A DNA stretch of 64,000 bases from positions 1 to 64,000 of the forward strand of contig PPNB01000010.1 of the NCBI GenBank assembly GCA_003707115.1, read 5' to 3'. The notes beneath the pieces were generated by a model, which was not told where the DNA came from, did no database searches, and worked only from the letters and a program-made list of their open reading frames with translations. The position numbers and the translations under genes were made by a program. The DNA is from Tortispora ganteri. Its lineage: Eukaryota. This document shows, in pieces, positions 1-64,000 of this stretch; within the stretch, counting starts at the first letter, position 1, and each line of letters starts with the position of its first letter.

Positions 1-3000
1 ATGTACGAATTGGTCCGTGTAGGCCACGACAATCTCGTGGGCGAAGTCATCCGTATCGAAGGTGATAAGGCCACCATTCAGGTATACGAGGAAACTGCTG
101 GTCTCACTGTGGGAGATCCCGTGCTTCGCACTGGAAAACCTCTCTCGGTAGAACTCGGTCCCGGTCTTATGGAGAATATCTATGACGGTATCCAGCGTCC
201 TTTGAGAGCCATTCAACAGATTGCCGACTCTATCTACATCCCTAGAGGTATCGACACCCCATCCTTGAGCCGTGAGATCAAGTTTGACTTCACTCCAGGC
301 TCTCTTAAGGTTGGTGATCATATCTCTGGTGGTGATATTTACGGCACAGTCTTCGAGAACTCTTTGGTGTCCAAACACAATATCTTGCTGCCTCCCAGAG
401 CTAGGGGTACTATCACTCACATTGCCGAGGCTGGTAGCTACAACGTTGATGATACTGTTCTCGAAGTGGAATTCAATGGCAAAACCAGCAAGTACTCTCT
501 CATGCACACATGGCCCGTGCGTGTACCTCGCCCGGTCACTGAAAAACTATCTGCTCATCATCCTTTACTCACCGGCCAACGTGTTCTAGATGCCCTCTTT
601 CCCTGTGTCCAAGGTGGTACTACTTGTATCCCTGGAGCTTTCGGCTGCGGCAAAACTGTAATCTCACAGGCTTTATCTAAGTACTCGAACTCCGATATTA
701 TTATCTATGTCGGTTGTTTTGCCGAAGGTACCAAAGTCATCATGGCTGACGGCTCCGACATGCCTATTGAAAATATCCAAATTGGTGACTCGGTCATGGG
801 ATCTGACGGCCTTCCTCGTAAAGTCGTCGATCTACCTCGCGGTGTGGACGACATGTATTTGGTTAGCGAGAAAGATTCTGCTCAGCCTCAAATCTCCTTT
901 ACATGCAATGCTACCCACGATTTGATTCTCAAGACTCCTCAATCTGTCTCAATCTCTACAGATAATGAGCAAACCTCAGTATCGTTCTTGCACCGCGTGA
1001 ACCGTCAAGTAGGATCCATTGAATCTGGAAGCTGCAGAGTCATCGAAATTGTCGAAAGAACTTCTGTTTCGTTTTCTCATACTCAACTTGGTGCAGAAAC
1101 CGCACGCGTTAAAGCGAATCAATTGGCCAATTCCGTCGATGATTCTGATTTACACTGGACTATAGAGGCACGTGACGTAACTCTCATGTCTGAGGAAGTT
1201 CGCAATGCATCGGTACAGTCAATCAGCCCTATTCTACTCGAGAACGAGCGCCTTGCTAGTTATTTGAACTCTAATGGCTTGAATGCCCAATTAGCTCCAC
1301 AAATTGCTTATCTCCTTGGATCTATCATCGGATCTTCTATGCAGTCATCTGCTATTTGCACAAATGATTCTGAACTCGTAGACCAGGCTGAGAAATTTGC
1401 TGAAAAGGCTGGTCTTCATTTGAGGAAATCTGTAAAAGAATCAGGAACTATCATCAACTTTGAATCCAGTCTTATCCCTCTGCAAGGCATGGTTTTCGAT
1501 GTCAAACTTTCCAACTCATCGATGTCTTTCAATGAAGGATTTTTCCACTCTAAGACCAATTCTCAGATTGATTTGGCCAAGATTGCTCGCGAGTTAGGTG
1601 TTAATTCTAAAACGATCCCTACTACTTTCACTCGCGAATCTATGAAAGTCAGAGAGAGTTTGGCTGCTGGCATTGTTGATGCTGCGGGTACTGTCGACTT
1701 TAGCGAATCTGAGATTATCGCGAAAGTTAGCTTAGTTTCTGAGGCTGTTTCGGGATTTGTTAATTTAGCACGCTCACTTGGTATTCGTGCCTCAGTTCCT
1801 CAAGAGAATACTGTAATCATCTCCGGAAAAGAAGCTCTTCAATCAGTTCTAAGCAATTGCGCTATATCTCGCAATAAGACCGATGCTCCTGGATCCTTTA
1901 CACGCCAGGCTCAGGATTTGATATTTGATATCAGCCCCCTCGAACGAGCTAAGTACTTTGGTATTTCTCTGGAAAAGGCTTCTGATCATCAGTTTATGCT
2001 TTCCAACATGACTCTGGTACATAATTGCGGTGAACGTGGCAACGAGATGGCTGAAGTTCTTATGGATTTTCCGGAACTTTCTATTGACATTGATGGACGT
2101 AAGGAGCCCATTATGAAGCGTACTGCTTTGGTCGCCAACACCTCTAATATGCCTGTCGCTGCTCGTGAGGCTTCTATCTATACTGGTATTACACTTTCTG
2201 AGTACTTCCGTGACCAAGGCAAAGATGTTGCTATGATGGCTGATTCGTCATCACGTTGGGCTGAGGCTTTACGTGAAATTTCCGGCCGTTTAGGTGAAAT
2301 GCCTGCTGATCAAGGTTATCCCGCTTACCTTGGAGCTAAGCTAGCATCCTTCTACGAAAGAGCTGGCGCCGCTGTCTGTCTTGGTAATCCATCCCGCCAT
2401 GGTTCAGTAACTGTGGTAGGAGCTGTATCACCTCCTGGTGGTGATTTCTCTGACCCTGTTACCTCAGCAACTCTTGGTATTACTCAAGTGTTCTGGGGTC
2501 TTGACAAGAAGCTCGCACAACGCAAGCATTTCCCCTCAGTCAACACTTCGCTGTCTTATTCGAAATACATGAATTCTCTCTCCAAGTACTACGAAGACAA
2601 TTATCCAGAGTTCCCTGACCTCCGTGACAAAGTGAAGGAGATTATTTCTAATGCCGAGGAACTTGAGCAAGTCGTTCAACTTGTTGGTAAGAGTGCGCTT
2701 TCAGATGGCGATAAAATTACATTAGACGTCAGCTCTTTGATTCAGGAGGATTTTTTGCAGCAGAATGGATATTCCACCTATGATGCTTTCTGCCCTATTT
2801 GGAAGACCAATGCTATGATGAAGAACTTGATCACATACTACGATGAGGCTCAAAAGGCCGTTGCTGCTGGATCTGCATGGAACAAATTAGCTGAGGCTAC
2901 AGCTGATATCAAGCACGCATTATCTTCGCAGAAGTTCTTTGAGCCGAGTTTGGGTGAAGAGGCTCTGAACAAGGAGTTTGGTGCGTTGAACCAGCGTATT

Positions 3001-3030
3001 ACCGATAGTTTTGCTGCAGCAGCTGAATAA
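1..3030 (+). CDS. VMA1: V-type ATPase catalytic subunit A with VMA1 intein; 5' end truncated by window edge
   Basis: Walker [19 protein letters not shown] and [10 protein letters not shown] motifs. The first Met (MYELVRVG) corresponds to an internal Met about 45 aa into other yeast Vma1 proteins. Intein inserted after IIIYVG. Confidence 0.98.
715..2025 (+). mobile_element. VMA1 intein (VDE/PI-SceI-type), 437 aa, homing endonuclease apparently degenerate
   Basis: Starts [13 protein letters not shown] (block A), has block [10 protein letters not shown], ends TLVHN followed by extein Cys. LAGLIDADG-like blocks read [12 protein letters not shown] and [10 protein letters not shown]. Confidence 0.97.
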
Positions 3031-3115
3031 AGGGAGAGTGATCCCCATACTGAATCGATACTTATTACATTTTATTCGTGCTCTAGTAACCTGTATGGAT
3101 TTATAAGTCATAGAA

Positions 3116-4504
3116 TTATAGAATTCCTTGTTTTTTGAGGTCTTCATAAATCTTAGCGCTCATTACGTTACCATTTTCGTCTTCCATTTCCACGGCGTTT
3201 TCTTCCTTGGATCTCTCCTTTCTTTGATTAGTTTTGATAATATTCCATAGATCCAAAGCTTCTTGAATAGATGTAATTTCTTTCATGGCTTCAGGAGATT
3301 GTATTCCTAAGACGTTTAGTCCATTAAAGTGTCTCTGCTCCGTAAAGTGCTGTTCAAAGGCTTTGCGACCTCTGTACAGGTAATTTCCGCAAATTTCGCA
3401 TGTGAACTCCATATTGAGGCCTTGTAACTTATAAAGCCATAAAGGAATAGGTTTTCCATCCCATCCTAAAGGAACTTTCAAGGGATTATGAGACTTCGTA
3501 AAGTCATCCGAGTCAGAGTCAGAATCGATTTCGAGCTTTGATTCAAACATACTAGGATCATAATACTCAGTTCGAATCGCTTGTTGTTCGAGCTGTCGTT
3601 CGCGAGTTGTCATTGCTTGTTTTCGTTCGTTATTCTCCACGGTAGCCTTTATCACTGGCCTGAGATATTCAGCTATCTTTAGAATGCAGTACAACGTGAG
3701 TTGTTTTTTGTATTCAGGTGTTTCAAGTTTGATATCAGACGTATGCAAGTCCGTAGAGACAGTTTGTGCATTCCGTATATGCTTTTTGCCTCGCAAATGG
3801 CTTTCGTACGTAGTATTTTTGAAATGCTTCTGGCAAGCATCGCAGAACGTGAACTCTGATCCAGAGGCGGGAGCAATTCCATCAATTTTGCCTTTCTTAG
3901 CAATCCATTGATTCTGAAAATCTGCTTCGGTTTGGGTAAGGAACTTGTCTAGATCATAGAGCGGGTCTGATCGTCGAATGAAGTCAACCAAGTAAGACCG
4001 CAAATCCATGAGGAATGCAAGGTATGACTGTCCAGAATCAGGAAGATCACGGACAAGCGTGTCAAAAGATGTGACAAAACTGTTGTAATTAACAGTAGAG
4101 GCACCTTTTAGGGATGTGTAGGTTTCGAAAAGTAGATTTAGATCCAGACATTTTCCAAAGACTTCTTCGTCAGTGAATCGTACTAAGGCTGGGTCGTTAT
4201 CTGTTTGCCACGGCAGTTTAGAGTACGTATTATCAGATATGTTTCGGTCTGGGTAAGTCACATAGCTGAGTTTTAAGCGTTTGTATTCGCGATCAAAGTC
4301 AGATATATTCCTTAGTTCTTTCTCTATGGGGTTGCTGGTGATAAATTCAGCTTGGAGGAAGGCGTCGTCTAAGAACCGCTTTATTTGGTGTTCAACACAT
4401 TTCTGCGCGTACCTTCCTCTAGGAGGTTTTCTTATGCGATCGGCAATAGCTTGTTCAAGACGTTCTATATCCTCATAAGCATTCCGTAGAGTCTCCATGT
4501 CCAA
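3116..4504 (-). CDS. PRP9: U2 snRNP SF3a subunit (SF3a60/Prp9)
   Basis: NPLKVPLGWDGKPIPLWLYKLQGL, CEICGN...HFTEQRH zinc finger, C-terminal EMEDENGNVM...YEDLKKQGIL. Confidence 0.95.
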   Translation of the reverse strand: MDMETLRNAYEDIERLEQAIADRIRKPPRGRYAQKCVEHQIKRFLDDAFLQAEFITSNPIEKELRNISDFDREYKRLKLSYVTYPDRNISDNTYSKLPWQTDNDPALVRFTDEEVFGKCLDLNLLFETYTSLKGASTVNYNSFVTSFDTLVRDLPDSGQSYLAFLMDLRSYLVDFIRRSDPLYDLDKFLTQTEADFQNQWIAKKGKIDGIAPASGSEFTFCDACQKHFKNTTYESHLRGKKHIRNAQTVSTDLHTSDIKLETPEYKKQLTLYCILKIAEYLRPVIKATVENNERKQAMTTRERQLEQQAIRTEYYDPSMFESKLEIDSDSDSDDFTKSHNPLKVPLGWDGKPIPLWLYKLQGLNMEFTCEICGNYLYRGRKAFEQHFTEQRHFNGLNVLGIQSPEAMKEITSIQEALDLWNIIKTNQRKERSKEENAVEMEDENGNVMSAKIYEDLKKQGIL

Positions 4505-5629
4505 TGGTCGAATGTTAGATAGACGTCCTGGTTTGTGCGGATTAACCTTTTAGTTCTAGGAAAGCTACTTAGTCTCGGAAGAGGTAGACGTTGTTGCAGT
4601 GAATGTGCTAATTTCAAGAATAACAGCCTCCCGAACCAATTAGAAGAAATTTGGTTTTTCTTAGCCTTTCATTCAAAAGCTCTAAGCCTGAGAATGTGTA
4701 CTTAGAGTGTCTAGAACCGCTATTGCACGATCGGCTATGATTATCAAGATTCACCGGAAAACCGGCCGATATAATCAAATACAATCATAATGTATAGAGA
4801 GCACTACAGAAAAGAATAAAAACTGTCACTAACTACGTTTAACTGTATTTAAAACTAAATACAGACCTAGTTTCTTTGAATTGGTCGTGTTAAACCGCAG
4901 CAATCATATACCCCAGCGATCTGCTCTCTGAATACAAGAAGCTAAGGTAAATAGGTCTATGTTTAAGGTAGACTGTAAAATTAAGCAATATTACTATAAT
5001 AGTCACTATTATTCAGTAGATTCCTTTAATATTACATTAATGCTAATCTATCTGTGCAATATATGACTTTATTTCTACATACGACATATGATGCTACTAA
5101 CGCCAGTTTTACCCTTCAAAAGATTTACAGATAAGCTATATTAGAGTCTATATGTTGATTGTTAATAGTATATCTTTCTTAATTTCCTATTGCATTTTGT
5201 TAAAGAAATAACCAAAACATATGCCTCCATCCGTATTGAAGTGTCGCTTAAATACAATTGGCCAATAAAATCTGTTCGCTTACCAAATATAAAAACGGTT
5301 CAAACTAGGCCAATAAATTATAGCAAAACAAAATTTAAGGTTTCCATTGGTTTTGACCAATCACAAATCCTCAATATCAGGTTAGGGCTGCACATATTTA
5401 ATAGCAGGGTTTAGGGTATTATAAGACTGACCATTCAGAGGCAATTATTAAAAATATTAGGGTATATCACATGACTAATATTAGCCACTAGGAGGCACTG
5501 TGAGATAGATCGTATCTGGCTTTCTTACTCTGTGCGGATGAGCTTTACTTCAGAAGAAGCGGAAAGCAGTATACAGTCTCAATTTACGAACCATCCTAAC
5601 GTCCAGTCCATAAATTAAACCTATTCACA

Positions 5630-5740
5630 GCTAAAGAGTATAAGTGATCAAATTGAAGAGGTAAAATACCTCCATTTATGCTAAAGAGTATAAGTGATCA
5701 AATTGAAGAGGTAAAATACCTCCATTTATGCTAAAGAGTA
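5630..5740. repeat. Perfect 50-bp tandem duplication (2 copies plus 11 bp)
   Basis: GCTAAAGAGTATAAGTGATCAAATTGAAGAGGTAAAATACCTCCATTTAT at 5630-5679 and 5680-5729, then GCTAAAGAGTA at 5730-5740. Confidence 0.95.
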
Positions 5741-5884
5741 GCGTCATTAGCTCAAATATATATATCGCTTAAGGCATGGTGCTGGTGAGAAATAAGGTTT
5801 GGGAAGTCTCAACTGCATTTTTCCCGTTTAGGACATTTGACATATATCGTAGTCAAACCTATACATTGAAATCGCGCGTCTGTT

Positions 5885-6532
5885 ATGATGTTCACAGAGA
5901 GTATAGGGCAGGATGTACCTAAATGTAAGCGTGAAAATACTCAAAGTAGTATGAGGAGCGTCAGCAGTAAACTTGCGAGCGTCAAGCTTGCACCAAAGGT
6001 GGATTGGAGTAAGGTAGAAACGTCTGACGATGGAGTCAAACAGAGTAAACTAAAGAAAGACATGGTAAAGCGATATAAACATATTGGTAAGCTAAGCAAC
6101 AATGCTTTCAATACAATGACTCCAATTAAACAACACAAGAGGGTGAAATCCGAAGACCTGTTACGTGAAAAGTATCAGAAAGAAACGTTGTCAAAACGTA
6201 AGTCATTACCTGAACTCAGACCCGCACCTTTACAGCCAAAACCAGTTAGCAATCAGGTTAAAGATATTCCTGAGAATATTTTGGAAATAGCGCAGACTGT
6301 AAATCTTGAAAACGAATCTACTGATTCCAATATTGGAAGACAGTTCACTGCTGAAGAGGACTTCTTTATACTGGAATGCAAGAAGTGTGGTATTTCGTAC
6401 CGTCAGATGTCTGAGCTTCTAAACAATTCGCGATCCCCATACTCGTTCCAACAGCGATATTTGCGGTACCTGAAGAAATCGCAGTCTGTGTGGGATACAA
6501 TACAAATCTACAGCGATAAAGGCTTGCTGTAA
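5885..6532 (+). CDS. Hypothetical basic protein with C-terminal Myb/SANT-like domain
   Basis: 215-aa ORF; RQFTAEEDFFIL...ISYRQMSELL..RSPYSFQQRYLRYL fits a Myb-like helix-turn-helix. Confidence 0.65.
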   Translation: MMFTESIGQDVPKCKRENTQSSMRSVSSKLASVKLAPKVDWSKVETSDDGVKQSKLKKDMVKRYKHIGKLSNNAFNTMTPIKQHKRVKSEDLLREKYQKETLSKRKSLPELRPAPLQPKPVSNQVKDIPENILEIAQTVNLENESTDSNIGRQFTAEEDFFILECKKCGISYRQMSELLNNSRSPYSFQQRYLRYLKKSQSVWDTIQIYSDKGLL

Positions 6533-6825
6533 GCGATTAACCATGTGTCTGGCTTTCCGTTTGTAAGTGCACACGTTGCAATAATCACAACATCAGTTAT
6601 ATAATCTCATTAGAATCTTGCATACTATTAAAAAGGCCCAAATTATGGTGTTTAATGTCTGCTTATTGATGATGTCGGATGAAGAGTTGCAGCTTTACGT
6701 CGACCTCCCAACTTCTCTAAGAAGTTTACTTCTACCAATCACTACTTTCGATCCGTTTTCAATATTCTTAGAAGAAGTCTGCATCAACAGTATTTCTATT
6801 CGATCAAAATTTAAGAATTTGCGAT

Positions 6826-9800
6826 ATGGATTCGAAATTACCGCCTGCACCTCCGCCACCGCCTGCACCATCAGCAGCGCTGTCGTCGAATGGTTCTACG
6901 AATGTTACGAATGGCAATACTAAAAACTCTCAACTATTAGTTAAAAAGAGGAAATGGCTGAAAATACAGAAACAGAAACATATAGGGACCAAAAGAAAAC
7001 GAAAAGTGACTTATGTTCACAGCAATAGACTTGAAATGCCTGCCGAGCATCTGCGGAAGATAATAACAGATCATGGCGACATGTCTTCCAACAGGTTCTC
7101 GTCGGACAAGCGTGTATACTTGGGTGCTCTCAAGTACATGCCCCATGCCGTATTTAAGCTACTAGAGAATATGCCGCAACCATGGGAAGAAGTAAAAGAA
7201 GTTAAGGCGTTGTACCACGTTTCCGGCGCTATCACGTTTGTTAATGAGACTCCTAGAGTAATACCGCCTGTATATACAGCACAATGGGCTGCTACGTGGC
7301 TGATGATGCGCCGAGAAAAGAGAGACAGAAAACATTTTAGACGCATGCGCTTCCCTCCATTTGATGATGAAGAACCACCTATATCTTGGTCCGAGAACAT
7401 CCAGCATTTGGATCTCCCTGAACCTATACAACTCGATCTTGATGAAGACGAGGATAAAGATGTTATAGATTGGTTATATGACTCTAGACCTCTTGCAGAA
7501 GACTCTCAATACACAAACGGCCCCTCATACCGTAAATGGAATCTTACTGTTCCGCAATTGACTACTCTTCATAGACTATCAACTCCTCTTTTACCTGACA
7601 TCAACGATCCGAATTATCGCCTTCTCTTCGATGAAAATGCCCTCTTCACAGCTAAAGCTCTTAATGTCGCAATACCCGGTGGCCCTAAATTTGAGCCTTT
7701 ATATAAAGACACACATTCTATGGATGAAGACTATGGAGAGTTTAACAGTATTGATAGAATCATCTTCAGACAGCAAATACGCACAGAATATCGCGTATTC
7801 TATCCTCACCTCTATAATTCTTTACCTCGATCGGTAAAACTTGTCTGGCACTCATACCCATTGTCTGTCACAATCAAACAGCCTGATCCTGAACTTCCTG
7901 CATTCATTTTTGACTCTGCTCTAAGTATAATTAATTTCGATGAGCTAACGGTCAATTCTAGTCGTTCAGATATTCTAGAATTTGACGAACCTAAGGTAAA
8001 TATAAAGCCATTATTGTCTGATTACGATTACACTGATGATTATGTCTCTTCTGCTATTGACTTGTTTAATTCAAATTATCCTTTCAATTCTAGGTCTGGT
8101 AAAACTTCAAGAGCAGAAGATGTGCCACTAATCAAGAACTGGTACCTCAATCATCCACCGCCTGGATATCCTGTTAAAGTGCGCGTGTCTTATCAAAAAC
8201 TTCTTAAAACTCACGTTCTGAATTTTTTACACAAGCAACCTCCTGTTAATCAGCGCAAAGAAAATTTACTGAAAAATCTACGAGGAACTAAGTTCTTTCA
8301 GCAGACTACAATTGACTGGGTAGAAGCTGGACTCCAGCTTTGCAGGCAAGGCCATAATATGCTGAACCTCCTCATACATCGTAAAGGGCTGACATATTTA
8401 CATCTCGATTACAATTTTAACCTGAAACCTACTAAAACATTGACTACAAAGGAACGAAAGCGGTCCAGATTTGGTCATGCATTCCATCTAATGAGAGAGC
8501 TGCTGAGGCTAACGAAGCTCATTGTCGACTGCCATGTTCAGTACCGGTTAGGAAATATTGATGCATACCAGCTGGCCGATGGATTGCACTATATTTTCAA
8601 CCACGTTGGTCAACTCACAGGTATATACCGATATAAGTACCGAATTATGCACCAAATCCGCGCCTGCAAAGATCTCAAACACGTTATATATTACAGGTTC
8701 AATGCTAATATTGGAAAAGGTCCTGGTGTAGGGTTCTGGCAACCTTCCTGGAAAATTTGGCTCTCATTATTACGTGGTACGATCCCTCTCTTGGAACAAT
8801 GGCTAGGTAATTTGTTAGCTCGACAGTTTGAGGGACGCAATTCTAAAGGAGTAGCTAAGACTATCACCAAGCAACGTGTGGAAAGTTACTACGACCTTGA
8901 ACTTCGCGCTTCAGTAATGAACGACATTCTTGATATGATTCCTGAAGGAATAAGACAAAACAAAGCCAAAACAATTCTTCAGCACTTGTCAGAAGCCTGG
9001 AGATGCTGGAAGGCAAATATACCATGGAAAGTGCCTGGTTTGCCTCCGCCAATTGAAAGTATGATTCTTCGCTATGTAAAAGCTAAAGCGGATACTTGGA
9101 TCTCTGCAGCTCACTTTAATAGAGATAGGATCAAACGGGGCGCAACTATTGACCGTACAGCTGCAAAGAAGAATCTAGGCCGGCTTACGCGACTCTGGAT
9201 GAAGGAAGAACATGAAAGACAGAGCAACTATTTGAAGGATGGTCCATATGTATCCCCTGAAGAAGGAGTTGCTATTTACACCGCAATGGTACATTGGCTC
9301 GAGTCTCGGAGATTTTCGCCAATTCCATTTCCTCCTCCTAGTTACAAACATGATACAAAACTATTAGTTCTTGCTTTGGAAAGTCTGCGAGAAGTTATCA
9401 ATGTCGACGGACTTTTAAACCAAGCAGATCGCGAAGAATTGGCTCTTATTGAACAAGGTTATGATAATCCTCATGAAACTCTTAATAGGATAAAAAAGCT
9501 CATACTTACTCAACGTGCTTTTAAAGAAGTCTCAATTGAAATGGCAGATCATTACAGTTATATTTCTCCCGTATATATAATTGACCCTCTTGAGAAATTA
9601 ACGGACGCCTACATCGACCAGTATCTTTGGTACGAAGCAGATAAGCGAAATCTTTTCCCTAACTGGGTGAAGCCTTCAGATTCAGAAATTGCTCCTTTAT
9701 TTGTATATAAATTCTGCTCTGCTATAAATAATCTTGAAGATGTTTGGGATACATCTAATGGAGAGCGAAATGTCTTTTTGCAAACCGAGTTGCAAAAAAT

Positions 9801-12800
9801 GGCAGAAAAAATCGACTTAACATTGCTTAATCGTCTACTACGTTTGATTATTGATCCTAACATTGCGGACTATATTACAGCAAAGACTAATGTAAGTCTG
9901 ACATATAAGGATATGAGTCATGTTAACTCTTATGGATTCATCAAGGGCGTGAGGTTCGCTCCGTTTGTTTTACAATATTATGGCTTAATGGTGGATATTC
10001 TTTTGCTAGGTTTGAACCGTGCTAGTGAAATTGCAGGTCCACCCGAATCTCCTAATCAATTTGGCAAATTTCAGAATCGAGATATAGAAAAAAGCCACCC
10101 TATCAGGCTATATGCCCGATATGCTGACAAAGTATTCATATTTTTCCGATTTGACCAAGAAGATTCTGAGGAACTTGTACAACGATTTCTACAGGAGAAT
10201 CCAGATTCGTCATTTGAGTCCGTTGCTACTTACAACAACAAGCGCTGCTGGCCAAGAGATTTACGCATGAAACTGATCAGAACAGACGTGAATTTAGGAA
10301 GAGCTGTGTTCTGGCAGATGAAAGATAGACTTCCACGGTCTATCAGCACCATGGAATGGGACCGCTCATTTGCTTCTGTTTATTCAATTGATAATCCTAA
10401 TTTGCTATTCAGCATTTGTGGGTTTGAAGTTCGTATATTGCCTAGATGTCGAGTGACTGGATCAATGCATGTGAAGGACAGTGCTTGGGGTCTGGTGAAT
10501 GATTCCTCACTTGACAGAACTGCTTATGCATTTTTAAGAGTCTCTGATGAAGAGATTGAAAACTTCAATAACAGAATACGCACCATTCTTATGTCTTCTG
10601 GGTCTACCACATTTGCCAAAGTGGCTAATCGCTGGAATACAGCTCTTGTTGCTCTATTTACGTATTTTAGAGAAGCTATTATTTCAACTGAGTCATTGCT
10701 CGATGTACTGGTGAAATGTGAAACTAAAATACAGACGCGGGTAAAGATTGGCCTAAATTCGAAAATGCCTTCACGATTCCCTCCCGCTGTCTTTTATACT
10801 CCTAAAGAACTTGGAGGACTAGGCATGTTGTCGGCCAGCCATATACTTATTCCAATATCTGACTTGCGTTGGTCGAAGCAGACCGATACAGGAATCACTC
10901 ATTTCAGAAGTGGAATGTCACACGAAGAAAATAATGTGATACCTAATTTATTTAGGTACATTACTCCATGGGATGCCGAGTTTGGTGAGTCCAAACGTAT
11001 ATGGGCTGATTATGCTATGAAACGCAGAGAAGCCATGGAAGAAAACAGAAGACTTACAATGGATGATCTTTCAGATTCCTGGGATCGCGGCGTTCCTCGT
11101 ATTAATACTCTATTCCAAAAGGACAGACAAACGCTTGCATACGACAAAGGCCATCGTTTGCGCTTGGAGTTCAGGAAATATACTACAACGAGATCGATTC
11201 CTTTTTGGTGGACGTCGAATAGGCATGATGGAAAGCTCTGGAACTTGAATGCTTATCGCACAGATGTGATACAAGCTCTTGGTGGTATTGAAACTATTTT
11301 AGAGCATACACTTTTCAGAGCTACTGGATTCCCGAATTGGGAAGGCTTGTTCTGGGAGAAGGCATCTGGATATGAAGAGTCTATGAAATTCAAAAAGCTG
11401 ACCAATGCTCAAAGGAGTGGTCTGAACCAAATCCCGAATCGTCGGTTTACCTTATGGTGGTCACCAACTATAAATAGGGCCAACGTTTACGTCGGATTCC
11501 TGGTTCAACTGGATTTGACCGGAATTTTTCTACACGGCAAGATCCCAACTCTAAAAATCTCACTTATTCAAATATTTCGCGCCCATTTATGGCAGAAGAT
11601 ACACGAAAGCGTTGTATTTGATATTTGTCAGGTCTTAGATCAGGAATTAGAAGCTCTTCAGATCGAAAGCGTTCAAAAGGAGACTATTCATCCGAGGAAA
11701 TCTTACAAAATGAACTCTTCTTGTGCTGATATTACTCTTAATGCTGCATACAACTGGAATATGTCAAAGCCTTCGCTTCTAACTGACAGCAACGATAATA
11801 TGTCTTTTACTTCTGGTCAAAAATATTGGATTGACGTGCAATTGCGGTATGGAGACTTCGACAGTCATGATATATCGCGCTATACCCGCGCAAAATTCTT
11901 GGATTATACATCAGATAGCATGAGTATATATCCCTCACCGACGGGCTTAATGGTCGGCATTGATCTAGCCTATAACATTTACGATGCGTACGGTAACTGG
12001 TTTCCAGGAATGAAGCCATTGATGCAACAAGCCATGTCGAAGATCATGAGGTCCAATCCAGCCTTATATGTTCTAAGGGAGAGAATCCGTAAAGGACTGC
12101 AGTTATATTCTGCTGAACCGCAAGAGTCTGTCCTTACATCGCAAAACTACGCAGAACTCTTCTCCAATAAAGTTCAACTTTTCATTGACGATAGCAATGT
12201 CTATAGAGTGATTGCGCACAAGACAATTGAAGGCAACATTACCACTAAACCGATCAATGGATGTGTATTTGTTCTTAATCCAAAGACAGGCCAGCTGTTT
12301 TTGAAAATTATGCATACCTCTGTGTGGGCAGGGCAAAAACGACTAGGGCAGCTGGCGAAATGGAAAACAGCCGAAGAAGTGGCTACACTCATTAGATCGT
12401 TACCACCCGAAGAACAACCTAATCAAGTTATCGCAACAAGGAATAGTATGATTGATCCTCTTGAGGTACATTTGCTTGATTTCCCTAACGTATCAATTCG
12501 ATCTTCTCAATTGCAGCTTCCGTTTCAATATATCATGAAAGTGGAGAAGTTAGCTGACTTAGTGCTACAAGCTACAGAGTCAAAAATGGTGTTATTCCGG
12601 TTGTACGATGATTGGCTTGAAACTATTTCACCTTACACTGCTTTTTCGCGTCTAATTTTGATTCTGAGAGCCCTTCAAGTGAATTCAGAAAAGGCAAAGG
12701 TTATTCTTCGCCCTGATCTTACAGTTATCACCAAGGAAAATCATATTTGGCCTTCATTTACTGACGAACAATGGATTGACGTGGAAGTTCAGCTGAGAGA

Positions 12801-13869
12801 TGTAATATTAACAGATTACGGTATGAGGAACAATATTAATATTGCCTCGCTAACACAACAGGAGATCCGTGACTTGATCCTTGGACAAGAGATTAGAGTC
12901 TCAGACATCAAGGAAGCGGAGATTGCGCAGATAGATGCTCAGCCAAACGAACAGAGTCAGGTAACAGCTGTCAAAACTGTCACACGGAACGTTCATGGAG
13001 ATGAGATTGAAGTTGTTACTACCAGCAGTTTTGGTCAACAAGCATTCAGTTCCAAGTCGGACTGGCGAAGCAAAGCTCTTGCAGCCACACGACTATTTAT
13101 GCGCGCTAAAGATGTATATGTGGCATCTGAAGATATTTCTGAAGCTTCCGAAGATAATCTTGCATATGTGATGCCGAAGAATCTGCTTGAAAGATTCATC
13201 AGAATTGCAGATACCCAGGTACAGATTGCAGGTTTCTTATATGGTCGATCTCCTCCCGATAATGATCAGGTTAAAGAGATCCACTGTATTGCTATGGTAC
13301 CGCAGATTGGTAATCAGCGTTCGGTGCGATTACCGAATAGTCTACCTGATGGACAAAGCGATTTTCTCGATACGCTTGAGCTGCTCGGTTGGATACACAC
13401 GCAGAGCCAAGATACAGGTATACTTTCTGCGATGGATATCACAGAGTATGCAGACATGTCAAAGAAATATGGAGATACCTGGGGACATAATAAAGTCACT
13501 ATCACTGCATCTTTTGTCCGTGGAGCAGTAAGTCTGGCAGCATATGGTATTTCTGAAGAAGGGATACAATGGGGTCTCGAGAATAAGGATACCAGCTCAA
13601 TAGAACCTGAAGGTTACAGGGAAGACTTCGCTAGACGCGAATACATGTTCCTCACTGACAGATTTATGGGATACTTTTTAGTTCCCGAGGCAGATACGTG
13701 GAATTGTTTATTTACCGGGGCTAACTGGGATCCGTCAGCTCTTTACGAGATGAAGGTTGACGTGCCATTAACGTTTTACGATGCTCAGCATCGTCCTCTA
13801 CATTTTTCGTCATTTTCGGAGATGAATGAAATTGAATTGGAGCCAAATAATGACGATGTATTTCTATAA
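6826..13869 (+). CDS. PRP8: U5 snRNP core protein Prp8 (intein-free allele)
   Basis: 2347 aa; [52 protein letters not shown] and C-terminal Jab1/MPN GWIHTQ. Confidence 0.99.
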
Positions 13870-13887
13870 TTACGAATGAACGAGCTC

Positions 13888-13903
13888 ATATATATATATA
13901 TAT
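13888..13903. repeat. (AT)n microsatellite in PRP8 3' region, possibly a 3'-end efficiency element
   Basis: Run of about 8 AT units directly after the PRP8 stop codon. Confidence 0.6.
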
Positions 13904-14067
13904 AAGTATAAGAATGTACACAATCGTAGGACGTACCACTCACTATATTCTTGAATAAAGAAGTAAAAAATAAAGCTAGTTACCATGACAACACAATACT
14001 GTTGCTTCTTATTGTGGTGAACAAGTTTCGGCGTGACTTTTTCCTACCTACACCACAATTCGTAGAG

Positions 14068-14339
14068 GTAAGTTATTTCGGCGTAACGGCAAGAGGTCAG
14101 CAGGATAATTAGGTCTCGAATGAATATATTTTGTGTGAAATAATGAAAGCATTTAGTTGCTGCAATACTTAACTGCCTGAACGTTGTATTGTAACGGGAG
14201 GGAAGTCCACTTGCGAAGTAAGGGGAGACATTTTGCACTAATCCTGATTGGCTCTTGTCGACAAATCAAGCCAACCAACTTGTATTGATGGCTGACTCGG
14301 CGTTGCTTAGAAATGAAGGAGAACTACTAACACTGATAG
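14068..14339 (+). other. Candidate 5'-UTR intron of COX4 (272 nt)
   Basis: GTAAGT at 14068, TACTAAC at 14325-14331, TAG ending at 14339, 74 nt before the ATG. Confidence 0.45.
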
Positions 14340-14413
14340 AATATTCATTTTTTGAATTTTATTTCTATTTCTATTTTTCCCCTGAGAATTAAGATTCAGA
14401 TTGTATTTGAAAG

Positions 14414-14899
14414 ATGCTTGCTTCAAGAATTATTCGACCATCGGCATTGAGAGTTGCTACCAGATCATTTAGTGGTTCTGTTTTAAGAGCTGAAGCTGCT
14501 AAGAAGTCATCTACACCGGCCAAGATCTCTATGAGCATTGCTGATGTTGATGGACCTGAGTCTCTTTTTGGACCCGGAGGTAAGGACGGACAGATTGCTA
14601 CTGACTTCGAGCAAGCTACAGGTTTGGAACGTCTGGAACTTCTTGGCAAACTTGAAGGTATTGATTTGTTTGACCAACGCCCTCTTGATGCTTCCCGCAA
14701 AGGTACTTTGGCCGACCCTATTGTCGTGGATTCTTTCGATCCTGTGCGATATGTTGGCTGCACTGGAAGCCCCGCTGGATCTCACGAAACCATCTGGACT
14801 GCTTTAGAACGTGAACGCGTCGCTCGTTGCTGGGAATGTGGTTCAGTCTATAAAATGAGATTTATTGGTTTGGAGGATGATGGCCATGGACATCATTAA
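14414..14899 (+). CDS. COX4: Cytochrome c oxidase subunit IV (Vb family)
   Basis: Mitochondrial presequence, EQATGLERLELL, zinc ligands VGCTG..H..RCWECG. Confidence 0.96.
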   Translation: MLASRIIRPSALRVATRSFSGSVLRAEAAKKSSTPAKISMSIADVDGPESLFGPGGKDGQIATDFEQATGLERLELLGKLEGIDLFDQRPLDASRKGTLADPIVVDSFDPVRYVGCTGSPAGSHETIWTALERERVARCWECGSVYKMRFIGLEDDGHGHH

Positions 14900-15099
14900 A
14901 TAAGCAAACGGGTTAAAAGCAACTAGGGCTGAACATTTTAGAATAGTTGTTGTGTATCAAGAAGGGTTATTGTGCCATTTAGTTATTGCTAAATGGCTAG
15001 CGCTCTATGCTTTTCTGTTTCATACTTAGAACTAAATTCAATAACATACTACCAGATAAGAGTAGCTAAAATTAGTCTTATATTTGTTTATAGTTGCAG

Positions 15100-15489
15100 C
15101 TAATCAGCCATTTCATTAGCTAAATCTAAGATCAGATTATCTATTTGTGATTTTAGTGAATTCTGTCTTTTTAGTGCTTCATTTTGTTCCTCCGAAGCAA
15201 TTTTAATCTCTTCATTCAGTTGCTTTATACGTTCGATTTGCTCAGTTTCAGAAACTCCAAGACCCGGAAGCCTTTGAATTAGCAGGTCAATCTGTTTAAA
15301 TTTAACGACTAAATCTGCAGCCAGCTCTTTCTGTACCGCTTCTATATCGATGTTTCCATTCTCAGAGTTCATCGGCACTTGCCCTTCAATTGGCTCATTG
15401 CCATGATGTGCATCTATAAAACCAATAGCAGAGTAAAATTGGGTAGCCAGCTGATCCAAAGCGTCTTGGAGCTGCGTTAGCCGATCCAT
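15100..15489 (-). CDS. SRB7: Mediator subunit Med21
   Basis: MDRLTQLQDALDQL and QIDLLIQRLPG motifs. Confidence 0.93.
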   Translation of the reverse strand: MDRLTQLQDALDQLATQFYSAIGFIDAHHGNEPIEGQVPMNSENGNIDIEAVQKELAADLVVKFKQIDLLIQRLPGLGVSETEQIERIKQLNEEIKIASEEQNEALKRQNSLKSQIDNLILDLANEMAD

Positions 15490-15992
15490 TAAACCTGTCG
15501 CTTTCCATGATCAGAAGCACCTCCATCAGGAACTGTATTTAGCTTAACCCTTAACCCTTTAATGACAATTATGGGCGGTTGCGATCCCGCGCATTAACGA
15601 TTACAAATGGTCTCTGAAGCGCGAATCACACATTATAAATATATGGTCTTGGACTAAGTCAAAGATTTTAAGTTTCTTAAACGAGTTTAGATATATATAT
15701 TTAAAGACTTTTGTTGCGCGGTTAAAGGACCCTCCTGCTTTTTGCACATTGCTGTAATATTGATGCTTTACCTTATTGGGAAGCTGTTTTGGTGTGTAAT
15801 AGAAACGCCAAGAATAGCAACTACCCCTCGACCTCTACTCCTTTTTCTTTCGCTTTTATATATTTGATATTCGCTTTCAACTAGCACATAAAAGAATTCC
15901 GCATATACATATTAGTTATTTTTGGCTAAATACTGTCTTTCGTTTTGACTGCGTAATACGACGATCTTTCCTCTTTTTGTATTTGCGAGAAC

Positions 15993-17255
15993 ATGTATAT
16001 CACTTTACTCTTTGCTCTCGCAGGGGCAGTGTCCGCTGTTTCTTGCGACTCTAACAACAAATGTCCCGAAGACAAACCGTGCTGTTCGCAGTATGGTGAA
16101 TGTGGCGTAGGTGCCTACTGCCTAGCGGGTTGCGATCCTATATCATCCTTCGACTTGCAAGCATGCGTTCCGCAACCCGTCTGCAAGAATGTGAAAACTA
16201 CTTTTGACAACCTCGATCTTCTCGCCTCCGCATCTACGTATCTTGGAAACGCTTCGCAATACGACTGGATATACGATGGAACGCCTTTGGTGTACGGTGA
16301 CGATATGCTACTTGCTATGCCGAACAACTCTGTGGGCACTGTCATTTCGTCTACCCACTACATGTGGTATGGTAATGTTAAAGCAACACTGAAAACTTCT
16401 CGCGATCAAGGAGTGGTCACTGCGTTTATTTTATTTTCTGGCGTAAAGGATGAGATTGATTATGAGTTTGTTGGTGCTGACCTCGAAACAGCACAGACTA
16501 ACTACTATTTCCAGGGTATCCTTAATTGGACCAACTCACTGAATATCTCCACTACCGATACCTTTTCCAACTTCCATACTTATGAGTTTGATTGGACGGA
16601 AGACCGTATAGAATGGCGCCTTGATGGAAAAACTTACAGAACTCTGAACAAGGCTGATACTTATAACTCCACAGATGATATTTACATGTACCCCCAGACC
16701 CCTGCCAGAATCCAGCTGTCGATCTGGCCTGGTGGTTTAAGCACAAACGCCCCAGGCACAATAGAATGGGCTGGCGGAGAAATCAACTGGAACAGTCAGG
16801 ATATGCAAGAGTACGGCTATTATTATGCTACATTATCGGATGTCGAAATTACTTGTTACGATGTGCCAAGCGGAACCAAATCAAACGGGTCTACGTCTTA
16901 CATATATCTGTCAGACAGTGGACTTCAAGAAGATGTCATGATCACTGATCTGAATACTATACTTGGATCGTGGGATGCTACTGGTGATGATATGAAAGAA
17001 GATCTTCTTTCGCAAAGCATATCTCAAACTACTGGAGAAGTTCCGACCGGTTTGAACGGCGGTAACATTGCAACTGCCGGCACACATAGCTCTGGAAGTT
17101 CATCCACTTCCTCAAATCCTTCAGCTACAGGATTTGTACAAGATACTGATAGCAATTCGAGCAGCTCATCTAGCGCGTTTGCCTTTAAAAGTACTCTTCC
17201 ATCACGCGCACTTATGGCTGCCATTATAGTGCCTCTGGTAGCCTTCGTCATATAA
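15993..17255 (+). CDS. UTR2: GPI-anchored GH16 chitin transglycosylase (Crh2/Utr2)
   Basis: Signal peptide, chitin-binding CPEDKPCCSQYGECG, catalytic DEIDYE, Ser-rich stalk, hydrophobic GPI tail. Confidence 0.92.
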   Translation: MYITLLFALAGAVSAVSCDSNNKCPEDKPCCSQYGECGVGAYCLAGCDPISSFDLQACVPQPVCKNVKTTFDNLDLLASASTYLGNASQYDWIYDGTPLVYGDDMLLAMPNNSVGTVISSTHYMWYGNVKATLKTSRDQGVVTAFILFSGVKDEIDYEFVGADLETAQTNYYFQGILNWTNSLNISTTDTFSNFHTYEFDWTEDRIEWRLDGKTYRTLNKADTYNSTDDIYMYPQTPARIQLSIWPGGLSTNAPGTIEWAGGEINWNSQDMQEYGYYYATLSDVEITCYDVPSGTKSNGSTSYIYLSDSGLQEDVMITDLNTILGSWDATGDDMKEDLLSQSISQTTGEVPTGLNGGNIATAGTHSSGSSSTSSNPSATGFVQDTDSNSSSSSSAFAFKSTLPSRALMAAIIVPLVAFVI

Positions 17256-17393
17256 CGAGTATGACTCGTACTTCTTTTTCCGATAGCCAATGATGATGCG
17301 ATCTAGTTTTCATATTATGATATTTCATGCTCATTCTTGGTTTCGGTTTATACTTCATTTATTATATATCACGAGATGCATTAATATTAATTT

Positions 17394-17996
17394 TCATGTT
17401 TCCAGAGTATCGGGTAGAAACAACAATGCACTAACTGTTCCAGGTCTTTCTGTACCTAATAGCTCGTAATTGTCAATTGCCACTAGTGTAGATGATACTT
17501 CTGTTTGCACGCCTAGATTAGAAAAGAAATCTCTAGTTTTAGGGCCAATAAACCGCGATCTATTGCCTAAACCAATACATAAGATTTCTGGCTTAGGCTC
17601 GACCATTTCGAAGATCTTCAAAGATGAAGGCGGGAATTCAATTATTCCAGTTTTAAGTCCTCTCAAATTAGATTTGCCATTATTATTTAGTTTCCAGCCA
17701 AAAGCCTGTTCACCACCAAAAATCAAGCAAGCTATGTCCATGTCTTTCGTGATCTTTTCGCCGGTAGAGAGCTGGATGGTATCGTTAGAGAATCCAGATA
17801 TCTGTACTTTTGGTCGAGGTAAATCAGACATCACATCGAAATCACTTAAACCATTTTCGCGCTGTTTAGTTACTTTGTCAATGTCTGCCTGTTCAATTGA
17901 TCTATCCTTTGATGCCATCATAGAACTATGAATAAATCGAGGCCGCAAATACATGTTTGGTCGCATATATGCCCGCCTGATACTGGTTCTAATCAT
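17394..17996 (-). CDS. NDUFAF3-like (DUF498/Mth938) complex I assembly factor
   Basis: Presequence; PKPEILCIGLG and STLVAIDNYELLGTERPGTVSALL match the Mth938-like fold. Confidence 0.8.
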   Translation of the reverse strand: MIRTSIRRAYMRPNMYLRPRFIHSSMMASKDRSIEQADIDKVTKQRENGLSDFDVMSDLPRPKVQISGFSNDTIQLSTGEKITKDMDIACLIFGGEQAFGWKLNNNGKSNLRGLKTGIIEFPPSSLKIFEMVEPKPEILCIGLGNRSRFIGPKTRDFFSNLGVQTEVSSTLVAIDNYELLGTERPGTVSALLFLPDTLET

Positions 17997-18131
17997 GGTT
18001 CTTAAGAGCGCAACTAAAATGATAGAAAACTGTAAGATTTAGACGTAAAAGTAGAAATTAACTAATAGGACTAAGGTAAGCGCCGCTAATATATAATTGA
18101 TTATAATATACAACCAGTTAGAGTTAAAAAT

Positions 18132-18139
18132 AAAAAAAA
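18132..18139 (-). terminator. RNA polymerase III poly-T terminator of tRNA-His
   Basis: Run of 8 T on the minus strand 3 nt after the tRNA 3' end. Confidence 0.8.
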
Positions 18140-18142
18140 CGT

Positions 18143-18214
18143 TGCCGTTGCCCAGAATCGAACTGAGGTCTCTTCGGCCACAACGAAGTGTACTGACCAC
18201 TATACTACAACGGC
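18143..18214 (-). tRNA. tRNA-His (GTG), intronless
   Basis: GCCGTTG/CAACGGC acceptor stem, anticodon arm CTTCG-TTGTGGC-CGAAG, T-loop GTTCGATTC, downstream poly-T. Confidence 0.97.
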
Positions 18215-18349
18215 TCGAATTAAAAAAGGTAATTACAAGTATCTGAGGTGAAAGTAGCTAACGAGCATCTCTAATAGATATTTAATACCCACAATGTCAC
18301 AGCTTCTACGCATAATGAACATTCAATTATTACCTATCATGAACAATTA

Positions 18350-20467
18350 TTAAGAGAAATGATCAACAACTGATTTGAAGGCATAACACAATGCCGCCTG
18401 CATTCTTGCATCGCAGGCTATAATTGTTATAGCAACTATTTCCGATGCGCTGAATTGTTCAATAAGAGAAATAGGTTTCTTTGAAGTAAATGAATTAATA
18501 CTTTTCAAGAATGAACGCAAATCATCATGAAGTTTAGCTTGACAAACGTGATATGAATAGTCATCATTTAAAACTCCACATCTTCTTTGACTATAAGACC
18601 AAATAGCATCACTAAAGTCTCTATTGAGTTTTCCAGAGTCTGCTCTGACACTCATATTCGGCTGACTGTGGACACCCATTGGGATGCGCGAATAGAGGTC
18701 ATCATGATCGAACTTGTCGCCAAAAACCGGGTCATCAACCAATTCAGGAGAATGAATAGATCCTGATCCTTGCAATAAACTTTCATCTATCGATTTCGAT
18801 TCAGACAAAAAAGGGGGTTCAGACGGCGAATTCCTGCCAATCTTCAAAGCTTCAGTCATTCTATGATCAAGAGCTCGCCCAATCGATTCAATATAACTCG
18901 ACACCAGACTTTCACCATCTCTTTCCCAGTTATAATCGGTTGACCGCAACAGTTCTGGAGCTTCAGGATCCTTGTCGTAAGATATGTATGGCAATTGATC
19001 TTCTATGTCAATGAACTTTGCGAAAGACGGATCTGTTGGTTTGCAGGTGACTTTACCATCTTCTGTACTTTTAGAGGCATCAGAGAGCGACAATATGCTA
19101 GTACGTCTCAATTTTGGTTCAAAAAACCGACCACTTGATCGACCGAGACTGCATGCAGTAGTCCAGTCGTCTATTGAACCTGCAGTAGAAACGGAGATAT
19201 AGGATGCCGACAAACAAGAGATATCGTCATCGTTCGACTCCAGAGATTTGGATTCTGCAATACTCTTAATATCTATGCTGAAAGAAGGAATTGGTCCTTC
19301 CAGTAGACTTGAGTTTCTGCGTCTCAATGTGTAAGGCGACGTGCCCTGAGCTAGTAGTGATACAGAGTCGTGCGGTATTAGGCTTTGCGATTCAGAAAAT
19401 TCGGAAGAATGTTGCTGTTTAAGAAGATTAGCTACCGAAAGTGGTGAAATTGCAGTGAACTCAGGTATTAGTCCTAGTGTATTTGCCATGGTGGAGCTGC
19501 TATGAAAAGCAGCAAAGATCGAGATCATTTGGATAACTTCAGATATAGACCAGGGACTACTTCCAGGGCTAGTGTTAGAACATAACTCACGTATATGAGA
19601 GGCAGAAAGTACCCATGGTCTGTGAGCCAGCAATTTGTTGATTTTCTTTAGTTTCTGAAGTTTCTGCGGGGCATGGTCTAGGCCATTCAGCCATTTCGGG
19701 TCGCCACCTGCTGAAAGGAAATCGCGTATTGTCTGAGAAAGCATGTATGGGGACCGACACTCTGCAGCAGCCATTATTGCGAGGTAGGTACGGTATGATC
19801 TTGGCAAAGGGCCGTTATGATCGACGACCACGAGATCCCAGCTGCAATTGTTGAATGCCTCCAGATAAGCTGGATGGAAAGCAAGTAACCTGTCGAAATG
19901 CGTGAGACGGTGAAATTTGATAAATATTTCTGTGAATATATCCTCTATAAATGGGGAAGGGGCGGGTATATGGTGGTCAATACAGTAGCCAAGATAGGCC
20001 GATCTGGAGGTCAGGGAATCAGAAGAGACGGTTTTAGGGGCCATGCTTTTCAAAGGCGATTTCTTGATAAACGAATCACAAGGGAAACCTATGCATTTGT
20101 TGATTGGCAGAAACATACTGGGAGCGTAAGAAACGAGTCTAGGGAGTACTATGCCCATATACTCGCAGCGGTTGAGAGTGCAATAGAGCGAAGAGCGTAT
20201 ATCTAAAAATGGAGCATTCACCTCTAGTCTCATGAGGATTATAAGGAGTTGTTCAAGGATATGAGGCAGTGAGTCATTGTATTCTTCCGGTGATCTGTCT
20301 AAATCCAATACAGAGTATCTTTCATTGTCTAGATCACACGAATTCGAAAATGTTTGGATGTAATCTGTGCACATGGTCCCTACGGCCTTATCAACGTTGA
20401 CGAGGGCAGCGGATCTTATGGCCCGATTTGGACTGAACAAGTCGTTTACCAGCAATGGCAGGTCCAT
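18350..20467 (-). CDS. Sestrin (PA26 family) homologue
   Basis: HPAYL..F, GPLP..YR.YLAIMAAA, FL..GGDP.WL.GL..AP.KL..L..INKLLAHRPW, WS.SE, DYNWE..G.SL, AIWSY..G..NDDY.Y, F..SE.V and ARMQAAL.YA all align with metazoan sestrins. Confidence 0.93.
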   Translation of the reverse strand: MDLPLLVNDLFSPNRAIRSAALVNVDKAVGTMCTDYIQTFSNSCDLDNERYSVLDLDRSPEEYNDSLPHILEQLLIILMRLEVNAPFLDIRSSLYCTLNRCEYMGIVLPRLVSYAPSMFLPINKCIGFPCDSFIKKSPLKSMAPKTVSSDSLTSRSAYLGYCIDHHIPAPSPFIEDIFTEIFIKFHRLTHFDRLLAFHPAYLEAFNNCSWDLVVVDHNGPLPRSYRTYLAIMAAAECRSPYMLSQTIRDFLSAGGDPKWLNGLDHAPQKLQKLKKINKLLAHRPWVLSASHIRELCSNTSPGSSPWSISEVIQMISIFAAFHSSSTMANTLGLIPEFTAISPLSVANLLKQQHSSEFSESQSLIPHDSVSLLAQGTSPYTLRRRNSSLLEGPIPSFSIDIKSIAESKSLESNDDDISCLSASYISVSTAGSIDDWTTACSLGRSSGRFFEPKLRRTSILSLSDASKSTEDGKVTCKPTDPSFAKFIDIEDQLPYISYDKDPEAPELLRSTDYNWERDGESLVSSYIESIGRALDHRMTEALKIGRNSPSEPPFLSESKSIDESLLQGSGSIHSPELVDDPVFGDKFDHDDLYSRIPMGVHSQPNMSVRADSGKLNRDFSDAIWSYSQRRCGVLNDDYSYHVCQAKLHDDLRSFLKSINSFTSKKPISLIEQFSASEIVAITIIACDARMQAALCYAFKSVVDHFS

Positions 20468-21433
20468 TTATGCCATTAAATAGAGTAAAACTAATGAAAT
20501 ATTATGTCTCAGATTACTAAAATAGTAAACGAAGAGCAGCTTTCATGAAAAATAAAAGACAGTAAGAATAGAACCTGACCGGCCAATATTGTTTCGATAA
20601 CGTGAAAGGGCAAACTCTAACTGATATAAACTTTTATCAATATTTAGTTCAGGCGAACGAGGTGACCAATTTTGTATACAGCATTGCGATTTATTCACAG
20701 TTGCAGACAAATTTCTTCAAGTAAAATACAGACATTGGATTTGCTAGCGTGATTTTTGTTGTAGTGGCAATGCTAGTTGACAGTCAAGTGATCCAGTATG
20801 CGATTTAGTTGTTAATCGCTGGTTGAATTTTTTAAGATTGCGCGTAAACAATAATAGTCGATCATTGAATGTTCAACAAGACATCAATTTATACCTATAT
20901 CAAATATAGTTTTTATATGCTGCACAAGTAACCAGGAAAGTTAAATGCCAGCGATCCAACTCCAAGGCACGACTAAACTACTCTATTTGGCACCAGAGAT
21001 GATATAGGTAGTGGCAACTGTTAAGGTTTAGAGGAGTGTGTGAATGATCTGAGCCAAATAACACTTTATTGTTTACAGACTGATGTGAAAAGTCTAGTAA
21101 TAGGCTTGTTAAAAGTCAACATCTGATAAATAAAAGTAAATAAATAGAAATAAAGTATATATTGAATTTGCTTCCAAAACAGCAGCAGTAAAAGGGCATA
21201 GGGCGCGCGACCTTGCATCACTGAACCAAATTAACCTTTTCTTCAACTTACTTGAACCCTTTTCTTCTGTTTCTTCGGATAAATATAAACCTTTTGTCTT
21301 CTATTAGGATTTAAGGAAAATATAATTTTGAAGTAGCTTTCTGAATATTAACGCCACTTTTTTTATAATCTCTACGTATATTTGTCAATTGCTTGTTGTC
21401 CTCTTCCGAATTGGCTGAATTTCCTGTATAGCC

Positions 21434-23200
21434 ATGTCCAAGTTTGCGCGATCCGCAAAAACCGCTATACGCACGCTAAGCAGCTTTGCCCCAGGCCACG
21501 ATGTTCGCGGCAGATTGTCTGTCTCTAAGCCATTGCTCTGTAATGTCTCTGGAAAAACATTGCTGGATAACCCTGATTTCAATAAAGGATCAGCGTTCCC
21601 AGAGGATGAACGTGCTGAATTCGATCTGCACGGCCTTCTGCCCCTAGAGAAGCACTCTTTGGAAGTTCAAGTGCTGCGTGCATACTCTCAATTCCAGCGA
21701 AGACCTACTCCTCTGCACAAGAACACTTTCCTTACCTCTCTGAAGTACCAGAATACTGTCTTATACTACCGTCTGATACTTGACCATCTCAAAGAGATGA
21801 TGGGTATCATATACACTCCTACTCAAGGAGAATACATCGAGAACTACTCGCGCCTGTTCCGTAGACCAGACGGCTGTTTCTTGGACATCTATCACCCCGA
21901 GCTGATAGAAACAGCTCTTTCCAGATGGGGTGGGCCTGACGATATCGACTATATTGTCGTCTCAGACTCAGAAGGTATCCTTGGTATTGGTGATCAGGGT
22001 GTGGGCGGTATTGGTATTTGTACCGCAAAATTGGCGTTAGTCACGCTATGTGGCGGTCTACATCCTTCGCGTGCCCTTCCAGTCGTACTTGACACCGGCA
22101 CAAATAATGAGCGCTTGCTCAACGACCCGCTTTACCTTGGTCTGCGTCGACACAGAGTTCGTGGCCATAGGTACGATGACTTCGTTGACGCATTCATGAC
22201 TGCTGTCAAAAAGAAATTCCCTAATGCAATTGTGCACTTTGAAGACTTTGGACTTAATAATGCTTACCGCCTGTTGCACAAGTACGCTGACACTCACCCT
22301 TGTTTCAATGACGACATTCAAGGTACTGGAGCTGTAACTGCTGCCGCACTACTTGCTGCGCTGAAGGCCGAAAATAAACCACTAAATGAAGCTAGGATCG
22401 TCGTTTTTGGTGCTGGAAGCGGAGGCATGGGTGTTGTTCAGATGTTCTATGACGTTATGCTTAACAGTGGTGTTGATGCCTTGACTGCGAAGAAGAACAT
22501 CTACCTGGTAGATCGGCCAGGTCTGCTCACAAAATCTATGGGCGAAAAACTAACTCCTGCCCAAGCAATGTTTGCTGCTGACGATGATATTGTAACAGAT
22601 TTCGATTCTACGAACCTCACTGATATTATACGTCATATAAAACCACATGTGCTGATAGGCACCTCCACCAAAGCTGGCGCCTTCACCGAGGACGTCGTGC
22701 GTGAAATGACTAAACACGTCGATAAGCCTATTATTTTCCCTCTGAGCAATCCCACAAAGCTTTGTGAAGCAGTGCCTGCTGATGTCTTGGAATGGTCTGA
22801 CAACAAAGCGCTTGTAGCTACTGGCTCGCCCTTTGAGCCTGTCAATGGCCGTGTCATTGCTGAAAACAACAACTGTTTTGTTTTCCCAGGCATTGGATTT
22901 GGCAGCGTTCTAGCTAATGCTAGTAAAATCACACTCAATATGATTTTGGCAGCAGTGTATGCCCTTTCAGAGATGGCTCCTATCCTTTCGGATTCGCAAC
23001 ATGGTGCTCTGTTACCAGACGTCTCTGATATTAGGGAGGTATCAGCCGTGGTTGCCACTAACGTTCTACGTGCCGCGGTCGAAGATAAAGTTGCGCGAGT
23101 TGATCCTGAATCTATTCCTGAAACGTACGATGACTGTCTTGAGTGGGTCAGAGATCAGATGTGGAAACCTGAATATCGCAGACTCGAAAGAGTGTATTAA
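21434..23200 (+). CDS. MAE1: Mitochondrial malic enzyme
   Basis: ILGIGDQG, FEDF, FNDDIQGTG, GAGSGG, PLSNPT, ATGSPF motifs. Confidence 0.96.
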   Translation: MSKFARSAKTAIRTLSSFAPGHDVRGRLSVSKPLLCNVSGKTLLDNPDFNKGSAFPEDERAEFDLHGLLPLEKHSLEVQVLRAYSQFQRRPTPLHKNTFLTSLKYQNTVLYYRLILDHLKEMMGIIYTPTQGEYIENYSRLFRRPDGCFLDIYHPELIETALSRWGGPDDIDYIVVSDSEGILGIGDQGVGGIGICTAKLALVTLCGGLHPSRALPVVLDTGTNNERLLNDPLYLGLRRHRVRGHRYDDFVDAFMTAVKKKFPNAIVHFEDFGLNNAYRLLHKYADTHPCFNDDIQGTGAVTAAALLAALKAENKPLNEARIVVFGAGSGGMGVVQMFYDVMLNSGVDALTAKKNIYLVDRPGLLTKSMGEKLTPAQAMFAADDDIVTDFDSTNLTDIIRHIKPHVLIGTSTKAGAFTEDVVREMTKHVDKPIIFPLSNPTKLCEAVPADVLEWSDNKALVATGSPFEPVNGRVIAENNNCFVFPGIGFGSVLANASKITLNMILAAVYALSEMAPILSDSQHGALLPDVSDIREVSAVVATNVLRAAVEDKVARVDPESIPETYDDCLEWVRDQMWKPEYRRLERVY

Positions 23201-23311
23201 AGACCAATCAACTATTTATCTTTGCGACATACGTTATTTCATCAACAGATCTAATATTTATTGTAGTAACATAGACTAATCACTTTTGTAAGAGTAAAAA
23301 AATTTTTAAAT

Positions 23312-24904
23312 CTAGGCAGAATTCTTTACTGCACTTAAACCGTCAACTTTGCTGCACTGTTCAAGGATATCAGTGAGGAACTCCACTTCGCAACGCTGTC
23401 GAGCCTCTTTTAGCCAATCCGCAGCCAAAGATTTAGGCCATCCACTTAAGCTGTTTACTTCCCTAACAGCGTCATTCACCCTACCCTGGCTAAGAGCAGT
23501 GTTCGTGCGTGCAATAATTGATTCAGCGTCATCTCCGAGCGGTTCGCCTGATTTGCGGAAGAGCAGCTTAGAAAGCAGCCAACTGCCGATATGCGCAGTC
23601 ACACCAGCATTCTCAGGTAGAAGACTCGTTTTTCTAATCTCGTCTTCTAGTCCTGAAAATCGAGCAGCAAGTTGAGCCGGCGTTAAAACACCCATGTAAG
23701 AACCTTGCGGGAATGCCGATACCGTAACTTTTACTAAATCGTTATCTTCTGCGAGCTTCTCGATCTCGTACAAAACATTTTGGATGGGTTTAGGCTCGGG
23801 GCCATAGATGATAGATTTCAATAGAGACACATTCGTCTGCAGTTTGACAGATCGCTGCGCCTTGTCTAGAAGAGAACTTGCATCCGCAGAGATTTTCTCT
23901 AGTTCAGTCAGTGAATCGCGCAGCTGCTTCAACTGTCCAAGACGGCCGTCACGCTCGTCCTCTACAAGCTGAACGATCTGGTCCATAAATTGTTTTTGCC
24001 TTGAAATTTCCGCATCGACAAGCTCATTTGAAAGTTTGGCAGACCATGCCTTTTCAAGTTCTTGTATGTCTTTGTTTAATCTGGCCTGGTAAGCCGCAGC
24101 GATATGCTTCTGTTCTTCGAAGAACTGTACCTGCCATTTAGCATCCTGCTCCTTCAGTTTAGCATCAAGTTTAGCGCTGATCTGCGTCGTAAGGTCTGGA
24201 GCAGAGCTCAATGCAGATTCTATTTCCTTAGAGACAGTTGCGAGCTTGGCAATGAGGGGAGCAGCCTTCTCCTTAGTGAGCACCTTAGTGGTGTTAATTT
24301 GGTTAATTATATCGTTGGCCGTAGTGATTAACGAAGTCAGTGCGGCGTTCCCATTAGGAGGTAGTTCTAGTGGTTGAAGATCGGGCGTAGTAGCTGCTAC
24401 TGTAGAGGGTCGAATGGAGGTCTGCAGTGCAGGGGAACTGGAGGTAGCTGCGGCAGCAGATGAGGTCGGAGAAGCAGCTTGGTTCTCCGGCTCAATTGAA
24501 GAGACAGCCTTAGATTGAACACCCTTACGCGGTACGTTAACGACTACGCGATTCGATAATTCGTGACGCTTGCGATCGGGAAACCGTTTCTGGAAGTCAC
24601 GTTCTTCAAGGAACATTACTACATCCTCGGCATAGGGCACAGTAGATACGAAAATATCACGAATCCTATCGTTTCGTAAGGAGCCAAAAGTTAAACCACC
24701 AAATGCACCTACAGTTAGTACAGTGGTAAAAAGAATGAAGTTGCGGAGTCTGTGTGTCTTTCGCGGAGCAGCTGCAGGGGTGATAGCAGGTGCGACGGGT
24801 GCCGCAGCAGTTTCGGCGGCTGTAGAATTTAGTCGTCGAATGACATTCCTGGCAGTCAATTTTATCGGGCTAGAAGCCAGTTGGAGACCAGAACGACTCA
24901 ACAT
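23312..24904 (-). CDS. MIC60: MICOS subunit Mic60 (mitofilin)
   Basis: Presequence from ATG 24904 (the track's upstream start is non-ATG), single TM, coiled coil, C-terminal mitofilin AVREVNSLSGW..LAADWLKEAR. Confidence 0.92.
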   Translation of the reverse strand: MLSRSGLQLASSPIKLTARNVIRRLNSTAAETAAAPVAPAITPAAAPRKTHRLRNFILFTTVLTVGAFGGLTFGSLRNDRIRDIFVSTVPYAEDVVMFLEERDFQKRFPDRKRHELSNRVVVNVPRKGVQSKAVSSIEPENQAASPTSSAAAATSSSPALQTSIRPSTVAATTPDLQPLELPPNGNAALTSLITTANDIINQINTTKVLTKEKAAPLIAKLATVSKEIESALSSAPDLTTQISAKLDAKLKEQDAKWQVQFFEEQKHIAAAYQARLNKDIQELEKAWSAKLSNELVDAEISRQKQFMDQIVQLVEDERDGRLGQLKQLRDSLTELEKISADASSLLDKAQRSVKLQTNVSLLKSIIYGPEPKPIQNVLYEIEKLAEDNDLVKVTVSAFPQGSYMGVLTPAQLAARFSGLEDEIRKTSLLPENAGVTAHIGSWLLSKLLFRKSGEPLGDDAESIIARTNTALSQGRVNDAVREVNSLSGWPKSLAADWLKEARQRCEVEFLTDILEQCSKVDGLSAVKNSA

Positions 24905-24996
24905 TGAAGCCTGATGGATGTGCAGATAGGTGTTGGTATGTCGTGACCTGAGTGTGCGTTTAGGTAGGCCAGTCGGAAATAAAGACAAAACTATGA

Positions 24997-25022
24997 ATTG
25001 GGATTGGTTAAAATGAGCCAAT
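24997..25022. promoter_or_regulatory. Cluster of three CCAAT boxes upstream of MIC60 (Hap complex candidates)
   Basis: ATTGG at 24997 and 25003, CCAAT at 25018; single ATTGG boxes also lie upstream of COX4 (about 14247) and COX6 (43444). Confidence 0.45.
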
Positions 25023-25118
25023 AGGCGTTATCGTTAGCTACAATGGATAATAGTAGAGTAGTACAAAACCATTCAGCTTATTTGTACAAAACCCAAGAAA
25101 ATCATGTCATTAAAATTA

Positions 25119-26368
25119 CTATTCAGAGTTGATTTCAGCACGCTGTTTCTTTGACTGGCTCCAAGTGACGTCGTTGGATTCCAGTTGCTGTAAGAAATCT
25201 TCCCAAGACTTCTCGGAATCAACTACTCCAGTGTTCAATTCGGCTGCAATATCAACATCTTCGCCTTTGTTTATTCTGTTCTGTTAGTATGAAAAATCAA
25301 GTTGTTTCGCAATTATTGAACTTACCTTGATATGATGTCCTTGAGAACCGATATCTTGTTGTTAAGCACACGAGTGGATTCTTTCAACTGTTCTTTTTGA
25401 CGCAGAACGTTAATTACCTGTGATCCAAAGAGTATTAGTAAAATCATGAAAGTCAACAACGGGTTGCTTTGGCGATTCTCAGACGATGCAGAGAAAGGCC
25501 AAAATGAAGATTGTATTAGCTTACCAGGTGATACGTATCGCAAGTACGGCTTTACTTTGCGTACTGTTCCAAACTTAGCTTCAGCGTCCGCGTCTGAGAC
25601 TGGCACAGGGACAATGACGTCTCCACCTGGAGTCCAATTTACAGGTGTAGCTACACCAGCCTTGTCGGCTAGCTGCAGTGCTTCGAGTGCCCGTAGTACT
25701 TCGGCAGTATTACGTCCAACGGCAGGCGGGTAGGTGATGATTATGCGGACCTTCTTATTAGGGTCAATTATGAAGACGGATCGAAGGGAAACAGGAATAG
25801 GATTGGACTTGATATTCTTAACAGACTCTTCGTCCAACATCCCGTAAAGCCAAGACACTTTACGTTCCTCGTCTGCAATAATCGGATAACCGACCTTTGC
25901 ACCTTCAGAGGAAACCTCCTCAATATCCTTGATCCAGCCCTCATGGTCACCCAGCCCGTTAGCAGAAAGGCCAATGAGTTTAGCACCACGCTTCTCAAAT
26001 TCTGGCTGAAGTTTAGCAAACGCACCGAGTTCAGTAGTGCAGACGGGGGTATAATCTGCAGGATGAGAGAAGAATACCACCCAATCGTTGCCGATGAACT
26101 CGTGGAAGCTAATGGGGCCTTTCGAAGTTTGCGCCTTGAAGTCAGGAGCAGTAGATCCTATTCTAATAGGCTCCTGCTGCTCAAAACGGGCAGACATAGA
26201 CACAGAGAATGCTCTTGAACCACTTGGGCAGGAACATTCGCCGCAATCACCACCGTTCTTGTGCACAATGGGTATTCTACGACGCACTACAACACTGCAG
26301 GAACCGCATCCTCCTCCGGTGCGCAATCCAGCGACAGAACGTCTTACAGCAAATTTGGCAGCTTGCAT
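25119..26368 (-). CDS. Prx1 fused to an Ina22/DUF5321-like membrane module; predicted join 26368-25326 + 25275-25119, 399 aa
   Basis: The Prx1 frame has no stop and continues KLIQSSFW...NPLLTFMILLILFGSQ...KISVLKDIISR; removing a 50-nt intron adds INKGEDVDIAAEL...EKSWEDFLQQLE. Confidence 0.7.
25276..25325 (-). other. Spliceosomal intron (50 nt)
   Basis: AG|GTAAGT donor, TACTAAC at 25289-25283, AACAG acceptor ending 25276; removal restores a 52-codon open exon. Confidence 0.85.
25410..26368 (-). CDS. PRX1: Mitochondrial 1-Cys peroxiredoxin; predicted spliced short isoform join 26368-25525 + 25417-25410, 283 aa
   Basis: FSHPADYTPVCTTE active site, GRNTAEVLR, ATPVNW, KPYLRY end. Family identity is certain; the exact 3' end depends on splicing. 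Confidence 0.85.
25418..25524 (-). other. Candidate retained/alternative intron (107 nt) that also encodes protein
   Basis: GTAAGC donor at 25524, TACTAAT at 25440-25434, first downstream AG is CAG ending 25418; removal yields VSPGN-stop. Confidence 0.6.
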
Positions 26369-26481
26369 TTCAGATATTCAACAATAACAAATGCGAAAGT
26401 GGATATGGGAAGGAAGCGAGCGATCACCTGGGTGTTATATATAAGAACGCGGCAGACAAGGAACTCTGCCAGTTGTGCAAG

Positions 26482-26513
26482 ATCACGTGATATATGATCA
26501 TAGTTAGGGTTAG
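26482..26513. promoter_or_regulatory. Cbf1-type E-box next to a telomere-like (Tbf1-type) box upstream of PRX1
   Basis: Palindrome ATCACGTGAT at 26482-26491 and TTAGGGTTAG at 26504-26513. Confidence 0.55.
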
Positions 26514-26989
26514 TAGGTTGGCCATAGAGAAGAACACTATGACGTATAGCTGATCTTAGAAAGCTTCTGAGTAAGCCGCTAGATGTGAAGATATTTCGAT
26601 ACAATGGCTACTAGCATACTGAAAAGCATACAAGTACGACATTGGAGCGGACTGAGCGTATTAAAGATTCGTAAAACGCCTCTGATCTCTGTTTGCCAAT
26701 ACAGATTAAAGTAGATATTCCCTGAACCCTGCTATCCCCAACGGAAGGCATGGGGACTTATGCGGCCGAAGGCTCCTTTTGACCTCGAGTTGCCTCCTGA
26801 AGGAGAGAATATAGCGACCAAAAAGTATATATAACGTGTTTTCTTTTTTTGTGGAGCTGCAAAGTCGCGTATTTGTTACTTGATTGTCGCTATTTTATTG
26901 TCGAAGCAGTAACGGATTTAAGGCTGTTGTTACCACGGGTATAAGCAGTGGTTGGTAACTACCCTTTGTTCTTGTTTCCCGGAATCATT

Positions 26990-28267
26990 ATGATCCGGCC
27001 ACGTAAGCTTGTACATGTTCCATTTATAATATACAAGTGTTCTAACAATTACTCTTCTTTCGCTACTGCTGATTCTTCGATGTCGGATTCCACAGGCAGC
27101 GCGCGTCTTGATCCGCCGACTCCTCCTACTGCCGGCGATCGAAAGCGATTCTTTAACTTCCCGCAATCCTACTCCTCATCTTTCAAGCAATGGTGGAATG
27201 GTCCGTCTTTAGATAAGGCCGAAGAGAATGTCCTATCGCATCTACCTTTTTACCCCGAGACTGACGGTCAAAGGGTAGCACAGTCCAACCGCATCTACAT
27301 AGATCAAAAAAACTATTTGAACGAGTTCTCTGTGCAACACGCTTCTACCACACCTAACAAACACCTGCTGATACTTCATGGTTACGGTGCGGGCCTTGGA
27401 TTTTTTGTCAGAAACTTCGATGGCCTCTCATCGAACCCAGATACAAAGATGTACGCATTAGACTTACTGGGGTATGGACGGTCATCCAGACCCAGGTTCA
27501 AGATCCGTTCTCGCGACTTCGACGCTAGAATCGACGAAGTGCGAGATTTTTTTATAGAGCCAATAGAGAAATGGCGCAAGCATAATGGTATTGATAAATT
27601 CACCCTAGTCGCTCATTCTTTGGGTGGGTACCTGGCATTTGAATATGCTTTGAAATACCCCCAGCATCTAGAAAAGCTGATCCTTGTTTCGCCTGCTGGT
27701 GTGCCTCACGATCCGTATGCTGAACCAGCATCCAACATTATAGAAGGTGAGTTTGAGTCGCAGTCAGAAACTGTTATGCATACAGAGAAATCCAATGCAC
27801 CGCCGAAACGACCTGTACCAGTTTGGCTTGGATACTTGTGGGAAAAAAACGTCTCACCTTTTACTTTTGTACGCATTGCGGGTCCGATTGGACCACGACT
27901 AGTGTCAGGATGGTCATCTCGACGATTTTCGCAACTCAATGACTCTTTGGCACAAGCACTACACGATTATTCTTACAGAATTTTCTCAGCCAAGGGATCC
28001 GGAGAGTATGCTCTTACTTACCTTCTAGCGCCTGGTGCTTTTGCTCGACGACCACTAATTGACCGAGTAAATCGCCTCACAGTAGCCTCTGTCTGGATGT
28101 ATGGAGAGAACGACTGGATGGATGCTGCTGGGGGCATTCAAGCTGCCAAAATTATAAATGCCGAGGGTAAGACCACCGCGAAGCATATGGTTGTTCCTTC
28201 TGCTGGCCATCACATTTATTTAGACAACCCGTCATTCTTCAACAAAGCTGTTCTTGCAGAGATTTAA
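26990..28267 (+). CDS. CLD1: Alpha/beta hydrolase, cardiolipin deacylase Cld1-like
   Basis: HGYGAG, DLLGYGRSSRP, AHSLG nucleophile motif, C-terminal GHHIYLDNP; first ATG at 26990. Confidence 0.8.
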   Translation: MIRPRKLVHVPFIIYKCSNNYSSFATADSSMSDSTGSARLDPPTPPTAGDRKRFFNFPQSYSSSFKQWWNGPSLDKAEENVLSHLPFYPETDGQRVAQSNRIYIDQKNYLNEFSVQHASTTPNKHLLILHGYGAGLGFFVRNFDGLSSNPDTKMYALDLLGYGRSSRPRFKIRSRDFDARIDEVRDFFIEPIEKWRKHNGIDKFTLVAHSLGGYLAFEYALKYPQHLEKLILVSPAGVPHDPYAEPASNIIEGEFESQSETVMHTEKSNAPPKRPVPVWLGYLWEKNVSPFTFVRIAGPIGPRLVSGWSSRRFSQLNDSLAQALHDYSYRIFSAKGSGEYALTYLLAPGAFARRPLIDRVNRLTVASVWMYGENDWMDAAGGIQAAKIINAEGKTTAKHMVVPSAGHHIYLDNPSFFNKAVLAEI

Positions 28268-28429
28268 CTGCATTAATCCCAACAATTCTCTTTTAATTCT
28301 CTCAATCGTATTTTATAACATATATTAATAATATTGTCTGGATTTATAGTGTATTGTGTAAACATCATGTCGACGGATTCAAATGTGTTAATCACGTTTT
28401 TTAGAGTCATATTAACTTCCAGTCCTAAT

Positions 28430-29632
28430 TCAGCCCCATATTTTGTCTATTATAATGGTCACCCATCCTCTCCAAAGAAGTAATTTCAGCAAAGACCGTA
28501 GAAAACCTGAATTAATTCGACTAATCCATGTGCCGACTAATCCGAGTCCATCATGTGACCAATCGACGTCTAGATTGAGATGCTTATGTATAGTACAAGC
28601 ACCTATTATATTGTACCATTTTGATCTCTGACATACATTTGTTCTAAAAAGATTCTTAGTCAGTGGACCGGTAGGTCCGTCAATAAATCGCCACTCAAAG
28701 GGATGGAATTTTTGTCGGGGATCTTCCGGAGCCAACTTCTTATCGCCCCAGTGACCCGGGAACAACAACCAACCTCCATCATCGTCATTCATATCAGTTA
28801 CTGCAGTATGGATATTTCTGCCATCGTAAGTGTATCCAAGGAAATTCTTTTGAGGATCCCACAGCGGTCCTTTATCGGTGAAATCATCCAGAATGCTGTA
28901 CGGGATGTCATGGGGATGCTTGCCGGGAAAGCCATAATTAGCGTGCGTACCTCGGGCACTATATATTATAGGTCTATTGTTGTCAGTACGCATCTTCTCC
29001 AGAGCATCAAAGTAATAAGCGACTCCACCTCCATGCGCAGACATCCAGACTATTTCCGGAACACCGTTTCTAAATCTAGTCAGCGAGTGTTCCCAGTCTC
29101 CGATATGGTTGCCGTACGGTCCGGCACCCATAACAAACGGACCTAAATTAAAAGAATAGAAATAAAACCAAAATGCGTCGACTACTCCCTTGCCACGATC
29201 GACGACAATAAGTATAGCTGGTGCATCGGATCTATGAGTTTCAGGATCAGGCAAGTTCTCCAGTCCAGTTATCCAATCTGGATTATCAATAAATTCGTCA
29301 ACTGCAGTGAGGTAGACGTTTGATTTGCGTGGTAGATTTTTTAAATCAGATAGTTTGAGGCGATCCGGGCATCTGCGGTTGTGTCGGAGACAGTTAGTGA
29401 TGTTTTTGCCATCCTGTGTGGCAGTGAAGTGTGTAACGTAATCTCGCACATGATAAGGAAGGTATAGTTCTTCAGAATATAAATGAACGGCAGGAGCATA
29501 TTTTAAAACATATTCAGGAATTTCACCGTGCCTGACTGCCCACGGATCGGAGTCAGCAAGAGTGGGTTTAGCACTGCATTGTTCAACCGTCCAAATCAGG
29601 GCAAGTGAAACAAGGTTTCTTAGGAACAACAT
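28430..29632 (-). CDS. VPS62: Vps62-family protein
   Basis: PEYVLKYAP.VHLYSEE.YLP, DAFWFYFYSFNLGP, GNHIGDWEH, SARGTHANY. Confidence 0.85.
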   Translation of the reverse strand: MLFLRNLVSLALIWTVEQCSAKPTLADSDPWAVRHGEIPEYVLKYAPAVHLYSEELYLPYHVRDYVTHFTATQDGKNITNCLRHNRRCPDRLKLSDLKNLPRKSNVYLTAVDEFIDNPDWITGLENLPDPETHRSDAPAILIVVDRGKGVVDAFWFYFYSFNLGPFVMGAGPYGNHIGDWEHSLTRFRNGVPEIVWMSAHGGGVAYYFDALEKMRTDNNRPIIYSARGTHANYGFPGKHPHDIPYSILDDFTDKGPLWDPQKNFLGYTYDGRNIHTAVTDMNDDDGGWLLFPGHWGDKKLAPEDPRQKFHPFEWRFIDGPTGPLTKNLFRTNVCQRSKWYNIIGACTIHKHLNLDVDWSHDGLGLVGTWISRINSGFLRSLLKLLLWRGWVTIIIDKIWG

Positions 29633-30157
29633 TATTTACTGCACCAAAAAAAAAAAAGCTGATCACTCTCTATAATATGTAGTAACACAATGTCTCGCTT
29701 ATATCTGTCATGAGAGACCGAGGCAATTTAGAAAGTCAAAGGATGATCGGAAGTGCTAGAGAACAACAACCAGCGTAATAACCCAATGTGGGACCAATCA
29801 GAGACCATCATTGTCACATGGCCTAATGTAACCGTTGACCACGTTGTATATCATAGATGTTCCACTCCTTAATGTGAAGTTTTAACAAGTTATTAAGAGC
29901 ATAAGCACTATTCCAGGTAAATAGTATAGAGATCGACTATCAACTATAGATGTTCGTATGTAAGATAGCCAGCCATATTCTCTATGTAGATCTTTTGCAA
30001 GACTTATTGGATTTACACAATCCAGCTGTGAAGGAAGATTAATAAATGAAACTCACTAGAAAATCAGAGTATCGTAGTAGTCGTAAAAACCACCATTCTT
30101 TATATAGAGTTAAATTCACAGACAAGTTTCATGCTTGGATTCAAGAGAAACTCAACA

Positions 30158-32215
30158 CTAGGCCCAAATTTGCTCCTTGAACCATTTTGTGACAGACTGA
30201 AGATATCCAGTTTGTGCTTTTTTGAACTTCACAATATCTTCCTTAGTAATAATAACTTCTGGTGTTAAAACATTTAGGATCTGAGTAATGACGACTTTAC
30301 TCTGTATGGGGTCCATGTACATCGGGAATCGCACAGCGGAAGAATGCCGTTTGCCTTCTTTCTCGTAGAAGAATAGAATTCCTATATTCTTATCAGGGTC
30401 CTCCTTATCGGGCATATAGTCAGCAGAATAATACGCGCCATATTGCACTGCTTTAATAGATGCCAATGGAATATGTATGACCTTGTATGCACCTTCTGAT
30501 TGCCAGCGGTACCTACAGATATACAGATTCTTGTCTGTCAACAATAAAATGCAGTCCTGTAGTCTTCCTGTGGTAACATTATCTTTTATCGGGCTCAAAA
30601 TATTCCAGCCACCTATGAACTCTTCCGGTTCAATGTAACCGACAATAACGTTAGAGGCCATTTCAACAAGAGCTTCTCTGGAAGAGCTAGTCAAAACAGC
30701 GGGATCAGATGTAGCTAGGCGTGCTCGAAACTCGTCAAACACCTCTATGCCTATAATACCCATCATGTAGTCAACAACAGCCTGCATGAAAAAGTCAGTG
30801 AATAAGGCGCGAAAATATCTAGCGAGTGTGAGAACAGCGTCGGAGAGTATTCCCTTGTATTTTCGTTGGCCTGTTCGAGTGAAGTCGCCTTTCAGAGCTA
30901 AAGTACTAGAGTATTGTATAGAAATAGCATCGCCATTATCAGCCCATAAATGATTAAACATGATTCTAGTTTCTGAAGGATTCAAAGGCGTAAGATTTTC
31001 GTTGTTAAGAATGGTAGTAAGCGTTCTGTTTGCGAATGCACTCTGAACCACATTTGTTCTGTCAAGACAGTCTATACAATTTATACGCATTGCACCAATT
31101 TGTTTCTTATCGCGACTCAAGTCAGTCCAGCCAAAATCTTTAAGTGCTTGGCCTGCAGGACAGTCGAACAAGTAGGAAACGTTCTGAAAGTTCATACCTT
31201 TGCACTCGTAATGGAAGTCGAACCAAGTGAAGGGAAGATGACAGCAATCTGCAAGTTTTTGATACGCCTGCCCAACTTCAGCCTCCCTGCCTTTCTTTTC
31301 CACTAAAGAGACAATATATATATCGCCAAACTTTGCGCGTAGTTTGACAAAGTGGTTGGAGAAAACGTCTAGCATCGACCATAGAGGACGTGTCAGTTTT
31401 GGGGTCGGTTGCAGTCTGTATGGACTCTGCGTAAAAAACAGAGGAATAGAACCTCTTAATTGAACAAATCCTATTAGTCTGAGTTGATCTTGCTGTGTAA
31501 ATTCTAGGAGTTGTTCTGTTTCCACCCAGTTGGCACAGTTGCCTTGCGTGTCTATGCCTCTACGTAGGTATCGTAGTCCGGGACGCTTAGCTCCACGTAA
31601 TGAAATCAGAGAAAGTTTTACAACGGTATCATGTATACAAGGGATAGAAATTTGACCCACAAATCCACAAACGAGTGGGATAAACAGTGAGGTGTCTCTA
31701 AACAAGTAGGACATGTGCCAGTTATAAATAAAAGAGGAACGAGAGAAACACTTGCTAGGTCGTTGAATAGTTTTGTATTGTGAAGATATAGATCTTGTTA
31801 TATCAAGATCATGTGAATAGTACATTCCTCGGAGGAGGAGCTGGTGTATAGTTTTGAGGATTTTCGGCACAAACGGAACCGAGTCTTGATCCGACTCTTC
31901 GTCCATTTCCGGTGTGAACATAAGGGTGTCTAAAGATTTCTGTGACTTTTCTAGAGGAACAGATGCTACATTGGTGATACGGTAGATGTTCTTACCAGTT
32001 ATTGAGGCGGCGAGTTGAACATCTGTGATAATGAAGGTATAGATGATGTCCAGCTTGAGGCAGCCAATAATGCCGTAAACGTCCATTGATGAGTCATTTG
32101 AGACCCAGAAAGTAGTTTGATCTTTAACTAAAGTCCCATTAAATGTCAAAAGATACTTATCAGAATCATGTTGTATATGTAAACCGTCCTCATCAAGACC
32201 TATTTTTGTGTGCAT
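30158..32215 (-). CDS. SAC-domain phosphoinositide phosphatase with C-terminal hSac2-like domain
   Basis: GLRYLRRG, ANWVETEQ, RGSIPLFF, catalytic RINCIDCLDRTN (CX5R), LWADNGD; C-terminal LLLTDKNLYIC and no TM anchor. First ATG at 32215. Confidence 0.85.
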   Translation of the reverse strand: MHTKIGLDEDGLHIQHDSDKYLLTFNGTLVKDQTTFWVSNDSSMDVYGIIGCLKLDIIYTFIITDVQLAASITGKNIYRITNVASVPLEKSQKSLDTLMFTPEMDEESDQDSVPFVPKILKTIHQLLLRGMYYSHDLDITRSISSQYKTIQRPSKCFSRSSFIYNWHMSYLFRDTSLFIPLVCGFVGQISIPCIHDTVVKLSLISLRGAKRPGLRYLRRGIDTQGNCANWVETEQLLEFTQQDQLRLIGFVQLRGSIPLFFTQSPYRLQPTPKLTRPLWSMLDVFSNHFVKLRAKFGDIYIVSLVEKKGREAEVGQAYQKLADCCHLPFTWFDFHYECKGMNFQNVSYLFDCPAGQALKDFGWTDLSRDKKQIGAMRINCIDCLDRTNVVQSAFANRTLTTILNNENLTPLNPSETRIMFNHLWADNGDAISIQYSSTLALKGDFTRTGQRKYKGILSDAVLTLARYFRALFTDFFMQAVVDYMMGIIGIEVFDEFRARLATSDPAVLTSSSREALVEMASNVIVGYIEPEEFIGGWNILSPIKDNVTTGRLQDCILLLTDKNLYICRYRWQSEGAYKVIHIPLASIKAVQYGAYYSADYMPDKEDPDKNIGILFFYEKEGKRHSSAVRFPMYMDPIQSKVVITQILNVLTPEVIITKEDIVKFKKAQTGYLQSVTKWFKEQIWA

Positions 32216-32301
32216 GGTTCTGGTTAAGGTTTTGGTGTAACAATGACCTTTTCTTGTGATCTTGTCTAACCTATATTTCGACAACCACTTCACGCTTAGA
32301 A

Positions 32302-33543
32302 ATGTCGTCTTCTGTATATTACAGATTCCGCTCACAGATTGAACCTTCACGTGTCACTTTTGATGGCACGGGAATCACTGTTTTCGAAATGAAGCGTGAA
32401 ATTATCCTTGCCAATGAATTGGGTGATGGCACGCAGTTCGAGTTAAAGCTATATAATGCAGATACCAACCAGGAGTTTGATGATGATACCACTATTATCC
32501 CAAGGAGCTCCTCTGTTATTGCCGTACGTGGTCCACCTGTGCGTCCGAAACATGGCACTGCTGTAAGATACGTTAGTGGCAACATGAAGTTCTTTCAAAA
32601 ATACTCAAGCAAACAAAATGAGGAAACACAACCTTCAGGATCAGCTTCCTCGTTGCCACAATTGGCCGTGGGTTCAAACGAGGAAGACCGAATTAACGCT
32701 ATGTTCTCCGCTCAGCAAGAACAATGGAGCCAAACACAACAACATATGGCTCAGAGCAGACCAGTATACGCCCCGAATCAGAAATATGCGCGACCAGCAC
32801 CTGACGGTCCACCTCCCGAAAAATACGTCTGCTTTCGTTGCGGCCAGAAGGGCCATTGGATTCAGGCATGTCCTTTGCTAAACAATCCAGACCTTGAAGG
32901 TAAAGTCATTCGCAGAACTGTGGGTATTCCTAAGAGTTTTCTCAAAACTGTAGAGAAACCCGCAGACGATGACAATTCGAAGACCGTTATGTTGACTGAA
33001 ACAGGCGAGTATGTAGTAGCAGTACCCGACAAGGCATCCTGGGAATCTTATCAAGAGAAAGTTAAGGCTTCTTCTGCAAGTCGAATTGTTCCTTCTGATT
33101 CTAGTTTAATATGCCCACTAACCGGTTTGCTGTTTGAGAAACCTGTGAAGACGCCTTGTTGCAGCACAACATATAGCTTAGACGCCATAGAACAAGCGCT
33201 ACTTGACTCAGATTTTGTTTGTCCAAATTGTCACAAAACAGACGTTCTTCTTGATCAACTAACACCTGACGAACAGACTGAAAAGAAAGTTATAGAGTAC
33301 AAGAACAATATGGGCAAGAACGAGCCCGAAGATACATCGAAAACCGCCGAATCTGTTAGCAAAAAACGATCCGCGGAAACCGACAGCAAACAATCAAAAT
33401 CTCAAAAAACTACTAAACAGGAGTCAGCACCTCTTCCTGCCTTGCCAGCCACCAACCCTTTTCTTATGCAACATACTATGTATTTACAAGCGATGGCGCA
33501 ACAGCATGAGAACATGCAGAAACAAAAAAAAGCTGAAAACTGA
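32302..33543 (+). CDS. MPE1: Cleavage/polyadenylation factor Mpe1 (RBBP6 orthologue)
   Basis: N-terminal DWNN MSSSVYYRFRSQ, zinc knuckle CFRCGQKGHWIQAC, RING-like TPCC...CPNC. Confidence 0.93.
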   Translation: MSSSVYYRFRSQIEPSRVTFDGTGITVFEMKREIILANELGDGTQFELKLYNADTNQEFDDDTTIIPRSSSVIAVRGPPVRPKHGTAVRYVSGNMKFFQKYSSKQNEETQPSGSASSLPQLAVGSNEEDRINAMFSAQQEQWSQTQQHMAQSRPVYAPNQKYARPAPDGPPPEKYVCFRCGQKGHWIQACPLLNNPDLEGKVIRRTVGIPKSFLKTVEKPADDDNSKTVMLTETGEYVVAVPDKASWESYQEKVKASSASRIVPSDSSLICPLTGLLFEKPVKTPCCSTTYSLDAIEQALLDSDFVCPNCHKTDVLLDQLTPDEQTEKKVIEYKNNMGKNEPEDTSKTAESVSKKRSAETDSKQSKSQKTTKQESAPLPALPATNPFLMQHTMYLQAMAQQHENMQKQKKAEN

Positions 33544-33725
33544 AATATGCGGATACTTTACAAGCATTTTTTTTATGTGATTGCATTGTATTTCTTTACC
33601 TTTATCTACTTCTAACGAATTTGACGACTTTTCTATATCCAGTAGTATATACACAACCCACTCCACCCGCGCTCGTTTCTCTCCTTTCAACACACCTATA
33701 CCAATACCAAACAATTTTACCTGAA

Positions 33726-35582
33726 ATGACCTGTAATAACCCTGACCCAGTAACAAGATTTGTTGATCATCAACAGTTTAGTGTTAATTTAGCATATATC
33801 ATTACCATTACCCCTTTTCTGGCTCTGGCACTTTATCTCCTCTATGGCGCCGTCAAACCTTGGCTTCCACACCAATTCACAAGAATAGTGCGCAAATACC
33901 TCATATTGCCTGCTCTTTTTGGCGGTAGAGCTGCAGAACCTCTGCCATATAGTCTTGGATACCTACCTACCCGTGGACTGACGCTCGTACTAGTCTGCTT
34001 TGGCGCACTAAATCTTGCATTCGGTCTAATCAATTACGCGTGCTATTTGCCCGTATACGATTCTATCTACGTTCATCCCTGGTTTAAATCCAGACGTAGT
34101 GAGCTCATTGCACTAGTGGCAAATAGAACAGGTGCACTAGCATACGCTAACTTGCCAATTCTAGTTATTTTCGCCGCAAGAAACTCCCTCTTTACTATTC
34201 TTGCTAACATATCCTCTAACACTCTTGCTACTTGCCATAGATACTTATCTTATATCTTTACCTCACAAACTATTGTTCATGTCGTGCTGTACACTATGCA
34301 GGTACATTATTGCCGTGGCCTTTCTCGCAATCAAGTCATCACTATCTCTTCAAAGTATCTCGTATTTGGTCTGATCGCAACCCTCTCCCTTTTACTCTGC
34401 CTCATGTTCTCCTCCATGCCAATAAGACACTACTTCTATGAAACGTTTCATTTTTTCCACGTCTTATTAACTATGTTTATTTTGGTCTCTTGTTGGGTTC
34501 ATGTCGCTGGACGATACCCCTCAGACTGGGGCCGTTTCGATCTGTTTGTCGTAGCCAGTGCGGCTTTCTGGCTCATGGATCATCTCATGCGAATATACAA
34601 AATTGTACGTCTTAGTTGCGACTACCCTAAAGTTATATGCGAAAAATACCCTGGAGGTTTGTTGAAGGTCACTTTCTTCACCTCTGCGCAATGGGAATAC
34701 GTTCCTGGCCAGTACGTTTACATTTACTTTCCCTCTGCAGGCCCTATACTGTCTTCTCATCCTTTCACAGTCTCAAGTTGTGACCCTGTACCGATCAGTG
34801 AAGCTCATGGGTCGCTAGCTATTCCTAGTTCTACTAGTGATAAGAATCTGAGGTTAACAAAACTCAGTTTCCTAATACGCCCAAAAGCTGGAACTACCAG
34901 GAGATTATTCGACATTGTTAACGCAACCTACACCGGTAAAGCTATTCTTACTGCATGGGTTGAAGGACCGTATAGGCAACAACATTCAGTTCCATCAGGA
35001 CGCTACGACACTATATTGTGTATAGCAGGTGGTATCGGTATCTCACTCGCGTTGGCGCATTTACGCTACTACATTCAGCGAGAGTACCTGAGACGTACCT
35101 CTAGGCTGTTATCGACCTGGACGGATATATGGACCAATATAAGTTCTATAAAATCTATGTCCACGACTGTGCCGTCAGACGCTAGCACCGAAAAAGTTCC
35201 TCATATTGTGTTGGCTTGGTCTGCCAAAGAAGCTGATTTGATTGCCGCTGTGACACACGAAATATTTGAGCTGAAAAACCTTTATGAGGATATTGATATA
35301 CAATTAAAACTTCATACGTCATTTTTCTGCACAAGCAATTACGATTCTGAGAAGCACGTTAGTTACGCTGATCTAGATCGTGGTCGTATGGAGATTCATG
35401 ATCTTGTCTCAAGAGAGATATCTGCTTGCGCAAGAGATTTTACAGATGATCGAACCATGCGAATTGCAGTGATTGCATGTGGACCGGGGAGATTATTGGA
35501 CGATGTGCGAAGTGCTGTGGTTGAGCTTCATGATATCAAAAGGCTATTCTTAGATTTGTACGAAGAGTCGTTCACTTGGTGA
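33726..35582 (+). CDS. Ferric/cupric reductase family transmembrane protein (FRE-like)
   Basis: TM domain with heme His residues, PGQY, HPFT, EGPY, AGGIGIS, CGP and terminal EESF; first ATG at 33726. Confidence 0.88.
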   Translation: MTCNNPDPVTRFVDHQQFSVNLAYIITITPFLALALYLLYGAVKPWLPHQFTRIVRKYLILPALFGGRAAEPLPYSLGYLPTRGLTLVLVCFGALNLAFGLINYACYLPVYDSIYVHPWFKSRRSELIALVANRTGALAYANLPILVIFAARNSLFTILANISSNTLATCHRYLSYIFTSQTIVHVVLYTMQVHYCRGLSRNQVITISSKYLVFGLIATLSLLLCLMFSSMPIRHYFYETFHFFHVLLTMFILVSCWVHVAGRYPSDWGRFDLFVVASAAFWLMDHLMRIYKIVRLSCDYPKVICEKYPGGLLKVTFFTSAQWEYVPGQYVYIYFPSAGPILSSHPFTVSSCDPVPISEAHGSLAIPSSTSDKNLRLTKLSFLIRPKAGTTRRLFDIVNATYTGKAILTAWVEGPYRQQHSVPSGRYDTILCIAGGIGISLALAHLRYYIQREYLRRTSRLLSTWTDIWTNISSIKSMSTTVPSDASTEKVPHIVLAWSAKEADLIAAVTHEIFELKNLYEDIDIQLKLHTSFFCTSNYDSEKHVSYADLDRGRMEIHDLVSREISACARDFTDDRTMRIAVIACGPGRLLDDVRSAVVELHDIKRLFLDLYEESFTW

Positions 35583-35716
35583 GATTGTATTATATACAGT
35601 TTCTACGATCACACGAAATATGTGTTAATATCATGACATACCTTCATAATCATATCACTTCTTAGTTGAAGAAGTTACAATCTAACTATTTTTACTAGCA
35701 TATCACTTAAAGACGT

Positions 35717-36058
35717 TTACTCCTTCTTGGATTCGGGAACAAGAGCTTCGAGAATGTCAGAGTCACCTGCCTCGAGGATGGAAAGAACACCGACGGGGAA
35801 GAGTCTACCGCAAGCAGTTCCAAGATCGTTGTTGGAACCGTTGAAGTAGTAGGTAGGGACACCAGCAAGCATACAGTAGTACTCGAGCTCAGAAACACGG
35901 AGACGAGGAGTGTTGGAAGCCACGATGATGAGCTTAGCCTTACCAGTACGGATAGACTTCAAGGTCGACTTGTATCCAAGGGTGAATTTACCAGACTTGA
36001 CAACAAGTTGGAGACGAGAGTTGATAGTTTCTTGATTCTTTTTTGCTTTAGGGGCCAT
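35717..36058 (-). CDS. RPL30: 60S ribosomal protein L30 (eL30), no coding intron
   Basis: [36 protein letters not shown]. Confidence 0.98.
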
Positions 36059-36091
36059 CGCTGTGCTTTAAAGGAATACGTGCACTCCGGT
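36055..36091 (-). promoter_or_regulatory. L30-binding kink-turn element overlapping the RPL30 start codon
   Basis: ACCGGAGUGC...GCACAGCGAUGG closely matches the S. cerevisiae L30 site ACCGGAGUG...CGCAGAGAUGG. Confidence 0.8.
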
Positions 36092-36138
36092 ATAGAGAAA
36101 GTAGATCGCGCTGTGCATACCATATGTTTTGGGAGTGG

Positions 36139-36184
36139 ATTGTGACTGCTTCTCATAGCAGCCCTATTAATAAAGTTAGGGCTA
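36139..36184 (-). promoter_or_regulatory. Homol-D box plus inverted pair of Tbf1-type sites in the RPL30 promoter
   Basis: AAGCAGTCACAAT on the minus strand at 36139-36151; CAGCCCTAT-n8-TTAGGGCTA at 36159-36184. Confidence 0.75.
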
Positions 36185-36590
36185 TCAACCGTCAATATTC
36201 GATATCCTCTTACATCGTCAGTATATAATAATATGATTCATAAATATAATATTTTTATTGATATTCTTGTCTGATACACTATAAGACATCTCAAATATGA
36301 TTCAAGCTATATCTATAGCTGTAGTAGTAATATGAAAGGGATAGGGTAATTTTGGACCATGGGCTTATAAATGACCTTTCATCAAGTACTGTTAGCGATG
36401 TGACGCAGTGGAAGCGTGCAGGGCTCATAACCCTGAAGACCGTAGATCGAAACTACGCATCGCTAATAATTTTTTTTTTATTAGCTCTTTATAGAATGTA
36501 AGCTTAATTGCTAGTTGCTGTTTAATTGTATATATAGGCTTGTAGGCATTCAATGGTCGTAAATATTAGAGAAAAGGAAATGATTAGTAA

Positions 36591-37673
36591 CTAATGCGAT
36601 GACCGCTGTTTCGATTTCGATTTCGATTTCGATTTCGATTTTTTAGTCACTTTGGTCTTTGATTTAAGCCAAGGCTGCCTATTCAAGTGGTTGGTCTTAA
36701 GTCGTCGACGGCGACCATGACTCTGTTTAGCACGATCATCAATTTTTGCTAGTATTGGAGCCGAACCTGCGGGGTTAGAAGTAGCCGTAAGTTTTTTCTT
36801 GCGTCTGTGTTTCTTTAAATCGTTTGTGGTGAAGTAAGGCAAGCCTCTTCGTAAGTACTTTTTGCCTTGGACACATTCAGCTATTGTTTTCTGATCTTGA
36901 CCCACTATTTCTGCTGCAAGTATATCGATATCAACTAGTAAGCCGTCAAAGTCATGTTGCAGCATGATTCCACCGCTGCCCTGTTCTTTCCAAGCTCTGA
37001 TTTCATTCGCGACAGTCTCAACAGAATAATCATGGACAGGATCTAAAATCCTCCAATCGTAAGTATCTTTGCTCCACAGTGATACTTCCAGATTGTAAAT
37101 ATCCAGAATTGCTCTGATTCTGTCGTCAATGCCGCCATAGGGTGGGCGAAAATACCGAGGTACTACACCAGCAGCAGCATAAATGGCCCACGCTGTCCAT
37201 TGCAATTGCGCGGCAATCTCTTTGTTAGAGAGAGAAGGCAGAAATTTATGAGACCAAGTATGAGATGCAACTACGTGGCCTTCTTTTACTTGTCGCCTGA
37301 CCACGTCTGGGAATTTGACCACATTTTTTCCTACGACAAAGAACGTAGATAGCGTGCCTGACTTTTCCAAATGATCAAGGAGACGGTGAGTATGAGGAGA
37401 AGGCCCATCATCAAACGTCTGTGTAAGAACATCGCATGTATGGATATCACCTGGTCGGGTGCAGTGGTTGCAGTCGAAAAAGCAATCGCCGGGGTTGTTC
37501 GGGCACTGAGTGTACTGCCGTTCAGGTAGGGCAATTATATTTTCGAGGTCAATGCCCATGTCTATGTAAGGAGGATCATCGTCCGGCCATTCATGAAGGC
37601 CTGTGATGTCTGTGAGCCAGGAAGGGAACCGGAGTCTCGATGCAGCAACTGGTATGAGAAACCAGATAATCAT
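36591..37673 (-). CDS. Chitin deacetylase (CE4) with a basic C-terminal tail
   Basis: Signal peptide, TFDDGP, HTWSH, RPPYG, IMLQHD. Confidence 0.9.
   Translation of the reverse strand: MIIWFLIPVAASRLRFPSWLTDITGLHEWPDDDPPYIDMGIDLENIIALPERQYTQCPNNPGDCFFDCNHCTRPGDIHTCDVLTQTFDDGPSPHTHRLLDHLEKSGTLSTFFVVGKNVVKFPDVVRRQVKEGHVVASHTWSHKFLPSLSNKEIAAQLQWTAWAIYAAAGVVPRYFRPPYGGIDDRIRAILDIYNLEVSLWSKDTYDWRILDPVHDYSVETVANEIRAWKEQGSGGIMLQHDFDGLLVDIDILAAEIVGQDQKTIAECVQGKKYLRRGLPYFTTNDLKKHRRKKKLTATSNPAGSAPILAKIDDRAKQSHGRRRRLKTNHLNRQPWLKSKTKVTKKSKSKSKSKSKQRSSH
36609..36641. repeat. (TTTCGA)5 coding microsatellite (Lys-Ser repeat)
   Basis: Five exact hexamers encoding KSKSKSKSKS on the minus strand. Confidence 0.9.
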
Positions 37674-37875
37674 AGAAGAAGTATAGAGGATAGTGCAGCG
37701 AAGAAGCTAAAAGCTCAGTAAGATGATAAATATAAACAATAATGGATTGAATGCTATTGTGGTAAAATCAGGGATCAATAGATATCATGCGAAAAGCAAT
37801 TGCTGAAGCAATTCGAGAGCCCTTTATGGGAGGGGCCTTTCGTTTGGGGCGACAATGCGCACTATAGTATGCGAA

Positions 37876-38517
37876 CTAGACTGCTTGATGAGCATTAGGG
37901 TTATAATGCTTGTCGTTTCTTGGCGGATAAGATGGTGGATCAACAACTGACATTCCAGCGATGCGATCGCGGTGGTTTTGCTTGTTGCGGGATTCAATAG
38001 TATGGTAGAGGTGGGTGTAGATCAATCGCGCATTCCTAGTAGAGCAGCTATTCATCCAGGAGAATAAGATACCAAGGATAGGTACAAGCGACACAGCCAG
38101 ATCAAAAAGAGAGTTTGCATGCATTTGAGCTTGAAGTTTTAAGGGGATATTGAGTCCTTTTTCTGCTTCACTGCACACACGTTCATGTACTGCATACATA
38201 GCGACCGGACCTATTACAGGAAGAATAGCGGCAATAGGTGCCGATCCAATCCCGATTCCTTCACAACCACAACAACAAGTACCTATAGCCATACATCCAC
38301 AAAAACATTTATCATGATTCCACGCTGCGGATTGCACTTTCTTCCAGGTCGCTTTCTCTACCTCAGTAGCTCCTTCTGGCACTCGTAGTCTCTTGTGAGT
38401 CGACTCGTCAAAGAAAGGGTCTTTACAATTATACTTGTTACTGGCAAAGTCGTTCCATTTGTCCTGAATTATACCAAATCCAGGAATTCCTTCTATCTGC
38501 TCAGTTATGCTATTCAT
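37876..38517 (-). CDS. DUF4112-like membrane protein
   Basis: Cys-rich loop, ILPVIGP and SLVPILG..F...N..STRNA.L pattern; first ATG at 38517. Confidence 0.7.
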   Translation of the reverse strand: MNSITEQIEGIPGFGIIQDKWNDFASNKYNCKDPFFDESTHKRLRVPEGATEVEKATWKKVQSAAWNHDKCFCGCMAIGTCCCGCEGIGIGSAPIAAILPVIGPVAMYAVHERVCSEAEKGLNIPLKLQAQMHANSLFDLAVSLVPILGILFSWMNSCSTRNARLIYTHLYHTIESRNKQNHRDRIAGMSVVDPPSYPPRNDKHYNPNAHQAV

Positions 38518-39461
38518 GTGGAAATCTCGTTGAGTGAAAATAATCAATAAAGTAATAACATTAGCTCGGGCGTTTACAGCAAATATGACCTCAACCTTTT
38601 TCCCCGGATTAACCTTAATATTGTAACGAATAACTGTCTTTCCATTCCACACGCTTCCCTGCAGCCCTTCTAAGTCTCATGGAACGTTTCTTTAAGCATA
38701 AAAATAAAGAAGTAAATTTATATACTGCTATCGCAACTCACAGCAACTCACATTCTGTTACACAATCCTGAACATAAACTGAAATGGAAAATGACAAACT
38801 TAATACCACGTGATTCACGCGTACCAGCCAACACTGTACAATATCTAACCCAACGGCCTGAACCGGCAATTCGCTTTTAGCTTTGTACACAGTGGCGATC
38901 TAAATAAATACGAGAACTTACTGACCACTTACACCGATCAATATTTATTTTCGAGTTTAAGCTTGCATGATCGCAGCTGATACTTTTATTTATATAGTAT
39001 CATATTTTATTTTATCTCCCTTCTCTGTATTCGCCACAGTTATATACCACTAGCTTCCTTTATCGTTTTTTTTTATTTTGACCTGCCTACCCTCTCGTTG
39101 TCCATCCTTTCCCGGACGAAACGAATCTAACCGGTCAACTGACTATTAATAAGCAGCATCATTTATTTAACTACAATAACGGCTGCCTGAATAATTTGTG
39201 TAATTACTATTATACATCTGCCAGCACGATTCTGGCTTTATCACTTTACGTTTATGATCCTCAAACCTGATCTATCCTCTCTATCTCCCGAATAAGCTGT
39301 GTTATTACTATCTATAACACTCTTTAATCATATCGCCAGCATTGAAATAAAGCATAATCTAGCAGGCGTTTGATTTCTTGTACTTTTTTATCGGTTTCTT
39401 TTTTTTTCTATATTATTGTCCTATTCCCCCCTCAAACCGTCTCTTCTTATTTAGACACAAC

Positions 39462-40439
39462 ATGGCAGATTCAGCCACTTTGCGGAAACCCTCTATGTCG
39501 TTATCTATATCTGAACTAATCGAATCGAGCTCCTCAGGTGCAGTTGCAACACCCAGTGAGTCACATGGAAACAAACAGGAGCCTCCACATAGCCCAAATG
39601 ACACAGAGGTTGACTCTACGAGAGTGAACATGTCCGATCGCTCATACCCTGCCTCTCATGAAGATTCAATACCCACAGATCAGCCTATATCATTATCTCA
39701 ACCTGAAAGCGTTGCAGATATTGCTAATCCTAATTTGGAGGTTCAAGATACCAACGTGACTGCTAACGATTCTCCAGAGGCACATGCCACTGTAATAGAC
39801 AACGAGACCATTTCCGGCGTGAAAACACCGGATAAATTGTTACCAGAGGAGGATTATTCATTTTTAGCTACGCCGCTGCGACCCAGAGTTAATCGCGAGA
39901 AAATCAGCGAATTTTCAGAACAATTGAAACAACGTTTAACTTATGCCATGGTTAAAGTTGAACACGGATGGACTCGTCAAAGCATTCAAGATATTGAGCC
40001 TTTAGTCGGGTCGAACAGTTCTATATCTGCAGCTTCCAACATCCCTTTGCCTACTACAGGTTTTGCTGGATCGTATGATCATCCACCTTCTACCACTTCC
40101 AATCGATTGTTAAGTCCTCACAAACCTCGAGTTTCTCTTGCCAGCAGGCTGAAAGCCTATCGAAAGCCTAGAGCACTTCACAGAAGGGCATCATCGGAAA
40201 CTGATATTGGCCAACGTGCTGGTTTTCACGCTTATACCAATCCTTACCCCCTACCGCCTCCGATTTCTATGTCTGTATCGACTGATAGCCACAGAAACGA
40301 CGATTCTCGGTCAGCTGTGCAGGAGAAATTAGAGGTTGACACTTCACCTGTGCAGTCTCGCACAGATGATGAAGATGACGCTATTCAGTCATTAATGAGT
40401 TTATCGTCGCCGCGGAGTAAACGAAAGCACTCTCCGTGA
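39462..40439 (+). CDS. Whi5/Nrm1-family G1/S transcriptional repressor
   Basis: GTB motif LKQRLTYAMVKVEHGWTRQSIQDIE in a disordered protein with many S/T-P sites; first ATG at 39462. Confidence 0.8.
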   Translation: MADSATLRKPSMSLSISELIESSSSGAVATPSESHGNKQEPPHSPNDTEVDSTRVNMSDRSYPASHEDSIPTDQPISLSQPESVADIANPNLEVQDTNVTANDSPEAHATVIDNETISGVKTPDKLLPEEDYSFLATPLRPRVNREKISEFSEQLKQRLTYAMVKVEHGWTRQSIQDIEPLVGSNSSISAASNIPLPTTGFAGSYDHPPSTTSNRLLSPHKPRVSLASRLKAYRKPRALHRRASSETDIGQRAGFHAYTNPYPLPPPISMSVSTDSHRNDDSRSAVQEKLEVDTSPVQSRTDDEDDAIQSLMSLSSPRSKRKHSP

Positions 40440-40818
40440 AAGCAACAATTAATTATAGTTTTGTTTGTTCATGTTTTTCTTTTTTTCTCTCGCACTGTTT
40501 CTCTAATTTTGGATGTTGGGTTCTTATTTACATGTGATTGTACATTATTGTTTTTATTGAGCATGTTGTCTATTTTATTTGGATTTACTTAATGGGCTGC
40601 CAATAGACAGGCGCCAGGAGAGTCTTTTTGTAGATAGCAAAATGCGAACCATTTGTTTGCAGATGTTTTCGGGATGCGATTTCCTTTCATATTTTGCTTC
40701 ACTTTAAGATTCTTATTTCTTGTATATTATATTATATTATATTATACCTGCGCTACTTTTGCGTAATCATCATAAAGTTTCTGTACTTCGACAACCACTA
40801 CCCATTCATCGACAGTTC

Positions 40819-42216
40819 ATGGACTCTGCAATTACCGCCTATAGATCTTGGGTAACTGAGGCATTAAGTAAATACGTCAAAGAGGATTTAGAAATTCTTA
40901 CAGATTATGCGGTTTCTTTACTGACACGTGATGGTTCACCGGAACAAATTGGGCCTGACACCGTGAACCAACTTCATACCTTCCTGGGCGATCACTCTCA
41001 GATATTCGTCCAAGAGGCTCTGCAAGCCCTAAAGCAGGGATCTTTTCTTAATAATGACTCTAACTTTTCTCCTGATATTGCGATGCCAGAAACAAATAGC
41101 CAATCTCAGCCGTTCAAACGAATAGATCGGAGGTTCTGGGGTCCCGCAGGTATACGTGAACCTGCCTTTGATGGCCAAAAGACACTGGTGTGCGTGAGTG
41201 TACCGCGGGAAGACTTAAACGAAGAAAAGTTTAGGACAATATTTTCGAGTTATGGCGATGTCAAAATTGATGTGAAACAGGACAGTGCCTATTCCGCAGC
41301 ACATGTGGCAGTTGATTTTCCGACACCCGAACTGGCAGCTAAGGCTTTCGCTGATCGTAACAACCTGTTCAACGGGTCTACCATAAAAGTATTCTGGCAG
41401 CGCCCTACATACGACACTGGAATGGTCCCCGTATACAAGTTTGGCAAACTAACGTATGAGGCAGTTCCGGAGAACGGCACGAATCCGAGATTGGAGCGGC
41501 TGATCGAACGCCAACAACAGAAGCAGGAAGAGTTTCTGGCAAAACAGCAGGAGCGCAAACAAGCAGAACAGAATCTTGAAAGCCTGCTTATATCTGCGAA
41601 TGAAATGGTAGCTAAATATCAATCACAAATTGATGCATTGCAGGAGAAGATCAGCATTGTGGAACAGTCTTACGTCGAAGCGACACAAGGCGAAGATTCG
41701 TCTAGTCCGCGCGCACAGCAACTGGCCAATGAGCTGACTAGTCTACGCAGCCAGAGCGACGATTTTCAAGTCTTACTTTCTCAGGCAATGCATTCTAAAA
41801 ATATGATCGAGTCTACAGTCAATAGAGGTCGAGGCGGATATTCTGCTAGAGGCGTACCGAGAGGGCGTGGGCGTGGGCGAGGACGAGGACGAGGAGCGTT
41901 TCGTGGTCATATCGGCAAAGCGCACCGATTCAATCCCTTAGCGGACCCAAAAATTGTACAAAAGTATAGCATTGATAATCGGCCGAAATCAGTCTTTATT
42001 CCGAACGTTGGGGAACATACGGAAAAGCTAGTGGAGTATGCCAATTCGTCATTGAGCGCGCAGTCAGTTGAGCCGATTACTAAAGACGATGGGTCTACAG
42101 GATTTGTTGTACAGTTCGGAGACAGAAGTAATGCAGAGAAGTTTTTTAACGTTGGGGGAAGTACAAGTGACGGAGACTTACCAAGTACTGTAAAAGTGGA
42201 GTGGTACACTAAATGA
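40819..42216 (+). CDS. RBM26/27 (Rmn1)-like RNA-binding protein
   Basis: N-terminal PWI-like domain, RRM ending IKVFW, coiled coil, RGG/RG tract, SIDNRP followed by a second RRM; first ATG at 40819. Confidence 0.7.
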   Translation: MDSAITAYRSWVTEALSKYVKEDLEILTDYAVSLLTRDGSPEQIGPDTVNQLHTFLGDHSQIFVQEALQALKQGSFLNNDSNFSPDIAMPETNSQSQPFKRIDRRFWGPAGIREPAFDGQKTLVCVSVPREDLNEEKFRTIFSSYGDVKIDVKQDSAYSAAHVAVDFPTPELAAKAFADRNNLFNGSTIKVFWQRPTYDTGMVPVYKFGKLTYEAVPENGTNPRLERLIERQQQKQEEFLAKQQERKQAEQNLESLLISANEMVAKYQSQIDALQEKISIVEQSYVEATQGEDSSSPRAQQLANELTSLRSQSDDFQVLLSQAMHSKNMIESTVNRGRGGYSARGVPRGRGRGRGRGRGAFRGHIGKAHRFNPLADPKIVQKYSIDNRPKSVFIPNVGEHTEKLVEYANSSLSAQSVEPITKDDGSTGFVVQFGDRSNAEKFFNVGGSTSDGDLPSTVKVEWYTK

Positions 42217-42589
42217 GTGGCTCGTTTGGTTTAGTGATTATGGAGAAGTCGGAGGCGCCAGAAGACGAACGCCTTGATCCAGGATTTGAAACGCTTTGTA
42301 CACCTGCCATTGAATCTACCCATTCGCTAGCTTTTTTAATCGTTAAGGATGATTTTTGTGAATATCCAGTAGCTGTAGATGTAGCCTGATCAGCGTGCTC
42401 TTCATCATTTTCGCGGTTCATATGCAGATCGATCGATTCGTCAGCTGGGTGATCTGTATGTACATTGGTAGTCATTTCGATTTTGTCGGCAAGCTGTCGA
42501 AGCAGGCTAGCTATCTCTTCGCGGTTTTGGTAAATCGCAAAAGAGATGCCAATGCCCGCAGCTAGTCCGATCATGAAAGGAACCCCCAT
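42209..42589 (-). CDS. Small hypothetical protein with N-terminal membrane anchor
   Basis: 126-aa ATG ORF with hydrophobic N-terminus filling the gap between neighbours. Confidence 0.6.
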   Translation of the reverse strand: MGVPFMIGLAAGIGISFAIYQNREEIASLLRQLADKIEMTTNVHTDHPADESIDLHMNRENDEEHADQATSTATGYSQKSSLTIKKASEWVDSMAGVQSVSNPGSRRSSSGASDFSIITKPNEPLI

Positions 42590-42899
42590 ATTGCGATGAT
42601 TACGTGTTTCTACAAGGGGGCGTGGGTAAGTAAAATGTGGTGTTTGTGTGGGGGCGGCCTGGTCATTTGGGACAAACCGGGAAAAGGGATAAGGTGAATA
42701 TTGGAGAAAAAAAGGCTTCTATGCTGGACGAAATGACATTGTTTGGTTCTTAGACAATGCAAGTAATAATCGAGTAAAATCAGAGAATTACATCGCCATT
42801 TTAAATCAAATTGTGCATAGAGTCCAAAATCTTCGTCGCAAGATAGCTTCAGACAGAAAGGCTAATAAAAAGAAAGAAAAAATGGTTATATGAATAGCT

Positions 42900-43331
42900 C
42901 TACTTAGTAGGGAAAAGATCTTCACTAAGATCGACACCAAGGTCTTTGCGAATAGGTTCAAGCTCGGTTAGGTAATCTCTGTATTGTTGTTCGTTTTCGA
43001 CCTTGAAGCGGACACCTTCGAAGACTCTAACTGCGGTAGGGAAATCATTGACTCTACGACAAGCTTCGAGGGCTTTAGCGAGGACGGATGGTGCAGGTAC
43101 AAGGTCATATGAGAAACAGTTATTAAGAACTCTTTGGACATCAAATAGGTCTTGTGCTTCGTCGAATTCTTTTTCGAATCTGACAGTGAATTCCTCAAAA
43201 GTCTCGTCATCATGGGCTGAGTAGTTTCTCGTGAATCCCTGTAGTTGAGGACGCGCCATCAAAGCAGACTTGGGGAGAGTTCTAGGGAGAGATGCATTGC
43301 GCAAAGAACGTACTGTGAATCTTGACAACAT
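42900..43331 (-). CDS. COX6: Cytochrome c oxidase subunit VI (Va family)
   Basis: ETFEEF, LNNCFSYDLVPAP, ACRRVNDF.TAVR, KVEN. Confidence 0.96.
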   Translation of the reverse strand: MLSRFTVRSLRNASLPRTLPKSALMARPQLQGFTRNYSAHDDETFEEFTVRFEKEFDEAQDLFDVQRVLNNCFSYDLVPAPSVLAKALEACRRVNDFPTAVRVFEGVRFKVENEQQYRDYLTELEPIRKDLGVDLSEDLFPTK

Positions 43332-43622
43332 AACGACTTCTATTTCTCAAGGGAATATATGGAATGTTTGTTGCTGAAGTAGTGGTGAAGGGTAAAAAAG
43401 TGGACAGATTCCTGGAGCGTAGGTATAATTCCCAGTACTTGCTATTGGTTAGTAACCGTCTAAAATTTACCTTTCTATTATTACAACCCTATATATACAT
43501 ACCCTTGTAAGATGAAGTTGAATCCTGCAGTGTCAATTGCATATCCGCCTTAATGTAATTGTCAATCCAAAGTTGTGTGTGCGTACATGACTTATTAGCA
43601 GATAATGTTATAGACAATTGGT

Positions 43623-44306
43623 TCACCTATTCAGGCTCCTTTGCACTATTTGATCAACGTTATCGTTTGGCGGTAGAATACCCTCTATGGGCTTTTCCGA
43701 TCTCTGTTCCAATAGTAATTCAAGAATACTTCTTGACCCGACAACTATATCTAACACAATATCCTTCAAGCTGCTAATTGAATGTCTTTCAAGTGGCGCT
43801 TCGACTTCATTTTGTAACCTTTGGAGCGCTTCCTTCACCTGCACTCGTTGTGCCGTGACCACCTTCAATCGGTCTTCGAGCAATTTTCGTTGTTCTGATG
43901 CCTTAAAAAATCGCTCGCGTGCAGCAATCAGTTTAGGTTCAAGTTCTGTATCTCTTTTATCATTTGCCAATCGGTAGTCTAAACCACGCTGGTGATTCAG
44001 CCGTATGTACCCCTTATCGAGTAGGTCGCGCGGTATGTTTATAATATTCCTTAGCGAGTATACTTCTAGTTTGTCAAACTGATAATCAACGCAGGACTCA
44101 AGTAGATTCTCGAATTTTGCAGTGCCATCTAATATTTCGTCCTCTAAATCTAGCTGATTTGTTTCGTTCCATTTCACAAGGAATTTCTCTACGCCGTCGA
44201 CAGCTTTGTATAGTAGAATGTCTACAGCATTGATAACATCATCAATAAGTGCAATAGGAGGATACTGAAAATGTTCAGTGAGAACTTTAGTCTCCCCGAA
44301 GTTCAT
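43623..44306 (-). CDS. MTW1: Kinetochore MIND subunit Mis12/Mtw1
   Basis: LTEHFQYPPIALIDDVINAV, FDKLEVYSLRNI; first ATG at 44306. Confidence 0.9.
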   Translation of the reverse strand: MNFGETKVLTEHFQYPPIALIDDVINAVDILLYKAVDGVEKFLVKWNETNQLDLEDEILDGTAKFENLLESCVDYQFDKLEVYSLRNIINIPRDLLDKGYIRLNHQRGLDYRLANDKRDTELEPKLIAARERFFKASEQRKLLEDRLKVVTAQRVQVKEALQRLQNEVEAPLERHSISSLKDIVLDIVVGSRSILELLLEQRSEKPIEGILPPNDNVDQIVQRSLNR

Positions 44307-44417
44307 ATTGACGCGTTGTGGAGTGGTAAACAATAAGGTATTGGTGCAAGTACTGTTGCTATGCGAAATGAGTTTGATTGGTGTATAGAGGATACAACCC
44401 TATTCAATCATGCTAAA

Positions 44418-44430
44418 AAGCAGTCACAAT
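44418..44430 (+). promoter_or_regulatory. Homol-D box in the RPS12 promoter
   Basis: AAGCAGTCACAAT, identical to the RPL30 element; AACCCTA just upstream at 44396-44402. Confidence 0.75.
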
Positions 44431-44562
44431 GATGATGGTCCCAAACCTAGACAGGATTGTTGACGCAACTGAGCTGATAATAGTTACATATTCAAGGACT
44501 GAGCAGACCGATTAGAAAATATCTGACGACGACGTCCATTTTTGAAATATTCCAATATAATA

Positions 44563-45003
44563 ATGTCTGATACTGAATACGTCGAAGAAGTTGTTGTCGA
44601 TGAGGAGATCGATGTCACAGTAGCTGGTGGTGAACTCGATGTCGAAGACTGCCTAAAGACTGTCTTCCAGAACGCTCTTGCCGTTGACGGACTTGCACGC
44701 GGTCTCCGCGAAGCCTCAAAAGCTTTGTCCAGTGGACTTGGTGAGCTCTGCGTATTATGCGATGCTTGCACTGAGCCAGAGTACATTAAACTTGTTGAGG
44801 CTCTCTGCAACCAGGAGGACGTTAAGCACGTCGACATTGTTCGTGTCTCTGATGCCAAGAAGCTTGGTGAATGGGCTGGACTTTGCGTTTTGGACCGTGA
44901 AGGTAATGCTCGCAAAGTTGTTGGATGTTCTTGCGTTGTTATCACTAACTGGGGTGCTGACTCCACTGAGCGCGAGACTCTTCTCAGCCTCTTCTCTGAG
45001 TAA
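44563..45003 (+). CDS. RPS12: 40S ribosomal protein S12 (eS12)
   Basis: DGLARGLRE, LGEWAGLC, LDREGNARKVVGCS; first ATG at 44563. Confidence 0.97.
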   Translation: MSDTEYVEEVVVDEEIDVTVAGGELDVEDCLKTVFQNALAVDGLARGLREASKALSSGLGELCVLCDACTEPEYIKLVEALCNQEDVKHVDIVRVSDAKKLGEWAGLCVLDREGNARKVVGCSCVVITNWGADSTERETLLSLFSE

Positions 45004-45071
45004 TTACGAAAATTATGATATCATAATGTGATTGCTATAATCTATTAGCCTGAAAAAATTGTCATTTTTAT

Positions 45072-45668
45072 TCATTTCGTAGCGCTAAGCACTGTTATAT
45101 CGTCAGAAATTTCGGTAAGGCTTCCCTCTAAAGAGATCACTTTACCCGACAGATGAACACCAGTTATGAGAAACTTCATTTTGCCCTCTACCTGTGTGCC
45201 ATTTGAGTCTACCCAGAATCCTTCAGATTCATCATCGGCCTGTCCAGGTTTAAATTTCCAATTCGAGGGTATACTATCGAGCTTTATAGAGGCGTTAAAC
45301 ACGTTGCATACGAGTAGGCCGATGTGTGAAGGCGACTGTAGATTAACCCATCCGGCCATTACTTGACCTACTTTTGGTTTCCAGACAAGTAAATCGGTCG
45401 AAACCCAGGCATAAGAGAAGGGGCTTTCTGCAGATACTATTCCAGAACTGAGCATTTTTAAATTTGAGTACGATAATACAATTCCCTGCACGGCAGAGGA
45501 ATATGTCATTATAAGTTGATCTAAGTGTTGTGATTGTACACCCGCTGACAAATCTAGGCAGTATTGTGGTGCAATAGATGCATATAAATTGATATTAACT
45601 AAACAAATACCATTAACCACTTGGCTTTGTTTCTGCGGCCGATCAACTTTGATCCTTTTCCGGGACAT
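45072..45668 (-). CDS. RPA43: RNA polymerase I subunit A43
   Basis: GIVLSYSN, VWKPKVG, QSPSHIGLL..NVFNASI; first ATG at 45668. Confidence 0.88.
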   Translation of the reverse strand: MSRKRIKVDRPQKQSQVVNGICLVNINLYASIAPQYCLDLSAGVQSQHLDQLIMTYSSAVQGIVLSYSNLKMLSSGIVSAESPFSYAWVSTDLLVWKPKVGQVMAGWVNLQSPSHIGLLVCNVFNASIKLDSIPSNWKFKPGQADDESEGFWVDSNGTQVEGKMKFLITGVHLSGKVISLEGSLTEISDDITVLSATK

Positions 45669-46034
45669 TGTTGAAGGTGAATAAGGAGGGAAAAATGTTG
45701 TTGCAAGTGTATTTTTTTTTTTACTTGAATTTGGGAGTATATTGACCAATCGTAAGAATTAAAATGTTGAGACAGTGAGACAATGAATACCTCATATTTG
45801 CACCAATTCTACAGATATATGTTTGTGAAAAAATATAATAAATATGTATAGAATATAGATCGAGGAAATGCAAAAAATTCTAGCAATCGATATTAAATAA
45901 TGTCAGTTAGCGCGGTAAAAGAAGAAACATCAAATTACTTTATTTGTAAACCTTATTGTGAAAAAAAAGTAATGGAAATTTATCCATAGAATACATACGT
46001 AATTTTCGTCTCTAATATAGCACGGTAAAGTAAT

Positions 46035-46919
46035 ATGTCTGACGAGATCATTTGGCAGGTGATCAACCAGCAATTCTGTTCTTTTAAAGTAAAGACAAAC
46101 AAGGAACAGAACTTCTGTAGGAACGAGTACAACGTATCAGGATTATGTTCTAGACAGTCATGTCCACTGGCCAACTCAAAGTATGCAACAGTGCGATCTA
46201 TAAAAGGAAGGATTTATTTATTCATAAAGACGCCTGAACGGGCTCACTTACCATCAAAACTTTGGGAGCGGATCAAGCTGTCGAAACAGTATTCAAAGGC
46301 ATTGGAGCAAATCGATAGACACCTTATTTATTGGCCCGATTTCCTTATACATAAATGCAAGCAGCGTATGACTCGCCTGACACAAATAGCTATAGCATCG
46401 CGCCGATTAGCACTGAAGGAAGATGAACAGCGACTTGTCAGCGTAGCGCCCAAAGTACGTCGACGAGAGGCTACACGGGAACGGAAAGCATTAGCTGCAG
46501 CTAAAGTAGAGCGAGCCATCGAGCGGGAGCTACTGGATCGCTTAAAGTCGGGCGCGTATGGAGATAACCCGCTCAATGTTGATGAATCATTATGGAAAAG
46601 AATTATGGATAAGCAATCAGAGAGTGTACGACAAGACGAACTGGAACAAGAAGAACTTGATGATGAGGATGAGGATGAAGAGGAAGAGATAGAATACGTT
46701 ATGGCTGAAGACGATGACGAAGAATTGGCAGATATGAATGATTTAGAAGATTGGCTTGGTTCACAGTCTGAATCTGAGTCAGAAGATGATTCGGACGACG
46801 ATTCAGACGAAGATCAAAACCGTAAACGATCTAATGATTCAGATAACGGACCTCAGCAAAAACGACGACCTCATATTGAAATCGAGTACGAGGTAAATGG
46901 TTCAAAGGAATTAGCATAA
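46035..46919 (+). CDS. MAK16: 60S biogenesis factor Mak16
   Basis: [35 protein letters not shown], acidic tail, IEIEYE. Confidence 0.97.
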
Positions 46920-47043
46920 TATGTTATATAATAGCATGATAACGCACATTATTGTAGTCAATTTTGGCAGATCAGATCTAACTAGCGTATACTCCTCTAC
47001 ATTTACTGCCTGTTCCTATTACTCCTCTCTTCCCTTTTTCCCC

Positions 47044-48630
47044 ATGGACTGGTCCAGCACCGATTCGCCAGTATCAGGCGAACGAAATCGTACACGACGG
47101 TCTAGGCATAGAATTCGGAGATTGCATGTCTTAATAGATGGGAAGAACCAGACAATCGCGAGGAAAGCTGTTGAATCAACAATTGTACTAGGCATATTCA
47201 TCGCGGCACTACTCAAATCGGAGTCTCCTAATCTTCTGCCATATGTGCTCGTGATTGTTGTAGCCTTTATATGTTCAGCAATACTAAACCCTTTAAGAAC
47301 AGAAAATTATTTGACTATTCTATATACCACAACTCTACCGGTTCTGCTGAGTATTGTGTCGGTGAGAGACACGCTGCCTCTGCACGCCATGATCGCTATC
47401 TGCGCTTTACCCTTGCACGATTCTACTAAAGACGCAATAAATGCTGTGATTTTACCGCAAAACCTTTACACGCGTATATACTACCAGAGCTTTGAAACTA
47501 TTTTGTCTGATTCAGCTCAAAACTCCTTAACTGTCGCTGAAGGCCGTCTTTTTGCACAAGCGCTCACTAGCTTGACATTGGCCGCGCGCGCCACTGAACT
47601 CGTTATTCTACGGACGCTTCTAGTTGGCGGTATTTTTGCACTCTGGGGGATTTCTCCAATTGTTAAAAAAATAATGAAACTTTCGGGGACGCCACCACAC
47701 CGACGACCGGTCGGCGCAGACACGCAAAAACTCAAGCTTGCCTTGCAAGCGCTTGCCGTTTTCGCTGTCGAGGTGTTCGCAGGTATAAGGTACGTTCTTG
47801 CACAACAGCTTGGAGTAGACCCTCTATACTACTTGTACTATCTTGTGTTCTACAATTCTGAACCATTTGCGTTTAGAAATGTGCACATATTCATGTCGGT
47901 ATACTGGCTGACGATCTTGATGATAGTAGTGCCGCTAGTAGACTACTTCTCGCCGTCCTGGACAGATATAGATGCGCGCAGAAAAGTGTGGCACTTTACT
48001 GTCGTTGTTATGTTTCTACTTGTTGGCGTCAATTTCGATCCTATGTATATAAGCTTAGCGCTGGCTGGAACGCTATGTATCTTTTTCCTACTGGAGTATA
48101 TCCGGATTACTACTATTCCACCACTCGGTCCGTGGTTGCAGCGGCATATTATGAACTTTGTTGATAAGAGAGACACTTGTGGACCAGTAGTAGTCTCGCA
48201 TATATTCTTATTACTCGGTATCGGGTTTCCTCTATTTTTGGGCTATTCGCCTGTTGGCATTATATGTCTGGGGCTGGGCGACGCGTGTGCGTCTACTTTT
48301 GGCCGCCGGTTTGGCCACCACAAATGGCTCGGTTCCAGTAAAACGCTAGAAGGGTCGCTGGCGTTTGTGGTTGCTTCGTTTTCTGGGTTCTGGATAATGC
48401 AGAATTTTGAGCTGCTGGCGTCACGAATGCCCGGCGACCCTACCGATCAGTTTTCATTACGCTATTGGTTCGATTTAGGTGCTGTTGGATACAAGCAGTA
48501 CCCGCAACTCACAATATTACAGATTCTTATTGTGACAGTCGTGCCGTGTTTACTGGAGGCTGTTTCCGGCATGAACGACAATGTCCTTGTCCCGGTAATG
48601 ATGTTCTCGTTAGAGCGAATTTGTCGATAA
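47044..48630 (+). CDS. SEC59: Dolichol kinase
   Basis: Multi-TM protein; RRKVWH, DKRD.GP..SHIFLL, LGLGDACAS..G, KTLEGS, NDN. Start may be 46921 or 47044. Confidence 0.92.
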   Translation: MDWSSTDSPVSGERNRTRRSRHRIRRLHVLIDGKNQTIARKAVESTIVLGIFIAALLKSESPNLLPYVLVIVVAFICSAILNPLRTENYLTILYTTTLPVLLSIVSVRDTLPLHAMIAICALPLHDSTKDAINAVILPQNLYTRIYYQSFETILSDSAQNSLTVAEGRLFAQALTSLTLAARATELVILRTLLVGGIFALWGISPIVKKIMKLSGTPPHRRPVGADTQKLKLALQALAVFAVEVFAGIRYVLAQQLGVDPLYYLYYLVFYNSEPFAFRNVHIFMSVYWLTILMIVVPLVDYFSPSWTDIDARRKVWHFTVVVMFLLVGVNFDPMYISLALAGTLCIFFLLEYIRITTIPPLGPWLQRHIMNFVDKRDTCGPVVVSHIFLLLGIGFPLFLGYSPVGIICLGLGDACASTFGRRFGHHKWLGSSKTLEGSLAFVVASFSGFWIMQNFELLASRMPGDPTDQFSLRYWFDLGAVGYKQYPQLTILQILIVTVVPCLLEAVSGMNDNVLVPVMMFSLERICR

Positions 48631-48785
48631 CGACTAAAAAAATACTAAACTAATGCATTGTGACACTATTAAATAATTTATTTACTTATTAATATATTAT
48701 AGAAATATATTCTTATTATATTATAGAGATTGTCAAATCACTTACATCTGTTTGAATTCTAATAATTGACTTCTCAAGAGTCACA

Positions 48786-50981
48786 ATGTGGCCTTCATAT
48801 TTCAGACATGCAGTCGAATCAGGAATAGGAAGGCCAGGATACGTGATTCCTTCAGATGACGGTATTATTACTGCGCACAGGTATAATCTGTTTTATGAAG
48901 TGAAGAAATCGCTATCTCTATTGCCTCCATCACGCAATTTGCTCGATGTTGATACGTACACGGACTTCGTCTTGCACTCAACTGACACGAACACTATGAG
49001 TGCCAGAACAATGGTTGATTTAGAACTTCTTTCAGGACAGAAGGAATCTTTAAGAGAGAACAAACTTTCTTTATTGCAAAATAAGTCTCTCGTCGACAAA
49101 CACACTCCTACCGGCATACTCGGTGCAGCTGTTGGCCCAGTCCGCTCTGATTTCTTGCATGGAACATTTGATTCAGAAACATTAGACTTCTCGTGCTGTG
49201 AACGCATACGCTACACATCAGCTATATCAGAAATATGTTATAGTGATAATGTTTTAACTGATTCCCCATTAGTGGCTGTTAGATCCGATACCGCAGTCGA
49301 TTTCTACCAAACTATTGTCGAGCCATATTCCTGCAACCACTTAACTACTATACAAGTAAGTCTGGACACTATGACCCCGTCTCGCTTTCATAAATCACAA
49401 TGGCTGCTACTAAGAGACGAAATGGTGGCATTATTTGATGTCCAATCAGATTCGCAAATCAACTGGAACAAGATACAGTTCCCGCACGACGAAGCTCGCC
49501 CGGACTTGCAGGCTTGTCCTATTAGAATTGCTCACTCTACAAACGACTCTACATTCATTGTAGCAAGAGGTGTTTCTGTTTACTCGCAAGACACTCGTTC
49601 TCAATCACCTGCAGTCGCAGCATACGATCTCAAGAGCGAATGCGTGGGTATTGTTAGGCCCGCACATGAGTACCACGCGTTCTTCATTACTGGTAGAGAC
49701 ATAGTGTGGTACGACTGCAGAATGTCTGGCAGAGGTATTCTATCTACAAACCATTATATGAATACTAACTCCATGTTGCGCTACGACTCTTGTACCTGCG
49801 GTTCTGAGACGGATATAATAACGGCCGCTGGCATGCAAGAAGCTGGCCTTTTGCACCGGTTTGGAACCGGCAATGACTTGCCTGGTATTTCTAAGATCCC
49901 GTCATTTTTGAATTTGCGCAGCAAACACGATATACCGCTGCTGTCTTTCAGCATAGTATCCCCCAAGAAAGATCAGGACGGCTTAAACGAGCTGGCTATA
50001 GTCGGGCTCCATGTGGACATGGAGCTCATGGCTCACAAAGTCGGAGTCAAAAGTAAACGTGGAATGAATCGCAGTGAAAGGCCTTTGGATCAGTACCCGC
50101 TAGATTCTGGTAAATTTGTGCCCGATGGCAGGTCTATTGATACAATGACAGCGATCGACGCACCGGTTCCTGATGAAACAGGGGTCTCATTTAGAGACGC
50201 TTTATCACTATTCCAAGCATTTTATGGATCAGAAGTTATGCTTAAAAGTGCAGACAATGTATCTGTTCGTGCCATTGTGAGCAAGATCAAAAGTCACATT
50301 TCGCGGGTGAATGAGAAACAACCCACAAGATTTTTAAGACTGTTATACATCTTAGAAGAATGTGGAAAGCTCATCAGCGAGCCTCCGGACTCAATTACAG
50401 TAATGCAACAACTTGTTGATACGATAGTGCATGATGATCAACTGAAACTGATCGTATACGACATGAAGATTGGCGGAATGTCATTTAAAGGATCTGCAGT
50501 AGGGGCAATGTACGACTACCTTGAGGAAACTTACGTGGAATCTCTTAACAAGGATGTTGTTACTAAGGGAGGTATTGAAAAGAAACGAAGCGTATGCTTG
50601 AAGGTAGCCTTTGTCTGCAGCGTCTCTGCAATTGCTGTTAGGATGGAACAAGGCCAAGAAGACGCAAACGTCGATCTTCTGGCCGAAGCGCTTGGATTTC
50701 CAGCAGATGAAGGCTCGAATGAAGTTATACAGAGAGTATTAATGGACTGGGATGTTTTACCGGATGATTGGGAAGAGTTATCGCTTGCCAAAGATGCGCG
50801 AAGACGATTGTTGCGTAGTCGAGCGAGACAACGTCCTGGATCGACTACGCCTTCGTCTTCACAGCAGGAAGCGCCGAGACTTAAATTACAGCGACCATCC
50901 GCAGGACTAGTAATGTCTCAGATAGAACGAGGCAAATTTGGAAGTCGCAAGAAGAAAAGAAAGACGGAAGGATTTAGATAG
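48786..50981 (+). CDS. RRN6: RNA polymerase I core factor Rrn6-like protein
   Basis: Beta-propeller-like N half (IVWYD.R) and C-terminal SQIERGKFGSR.KK....GF typical of fungal Rrn6; divergent. Confidence 0.65.
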   Translation: MWPSYFRHAVESGIGRPGYVIPSDDGIITAHRYNLFYEVKKSLSLLPPSRNLLDVDTYTDFVLHSTDTNTMSARTMVDLELLSGQKESLRENKLSLLQNKSLVDKHTPTGILGAAVGPVRSDFLHGTFDSETLDFSCCERIRYTSAISEICYSDNVLTDSPLVAVRSDTAVDFYQTIVEPYSCNHLTTIQVSLDTMTPSRFHKSQWLLLRDEMVALFDVQSDSQINWNKIQFPHDEARPDLQACPIRIAHSTNDSTFIVARGVSVYSQDTRSQSPAVAAYDLKSECVGIVRPAHEYHAFFITGRDIVWYDCRMSGRGILSTNHYMNTNSMLRYDSCTCGSETDIITAAGMQEAGLLHRFGTGNDLPGISKIPSFLNLRSKHDIPLLSFSIVSPKKDQDGLNELAIVGLHVDMELMAHKVGVKSKRGMNRSERPLDQYPLDSGKFVPDGRSIDTMTAIDAPVPDETGVSFRDALSLFQAFYGSEVMLKSADNVSVRAIVSKIKSHISRVNEKQPTRFLRLLYILEECGKLISEPPDSITVMQQLVDTIVHDDQLKLIVYDMKIGGMSFKGSAVGAMYDYLEETYVESLNKDVVTKGGIEKKRSVCLKVAFVCSVSAIAVRMEQGQEDANVDLLAEALGFPADEGSNEVIQRVLMDWDVLPDDWEELSLAKDARRRLLRSRARQRPGSTTPSSSQQEAPRLKLQRPSAGLVMSQIERGKFGSRKKKRKTEGFR

Positions 50982-51101
50982 ATTTGCGAAAGACATAAAC
51001 AGTGCTGGATTTTAAGGTTTTTGTTAGTTGACCTACACCAAAACCTTACCCCAAACAAATAACATACAAAAAACCAATCACTTCTACTTTTTAATAAAAC
51101 G

Positions 51102-51818
51102 ATGAGTGTAAACTCAACGCCTAATTCATCGCAAGTGCCTACAGGTCGATGGGATCATCCATCAATAGGGGCTACGCAGGAACGACTACGTAAATACAGC
51201 TTCACGCAGACAACAGCGCGTCGTATATTCATGAATGCCATCGGATGGCTGTTATTCAACTTTGTGAGAACTATAGTTTCTGATTTTGGTATCGAATCAT
51301 TTTTGAACCGTCTCAATTTGTCAGCGTACAATAAATATTTGACTTACTTTTCATTCGGCCTGCAAATATTGTTTGCCTGGAACATAATCGATGGTGTACT
51401 TAAACTGATCAAGCCGGAAGACCCAATGCTCGATTTGCCGCTCACACCTACCCAAAGACGTCTTCTAGGACTAACTCCGCGTGCTTCCCCGCAAGGTACA
51501 CCGATACCCACTCCTCCTAAATACATCAAGTCGCCACTTCAAGGATCACCTGCCACTTCGCGGTTTGCCAAAGTTAAAGCTACTTCGACGCCAACTCCAC
51601 CTAGTGCTACCAAAAACACGCCTGAGTCTTCCAAAACCGATACTACTCGTCAGTTTTCCAAAGCTGTAACTACTTCTTTGGGCACTAGTTCGAATGTCAC
51701 TTCTACGAGTGTTTCTAAAGTTGGCCCATCAGGAAGCCCAATGGTTAGCACTCAGTATTCGCCGTCAATATCACCTTCCTCTAAGTTCTTCTACATGACA
51801 GAGTCTCCGAAACGTTAA
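51102..51818 (+). CDS. POM34: Nuclear pore membrane protein Pom34-like
   Basis: PTGRWDHP, two TM helices, LPLTPTQRRLLGL, Ser/Thr/Pro-rich tail. Confidence 0.75.
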   Translation: MSVNSTPNSSQVPTGRWDHPSIGATQERLRKYSFTQTTARRIFMNAIGWLLFNFVRTIVSDFGIESFLNRLNLSAYNKYLTYFSFGLQILFAWNIIDGVLKLIKPEDPMLDLPLTPTQRRLLGLTPRASPQGTPIPTPPKYIKSPLQGSPATSRFAKVKATSTPTPPSATKNTPESSKTDTTRQFSKAVTTSLGTSSNVTSTSVSKVGPSGSPMVSTQYSPSISPSSKFFYMTESPKR

Positions 51819-51856
51819 TATTTACATAAATCCAGTTACTATTTTCTGGCTTGTGT

Positions 51857-52405
51857 TTATCTTCTGGCACTTTTACGGATAGCTCTAATTTTGCTCAGTA
51901 ACTTGCCTTCGACGTCGCCTAGATCATGTTTAGGATGACGAAGATAGAAGAGTTTGTTAAGTTTAACCGGCTTGGGAGATCTCTGAACAACATCAATCTG
52001 CTTAAGGAGGGGCGAATATAACGGAATTTTCATTTCAGTGCCGATTTTAGTGTATCGATTCCTTAGACGGAAAGTGGTGCTCATTCCCCGTCGATATATT
52101 GCCATAACTACTCCCACAATAGGCGTTTCATCAGCAAACGAGACTCTGACAATATCTTTCACTCTCACTGCTTCATCATTCTTTCTACTGAAAATAGTGC
52201 TTTTCCAGTTATCAGGGTCTAATTGTTTCATGTTTTTCTCTTCAACCAAAGCGAGTGGATGTGTGTGTTTTGGTAGTCGTTTAGGAATGGGTTTGACAGG
52301 GACTAACAATTTCGCCGGCCCATTCTTAATCTTCTGAAGATCATATGCACTAGGAAATGACGGAGAGATGTGCTTCAAAAGTCTTTTTCGAAGGAACCCA
52401 CTCAT
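51857..52405 (-). CDS. IMG1: Mitochondrial ribosomal protein bL19m
   Basis: GVVMAIYRRG..TTFRLRN....IGTEM..PLYSP and KLFYLR; alternative ATG at 52495. Confidence 0.88.
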   Translation of the reverse strand: MSGFLRKRLLKHISPSFPSAYDLQKIKNGPAKLLVPVKPIPKRLPKHTHPLALVEEKNMKQLDPDNWKSTIFSRKNDEAVRVKDIVRVSFADETPIVGVVMAIYRRGMSTTFRLRNRYTKIGTEMKIPLYSPLLKQIDVVQRSPKPVKLNKLFYLRHPKHDLGDVEGKLLSKIRAIRKSARR

Positions 52406-52639
52406 TTTCGCACAGTGCCGAAACAAAAAATATCGGCTGGAACCAAAACGTGAGTAGGTTTGCGAGTCTCCGAAAGATGGTTTTTTTCTCGACATACCCA
52501 GCTCTTAGCAACCAGCAATCAAGTCCCTCCTTGTTCCATGACAACCGCTTTGCCGGAGTATCGAACCGATTGCATCATTTATATCTCACTCATTTCTTAG
52601 TGTTTTAGTGACGCTCTAAGTTATTTCGATCTTAAAATT

Positions 52640-53716
52640 ATGAGAGTGACGCAATTTGCCTTTAGAAATATCAAAGTTGCACTTTCGAATGACTCGATCC
52701 GACATGGGCTCCTCGAAACCGTCGGTGCTACTCCACTAGTCAGGCTGAATGGGATCTCGGAAGAAACGGGGTGTGAAATTTTGGCCAAAGCTGAACAATT
52801 GAATCCGGGAGGTTCTGTAAAAGACCGAGCTGCTTTGTATATGATACGGCAAGCAGAAGTAGACGGTAAGCTACAACGAGGAGGCGTTGTAGTTGAGGGT
52901 ACTGCCGGTAATACAGGAATCGGATTGGCTCACATATGTAAAGCTCGAGGATACAAGTGTGTTATTTATATGCCTGACACTCAATCTCAGGGCAAAATCA
53001 ACACCCTGAGGTTTCTAGGAGCTGAAGTACATCCTGTTCCTGCAGTACCGTATGACAATCCGGAGAACTTTAATCATCAAGCGAAGCGACACGGAGAATC
53101 GATTAAGAATGCTGTTTGGACAGATCAATTCGACAATTTAGCGAACAGGCAAGCCCATATTGAAACTACTGGACCTGAAATCTGGGCACAAACGAACGGC
53201 AAAGTAGATGCATTTGTATGTGCAACAGGTACAGGTGGGTCACTTGCGGGAGTGACTAGCTACCTCAAAGACATTAGTCGTGGAAAGACACAATGCTACC
53301 TCGCCGATCCTCCAGGATCAGTACTCTACACATATATCACATCCGGTGGTAAACTAATTGAGAGATCAGGATCATCGATCACTGAAGGAATTGGGCAAGG
53401 GCGTGTTACTAACAATCTTGCGCAGGATATAGAGAAACTTGATGGAGCTCTTCATATCAAAGACGAGGATACGATTGCTATGTTGTTCCGTATTCTCGAT
53501 GAGGAAGGATTTGATTTAGGTGCTTCGTCTAGCCTAAATGTGAGGGCTGCTTATGACTTAGCAAAGAAACTTGGACCAGGACACACTATTGTCACATTGA
53601 TGTGCGATGGGGTTGGGCGATACGCTGACAGGATATTCTCGAAGAAATGGATACAGTCGAAAGGATTGTGGGATGCCATTCCCGAAGAATATAAGCATTA
53701 CCTAATTCTCGATTAG
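52640..53716 (+). CDS. Cysteine synthase (O-acetylserine sulfhydrylase, cysB/cys11 type)
   Basis: PLP lysine motif [29 protein letters not shown]; no CBS domains; short presequence. Confidence 0.9.
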
Positions 53717-54298
53717 AATGAGTGTTATGGATTTAGATTATTATATATATATATTTATATATAATTAATTTTTTTTCGGGCCACTGGCGCTTTTGTTAGT
53801 ATACATCTGCTTTAACCAGGGTCAAAATAAATAGTAGCAGTATATACTTGAATCCGTACCTGAAAAAGAGCACAAATTACCCTACCGTGTGGAGTCCTTA
53901 TGTATCAGGGTCGCAGATCCACCTGACGTACGATCAAGCTGATTGCGACTGCACTTTTAGGATTAATTCAATCTAATAATTTATTAGTGAAATATTTTTA
54001 CAGTGAGTTTGAAAATCTCGCGATATTTGTGGGCTGTTTCAACGGCACTAGAGCTGTTCTCGAGACGGTCCTATTTTTGGATCTGAAGAATTCAAAGGAT
54101 ATTAGGCTTTTTCCTATAGCTTAACGTGGAAAGGGGGGTCTTGCGTAAACCCTTTAAGTTACTCTCAGCCTAATAGTAATCCCTTTCCTTCTTTACTTCC
54201 AAACTAGTATACACTTTCTGTTCGAGAAAGAAGGATAGGTTTCGTCGGCAATTCATAAAATTGCTCTGACGTGATAAACAATATTTATTACCGGAAGA

Positions 54299-55900
54299 AT
54301 GGAGGCGAATAAATCGAGTACGAAGACGAAGTCCAGACTCTCGACAGCTAACTTCTCAGGCTTTAATTTAAGGAGACTCGCCTCGATATCGTCCTCGTCC
54401 GATTCCGGGACAAAACTCACATCATCTAGCTCTATGAAATCTATACCACGGTCGTTCTCTCAGAGATCTGGTGTCTCCTCGCTTCTCGGCTATCTGTCCG
54501 AGTCCAAACAAGAACGTAGATTAAAGCGACAGTCTACACTGATAACCAGCAGTTCGGAGCACAAAGATCCGGTCGTTGATATAGTTCCTACTTGTTCAAA
54601 AAACTCTGTTAGCAGTACTGTTCCTAGCACGGTTCCACGAACGACTACGGCTTCGCGCCCTTTGCCTCCGACGCCTGAATCCACCAGCACTGTCACGCCG
54701 AGCGGTTCAGGCGATCAATCTCCAACGCATAGGAAAGTCAAGTCGCTAATCATTGACCAACCAAAATCGGATCCTCCTGCAAGTTCAGACACGAACAGTA
54801 CAAATGCTGATGTCGAAACGCAGGCAGAACCTGCAGCCGAACAAAATTCTATTAAGGAGCTGCAAAATTCCACCCCCACATTAGCTCAGTCTGACCGGCC
54901 TACGAAGAGTTACGAAAATACCGATATTTATAGTGATATCAATACACTTTCGGAAGATTCAGTTACAGAATCAGGACATAGCCGTTCCTCGTCTGCTGTA
55001 ATTGCAGTTGGCGCGTACCCAGACGACCTAATTAGATCGGCGGCCGAGACTATTCGTTTGAAACGGCTAGAATCAAAAGGTATGAAGCGTCGATCACGCG
55101 CATTTGGATTCTTTAACAAAAAACCGTCAGATAATGTAGACATTTTTGGGATGTCTCTTAAAGAAGCTGTGACAGAGACCAGACCTTTGCATGCCGACGT
55201 AATGAGCGAGAGCTACTGGATGCCTGCATTTGTGTATGAATGCATTAATTATTTGAATGAGTATGGGCTCTCAGAAGAAGGAATTTATCGCATTTCAGGT
55301 GGTGCTGTGTCTGTGCACTCACTACGAAGAACGGTGATCAGCAGCGGACGAGATTTCAATTTTAAATCAGAAAGGAACCGCACAGATCCTCACACCGTCA
55401 CGTCGCTCTTCAAGACGTACCTTCGCGAACTTCCTGAGCCGCTGTTGCCCAGTACGCCGGACATGTTTGCAGTTATGACCTCGAATAAAGAGCCATACCC
55501 ACTGGAGGAGATTAGATGGTACATGCAGCGGCTGCCTCCGTACAATTTTTACACCGTTAGAGCATTGTGTCTGCATCTCTACAAAGTGTCGAATTTGAGT
55601 TCAGTGAACAGGATGACTCTTTCAAATCTAGGAGTGATTCTGTGTCCAACTTTGCAGGTTGAATTCAAGTTATTCTATTGGCTTATAACCTACGCTCCTG
55701 AGTGCTTCAAAGGATTAGAATGTGAAAGTAAGATAGACTGTTTGCTGTCTGAAAGTCGGGCTTTAAAGGGAGAAAACACGAATGGGGTTCTAGAGGTGCA
55801 ACATGAGCCTATGAAACTTGATTTAGAGATCGACGAATCGCCTCTAATCGCTGCGAGCAATGACTTTCACATTGAAGAAGATAACGAGATACAGTCATGA
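54299..55900 (+). CDS. RhoGAP-domain protein
   Basis: EEGIYRISG arginine finger, FKTYLRELPEPL, NRMTLSNLGVILCPTL; Ser-rich N-terminus. Confidence 0.9.
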   Translation: MEANKSSTKTKSRLSTANFSGFNLRRLASISSSSDSGTKLTSSSSMKSIPRSFSQRSGVSSLLGYLSESKQERRLKRQSTLITSSSEHKDPVVDIVPTCSKNSVSSTVPSTVPRTTTASRPLPPTPESTSTVTPSGSGDQSPTHRKVKSLIIDQPKSDPPASSDTNSTNADVETQAEPAAEQNSIKELQNSTPTLAQSDRPTKSYENTDIYSDINTLSEDSVTESGHSRSSSAVIAVGAYPDDLIRSAAETIRLKRLESKGMKRRSRAFGFFNKKPSDNVDIFGMSLKEAVTETRPLHADVMSESYWMPAFVYECINYLNEYGLSEEGIYRISGGAVSVHSLRRTVISSGRDFNFKSERNRTDPHTVTSLFKTYLRELPEPLLPSTPDMFAVMTSNKEPYPLEEIRWYMQRLPPYNFYTVRALCLHLYKVSNLSSVNRMTLSNLGVILCPTLQVEFKLFYWLITYAPECFKGLECESKIDCLLSESRALKGENTNGVLEVQHEPMKLDLEIDESPLIAASNDFHIEEDNEIQS

Positions 55901-56008
55901 ACAATACCACGAACCAGCATTGATAAGTGAACTAAACGTTCCAAAATGATTCAAAACGAACCAAAAATCCCTTTTATTTCAATTATTACATAATATATTA
56001 TAATCTCA

Positions 56009-56443
56009 TTAAATGGTTTCTGCATTATCCGGTAACTCCACAGCCCATTGATCTTGTTCTGATTTGTTTTTCCCTTTGTAACCCCATTTCGGCACCCATT
56101 CTTGTGTCTCTTCGTTGTACACCATTCTGCCGTCTTTTCTTTTTGGAGTAATTCCCTTAGCCTTTGCAAACTTCTCCCATTTAGTAGGCGGTTTAGCTTG
56201 TGGAATAGGTTTCTCTCTGGGCAAATGTGTAGATGGTTCAGGCAATGTTACGTATACTGCTTCTTTCGTAGATTTTATAGGCATTTGCAAGATTTGCGAG
56301 ATCATCAGTTGCACACTATCGCGTGCACTTGCCTTCAGACTTTCTTCATTACTATCATCAGGACCATTTGGATCGAATACTGCTAGATTGCCAAAATCAT
56401 AATCTACAGGCACTGGTTTTTCCGGATTCAAAGAATTTTCCAT
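56009..56443 (-). CDS. RRS1: Ribosome biogenesis regulator Rrs1 (short, 144 aa)
   Basis: DFGNLAVFD.N, LPREKPIP, PTKWEKFAKAKGI, WVPKWGY. Confidence 0.93.
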   Translation of the reverse strand: MENSLNPEKPVPVDYDFGNLAVFDPNGPDDSNEESLKASARDSVQLMISQILQMPIKSTKEAVYVTLPEPSTHLPREKPIPQAKPPTKWEKFAKAKGITPKRKDGRMVYNEETQEWVPKWGYKGKNKSEQDQWAVELPDNAETI

Positions 56444-56583
56444 GGTTAATGTCGAAGAGAAAAAAAAAAGTTATAAAGTTGATGTGGGTAGATTGTGAAC
56501 TGTGAAATGGGAGTTACCTGTTTAGGAGAAGTACCATAATATCGCGAATTTCTTAGTCACACTCACTGTCACATTACACGGAC

Positions 56584-58419
56584 ATGGCTGATGAAATTCG
56601 CCTTCTAATCTCTTCAGATAACCATGTAGGGTACAATGAGAATGACCATATATGCGGTAATGATTCATGGAAGACGTTCAATGAAATAATGGGGTATGCA
56701 AAGACACGCGATGTGGACGGGATCCTATTAGGCGGCGACTTGTTCCATTCCAATGAGCCCAGCAGAGTATCAATGTATCGCGTTCTTACTGCTCTAAGAG
56801 AGACTTGTTTAGGCGATAAACCCTGTGAGCTGGAGTTCATAGGTGATCCTGCTGCTGCGTTGACTGGTGAGATAAAGAAACTAAATTACGATGATGAAAA
56901 TGTTAATGTCGCTATTCCTGTATTTACTATTGCAGGTAATCACGACGATTCAACAGGCGCTGATCCTTCGACAGTGGCAAGATCTGCTGTTGATGTGCTA
57001 GCGTCTACGAGACTAGTCAACCATTTTGGATTTGTTTCAAAGGACGATACTTTCGTTGTCCATCCTATCCTGCTGCGCAAGGGTGACACGTTTCTTGCTC
57101 TATACGGTCTATCTAACGTACGCGAAGAGCGAATGCATCGCTGCTTTCGAGACGGAAAAGTCAAGTTCATGCGACCACATTGCCCAGGTATTTCTGATGA
57201 ATCTTGGTTTAATATATTGGTATTACATCAGAATAGATCTTCGCATTCGTTAACTGACTATATTCCGCAGTCAGCATTACCACCATTCGTAGACCTCGTA
57301 TTGTGGGGTCACGAACATGAATGTCGGATTGATCCACAGTACGTCGTCGAAAAAAAGCTTAATATTATACAGCCAGGATCTTCAGTGGCTACGTCTTTGT
57401 GTCAAGCAGAAGCTGTTCCTAAATATACTGCTATTATATCCATCAGACGCAAACGAATGGACATAGAGAAGATCCGATTGAAGACAGTGAGACCTTTCGT
57501 GTTCCGTACAGTAGAACTGAAGCAAAAACTTCAACTTCAATCTACAGTGGACATGAAATCTCAAGCTGAACAATACTTGACTGCCGAAATCAATTCCATG
57601 ATCACTCAAGCTAAGAAAGAATGGGTTGAAGCACAAAAGGAAGGCGTCGACAATGCTGTTGATGTCGATATCAAAAACTGCCCGCTCCCATTGATTCGTT
57701 TAAGGGTTGACCATAAAGATTGCAAAATAGGCAATGCTGTGAGATTCTCAAATACTTTTGCCGGCAAAGTTGCTAACCCGAAGAATGTCTTGTTGCCATT
57801 TACGCCCAGAAAGACGGCTCCCCCTAGAGTGCGAAACTCGAACGGAATCAGCAATAACGGAGCTAATGAACACTACGAGAGCGAAAGAAACGATATTTTT
57901 GACGGCTTCGCTATGTTTAATCATGATCAGATACTAAAAAATGCTTTGAAAAATGAGCGTTTTGTTGTTACGTCTGTTGATAAATTGAACGAAGGGTTAA
58001 CGAAATGTATTGATCAAATTAAACCTGAAAGTTTTCTCAAGTATATAGAGTCTGCAATTGAACAGAAAGTTAAGGATATTATGCAAGATGAGACTTTGGA
58101 AACCGACGAGAGCATATTGACTGTCTTGAAAGGCGCCGATCACATTGAACCACAGACTACTGAGCAGTCTATCAACGAAACCGAGGCAGCACCTTTAGAC
58201 CGAGAGATGACAATCCCAGATTCAGAAGATATAGATATGCTAGTTCCTGATTCCATTAATTCTGATGTCAAGTTAGAGAATGCGATGGAGGTGGACGACA
58301 GCTCTAAATCTTCTTTTGAAGCCGATCCAATTGTGATAAGCGACTCAGAGAACGAACCTGAAAGGGCAACCAAAAAACGAAAAACAGCTACAAAGCAAAA
58401 GAGATCAATAAGAAAATGA
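56584..58419 (+). CDS. MRE11: Double-strand break repair nuclease Mre11
   Basis: SDNHVG, GGDLFH.N.PS, GNHDD, LHQNR, WGHEH, QPGSSVATSL. Confidence 0.97.
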   Translation: MADEIRLLISSDNHVGYNENDHICGNDSWKTFNEIMGYAKTRDVDGILLGGDLFHSNEPSRVSMYRVLTALRETCLGDKPCELEFIGDPAAALTGEIKKLNYDDENVNVAIPVFTIAGNHDDSTGADPSTVARSAVDVLASTRLVNHFGFVSKDDTFVVHPILLRKGDTFLALYGLSNVREERMHRCFRDGKVKFMRPHCPGISDESWFNILVLHQNRSSHSLTDYIPQSALPPFVDLVLWGHEHECRIDPQYVVEKKLNIIQPGSSVATSLCQAEAVPKYTAIISIRRKRMDIEKIRLKTVRPFVFRTVELKQKLQLQSTVDMKSQAEQYLTAEINSMITQAKKEWVEAQKEGVDNAVDVDIKNCPLPLIRLRVDHKDCKIGNAVRFSNTFAGKVANPKNVLLPFTPRKTAPPRVRNSNGISNNGANEHYESERNDIFDGFAMFNHDQILKNALKNERFVVTSVDKLNEGLTKCIDQIKPESFLKYIESAIEQKVKDIMQDETLETDESILTVLKGADHIEPQTTEQSINETEAAPLDREMTIPDSEDIDMLVPDSINSDVKLENAMEVDDSSKSSFEADPIVISDSENEPERATKKRKTATKQKRSIRK

Positions 58420-58557
58420 GTAATATAGGTTTAACATAAGTTTCATAAAAAGAACAAGAACAAACAGCTGTCAGCGGTTGGAGTCAAGTCTGGACACATA
58501 AATGTGTGTCATGAGAGTTGCATCGATGAGGTATTATCGATATGCATAAGGAGATAA

Positions 58558-59511
58558 TTACTGTTCGATTTGAACTTCTTCAGTTCTTTGCCGTAACTCT
58601 TCGAAATCAAAAGCTTTTCCTTCGTCTTCACTGTCGTTTTCGACGTATGTATCGGCCAGGAGAATTTCACGGCCAGTGAGTTTTCTGGACTTGTCTTTAG
58701 CCTTCTTTTCTTCGAGTTTTAGCCGTTCTTCCTCCTTCTTTGCTTTCCACTCCTTAAAGGATTCTTCGTTAACTGGGTGGAGTTCTTTGCCCAACTTGCT
58801 GCGATCTATTTCTATGAATTCTTCCAGGGAGATGACGGGAGCATTTTCTGCTGCAAGTCGTTCAGCTTTACGTTGTTCTTTTGTCTTCAGCTCGTAGCCA
58901 GGCGGTAGTGAATGTTTGAACCTGCAGTTATCGCCGCCGTTTGGACACACCCACAACCAACCGTACTTGCCATCTTCAACGGCACTCAGAAAGTACTTGC
59001 AGATGATATTTGTCGGTGTAGGTTGATTACCGTGTTTCGACTGTACAACTTTCTGCAGCTTTTCAGTATCCCAGTCATCAACAGTTTCCTGTTCTCTCGT
59101 AACCCTCTGGTCCGTATAGAGATCTTTCTTGACTGATTTGCGCTCGATGTCCAGATCATGACTGAATTTGCACTTCGAGCCTTTAGTACAGGTACCTTGT
59201 TTGAAATAGGCACATAAAACTGTCTTTGGATCTACGCCAAAAGGCACTTTCTGTTGAATAATAGGATTAAACAGCAATGCTGCTTCTGCTTTAGCCTGTT
59301 CAGCGGCTTTTTTCTCAGCTAACTTACGAGCGTTGTCCGCTTCTTTCCTTTTTTGTTCCGCCGTCTGGCTCTGATTCTGTACCTGTTGCACATATTTTTG
59401 CACTTTCGCCGACCGATTCTTATTCTTTAAACCAAATGTCTTATCTTCTACAGATTGCTGCCGTTTACTGGCTTTTGTCTTATCACTCGGTTTCTGTTTC
59501 TTAGGCGGCAT
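58558..59511 (-). CDS. TMA46: Translation machinery-associated CCCH protein Tma46 (ZC3H15)
   Basis: EDKTFGLKNKN, QKVPFGVDPKT, two CCCH fingers, KYGWLWVCPNGG; first ATG at 59511. Confidence 0.93.
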   Translation of the reverse strand: MPPKKQKPSDKTKASKRQQSVEDKTFGLKNKNRSAKVQKYVQQVQNQSQTAEQKRKEADNARKLAEKKAAEQAKAEAALLFNPIIQQKVPFGVDPKTVLCAYFKQGTCTKGSKCKFSHDLDIERKSVKKDLYTDQRVTREQETVDDWDTEKLQKVVQSKHGNQPTPTNIICKYFLSAVEDGKYGWLWVCPNGGDNCRFKHSLPPGYELKTKEQRKAERLAAENAPVISLEEFIEIDRSKLGKELHPVNEESFKEWKAKKEEERLKLEEKKAKDKSRKLTGREILLADTYVENDSEDEGKAFDFEELRQRTEEVQIEQ

Positions 59512-59658
59512 CGTGGTCACTCACTTTACAGGTTTTTTTTTACGTTCCTTTACCTCCCCCTATTGGGTATTTGGTATACATAAGAAGCTCGTTACACCCC
59601 ACACGACCGATCGGCTATACAACATATCTGCTATGACTTAAATCGTTATCTGCTCATT

Positions 59659-60960
59659 TTATGTCTTCAGCTCGTTAATATTTGCCAGTCCAACCCGAGC
59701 AGCACCGAAATCAAATATGCTATAATACCGCGCAAGGAACGCGTTACCTAGCACAGCCATCCGAGCCATACTCATCGGCATATCGAGCGGTACTATCATT
59801 GAATAGCACGCCTTCTTGTCTTTGATTATATAGTCATCTGGAGATAATTTGAATATATGCCCGTGAAGGTTGAATTGGATATTTGGCAGACTGTCCATTT
59901 TCCAACATTGCACCTTGAACACCCCAGAAAGAGTTTCATAAGCACCTATCTGCTCAAAGATGTCGTAAGCAATCTCACTCGGCAGACCAATAAACTCGCT
60001 ACCCGTATCTAGCGCCGCTCCAAGGGGTTCCATCTCTATTGCAGTTTCGCCTACCGTTATTCCCTGCATCTCTACCTCCCAGTACCGCGTTTTAGTTACA
60101 GGCATGTACGTGATGTTGCCACTATATGCTTTGGGCTCGATTCCGCCAATCGTGAAGTACCCGGGTTCTAGGTTCTGGCTCGCCGCGCGGTTCATTCTGA
60201 ATGTCATCACTGGAGCTCTAATAACACCGTCTTGATACGCCTGAATTGGCATAGAGGGTAACCCATTTCCGCTAATACTCTCGTACCCAAGTCCTAAAAT
60301 CCCGTCAGCGAACTGAAAGAACTTCACACTGAAATCTTTTAGTTTGCTCACTGCACAGAACTCAGTGCCAGGCACTATCAAGCTTCCAATCTGTAGCGTG
60401 TCACTCGCTACCTTTCCCACTAACTCGCCGCGTCCATAATGTATTTCTGCGGTTCTGTTCGTTACACTTGACGTTGAAGACATATTGCTGATATAGCGTC
60501 GTCTCGTCATGCATTTACTCCCGCAACGCAACCCAGGTACCCAGAAACTGGAGCTTCCAGTGTCTAGAATGACTTTGAAACTTTGTCCAGGAATGCCAAG
60601 CGTTATAAATGTATAGAAATGCGACCACTTGAATTTCGTCAGATTAGTCTTGTGACCAGTGCCAACTACGCTTGGGGTGGCTTCATCTGACATACTAACT
60701 GTTTTCGTCCCTTTAAATATCTCGCCTTCTTCTTCTAGTGTTTCATACAATACATCCAACCCCTCGTCGTGGTATTCAGTCTCCTCTTCTCGTTTGACTA
60801 CACTGGCGCCGTACTTGTTTAAGAGGCCAGTGTGCTTTATAGCTAAATGCTCGACAAGGTTCTCGGACAGATCAGGTTGATACTCGTAAAGCGTCAGCAC
60901 TTCCATGCAATTGGCTACTAAACATAAAATCAGCTGAAAATAAAGCATTTTATGTGTCAT
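59659..60960 (-). CDS. Pepsin-family (A1) aspartic protease
   Basis: Signal peptide, two catalytic DTGS motifs, DGILGLG, VLGNAFL. Confidence 0.9.
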   Translation of the reverse strand: MTHKMLYFQLILCLVANCMEVLTLYEYQPDLSENLVEHLAIKHTGLLNKYGASVVKREEETEYHDEGLDVLYETLEEEGEIFKGTKTVSMSDEATPSVVGTGHKTNLTKFKWSHFYTFITLGIPGQSFKVILDTGSSSFWVPGLRCGSKCMTRRRYISNMSSTSSVTNRTAEIHYGRGELVGKVASDTLQIGSLIVPGTEFCAVSKLKDFSVKFFQFADGILGLGYESISGNGLPSMPIQAYQDGVIRAPVMTFRMNRAASQNLEPGYFTIGGIEPKAYSGNITYMPVTKTRYWEVEMQGITVGETAIEMEPLGAALDTGSEFIGLPSEIAYDIFEQIGAYETLSGVFKVQCWKMDSLPNIQFNLHGHIFKLSPDDYIIKDKKACYSMIVPLDMPMSMARMAVLGNAFLARYYSIFDFGAARVGLANINELKT

Positions 60961-61355
60961 ATAGTTGGTTAGGTTATATCTTCGATATTATTATTAAGTA
61001 AAGAAGTCTTTGACGGGCACGCAATCCCATCTTTACAAGATCATCCAGGGTCTGCTGTGTGCAAGGATCTCAGATACAGGGCTCTACTTGTTTTTTGGGG
61101 TCTAGATTACACAATAATTCATTCACGCGTAAAACATCACATATGAAATTTTAAATTTTATTAAGTACGGAATCTTTCTAACTCATATTCGTGAACATAG
61201 AGTCTGATAGAAGGCATAACTGCAATGAAGGAATATTTCCTTCTACTTACAAGCAATTACCGCTTTACATACCTTAGACGTCTTCAAATGGCAGGCCAGT
61301 TGGCAAGAGTATTAGCATGGATCGATAGTATACACTAAACCTCAGCGGTGCTAAT

Positions 61356-61967
61356 CTACTTGGCAGTTTCCTCATCCTCAGCAGGAGTGGCTTCTTCGTC
61401 AGCAGCATCACCATCTGTGCCTCCAAGGTTGGCAGCAAGATCACCGAGATCATTAGCTCCTAAACCTTCAAGGCCAGCACCTCCAGCTAATTTACTGAAA
61501 TCCATTCCATCAAGACCGCCCATATCTGGCATACCGCCTGCCATTTGTGAGAAATCCATGCCTCCAAGGCCACCCATGGGGTCAAAATCGCTCTCAGGAA
61601 CTTCATTCTGTTCGTCCTGATCAACCCAACGGTCAAAATCGGTCTTGATAAAATGGTACTTGGCCTTCTCCTTGGTCAGTCTAGGCCAATAGTCTTCCTG
61701 AGCTTTTTTCTTCCTTAATATGAAGGTGAGCCCCCGTCCAGTGGCAGCCTTCTTAGATTCATCAACGTCGATTTCGTCAAAGAAATCGATTTTTACACTA
61801 TATTTCTTGCCCTCAGCAGTGTCAGATTCAATAGCTAGTGCAGTAGAAGACAAATCCACTTTAGGATCTTTCGAATCAGGAATAATAACAGTCAAGAAGA
61901 CAACGTTCTTGGAAGCATCATCTGCGCTGGACCTTTGCGCCCATTGAACTTCAGGTGTAATAGACAT
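61356..61967 (-). CDS. SBA1: Hsp90 co-chaperone p23
   Basis: PEVQWAQR, YWPRLTK, IKTDFDRWVD, Gly/Met-rich tail. Confidence 0.96.
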   Translation of the reverse strand: MSITPEVQWAQRSSADDASKNVVFLTVIIPDSKDPKVDLSSTALAIESDTAEGKKYSVKIDFFDEIDVDESKKAATGRGLTFILRKKKAQEDYWPRLTKEKAKYHFIKTDFDRWVDQDEQNEVPESDFDPMGGLGGMDFSQMAGGMPDMGGLDGMDFSKLAGGAGLEGLGANDLGDLAANLGGTDGDAADEEATPAEDEETAK

Positions 61968-62100
61968 TATTTTAGTTTTAAAGATAGTTCTGGAAAATAT
62001 TTATAAGAATATTAAATTTAGTAGAACTAAAGCTGGCAAATGTTTCGATAAAATGCGTTATGACTTTATATAAATGTGCAGATGGTTAAGTTTGCGCCCC

Positions 62101-62140
62101 AGAATACTCCAGAAACTAGGGTGCAGGGTACCTCACGTGA
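62101..62140. promoter_or_regulatory. Heat-shock element and E-box upstream of SBA1
   Basis: AGAATACTCCAGAAA (nGAAnnTTCnnGAAn, one mismatch) at 62101-62115; TCACGTGA at 62133-62140. Confidence 0.55.
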
Positions 62141-62214
62141 TCGACAGTTGAGCGTTCTAGACACAAGGCCGATACAGCGGCTCATGTAATTATAAAATGA
62201 AAATAGAAAACAGT

Positions 62215-64000
62215 TCACAGGTATTGACGTTTATCCAATGCTTTAGTTATAAGTGAGATTGAATGATCTTTTAAATCTGACCCTACTTTCCAAGTATCGA
62301 GGTCTATGTGCTTAGGAATCTTCTGTCGAGCAGTAAGGAACCGTCTCTGCACGTTAAGAATGTCGATTGGCACCTCGTCTGGCGCAGATTTGCCAGAAAG
62401 ACTCAACGTAGATAGCTTGCGCATAGCCTGATTAATCTGCCGTCCTGGCCTGCTAGTACTTTCTTTTCCGCTGTTGAAGGGCTGTGCAGACGCGTGAAAA
62501 GGAGTCACAGAGGAAACATTGTTTGGCTTCTTTGGAGAGTCATTAGACGACAAGAAACCAGACAGCGATTCATGTGCAGGGAGGCCTTTAAGGAATGTAG
62601 GTTTTTTAGGTACAGGCGGTGCATGACGTCGTGTAACTTGATTTTGCGTGTTTTTCGGTAAATCTTTATCTTCGTTCTCCAGAGATCGCGGGGGCAGCGA
62701 AGGAGGTGGAATCCTCTCAGAGACTAGTTTCGGCTCGTAGTCGCTATCGTCGCTATAAACTGAAGTAATTCCTTGCTTCAGTTTCTCAACCAGCGGCTTA
62801 GCCGATAACATTGAGGTCCATAGGAAGTCACTAGCAGTACGTCCCTTCGCTGGTTTCGGTTCAGGCATAGGTTTATTGGAGTCAGCAGCTAATGGTATGC
62901 CCTCGCCAGCGTTGACGTCCAGTGATTGCAACATTTCAGCAGACAGACTTGTGTCATTAGCAAGATCCATTAGGCTAATTTGAGAGCCTTCGGGTGTAGT
63001 GACATCTCTAATATAAACGGCCAAAATTTGGTCTGGGAACTCGCAACACATCTCCACGTAGATCTCTAAATCCGATTCTCCTGAATCACCAATCAGAATA
63101 AACTTTCTCTGAGGGAAATCGCTGAGAATTCTTGTCAAACTACCACGCTTCCGTTGACCTACTGGTTCAAATATACCATTCATCAGTCCACTGTAGCTCC
63201 GCAGATGGTAACTTCCAGGGGGTAACTGGAGCGTGGTTAGTGTATCGTATATGTTGGTGAACATCTGCCAGGGACTATTAGAGACGTAGTGGAAAGACGC
63301 GCCCATGCTGCGCATCTCGCTGTACCAGTCACTGACTCCTTGTATACGGCAGTCTAGGGGATCGCGTATAAAGACGTTCTTGAGCATTTCCCTCCGCGGG
63401 CCATTTACGCCTGTAGTTTTCACTGTGTCGTCTATGTCCGAAATAACGCTTATTCCCTCTGCTGACAGAATGTTTGCAGGGATAATATCAACACGTCCTT
63501 CAATAGTTTCAGCGCCTAAGGTTGCCGGAATGAATCCTACCCTCAAACGTTCGTCAATACGGCCAGATTCATTAGTTTTCACCTCAAATGTAGCAGACGG
63601 AGCGTTGAACATATTATCGTCGCTATCTGATCCGGTAATAAAGACCCGGACAGTTTTGTTTGACATAGGCTTAGTTAAAAGGGGCGCCATTCTTTGTAGC
63701 AGGACCGCATTGGCAGTCAGTTCTTCGCCTTGGAAGGATGAATAATCGAAGGAACTTTCCTCGCTGCGATCCACATCAGCGGATTCTAACGGTACATCAG
63801 ATGCAGGTTCGTCAAATGAGATCAGATTTTGTTCTTCTGGGATAGTCTGAGGCAAGTTAGCTGGTACTGACTCCTTTGTGGAGGGATCTAGTTTCGGGGT
63901 ACCACTGCCCGAAATCTTCTTAAGCTCTGATCCGACGATTTGGCGGAGTATCGAGGCGTATATACGTTCTTTCTTTTTAGCGTAACCGTTCATACCGTAG
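62215..64000 (-). CDS. APP1: Phosphatidate phosphatase App1-like; 5' end probably beyond the window
   Basis: ISDIDDTVK (DxDxT), FHYVSNSPWQ, LIGDSGESDLE, IYIRDV, Pro-rich tail; frame is open to the window edge. Confidence 0.9.
   Translation of the reverse strand, partial: YGMNGYAKKKERIYASILRQIVGSELKKISGSGTPKLDPSTKESVPANLPQTIPEEQNLISFDEPASDVPLESADVDRSEESSFDYSSFQGEELTANAVLLQRMAPLLTKPMSNKTVRVFITGSDSDDNMFNAPSATFEVKTNESGRIDERLRVGFIPATLGAETIEGRVDIIPANILSAEGISVISDIDDTVKTTGVNGPRREMLKNVFIRDPLDCRIQGVSDWYSEMRSMGASFHYVSNSPWQMFTNIYDTLTTLQLPPGSYHLRSYSGLMNGIFEPVGQRKRGSLTRILSDFPQRKFILIGDSGESDLEIYVEMCCEFPDQILAVYIRDVTTPEGSQISLMDLANDTSLSAEMLQSLDVNAGEGIPLAADSNKPMPEPKPAKGRTASDFLWTSMLSAKPLVEKLKQGITSVYSDDSDYEPKLVSERIPPPSLPPRSLENEDKDLPKNTQNQVTRRHAPPVPKKPTFLKGLPAHESLSGFLSSNDSPKKPNNVSSVTPFHASAQPFNSGKESTSRPGRQINQAMRKLSTLSLSGKSAPDEVPIDILNVQRRFLTARQKIPKHIDLDTWKVGSDLKDHSISLITKALDKRQYL

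Follow-up and report, generated by a model that had tools for sequence, protein, structure and literature searches.

The yeast Tortispora ganteri carries an intact sestrin gene whose sequence bears the mark of constraint. The reading that we favour, and hold to be reasonably probable, is that this gene was most likely inherited vertically, with most other yeasts losing it, and that its product putatively docks onto SEACAT and restrains TORC1 without being released by leucine. To our knowledge, sestrins are usually treated in reviews and textbooks as missing from yeasts.

A budding-yeast sestrin with two domains

The gene occupies positions 18350..20467 on the minus strand of the 64,000-nt stretch that was analyzed (the window), where the list of open reading frames and their translations gives 705 amino acids plus a stop codon, read from ATG to TAA over 2118 nt of unbroken frame. 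The product matches the Pfam PA26 profile (PF04636) in two stretches with 237 bits and an E-value of 5.4e-70, against a curated cut-off of 29.4 bits, and chains of human Sestrin2 in the PDB match it at E 7e-42. Its AlphaFold model (pTM 0.76, with pLDDT of at least 90 in 380 of the 705 residues) consists of two all-helical AhpD-like domains, SESN-A and SESN-C, with a linker, the same two domains as in human Sestrin2 (5DJ4, leucine-bound; 9LVJ and 9LWF, GATOR2-bound). In a Foldseek comparison with this model, human Sestrin2 took all of ranks 1-15, with TM by target of 0.74-0.85; the chains 9lvj and 9lwf, in complex with GATOR2, are among these matches, and bacterial AhpD-like proteins came next. 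The latter, peroxidases of the AhpD/carboxymuconolactone-decarboxylase type, match single halves of the model (3c1l and 6k40; TM by target 0.70-0.76), whereas the yeast protein is a fused double domain with a sestrin-specific acidic hinge and lacks a catalytic cysteine where Sestrin2 has Cys125. Judged by sequence and model, the product is a true two-domain sestrin; an earlier sequence-only reading, which had described an intact 705-aa ORF with both sestrin domains and named the PA26 profile as the check, was right on this point. The host can be assigned to the budding-yeast order Trigonopsidales, since the Prp8 encoded in the window has as its best match that of Tortispora caseinolytica, at 96% identity, with Lipomyces next at 71%; taxonomy places Tortispora in the Saccharomycotina, order Trigonopsidales.

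Alignments and the model delimit the parts of the protein. An N-terminal helical region (aa 1-135; 20063..20467, minus strand; pLDDT mostly 75-97) carries the conserved blocks L-R-L-x-x-x-x-P-F-x-D-[IV]-R and P-S-x-F-[IL]-P; as a fungal-only marker this region was rejected, the same blocks being present in long sestrins of animals and protists. The whole region before SESN-A, 175 aa, is confidently folded and longer than in human Sestrin2. SESN-A (aa 176-341; 19445..19942, minus strand) was placed by HMMER alignment to 5dj4_A, the motif table and a pLDDT of 91-98. It contains H198 and Y241, the counterparts of human H86 and Y127, and the sequence LAHRPW at aa 280-285 (19613-19630), the same as in the human protein. 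Two blocks had been singled out in the sequence-only reading for their likeness to metazoan sestrins: in the alignment to 5dj4_A, INKLLAHRPW is identical at 10/10 positions and ARMQAAL-x-YA at all but the x. Further along SESN-A, W-S-I-S-E-V (aa 306-311) corresponds to the WSLAEL motif with Ser190, and W306-S307 (19547-19552) align with human W189-S190. SESN-A is followed by a disordered linker (aa 342-477; 19037..19444, minus strand; pLDDT below 50) that is rich in Ser and Thr (29% S+T) and holds both R-[RK]-x-[ST] sites of the whole protein, at aa 383 and 454.

The first part of SESN-C (aa 478-555; 18803..19036, minus strand), delimited from the 5dj4_A alignment and the contact residues given in the accessible text of PMC12507694, carries R508, E515, L521, V522, Y525 and D534, which correspond to human R338, E345, L351, I352, L355 and D364. 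The site of the leucine-pocket lid is occupied by a lineage-specific disordered insert (aa 556-611; 18635..18802, minus strand; pLDDT below 50), a 36-aa block of which has no counterpart in the 8 fungal sestrins aligned. The second part of SESN-C (aa 612-705; 18353..18634, minus strand; alignments, motif table, pLDDT 78-98) contains F672 (human F447), E676 (human E451; 18440-18442), the A-R-M-Q-A-A-L helix and an electronegative hinge, D-D-Y-S-Y (aa 635-639), in the place of DDYDY, which the available text of a 2024 review calls the defining sestrin feature (PMC11429811). Within N-D-D-Y-S-Y, D635-D636 (18560-18565) align with human D406/D407, so that the conservation of this pair and of S190, both asserted in the sequence-only reading, holds. 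Identity to human Sestrin2 is about 22% over the structural alignment, and the features kept include LAHRPW, W-S, D-D, E451, F447, H86, E345, D364, L351, I195 and R338. Differences from the human protein comprise the disordered linker of about 136 aa, the extra 56-aa insert, the replacement of Cys125 and Arg390 by Ser, His132 by Thr, Arg404 by Leu and Tyr349 by Glu, and the absence of Trp444 and of TYNT.

Constraint on the gene and its surroundings

An independent 6796-nt contig of the same species (runs X1/X2) spans the sestrin ORF without a gap; the two differ at 6 sites, each of them a third codon position and each synonymous. With 476 synonymous and 1639 non-synonymous sites in the ORF, the chance of 6/6 synonymous differences is about 1e-4, and the gene is thus under purifying selection. 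Contigs of runs X3 and X5, from other organisms in the same studies, covered just the tRNA-His gene of the locus. This tRNA-His (GTG) gene, also on the minus strand (18143-18214), sits 135 bp beyond the sestrin stop codon. On the other side, an intergenic region (20468..21433) is common to the sestrin gene and a malic-enzyme gene arranged head to head. This region contains zero copies of the Gcn4-type consensus TGASTCA and zero of the STRE-type consensus CCCCT, and so offers no regulatory hint; the window as a whole has 7 copies of the former against 10.6 expected and 39 of the latter against 58 expected. A single TGASTCA, at 20270, falls within the sestrin ORF. No SEACAT gene is found among the genes within the 64-kb window.

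The putative docking face of the yeast sestrin

In a 2025 cryo-EM structure, as described in the accessible text of the report, 14 named residues of Sestrin2 contact WDR24, SEH1L and MIOS (PMC12507694). By an alignment that covers the sestrin side of the contact, 6 of these are identical in the yeast sestrin, 5 conservatively replaced and 3 changed. Across the docking face, I195, R338, E345, L351, D364, D406 and D407 are identical to human, and L191I, I352V, L355Y, L472F and L479F are conservative swaps; Y349E, Q340T and D104N are changes, as is R404L. Thus one of the two arginines that repel GATOR2, R338, is kept, and the other, R404, is Leu. As far as the alignment goes, the W-S and D-D motifs of this face are retained, as are most of the contact residues.

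The redox site no longer matches the AhpD-type relay of Cys125 and Tyr127/His132 with its C-x-Y-L motif: Cys125 is replaced by Ser239 and His132 by Thr246, and Tyr241 alone is kept. A cysteine is present in the Cys125 column in 41 of the 49 other rows of the motif table.

The SEA/GATOR complex is described as conserved throughout eukaryotes in the available text of a 2025 survey (PMC11836306), and the N-terminal propeller of S. cerevisiae Sea2 as free, flexible and essential in that of a second source (PMC12999518). We propose that the acidic face of SESN-C would dock onto Sea2, the yeast orthologue of WDR24, at that protein's N-terminal propeller, and onto Seh1 within SEACAT, and that this docking would restrain TORC1 in some stress or starvation condition. 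Unlike in mammals, leucine would probably not be the trigger for release, and the protein would have no peroxidase activity of the Cys125 type. Control may rest on the abundance of the sestrin or on phosphorylation of its Ser/Thr-rich linker.

A reading that we consider unlikely, though not lightly set aside, is that the protein is a neo- or sub-functionalised relic with a job outside SEACAT and TORC1, for example with another partner or in redox chemistry through another cysteine such as C237, two residues ahead of the lost catalytic position. Such a change of role would fit the long branch described below, the loss of Cys125, His132, Arg390, Trp444 and the TYNT lid, the two large lineage-specific disordered inserts and the lack of an annotated orthologue from the congener T. 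caseinolytica in the collection searched; purifying selection, for its part, implies that some function was kept, not which. However, the surface elements that are best kept are those that dock GATOR2 (the D-D hinge, W-S, E345, D364 and L351), and several Ascomycota relatives, with D-G or E-D at this site, keep the D-D pair less well. In the available text of the 2024 review, moreover, these docking motifs are the most conserved ones in non-metazoan sestrins (PMC11429811). A narrower version of docking is, in our opinion, a tentative option and somewhat doubtful: a minimal sestrin of ancestral type, leucine-blind and without the redox cysteine, that kept the SEACAT-docking face alone and is putatively governed by its abundance or by phosphorylation of its Ser/Thr-rich disordered inserts, where both of its basophilic R-R-x-S/T sites lie. 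If so, a sestrin would still be available in this budding-yeast lineage to bind the free and essential Sea2 N-terminal propeller.

Probable vertical inheritance of the sestrin gene

Whether the gene was retained or acquired by transfer had been left undecided in the sequence-only reading; the tree, the profiles and codon usage favour retention, and the topology tests and signature columns are indecisive. In a careful maximum-likelihood tree (IQ-TREE; 44 rows x 565 columns), the Tortispora sestrin joins a 10-row clade with support 97/98, whose four named members (Saitoella, Protomyces, Orbilia and Discina) are all Ascomycota, outside the separate clade formed by the 15 non-fungal rows (100/98). 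Profile scores were 313 bits for other fungi, 293 for Ascomycota, 271 for other eukaryotes and 239 for metazoan-like sestrins, the fungal profiles outscoring the metazoan-like one by 54-74 bits. The PA26/sestrin proteins of Saitoella complicata, Protomyces lactucae-debilis, Orbilia/Arthrobotrys ('Sestrin-1') and Discina gigas share with the Tortispora protein an I-G-F block after P-S-x-F-[IL]-P and an extended lid loop, and W-E-R, D-D-Y-S-Y and the Arg390-to-Ser change are common with Orbilia. These relatives are nevertheless just 22-24% identical to it, and their hosts are filamentous or Taphrinomycotina fungi, not budding yeasts; the C-Q-Y cysteine is present in 8 of the 10 rows in the clade, and the two rows of Protomyces type have Ser.

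Horizontal transfer from outside the fungi, out of an animal or a protist, is improbable in our estimate, but several observations would accommodate it. Grouping of the sestrin with the 7 rows of metazoan-like type was not rejected by AU tests (delta lnL 12.07, p 0.181), and neither was grouping with the full set of 15 non-fungal rows (delta lnL 11.57, p 0.183); retention is therefore favoured, not proven. The end branch of the Tortispora sestrin is long, at 2.55 changes per column where the median is 0.72, which makes its placement in the tree shaky and means that its function may have drifted. Signature residues are split, 15 being common with the metazoan-like consensus (H198, R283 and S307 among them) against 14 with the Ascomycota; the His at the human H86 position is absent from 34/34 other fungal rows, with Phe, Thr or Leu in all 10 rows of the Ascomycota clade. 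The A-R-M-Q-A-A-L block is the same as in vertebrate Sestrin2, and the top single-sequence matches include a tunicate as well as fungi. Many of the 'metazoan' states, however, also occur in other non-fungal eukaryotes and are therefore ancestral, and a best identity to any protein of 36% speaks against a recent donor. The gene also has native codon usage, with an RSCU r of 0.72 where the window median is 0.575, and a native GC3 (0.396, against 0.407 +/- 0.034 for the window). The neighbouring tRNA gene, put forward as a hint of transfer, gives no evidence of it: repeats flanking the sestrin gene are just short pairs at chance level, the best being an inverted repeat of 25 nt with 80% complementarity, between 18316-18340 and 20851-20875, and no mobile-element signature lies beside the gene. 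Sequence evidence taken together, vertical inheritance in an early-branching budding-yeast lineage, with loss by most other yeasts, is the most likely history.

Loss of the leucine pocket

The sequence-only reading had implied a leucine-sensor role, which the pocket makes doubtful. Arg390 holds the carboxylate of leucine in Sestrin2. In the yeast protein it is replaced by S619 (18611-18613), the position of Trp444 falls in a deletion, and the human T-Y-N-T lid gives way to G-R-N-S followed by the 56-aa disordered insert; Glu451 and His86 are kept. A mammal-like sensor, in which leucine bound in the SESN-C pocket frees the sestrin from SEACAT, could draw on pocket residues that are kept or conservatively swapped (E676 for E451, F672 for F447, H198 for H86 and the hydrophobic F618 for L389). 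The loss of Arg390, Trp444 and the lid nonetheless makes it very unlikely, as does the Leu in place of Arg404, the residue that repels GATOR2 once leucine is bound (accessible text of PMC12507694), and according to the available text of the 2024 review the motifs for leucine sensing are a metazoan innovation (PMC11429811). Leucine sensing by the Tortispora sestrin is thus unlikely on sequence grounds. That the gene is decaying or non-functional, for which its long branch might speak, or that the ORF arose by chance, is scarcely credible given the unbroken frame over 2118 nt, domains predicted to fold at high confidence, the 6 to 0 ratio of synonymous to non-synonymous differences with no indels in the independent contig, and the Pfam E-value of 5.4e-70.

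Distribution and implications

Among about 15 billion proteins, no relative of the Tortispora sestrin exceeds 36% identity. The annotated proteome of T. caseinolytica was among those searched, yet gave no match above this value, so the gene is either dispensable or unannotated there. Exact look-up of the sestrin and 5 neighbouring proteins in the protein collection found 0/6 present; word-index searches (7999 candidates scored each) were dominated by vertebrate sestrins and brought up no named fungus, a metagenome scan gave 573 pattern matches of which 0 were confirmed as relatives, and the ESM Atlas returned just generic PA26 clusters from chordates and oomycetes. By its sequence, the Tortispora gene is a new and very divergent sestrin of a known family.

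Yarrowia belongs to a different order, the Dipodascales. The available text of the 2025 survey gives sestrins as absent from Saccharomycotina (PMC11836306), and that of the 2024 review names in passing a sestrin of Yarrowia lipolytica, likewise a member of the Saccharomycotina (PMC11429811). The Tortispora protein lacks the CSYL cysteine. The sestrin noticed in this yeast is real, but its novelty is smaller than had been assumed. Because an intact, constrained sestrin is now seen in a second budding-yeast order, loss in the subphylum would have been patchy and not a single early event. That the docking face is kept while the leucine pocket and redox cysteine are lost supports the view that GATOR2/SEACAT binding is ancestral and leucine sensing a later animal addition. 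The value of the finding is limited by the fact that Tortispora is not a genetic model and that the role is predicted from sequence and model. Even so, the Sea2 N-terminal propeller, which in the accessible text on that structure has no known yeast partner (PMC12999518), gains a candidate ligand in the Tortispora sestrin. Should the gene be truly missing from T. caseinolytica, Tortispora would provide a natural presence/absence pair for sestrin input to yeast TORC1.

A sestrin gene in Tortispora ganteri

The sequence-only reading had placed a Sestrin in a budding yeast, and both halves of that claim hold. An uninterrupted ATG-to-TAA ORF of 705 aa (window 18350-20467, minus strand) matches the Pfam PA26/sestrin family (PF04636) at E 5.4e-70, its score being 237 bits where the cut-off is 29.4, and five distinct human Sestrin2 PDB sequences match it at E 7e-42 to 1e-41. 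An AlphaFold2 model built from a 60-row alignment has a pTM of 0.76, with pLDDT of at least 90 in 380 of the 705 residues and two disordered stretches, aa 342-477 and aa 556-611. When the model was compared with the PDB using Foldseek, ranks 1-15 were all human Sestrin2 (E 2e-15 to 9e-12; TM by target 0.74-0.85), the GATOR2-bound chains 9lwf_X and 9lvj_U among them; bacterial AhpD-like proteins came next, but these match single halves of the model. These data demonstrate the sestrin family and fold of the protein.

The host is a congener of Tortispora caseinolytica and so belongs to Saccharomycotina, order Trigonopsidales: the window's Prp8 shares 96% identity with the Prp8 of T. caseinolytica NRRL Y-17796, followed by Lipomyces at 71%. 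The window is gene-dense with long unspliced ORFs, and its ordinary housekeeping genes include VMA1, Prp9, Prp8, Cox4-type, Crh-type GH16, malic enzyme, Mic60 and Mre11. None of six window proteins tried has a letter-for-letter copy in the protein collection, and ORFs 5885-6532, 40819-42216, 46921-48630 and 61356-61967 (203-569 aa) have no Pfam match at an E-value of 1e-5 or below. The third of these (+, 569 aa) begins one base after the stop of a Mak16-type ORF (46035-46919, +), an unusually tight spacing. The V-ATPase catalytic subunit (VMA1-type) ORF (1-3030, +), which runs off the window start, is split in frame by an intein (Hom_end_hint, E 7e-70; homing-endonuclease domain, E 3e-15). A 348-aa ORF (25322-26368, minus) combines a 1-Cys peroxiredoxin (AhpC-TSA and 1-cysPrx_C) with a C-terminal partial DUF5321 (profile 36-90 of 160), and could be either a fused gene or two genes read as one.

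Selection on the sestrin ORF

Two sequencing runs of the same species, X1 and X2, yield a 6796-nt contig that spans window 17300-20768 without gaps; because its organism code, size and depth are the same in both, the runs were treated as a single comparison. All six differences within the sestrin ORF are third-position and synonymous, among 476 synonymous and 1639 non-synonymous sites, and by our own arithmetic from these site counts the neutral chance of this outcome is about 1e-4. At the sequence level, this demonstrates constraint on the ORF. In contrast, the only difference in the adjoining DUF498 gene (17394-17996, minus), at 17968, is non-synonymous (Tyr10 to Cys, Y10C). The promoter stretch 20739-20864 occurs in X1 and X2 as a pair of alternative short contigs, one of 125 nt (depth 43.7) and one of 126 nt (depth 52.7), which differ by five substitutions and a 1-nt deletion. 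The pattern resembles heterozygosity or a repeat that has collapsed, and the stretch runs into one arm of a weak inverted repeat of 25 nt that brackets the gene (18316-18340 / 20851-20875).

Docking motifs and sensing residues

Functional sites were mapped by hand from a HMMER alignment to chain 5dj4_A, which is numbered as human SESN2, and cross-checked on a 50-row alignment in which the vertebrate rows carry the expected human residues. The conserved motifs named in the sequence-only reading are all present: the INKLLAHRPW block, including LAHRPW, is the same at 10 of 10 positions, human W189-S190 corresponds to W306-S307, and D406/D407 to D635-D636, encoded at 18560-18565. Human H86 (H198), Y127 (Y241), F447 (F672) and E451 (E676) are also kept. 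In contrast, the redox site is lost (Cys125 is Ser239 and His132 is Thr246, with a Cys two residues before Ser239). In the leucine pocket, Arg390 is replaced by Ser619 and Trp444 falls in a deletion, and the T-Y-N-T lid reads G-R-N-S, followed by a 56-aa disordered insert. Within the 10-row Ascomycota clade, Arg390 is also replaced in both Pezizomycotina lineages (Ser in Orbilia, Lys in Discina) and by Lys in row P0226; the remaining six rows retain Arg.

A 2025 cryo-EM study of GATOR2-Sestrin2 names 14 contact residues and the repelling arginines R338 and R404 (PMC12507694). Six of these contacts are identical here (I195, E345, L351, D364, D406 and D407), five are conservatively replaced (L191I, I352V, L355Y, L472F and L479F) and three are changed (Q340T, Y349E and D104N, the last mapped from the 5dj4_A HMMER alignment alone); of the two arginines, R338 is retained and R404 is replaced by Leu. 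The docking motifs are thus retained, and leucine-pocket and redox residues lost; judged by residue identity, the docking face is largely preserved, whereas a human-type leucine pocket and peroxidase centre are not. This pattern fits a 2024 review, which concludes that among non-metazoan sestrins the motifs for GATOR2 binding are conserved best, and that those for leucine sensing originated in animals (PMC11429811).

Retention or transfer

When 1.84 billion representatives were scanned exhaustively with HMMER (E up to 0.001), 889 proteins were returned, the best at only 171.5 bits and 36% identity; nine of the first ten have names, one a tunicate and eight fungi (Glomeromycota, Zoopagomycota, Blastocladiomycota, Mortierellomycota and the ascomycete Saitoella). 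In a FastTree tree of 142 rows (the query, 150 representatives and three vertebrate anchors, less 12 rows below 400 aa), the protein falls in a 34-row fungal clade (support 99) and an 11-row subclade (97); the four named among the subclade's other ten rows, Saitoella, Protomyces, Orbilia/Arthrobotrys and Discina, are all Ascomycota. With IQ-TREE (LG+C20+F+G4 PMSF, 565 columns) on 44 rows picked from that tree, namely the query, 28 fungal-side and 15 non-fungal rows, it joins the ten Ascomycota-clade rows (UFboot 97 / SH-aLRT 98), and the non-fungal rows form a closed clade (100/98). Against this placement, its end branch is 2.55 versus a median of 0.72, signature columns divide 14 to 15, and AU tests did not reject grouping it with seven metazoan-like rows (delta lnL 12.07, p 0.181) or with the full set of 15 non-fungal rows (delta lnL 11.57, p 0.183). 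Weighed against these points, the clade-profile scores (other fungi 313, Ascomycota 293, other eukaryotes 271, metazoan-like 239 bits), local features common to the protein and the Ascomycota rows, and native codon usage lead us to favour retention with patchy loss, for which phylogeny alone is no proof. A tRNA-His does lie 135 bp past the stop codon, as had been noted, but we count it as no evidence for horizontal transfer, and no flanking repeats beyond chance were found around the gene.

His198 (19874-19876), at the human H86 position, is His in animals and protists and absent from all 34 other fungal rows examined, which mostly have Phe. Because R283 and S307 show similar 'ancestral' states, the protein seems at some sites to be closer to the ancestral state than other Ascomycota sestrins are, its long branch notwithstanding. 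The collection includes the annotated T. caseinolytica proteome, since its Prp8 was found there; two protein searches found no annotated T. caseinolytica protein closer than 36%, reflecting either recent loss or a gene missed by annotation.

A possible role in TORC1 control

The SEA/GATOR complex is reported to be conserved across eukaryotes (PMC11836306), and the Sea2 N-terminal propeller to be free and essential in S. cerevisiae (PMC12999518). The Tortispora protein would dock through its acidic SESN-C face and W-S helix onto this propeller of Sea2 (WDR24) with Seh1, and because of this docking would block the SEACAT function required for TORC1 activity, by analogy with Sestrin2 on GATOR2 (PMC12507694). 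Leucine-triggered release is unlikely. Control might instead come from abundance or from phosphorylation of the Ser/Thr-rich linker, where both R-[RK]-x-[ST] sites, a kinase consensus, are located; this is a lead only.

The novelty claimed for a yeast sestrin survives in part. According to the 2024 review, S. cerevisiae is without sestrins, and Yarrowia lipolytica has them, with DDYDY-, WSLAEL- and CSYL-like motifs and no accession given; its supplement holds conservation tables only (PMC11429811). Within the literature covered, which lies outside subscription journals, we found no description of a sestrin in Tortispora or Trigonopsidales. The RNA-seq table of one cited paper includes a Sestrin with an EGX-series accession, a series we take to be that of an Orbilia-type ascomycete. 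The gene is best filed as real and somewhat unexpected, a new and highly divergent sestrin-family member from a second order of budding yeasts, with a function that we infer.

What the first reader, a model, noticed from the sequence alone, without database searches (positions are those of the whole stretch)
25119..26368. One locus, two mitochondrial proteins: a splicing switch between free Prx1 and a Prx1-Ina22/DUF5321-like fusion
Seen: Prx1 has no stop after its normal end (KPYLRYVSPG). The frame runs on through 107 nt bounded by GTAAGC...TACTAAT...CAG. Splicing these out gives VSPGN-stop (free Prx1, 283 aa). Retaining them and removing a second canonical 50-nt intron gives 399 aa, whose last 117 aa are KLIQSSFW..NPLLTFMILLILFGSQ (TM), a coiled coil and KGEDVDI..EL...EKSWEDFL. 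Knowledge (recalled): this resembles fungal DUF5321 and the ATP synthase assembly factor Ina22 (..IFGS..K..LKELIRRV). The module has no intergenic space for a promoter, no presequence, and its only Met is inside the TM. Inference: it is expressed only through intron retention, borrowing the Prx1 presequence, as a membrane-tethered peroxiredoxin or a cleaved polyprotein (compare the TM-encoding retained intron of PTC7 and tandem precursors such as S. pombe Rsm22-Cox11). The ORF track misses the last exon.
Basis: partly seen in the sequence, partly recalled or inferred. Interest (0 to 1): 0.9.

Follow-up and report, generated by a model that had tools for sequence, protein, structure and literature searches.

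The report
Peroxiredoxin fused to DUF5321 membrane protein
In this Tortispora-like yeast the gene for the mitochondrial peroxide-removing enzyme Prx1 runs on, with no stop, into a small membrane-anchor protein of the DUF5321 family, so the cell probably makes a membrane-tethered peroxiredoxin; a weak intron might also let it make the free enzyme, but that is untested.

Summary
On the minus strand, the PRX1 frame (26368..25525) has no stop after KPYLRYVSPG. It runs through 107 nt (25524..25418; GTAAGC..TACTAAT..CAG). After a canonical 50-nt intron (25325..25276) is removed, it ends at 25119, giving 399 aa.

The last 117 aa belong to Pfam DUF5321. The two coding pieces hit the profile separately and end to end: positions 36-90 at 38.2 bits and 91-137 at 39.6 bits, against a cut-off of 27. 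This confirms the 50-nt intron. The module has no spacer, no presequence, and its only Met lies inside the membrane helix.

The best reading is a true PRX1-DUF5321 fusion gene making an inner-membrane-anchored 1-Cys peroxiredoxin.

The proposed splicing switch is computationally sound: removing the 107 nt gives ..VSPGN-stop, 283 aa. The signals are unlikely to sit there by chance (about 0.013 expected). No RNA data could be obtained, so the switch stays a hypothesis (about 0.4).

Six distinct similar membrane-helix tails, in 7 of the 120 listed Prx1 homologues, occur in one Sugiyamaella-type clade. Their homology to this tail is not shown.

The link to Ina22 is recalled, not tested. I found no paper on this fusion.

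The parts
25525..26368 (-). Exon 1: ATG at 26368, basic N-terminal presequence (net +7 in the first 60 aa), and the 1-Cys peroxiredoxin domain with the PVCTTE peroxidatic cysteine (Cys110), up to ...KPYLRYVSPG. The last base is the first base of the Gly282 codon.
   Evidence: Pfam AhpC-TSA E 2.7e-30 and 1-cysPrx_C E 7.2e-12. 93% identity over the core to Tortispora caseinolytica Prx1. Confident Prx fold at residues 61-280.
25418..25524 (-). 107-nt stretch that is coding in the fusion frame: a disordered linker with a QSS motif and most of the membrane helix. It also carries near-consensus splice signals (GTAAGC at 25524..25519, TACTAAT at 25440..25434, CAG at 25420..25418), so it is a candidate alternative frame-shifting intron.
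   Evidence: The DUF5321 profile match begins inside it. pLDDT is below 50 for residues 286-300 and the helix starts at 303.
25326..25417 (-). Exon 2 (92 nt): end of the membrane helix and first part of the long helix (DUF5321 profile up to position 90). If the 107 nt are removed, its first 8 nt complete Gly282 and give Asn and a TAA stop.
25276..25325 (-). Constitutive 50-nt intron: GTAAGT, TACTAAC (25289..25283), AACAG. When unspliced it gives the in-frame TAA that ends the 348-aa ORF.
   Evidence: The profile positions join 90/91 across it.
25119..25275 (-). Exon 3 (157 nt including TAG at 25121..25119): the C-terminal 52 aa of the module, DUF5321 profile positions 91-137.
   Evidence: Pfam E 4.8e-10, 39.6 bits for window:25122-25274:-..

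Best explanation
This is one gene, in a Tortispora-like budding yeast (Trigonopsidaceae), in which the mitochondrial 1-Cys peroxiredoxin PRX1 is fused in frame to a DUF5321 module.

Shown: the mRNA with only the 50-nt intron removed encodes 399 aa. In order these are a basic presequence, the Prx1 enzyme, a disordered linker of about 20 aa, one membrane helix (about residues 304-322) and a long acidic helical tail.

Inferred: the presequence takes the protein into mitochondria through the presequence pathway. The helix then acts as a stop-transfer anchor in the inner membrane, leaving Prx1 on the matrix side and the helical tail in the intermembrane space. That is the layout described for single-spanning INA-complex proteins. 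The module cannot be made on its own and rides on PRX1's promoter, start codon and presequence. The result is a peroxiredoxin held at the inner membrane.

Whether free Prx1 is also made, by removing the 107-nt stretch or by proteolysis, is left open here and treated under the rival explanations.
For: 1. The frame is continuous from the PRX1 ATG to 25119 with one terminal stop once the 50-nt intron is removed.
2. The two coding pieces of the tail match Pfam DUF5321 independently and end to end: profile 36-90 at 38.2 bits and 91-137 at 39.6 bits, against a cut-off of 27.
3. There are 0 nt between the Prx1 homology and the module. The module's only Met lies in the membrane helix, and the linker has net charge +1.
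4. The Prx1 part is intact: both domains, the PVCTTE motif, and 93% core identity to T. caseinolytica Prx1.
5. The AlphaFold2 model shows a confident Prx fold at 61-280, a low-confidence linker at 286-300 and one helix at 303-347 with block pLDDT 71-91.
6. The intron signals of the 50-nt intron equal those of the two other clear introns in the window, in the COX4-like and COX6-like genes.
7. Of the 120 listed Prx1 homologues, 112 carry the KPYLR motif. Seven of these carry 47-60 aa run-on tails of the same build: a [KQ]SS motif, a hydrophobic stretch and a short polar end. Five of the six distinct tails stop at the column where the 50-nt intron starts here. The seven form one clade with Sugiyamaella lignohabitans (SH-like support 98).
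8. Ina22 and Ina17 are described as single-spanning inner-membrane proteins that expose domains to the intermembrane space and pair through coiled coils (PMC5665977, passages).
Against: - There is no RNA or protein evidence of any kind.
- The closest annotated relative, T. caseinolytica P0001, ends KPYLRYNN with no tail. So the fusion may be absent there, or that gene model may show the spliced form. That model also lacks an N-terminal segment that is conserved in Lipomyces, so it is not fully reliable.
- The tails of the Sugiyamaella-type clade give no DUF5321 hit in Pfam (0 of 7 at E up to 10).
- Profile comparison of those tails with this tail aligns only 10 columns (probability 1.9%, E 0.025). 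Their homology, and hence conservation of the fusion, is not shown.
- On the Prx1 tree the tailed forms need two changes.
- DUF5321 profile positions 1-35 and 138-160 are unmatched.
- The topology is inferred, not tested.
Confidence: 0.75

Rival explanations
1. Splicing switch. The 107-nt stretch is a weak intron that also codes. When kept, the fusion protein is made. When removed, the frame shifts onto Asn-stop and soluble Prx1 of 283 aa is made. Skipping exon 2 (donor 25524 joined to acceptor 25276) would do the same, giving ..VSPE-stop at 282 aa.
For: - The donor GTAAGC lies 4 codons after KPYLRY, where free Prx1 proteins end. The 105 tail-less homologues that carry the motif end 2-12 aa after it.
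- A branch-point-like TACTAAT lies 15 nt before CAG.
- Both splice paths give a stop within two codons.
- Signal sets this good occur at 0.37 per kb of coding sequence in the window, so about 0.013 is expected in the 36-nt zone.
- Both deviations from consensus are mild. Position +6 is C, and the last branch-point base U could still pair with G of U2 as a wobble (established knowledge, inferred here).
- The T. caseinolytica gene model has the shortest C-terminus of the 112 motif-bearing hits and, like the spliced form here, ends in Asn-stop.
- Coding sequence turned into a sometimes-retained intron, and 3'-end splicing switches, are documented in Saccharomycotina for PTC7, NUP116/NUP100, MDH and FES1 (PMC7491326, passages).
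Against: - There is no RNA evidence.
- 17 comparable signal sets lie inside other coding regions of the window, so such sets often occur by chance.
- The three clear introns of the window all have exact GTAAGT or GTATGT plus TACTAAC, whereas this one misses consensus at both sites.
- The stretch encodes the membrane helix, where Leu/Ile codons readily spell TACTAAT.
- The T. caseinolytica model may simply reflect a normal stop.
Confidence: 0.4
2. Composite precursor. The 399-aa protein is imported and then cut at the junction into free matrix Prx1 and a separate DUF5321 membrane protein, as for Arg5,6, Atp25 or S. pombe Rsm22-Cox11.
For: Such mitochondrial tandem precursors exist in fungi and are cut by the processing peptidase at an internal presequence-like segment (PMC8734313, passages). 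The linker is predicted to be disordered and therefore accessible. An Arg lies two residues before a Ser just ahead of the helix, which fits a minimal R-2 type site; that motif is recalled.
Against: The linker is not presequence-like: net charge +1 with one Lys and one Arg, against +7 in the true presequence. No cleavage predictor was available, and there are no protein data.
Confidence: 0.15
3. Two separate genes. The module has its own transcript from a start inside PRX1 and is translated from a non-AUG codon or from the Met inside the helix, and the open frame is a coincidence.
For: Intergenic spacers in this genome are short (214 nt to the next gene's ATG). A frame match with no stop over about 11 codons would occur by chance roughly once in five tries (my own estimate).
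Against: There is no ATG upstream of or outside the helix, and starting at the single Met would cut the helix. I saw no TATA-like or poly(A)-like signals between the two parts on reading the sequence. Run-on tails of the same build occur in another yeast clade.
Confidence: 0.05
4. Artefact or decay: an assembly indel or a recent mutation removed the PRX1 stop, and the downstream module is a dying gene.
For: The closest annotated relative shows a Prx1 without a tail. Raw reads could not be examined.
Against: Both halves of the module still pass the DUF5321 threshold, and the 50-nt intron keeps perfect signals and the right phase. A restored stop would leave the module with no start codon at all.
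Confidence: 0.03

Closest known systems
Pfam DUF5321 (PF17254), and by recall the INA-complex subunit Ina22 of S. cerevisiae
   Same: The module matches the DUF5321 profile at positions 36-137 of 160, above threshold in two pieces. Its build, one membrane helix followed by a long helix, equals what is described for Ina22 and Ina17: single-spanning inner-membrane proteins with coiled coils facing the intermembrane space (PMC5665977, passages).
   Different: It has no N-terminus or presequence of its own (profile positions 1-35 are unmatched) and sits behind a whole enzyme. That DUF5321 is the Ina22 family is recalled, not tested. A language-model look-up put clusters labelled INA17_C first (0.85, 0.81, 0.81) and a DUF5321 cluster at rank 7 (0.79). 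All are below 0.9 and so are leads only.
Mitochondrial 1-Cys peroxiredoxin Prx1 (Prx6 subfamily) of yeasts
   Same: Both Pfam domains, the PVCTTE motif and a basic presequence are present, with 85% identity overall to the T. caseinolytica protein. S. cerevisiae Prx1 is sorted to both matrix and intermembrane space by Oct1 or IMP processing (PMC11626719, passages citing Gomes et al. 2017).
   Different: 105 of the 112 listed homologues that carry the KPYLR motif stop 2-12 aa after it. Here 117 more residues with a membrane anchor follow.
Run-on Prx1 ORFs of the Sugiyamaella-type clade (P0014 Sugiyamaella lignohabitans 'Prx1p', P0016, P0017, P0032, P0045, P0049, P0058)
   Same: Each has a tail directly after KPYLR[YF] with a [KQ]SS motif at the same distance, a hydrophobic stretch and a short polar end. 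Five of the six distinct tails stop at the column of the 50-nt intron's donor here.
   Different: None gives a DUF5321 hit (0 of 7). Profile comparison with this tail is not significant. Their helices are Gly/Ala-rich and the segment after the helix is about 14 aa shorter. Their DNA, and so any downstream exon, could not be fetched.
PTC7 retained intron encoding a membrane helix, plus the MDH, FES1 and NUP116/NUP100 events in Saccharomycotina
   Same: An intron with an open frame whose retention adds a membrane helix and changes location (PTC7). 3'-end splicing choices that change the C-terminus (MDH, FES1). An intron born from coding sequence (NUP116/NUP100). Sources: PMC7491326 passages; PMC3372373 search listing only.
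   Different: Those events have RNA evidence and this one has none. The PTC7 and NUP introns are multiples of three, whereas this one is 107 nt, so splicing ends the protein. PRX1, INA22 and Tortispora are not mentioned in PMC7491326 (0 occurrences).
Composite mitochondrial precursors (Arg5,6; Atp25; S. pombe Rsm22-Cox11, Etp1)
   Same: Two functionally different mitochondrial proteins are encoded behind one presequence (PMC8734313, passages).
   Different: Those carry an internal presequence-like segment and a processing site at the junction. This junction is nearly uncharged, and the second part is a membrane anchor, which suggests tethering and not separation.

Membership tests
1-Cys peroxiredoxin, Prx1/Prx6 subfamily | AhpC-TSA domain plus the 1-cysPrx_C domain | tested here: met
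   PF00578 E 2.7e-30 (105.3 bits, cut-off 26); PF10417 E 7.2e-12 (45.5 bits, cut-off 21.1).
1-Cys peroxiredoxin, Prx1/Prx6 subfamily | Peroxidatic cysteine in the PVCTTE motif | tested here: met
   ..DYTPVCTTELG.. in the ORF. C110, T111, T112 and E113 are invariant in a 30-sequence alignment.
1-Cys peroxiredoxin, Prx1/Prx6 subfamily | Mitochondrial presequence | tested here: inconclusive
   Net charge +7 with 2 acidic residues in the first 60 aa. An R-A-F-S-V-S-type stretch fits the recalled MPP/Oct1 R-10 motif. No targeting predictor was available.
Pfam DUF5321 (PF17254) | Profile match above the gathering score | tested here: met
   38.2 bits for window:25325-25522:- (profile 36-90) and 39.6 bits for window:25122-25274:- (profile 91-137); cut-off 27.
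Pfam DUF5321 (PF17254) | Full-length, stand-alone protein with its own N-terminus | tested here: not met
   Profile positions 1-35 are unmatched. There is no start codon outside the helix and 0 nt of spacer.
Ina22 (INA complex subunit) | Sequence homology to S. cerevisiae Ina22 | not testable with these tools
   No tool returned an Ina22 sequence, and the resemblance is recalled only. Atlas leads are mixed, with INA17_C clusters ahead of a DUF5321 cluster and all below 0.9.
Ina22 (INA complex subunit) | Single membrane span followed by a coiled-coil region | tested here: met
   Hydropathy peak of 2.28 at residues 304-322. One helix at 303-347 in the model. No coiled-coil predictor was run. The description of Ina22 comes from PMC5665977 (passages).
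Ina22 (INA complex subunit) | Binds Ina17 and ATP synthase assembly intermediates | not testable with these tools
   Needs biochemistry.
Alternatively spliced yeast gene with a coding retained intron (PTC7 type) | Splice signals bounding an open reading frame | tested here: met
   GTAAGC..TACTAAT..CAG, each site within one base of consensus, with the frame open throughout.
Alternatively spliced yeast gene with a coding retained intron (PTC7 type) | Intron length a multiple of three, so that both forms keep the downstream frame | tested here: not met
   The stretch is 107 nt, and removing it shifts the frame onto a stop after one codon. This is closer to the 3'-end switches of MDH and FES1.
Alternatively spliced yeast gene with a coding retained intron (PTC7 type) | Both spliced and retained mRNAs observed | not testable with these tools
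   No sequencing run could be laid on the locus.
Composite mitochondrial precursor (Arg5,6 type) | Internal presequence-like segment with a processing site at the junction | tested here: inconclusive
   Only a crude charge count was possible: +1 over residues 283-306. No iMTS-L or cleavage-site predictor was at hand.

The most novel reading that the evidence does not exclude
One locus makes two mitochondrial proteins through a frame-shifting intron that is itself coding. Retention gives an inner-membrane-anchored Prx1 joined to an Ina22-type assembly-factor module, which has lost every means of independent expression. Splicing gives soluble Prx1. The arrangement is old, shared by Trigonopsidales and a Dipodascales clade, and ties peroxide removal physically to the assembly of the ATP synthase membrane part.
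Probability: 0.3. Interest if true: 0.75.

Novelty: new variant of a known kind. Interest (0 to 1): 0.55.

Why it matters
Gene fusions are among the better clues to functional partnership. Here a mitochondrial peroxiredoxin is welded to a member of a small, poorly understood family of inner-membrane proteins (DUF5321; by recall the family of the ATP synthase assembly factor Ina22).

This suggests one of two things. Either the enzyme is deliberately kept at the inner membrane, where lipid and respiratory-chain peroxides arise, or DUF5321 proteins work with a thiol peroxidase. Both ideas can be tested in yeast by tagging, fractionation, and asking whether Prx1 and Ina22 interact in S. cerevisiae.

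If the 107-nt stretch really is spliced in part of the transcripts, this would add a case to the short list of budding-yeast genes that make two proteins with different locations by splicing. It would be in an early-branching lineage that has not been surveyed.

The locus also has a practical use. Gene callers cut this gene at the Prx1 end or at the stop inside the 50-nt intron, so the module goes unannotated.

Tried and rejected
- RNA evidence: one search for sequencing runs holding 24900..26700. No RNA holder was listed and none was listed at all, so no reads could be laid.
- Whole genome: none is held for this window, so a second stand-alone copy could be sought only within the window. No DUF5321 hit among 37 further ORFs of 110 aa or more. 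tblastn with both module pieces found only themselves.
- Word-based protein search restricted to the tail (residues 284-348; lengths 191-609): 20 candidates, none at E 0.01 or better.
- HMMER search of 1.84 billion representatives with the 66-aa piece: one hit at E 8.4e-4 (P0121), a repetitive and clearly unrelated 403-aa protein. No annotated relative, in T. caseinolytica or elsewhere, was seen.
- Profile of seven tails, longer proteins: only the same seven proteins came back.
- Metagenome scan with P0032: 57 loci, with the KPYLR motif in 30. Tails were 3-7 aa except one of 35 aa that is acidic and Lys-rich with no hydrophobic stretch. The best locus, L001, is an ordinary stand-alone Prx1 with its own stop. 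No DNA of a tailed relative was obtained.
- hhalign of the six other tails against this tail: not significant.
- Protein Atlas: leads below 0.9 for the 66-aa piece, nothing for the 51-aa piece.
- The genome search with PF17254 through a locus handle, in the hope of its named control genomes: the record is not held.
- Papers: 'DUF5321' 0; 'PF17254' 0; 'Ina22' with 'peroxiredoxin' 0. 'Ina22' with 'ortholog' gave nothing on domain families.
- Earlier notes of this scan: nothing for this genome or this sequence.
- The first tree, with 111 rows, did not finish. I rebuilt it with FastTree on 40 rows.
- Considered and dropped: a donor right after the Tyr codon (GTATCA, 117 nt, in frame), which would delete the membrane helix. 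It lacks the conserved G at +5.
- Considered and dropped: the first AG after the TACTAAC of the 50-nt intron (25281). It gives a stop after three codons and breaks the profile continuity.
Full report
**What is in the sequence.** On the minus strand an ORF of 348 aa runs from the ATG at 26368 to a TAA at 25324..25322. Its first 282 residues are a mitochondrial-type 1-Cys peroxiredoxin: Pfam AhpC-TSA E 2.7e-30, 1-cysPrx_C E 7.2e-12 and the PVCTTE motif. Related proteins end 2-12 residues after the motif KPYLR[YF]; this holds for 105 of the 112 listed homologues that carry the motif. This frame simply continues.

- exon 1 is 844 nt;
- the stretch bounded by GTAAGC..TACTAAT..CAG is 107 nt (25524..25418);
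- exon 2 is 92 nt;
- the intron bounded by GTAAGT..TACTAAC..AACAG is 50 nt (25325..25276);
- exon 3 is 157 nt and ends in TAG at 25119.

Keeping the 107 nt and removing the 50 nt gives 399 aa with a single terminal stop. Removing the 107 nt gives 283 aa ending LRYVSPGN-stop. Joining the first donor to the last acceptor gives 282 aa ending VSPE-stop.

**What the tail is.** The 66 residues encoded by 25522..25325 match Pfam DUF5321 at profile positions 36-90 (38.2 bits). The 51 residues encoded by 25274..25122 match positions 91-137 (39.6 bits). The gathering score is 27. Two independent matches that meet exactly at 90/91 across the proposed 50-nt intron show two things: the module belongs to this family, and the intron with its chosen acceptor is right.

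The strongest hydrophobic 19-mer of the whole protein covers residues 304-322. The only Met of the module lies inside it. The linker has net charge +1, against +7 for the first 60 residues. An AlphaFold2 model built on 30 aligned sequences gives a confident peroxiredoxin fold (residues 61-280), a low-confidence linker (286-300) and a single long helix (303-347).

There is no second copy in the window. No whole genome is held.

**Where it comes from.** The best match is Prx1 of Tortispora caseinolytica: 85% identity overall and 93% over the core. Neighbouring genes are ordinary yeast genes, with MIC60 downstream and an alpha/beta hydrolase upstream. The window is therefore from a Tortispora-like yeast of the Trigonopsidaceae.

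**Is it a fusion gene?** I think so, with confidence 0.75. The module has no spacer, no start codon it could use without cutting its own helix, and no presequence, yet both halves and the intron are intact. It can hardly be made other than as the continuation of Prx1.

Seven of the 120 listed Prx1 homologues also run on for 47-60 residues after KPYLR[YF]. Two of them are identical in the tail, so there are six distinct tails. Each has a [KQ]SS motif at the same distance and then a hydrophobic stretch. Five of the six distinct tails stop at the very column where the 50-nt intron begins here and end in Lys. That is what a donor of the form AA|GTAAG would produce in an ORF call. The seven form one clade with Sugiyamaella lignohabitans, of the Dipodascales (SH-like support 98; FastTree on 40 rows, namely the window and 39 of the 120 hits; the other 81, mostly Pezizomycotina and unnamed records, were left out).

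This speaks for an older, shared arrangement, but it has clear limits:
- None of the seven gives a DUF5321 hit (0 of 7 at E up to 10).
- A profile of their tails aligns only 10 columns with this tail (probability 1.9%).
- On the Prx1 tree the tailed forms need two changes.
- I could not obtain their DNA to look for a downstream exon.

**The closest relative cuts both ways.** The T. caseinolytica gene model ends KPYLRYNN, the shortest C-terminus among the 112 motif-bearing hits. This may be a normal stop, meaning no fusion there. Or it may be a spliced model equivalent to ..GN-stop here. The same model lacks an N-terminal segment that is conserved between the window and Lipomyces, so I do not lean on it. 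A HMMER search of 1.84 billion representative proteins with the 66-aa piece found no true relative. So no annotated stand-alone homologue close enough to detect exists, in T. caseinolytica or elsewhere.

**Is there a splicing switch?** It is plausible but not shown; I put it at about 0.4.

In favour:
- The donor sits four codons after KPYLRY, and both possible splice paths reach a stop within two codons.
- Donor plus branch-point sets of this quality (at most one mismatch each) occur at 17 distinct donors in 46,287 nt of Pfam-backed coding sequence. That is 0.37 per kb, or about 0.013 expected in the 36-nt zone where a free Prx1 could end.

Against:
- The same count shows that such sets do arise by chance in coding sequence.
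- The three clear introns of the window (the COX4-like gene, the COX6-like gene and the 50-nt intron) all have exact consensus signals. This stretch misses consensus at both sites.
- The branch-point-like heptamer lies in Leu/Ile codons of the membrane helix.
- No sequencing run could be listed for the locus, so the question stays open.

**How it would work (inferred).** The presequence directs import through the presequence pathway. The helix arrests transfer in the inner membrane. Prx1 stays on the matrix side and the acidic helical tail faces the intermembrane space. That is the layout given for Ina22 and Ina17 (PMC5665977, passages read).

S. cerevisiae Prx1 already reaches two sub-compartments by alternative proteolytic processing (PMC11626719, passages read, citing Gomes et al. 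2017, which I did not read).

A cleaved-polyprotein route, as for Arg5,6, Atp25 or Rsm22-Cox11, is less likely. Those precursors carry an internal presequence-like segment at the junction (PMC8734313, passages read), and this junction is nearly uncharged.

**Comparison with what is known.** Retained introns that encode a membrane helix (PTC7), introns born from coding sequence (NUP116/NUP100) and 3'-end splicing switches (MDH, FES1) are documented in budding yeasts (PMC7491326, passages read; PMC3372373, search listing only). PMC7491326 does not mention PRX1, INA22 or Tortispora (0 occurrences).

Full-text searches gave no paper for 'DUF5321', for 'PF17254', or for 'Ina22' together with 'peroxiredoxin'. 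Domain-architecture databases could not be consulted.

No tool gave an Ina22 sequence to test it. The Atlas look-up gave only sub-threshold leads, with INA17_C-labelled clusters ahead of a DUF5321 cluster.

**Verdict.**
- The fusion gene is well supported.
- DUF5321 membership is shown.
- Ina22 identity, topology and the splicing switch are inferences awaiting RNA, protein and comparative DNA data.

I rate it a new variant of known kinds (gene fusion, and possibly a 3'-end splicing switch), of moderate interest.

Noticed in passing
window 26466..26631, minus strand (upstream of the PRX1 ATG at 26368): Candidate 5'-UTR intron of PRX1: two GTATGC donors (26631 and 26619), an exact TACTAAC at 26515 and CAG ending at 26466 (154 or 166 nt). 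A short upstream ATG at 26642 would run into a stop after splicing.
   Followed up: partly
window 1..3027, plus strand: V-ATPase catalytic subunit (VMA1-like) interrupted by an intein: Hom_end_hint E 7e-70 and a homing endonuclease domain E 3e-15 lie between the ATP-synt_ab parts. The ORF runs off the window start.
   Followed up: no
window 18353..20467, minus strand: A 705-aa ORF with a strong sestrin (PA26) match, E 5e-70. I recall that sestrins are lacking in S. cerevisiae, so its presence in a budding yeast may deserve a look.
   Followed up: no
window 26190..26290, minus strand (PRX1 presequence); protein P0001: The presequence is unusually Cys-rich (Cys21, 24, 42, 45, 47). It holds an R-A-F-S-V-S stretch that is conserved in Lipomyces Prx1 and fits the recalled MPP/Oct1 R-10 motif. 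The T. caseinolytica gene model lacks this segment, probably through a wrongly predicted intron.
   Followed up: partly
window 14068..14339 (+) and 43442..43502 (-): Clear 5'-proximal introns with exact consensus signals in the COX4-like (PF01215) and COX6-like (PF02284) genes. They are useful as this organism's splice-signal reference.
   Followed up: partly
window 53216..53425, plus strand: An exact GTATGT..TACTAAC..AG set (210 nt) lies inside a PLP-dependent enzyme ORF whose Pfam match is continuous across it. It is most likely a chance signal set, and it served as a caution for the main finding.
   Followed up: partly
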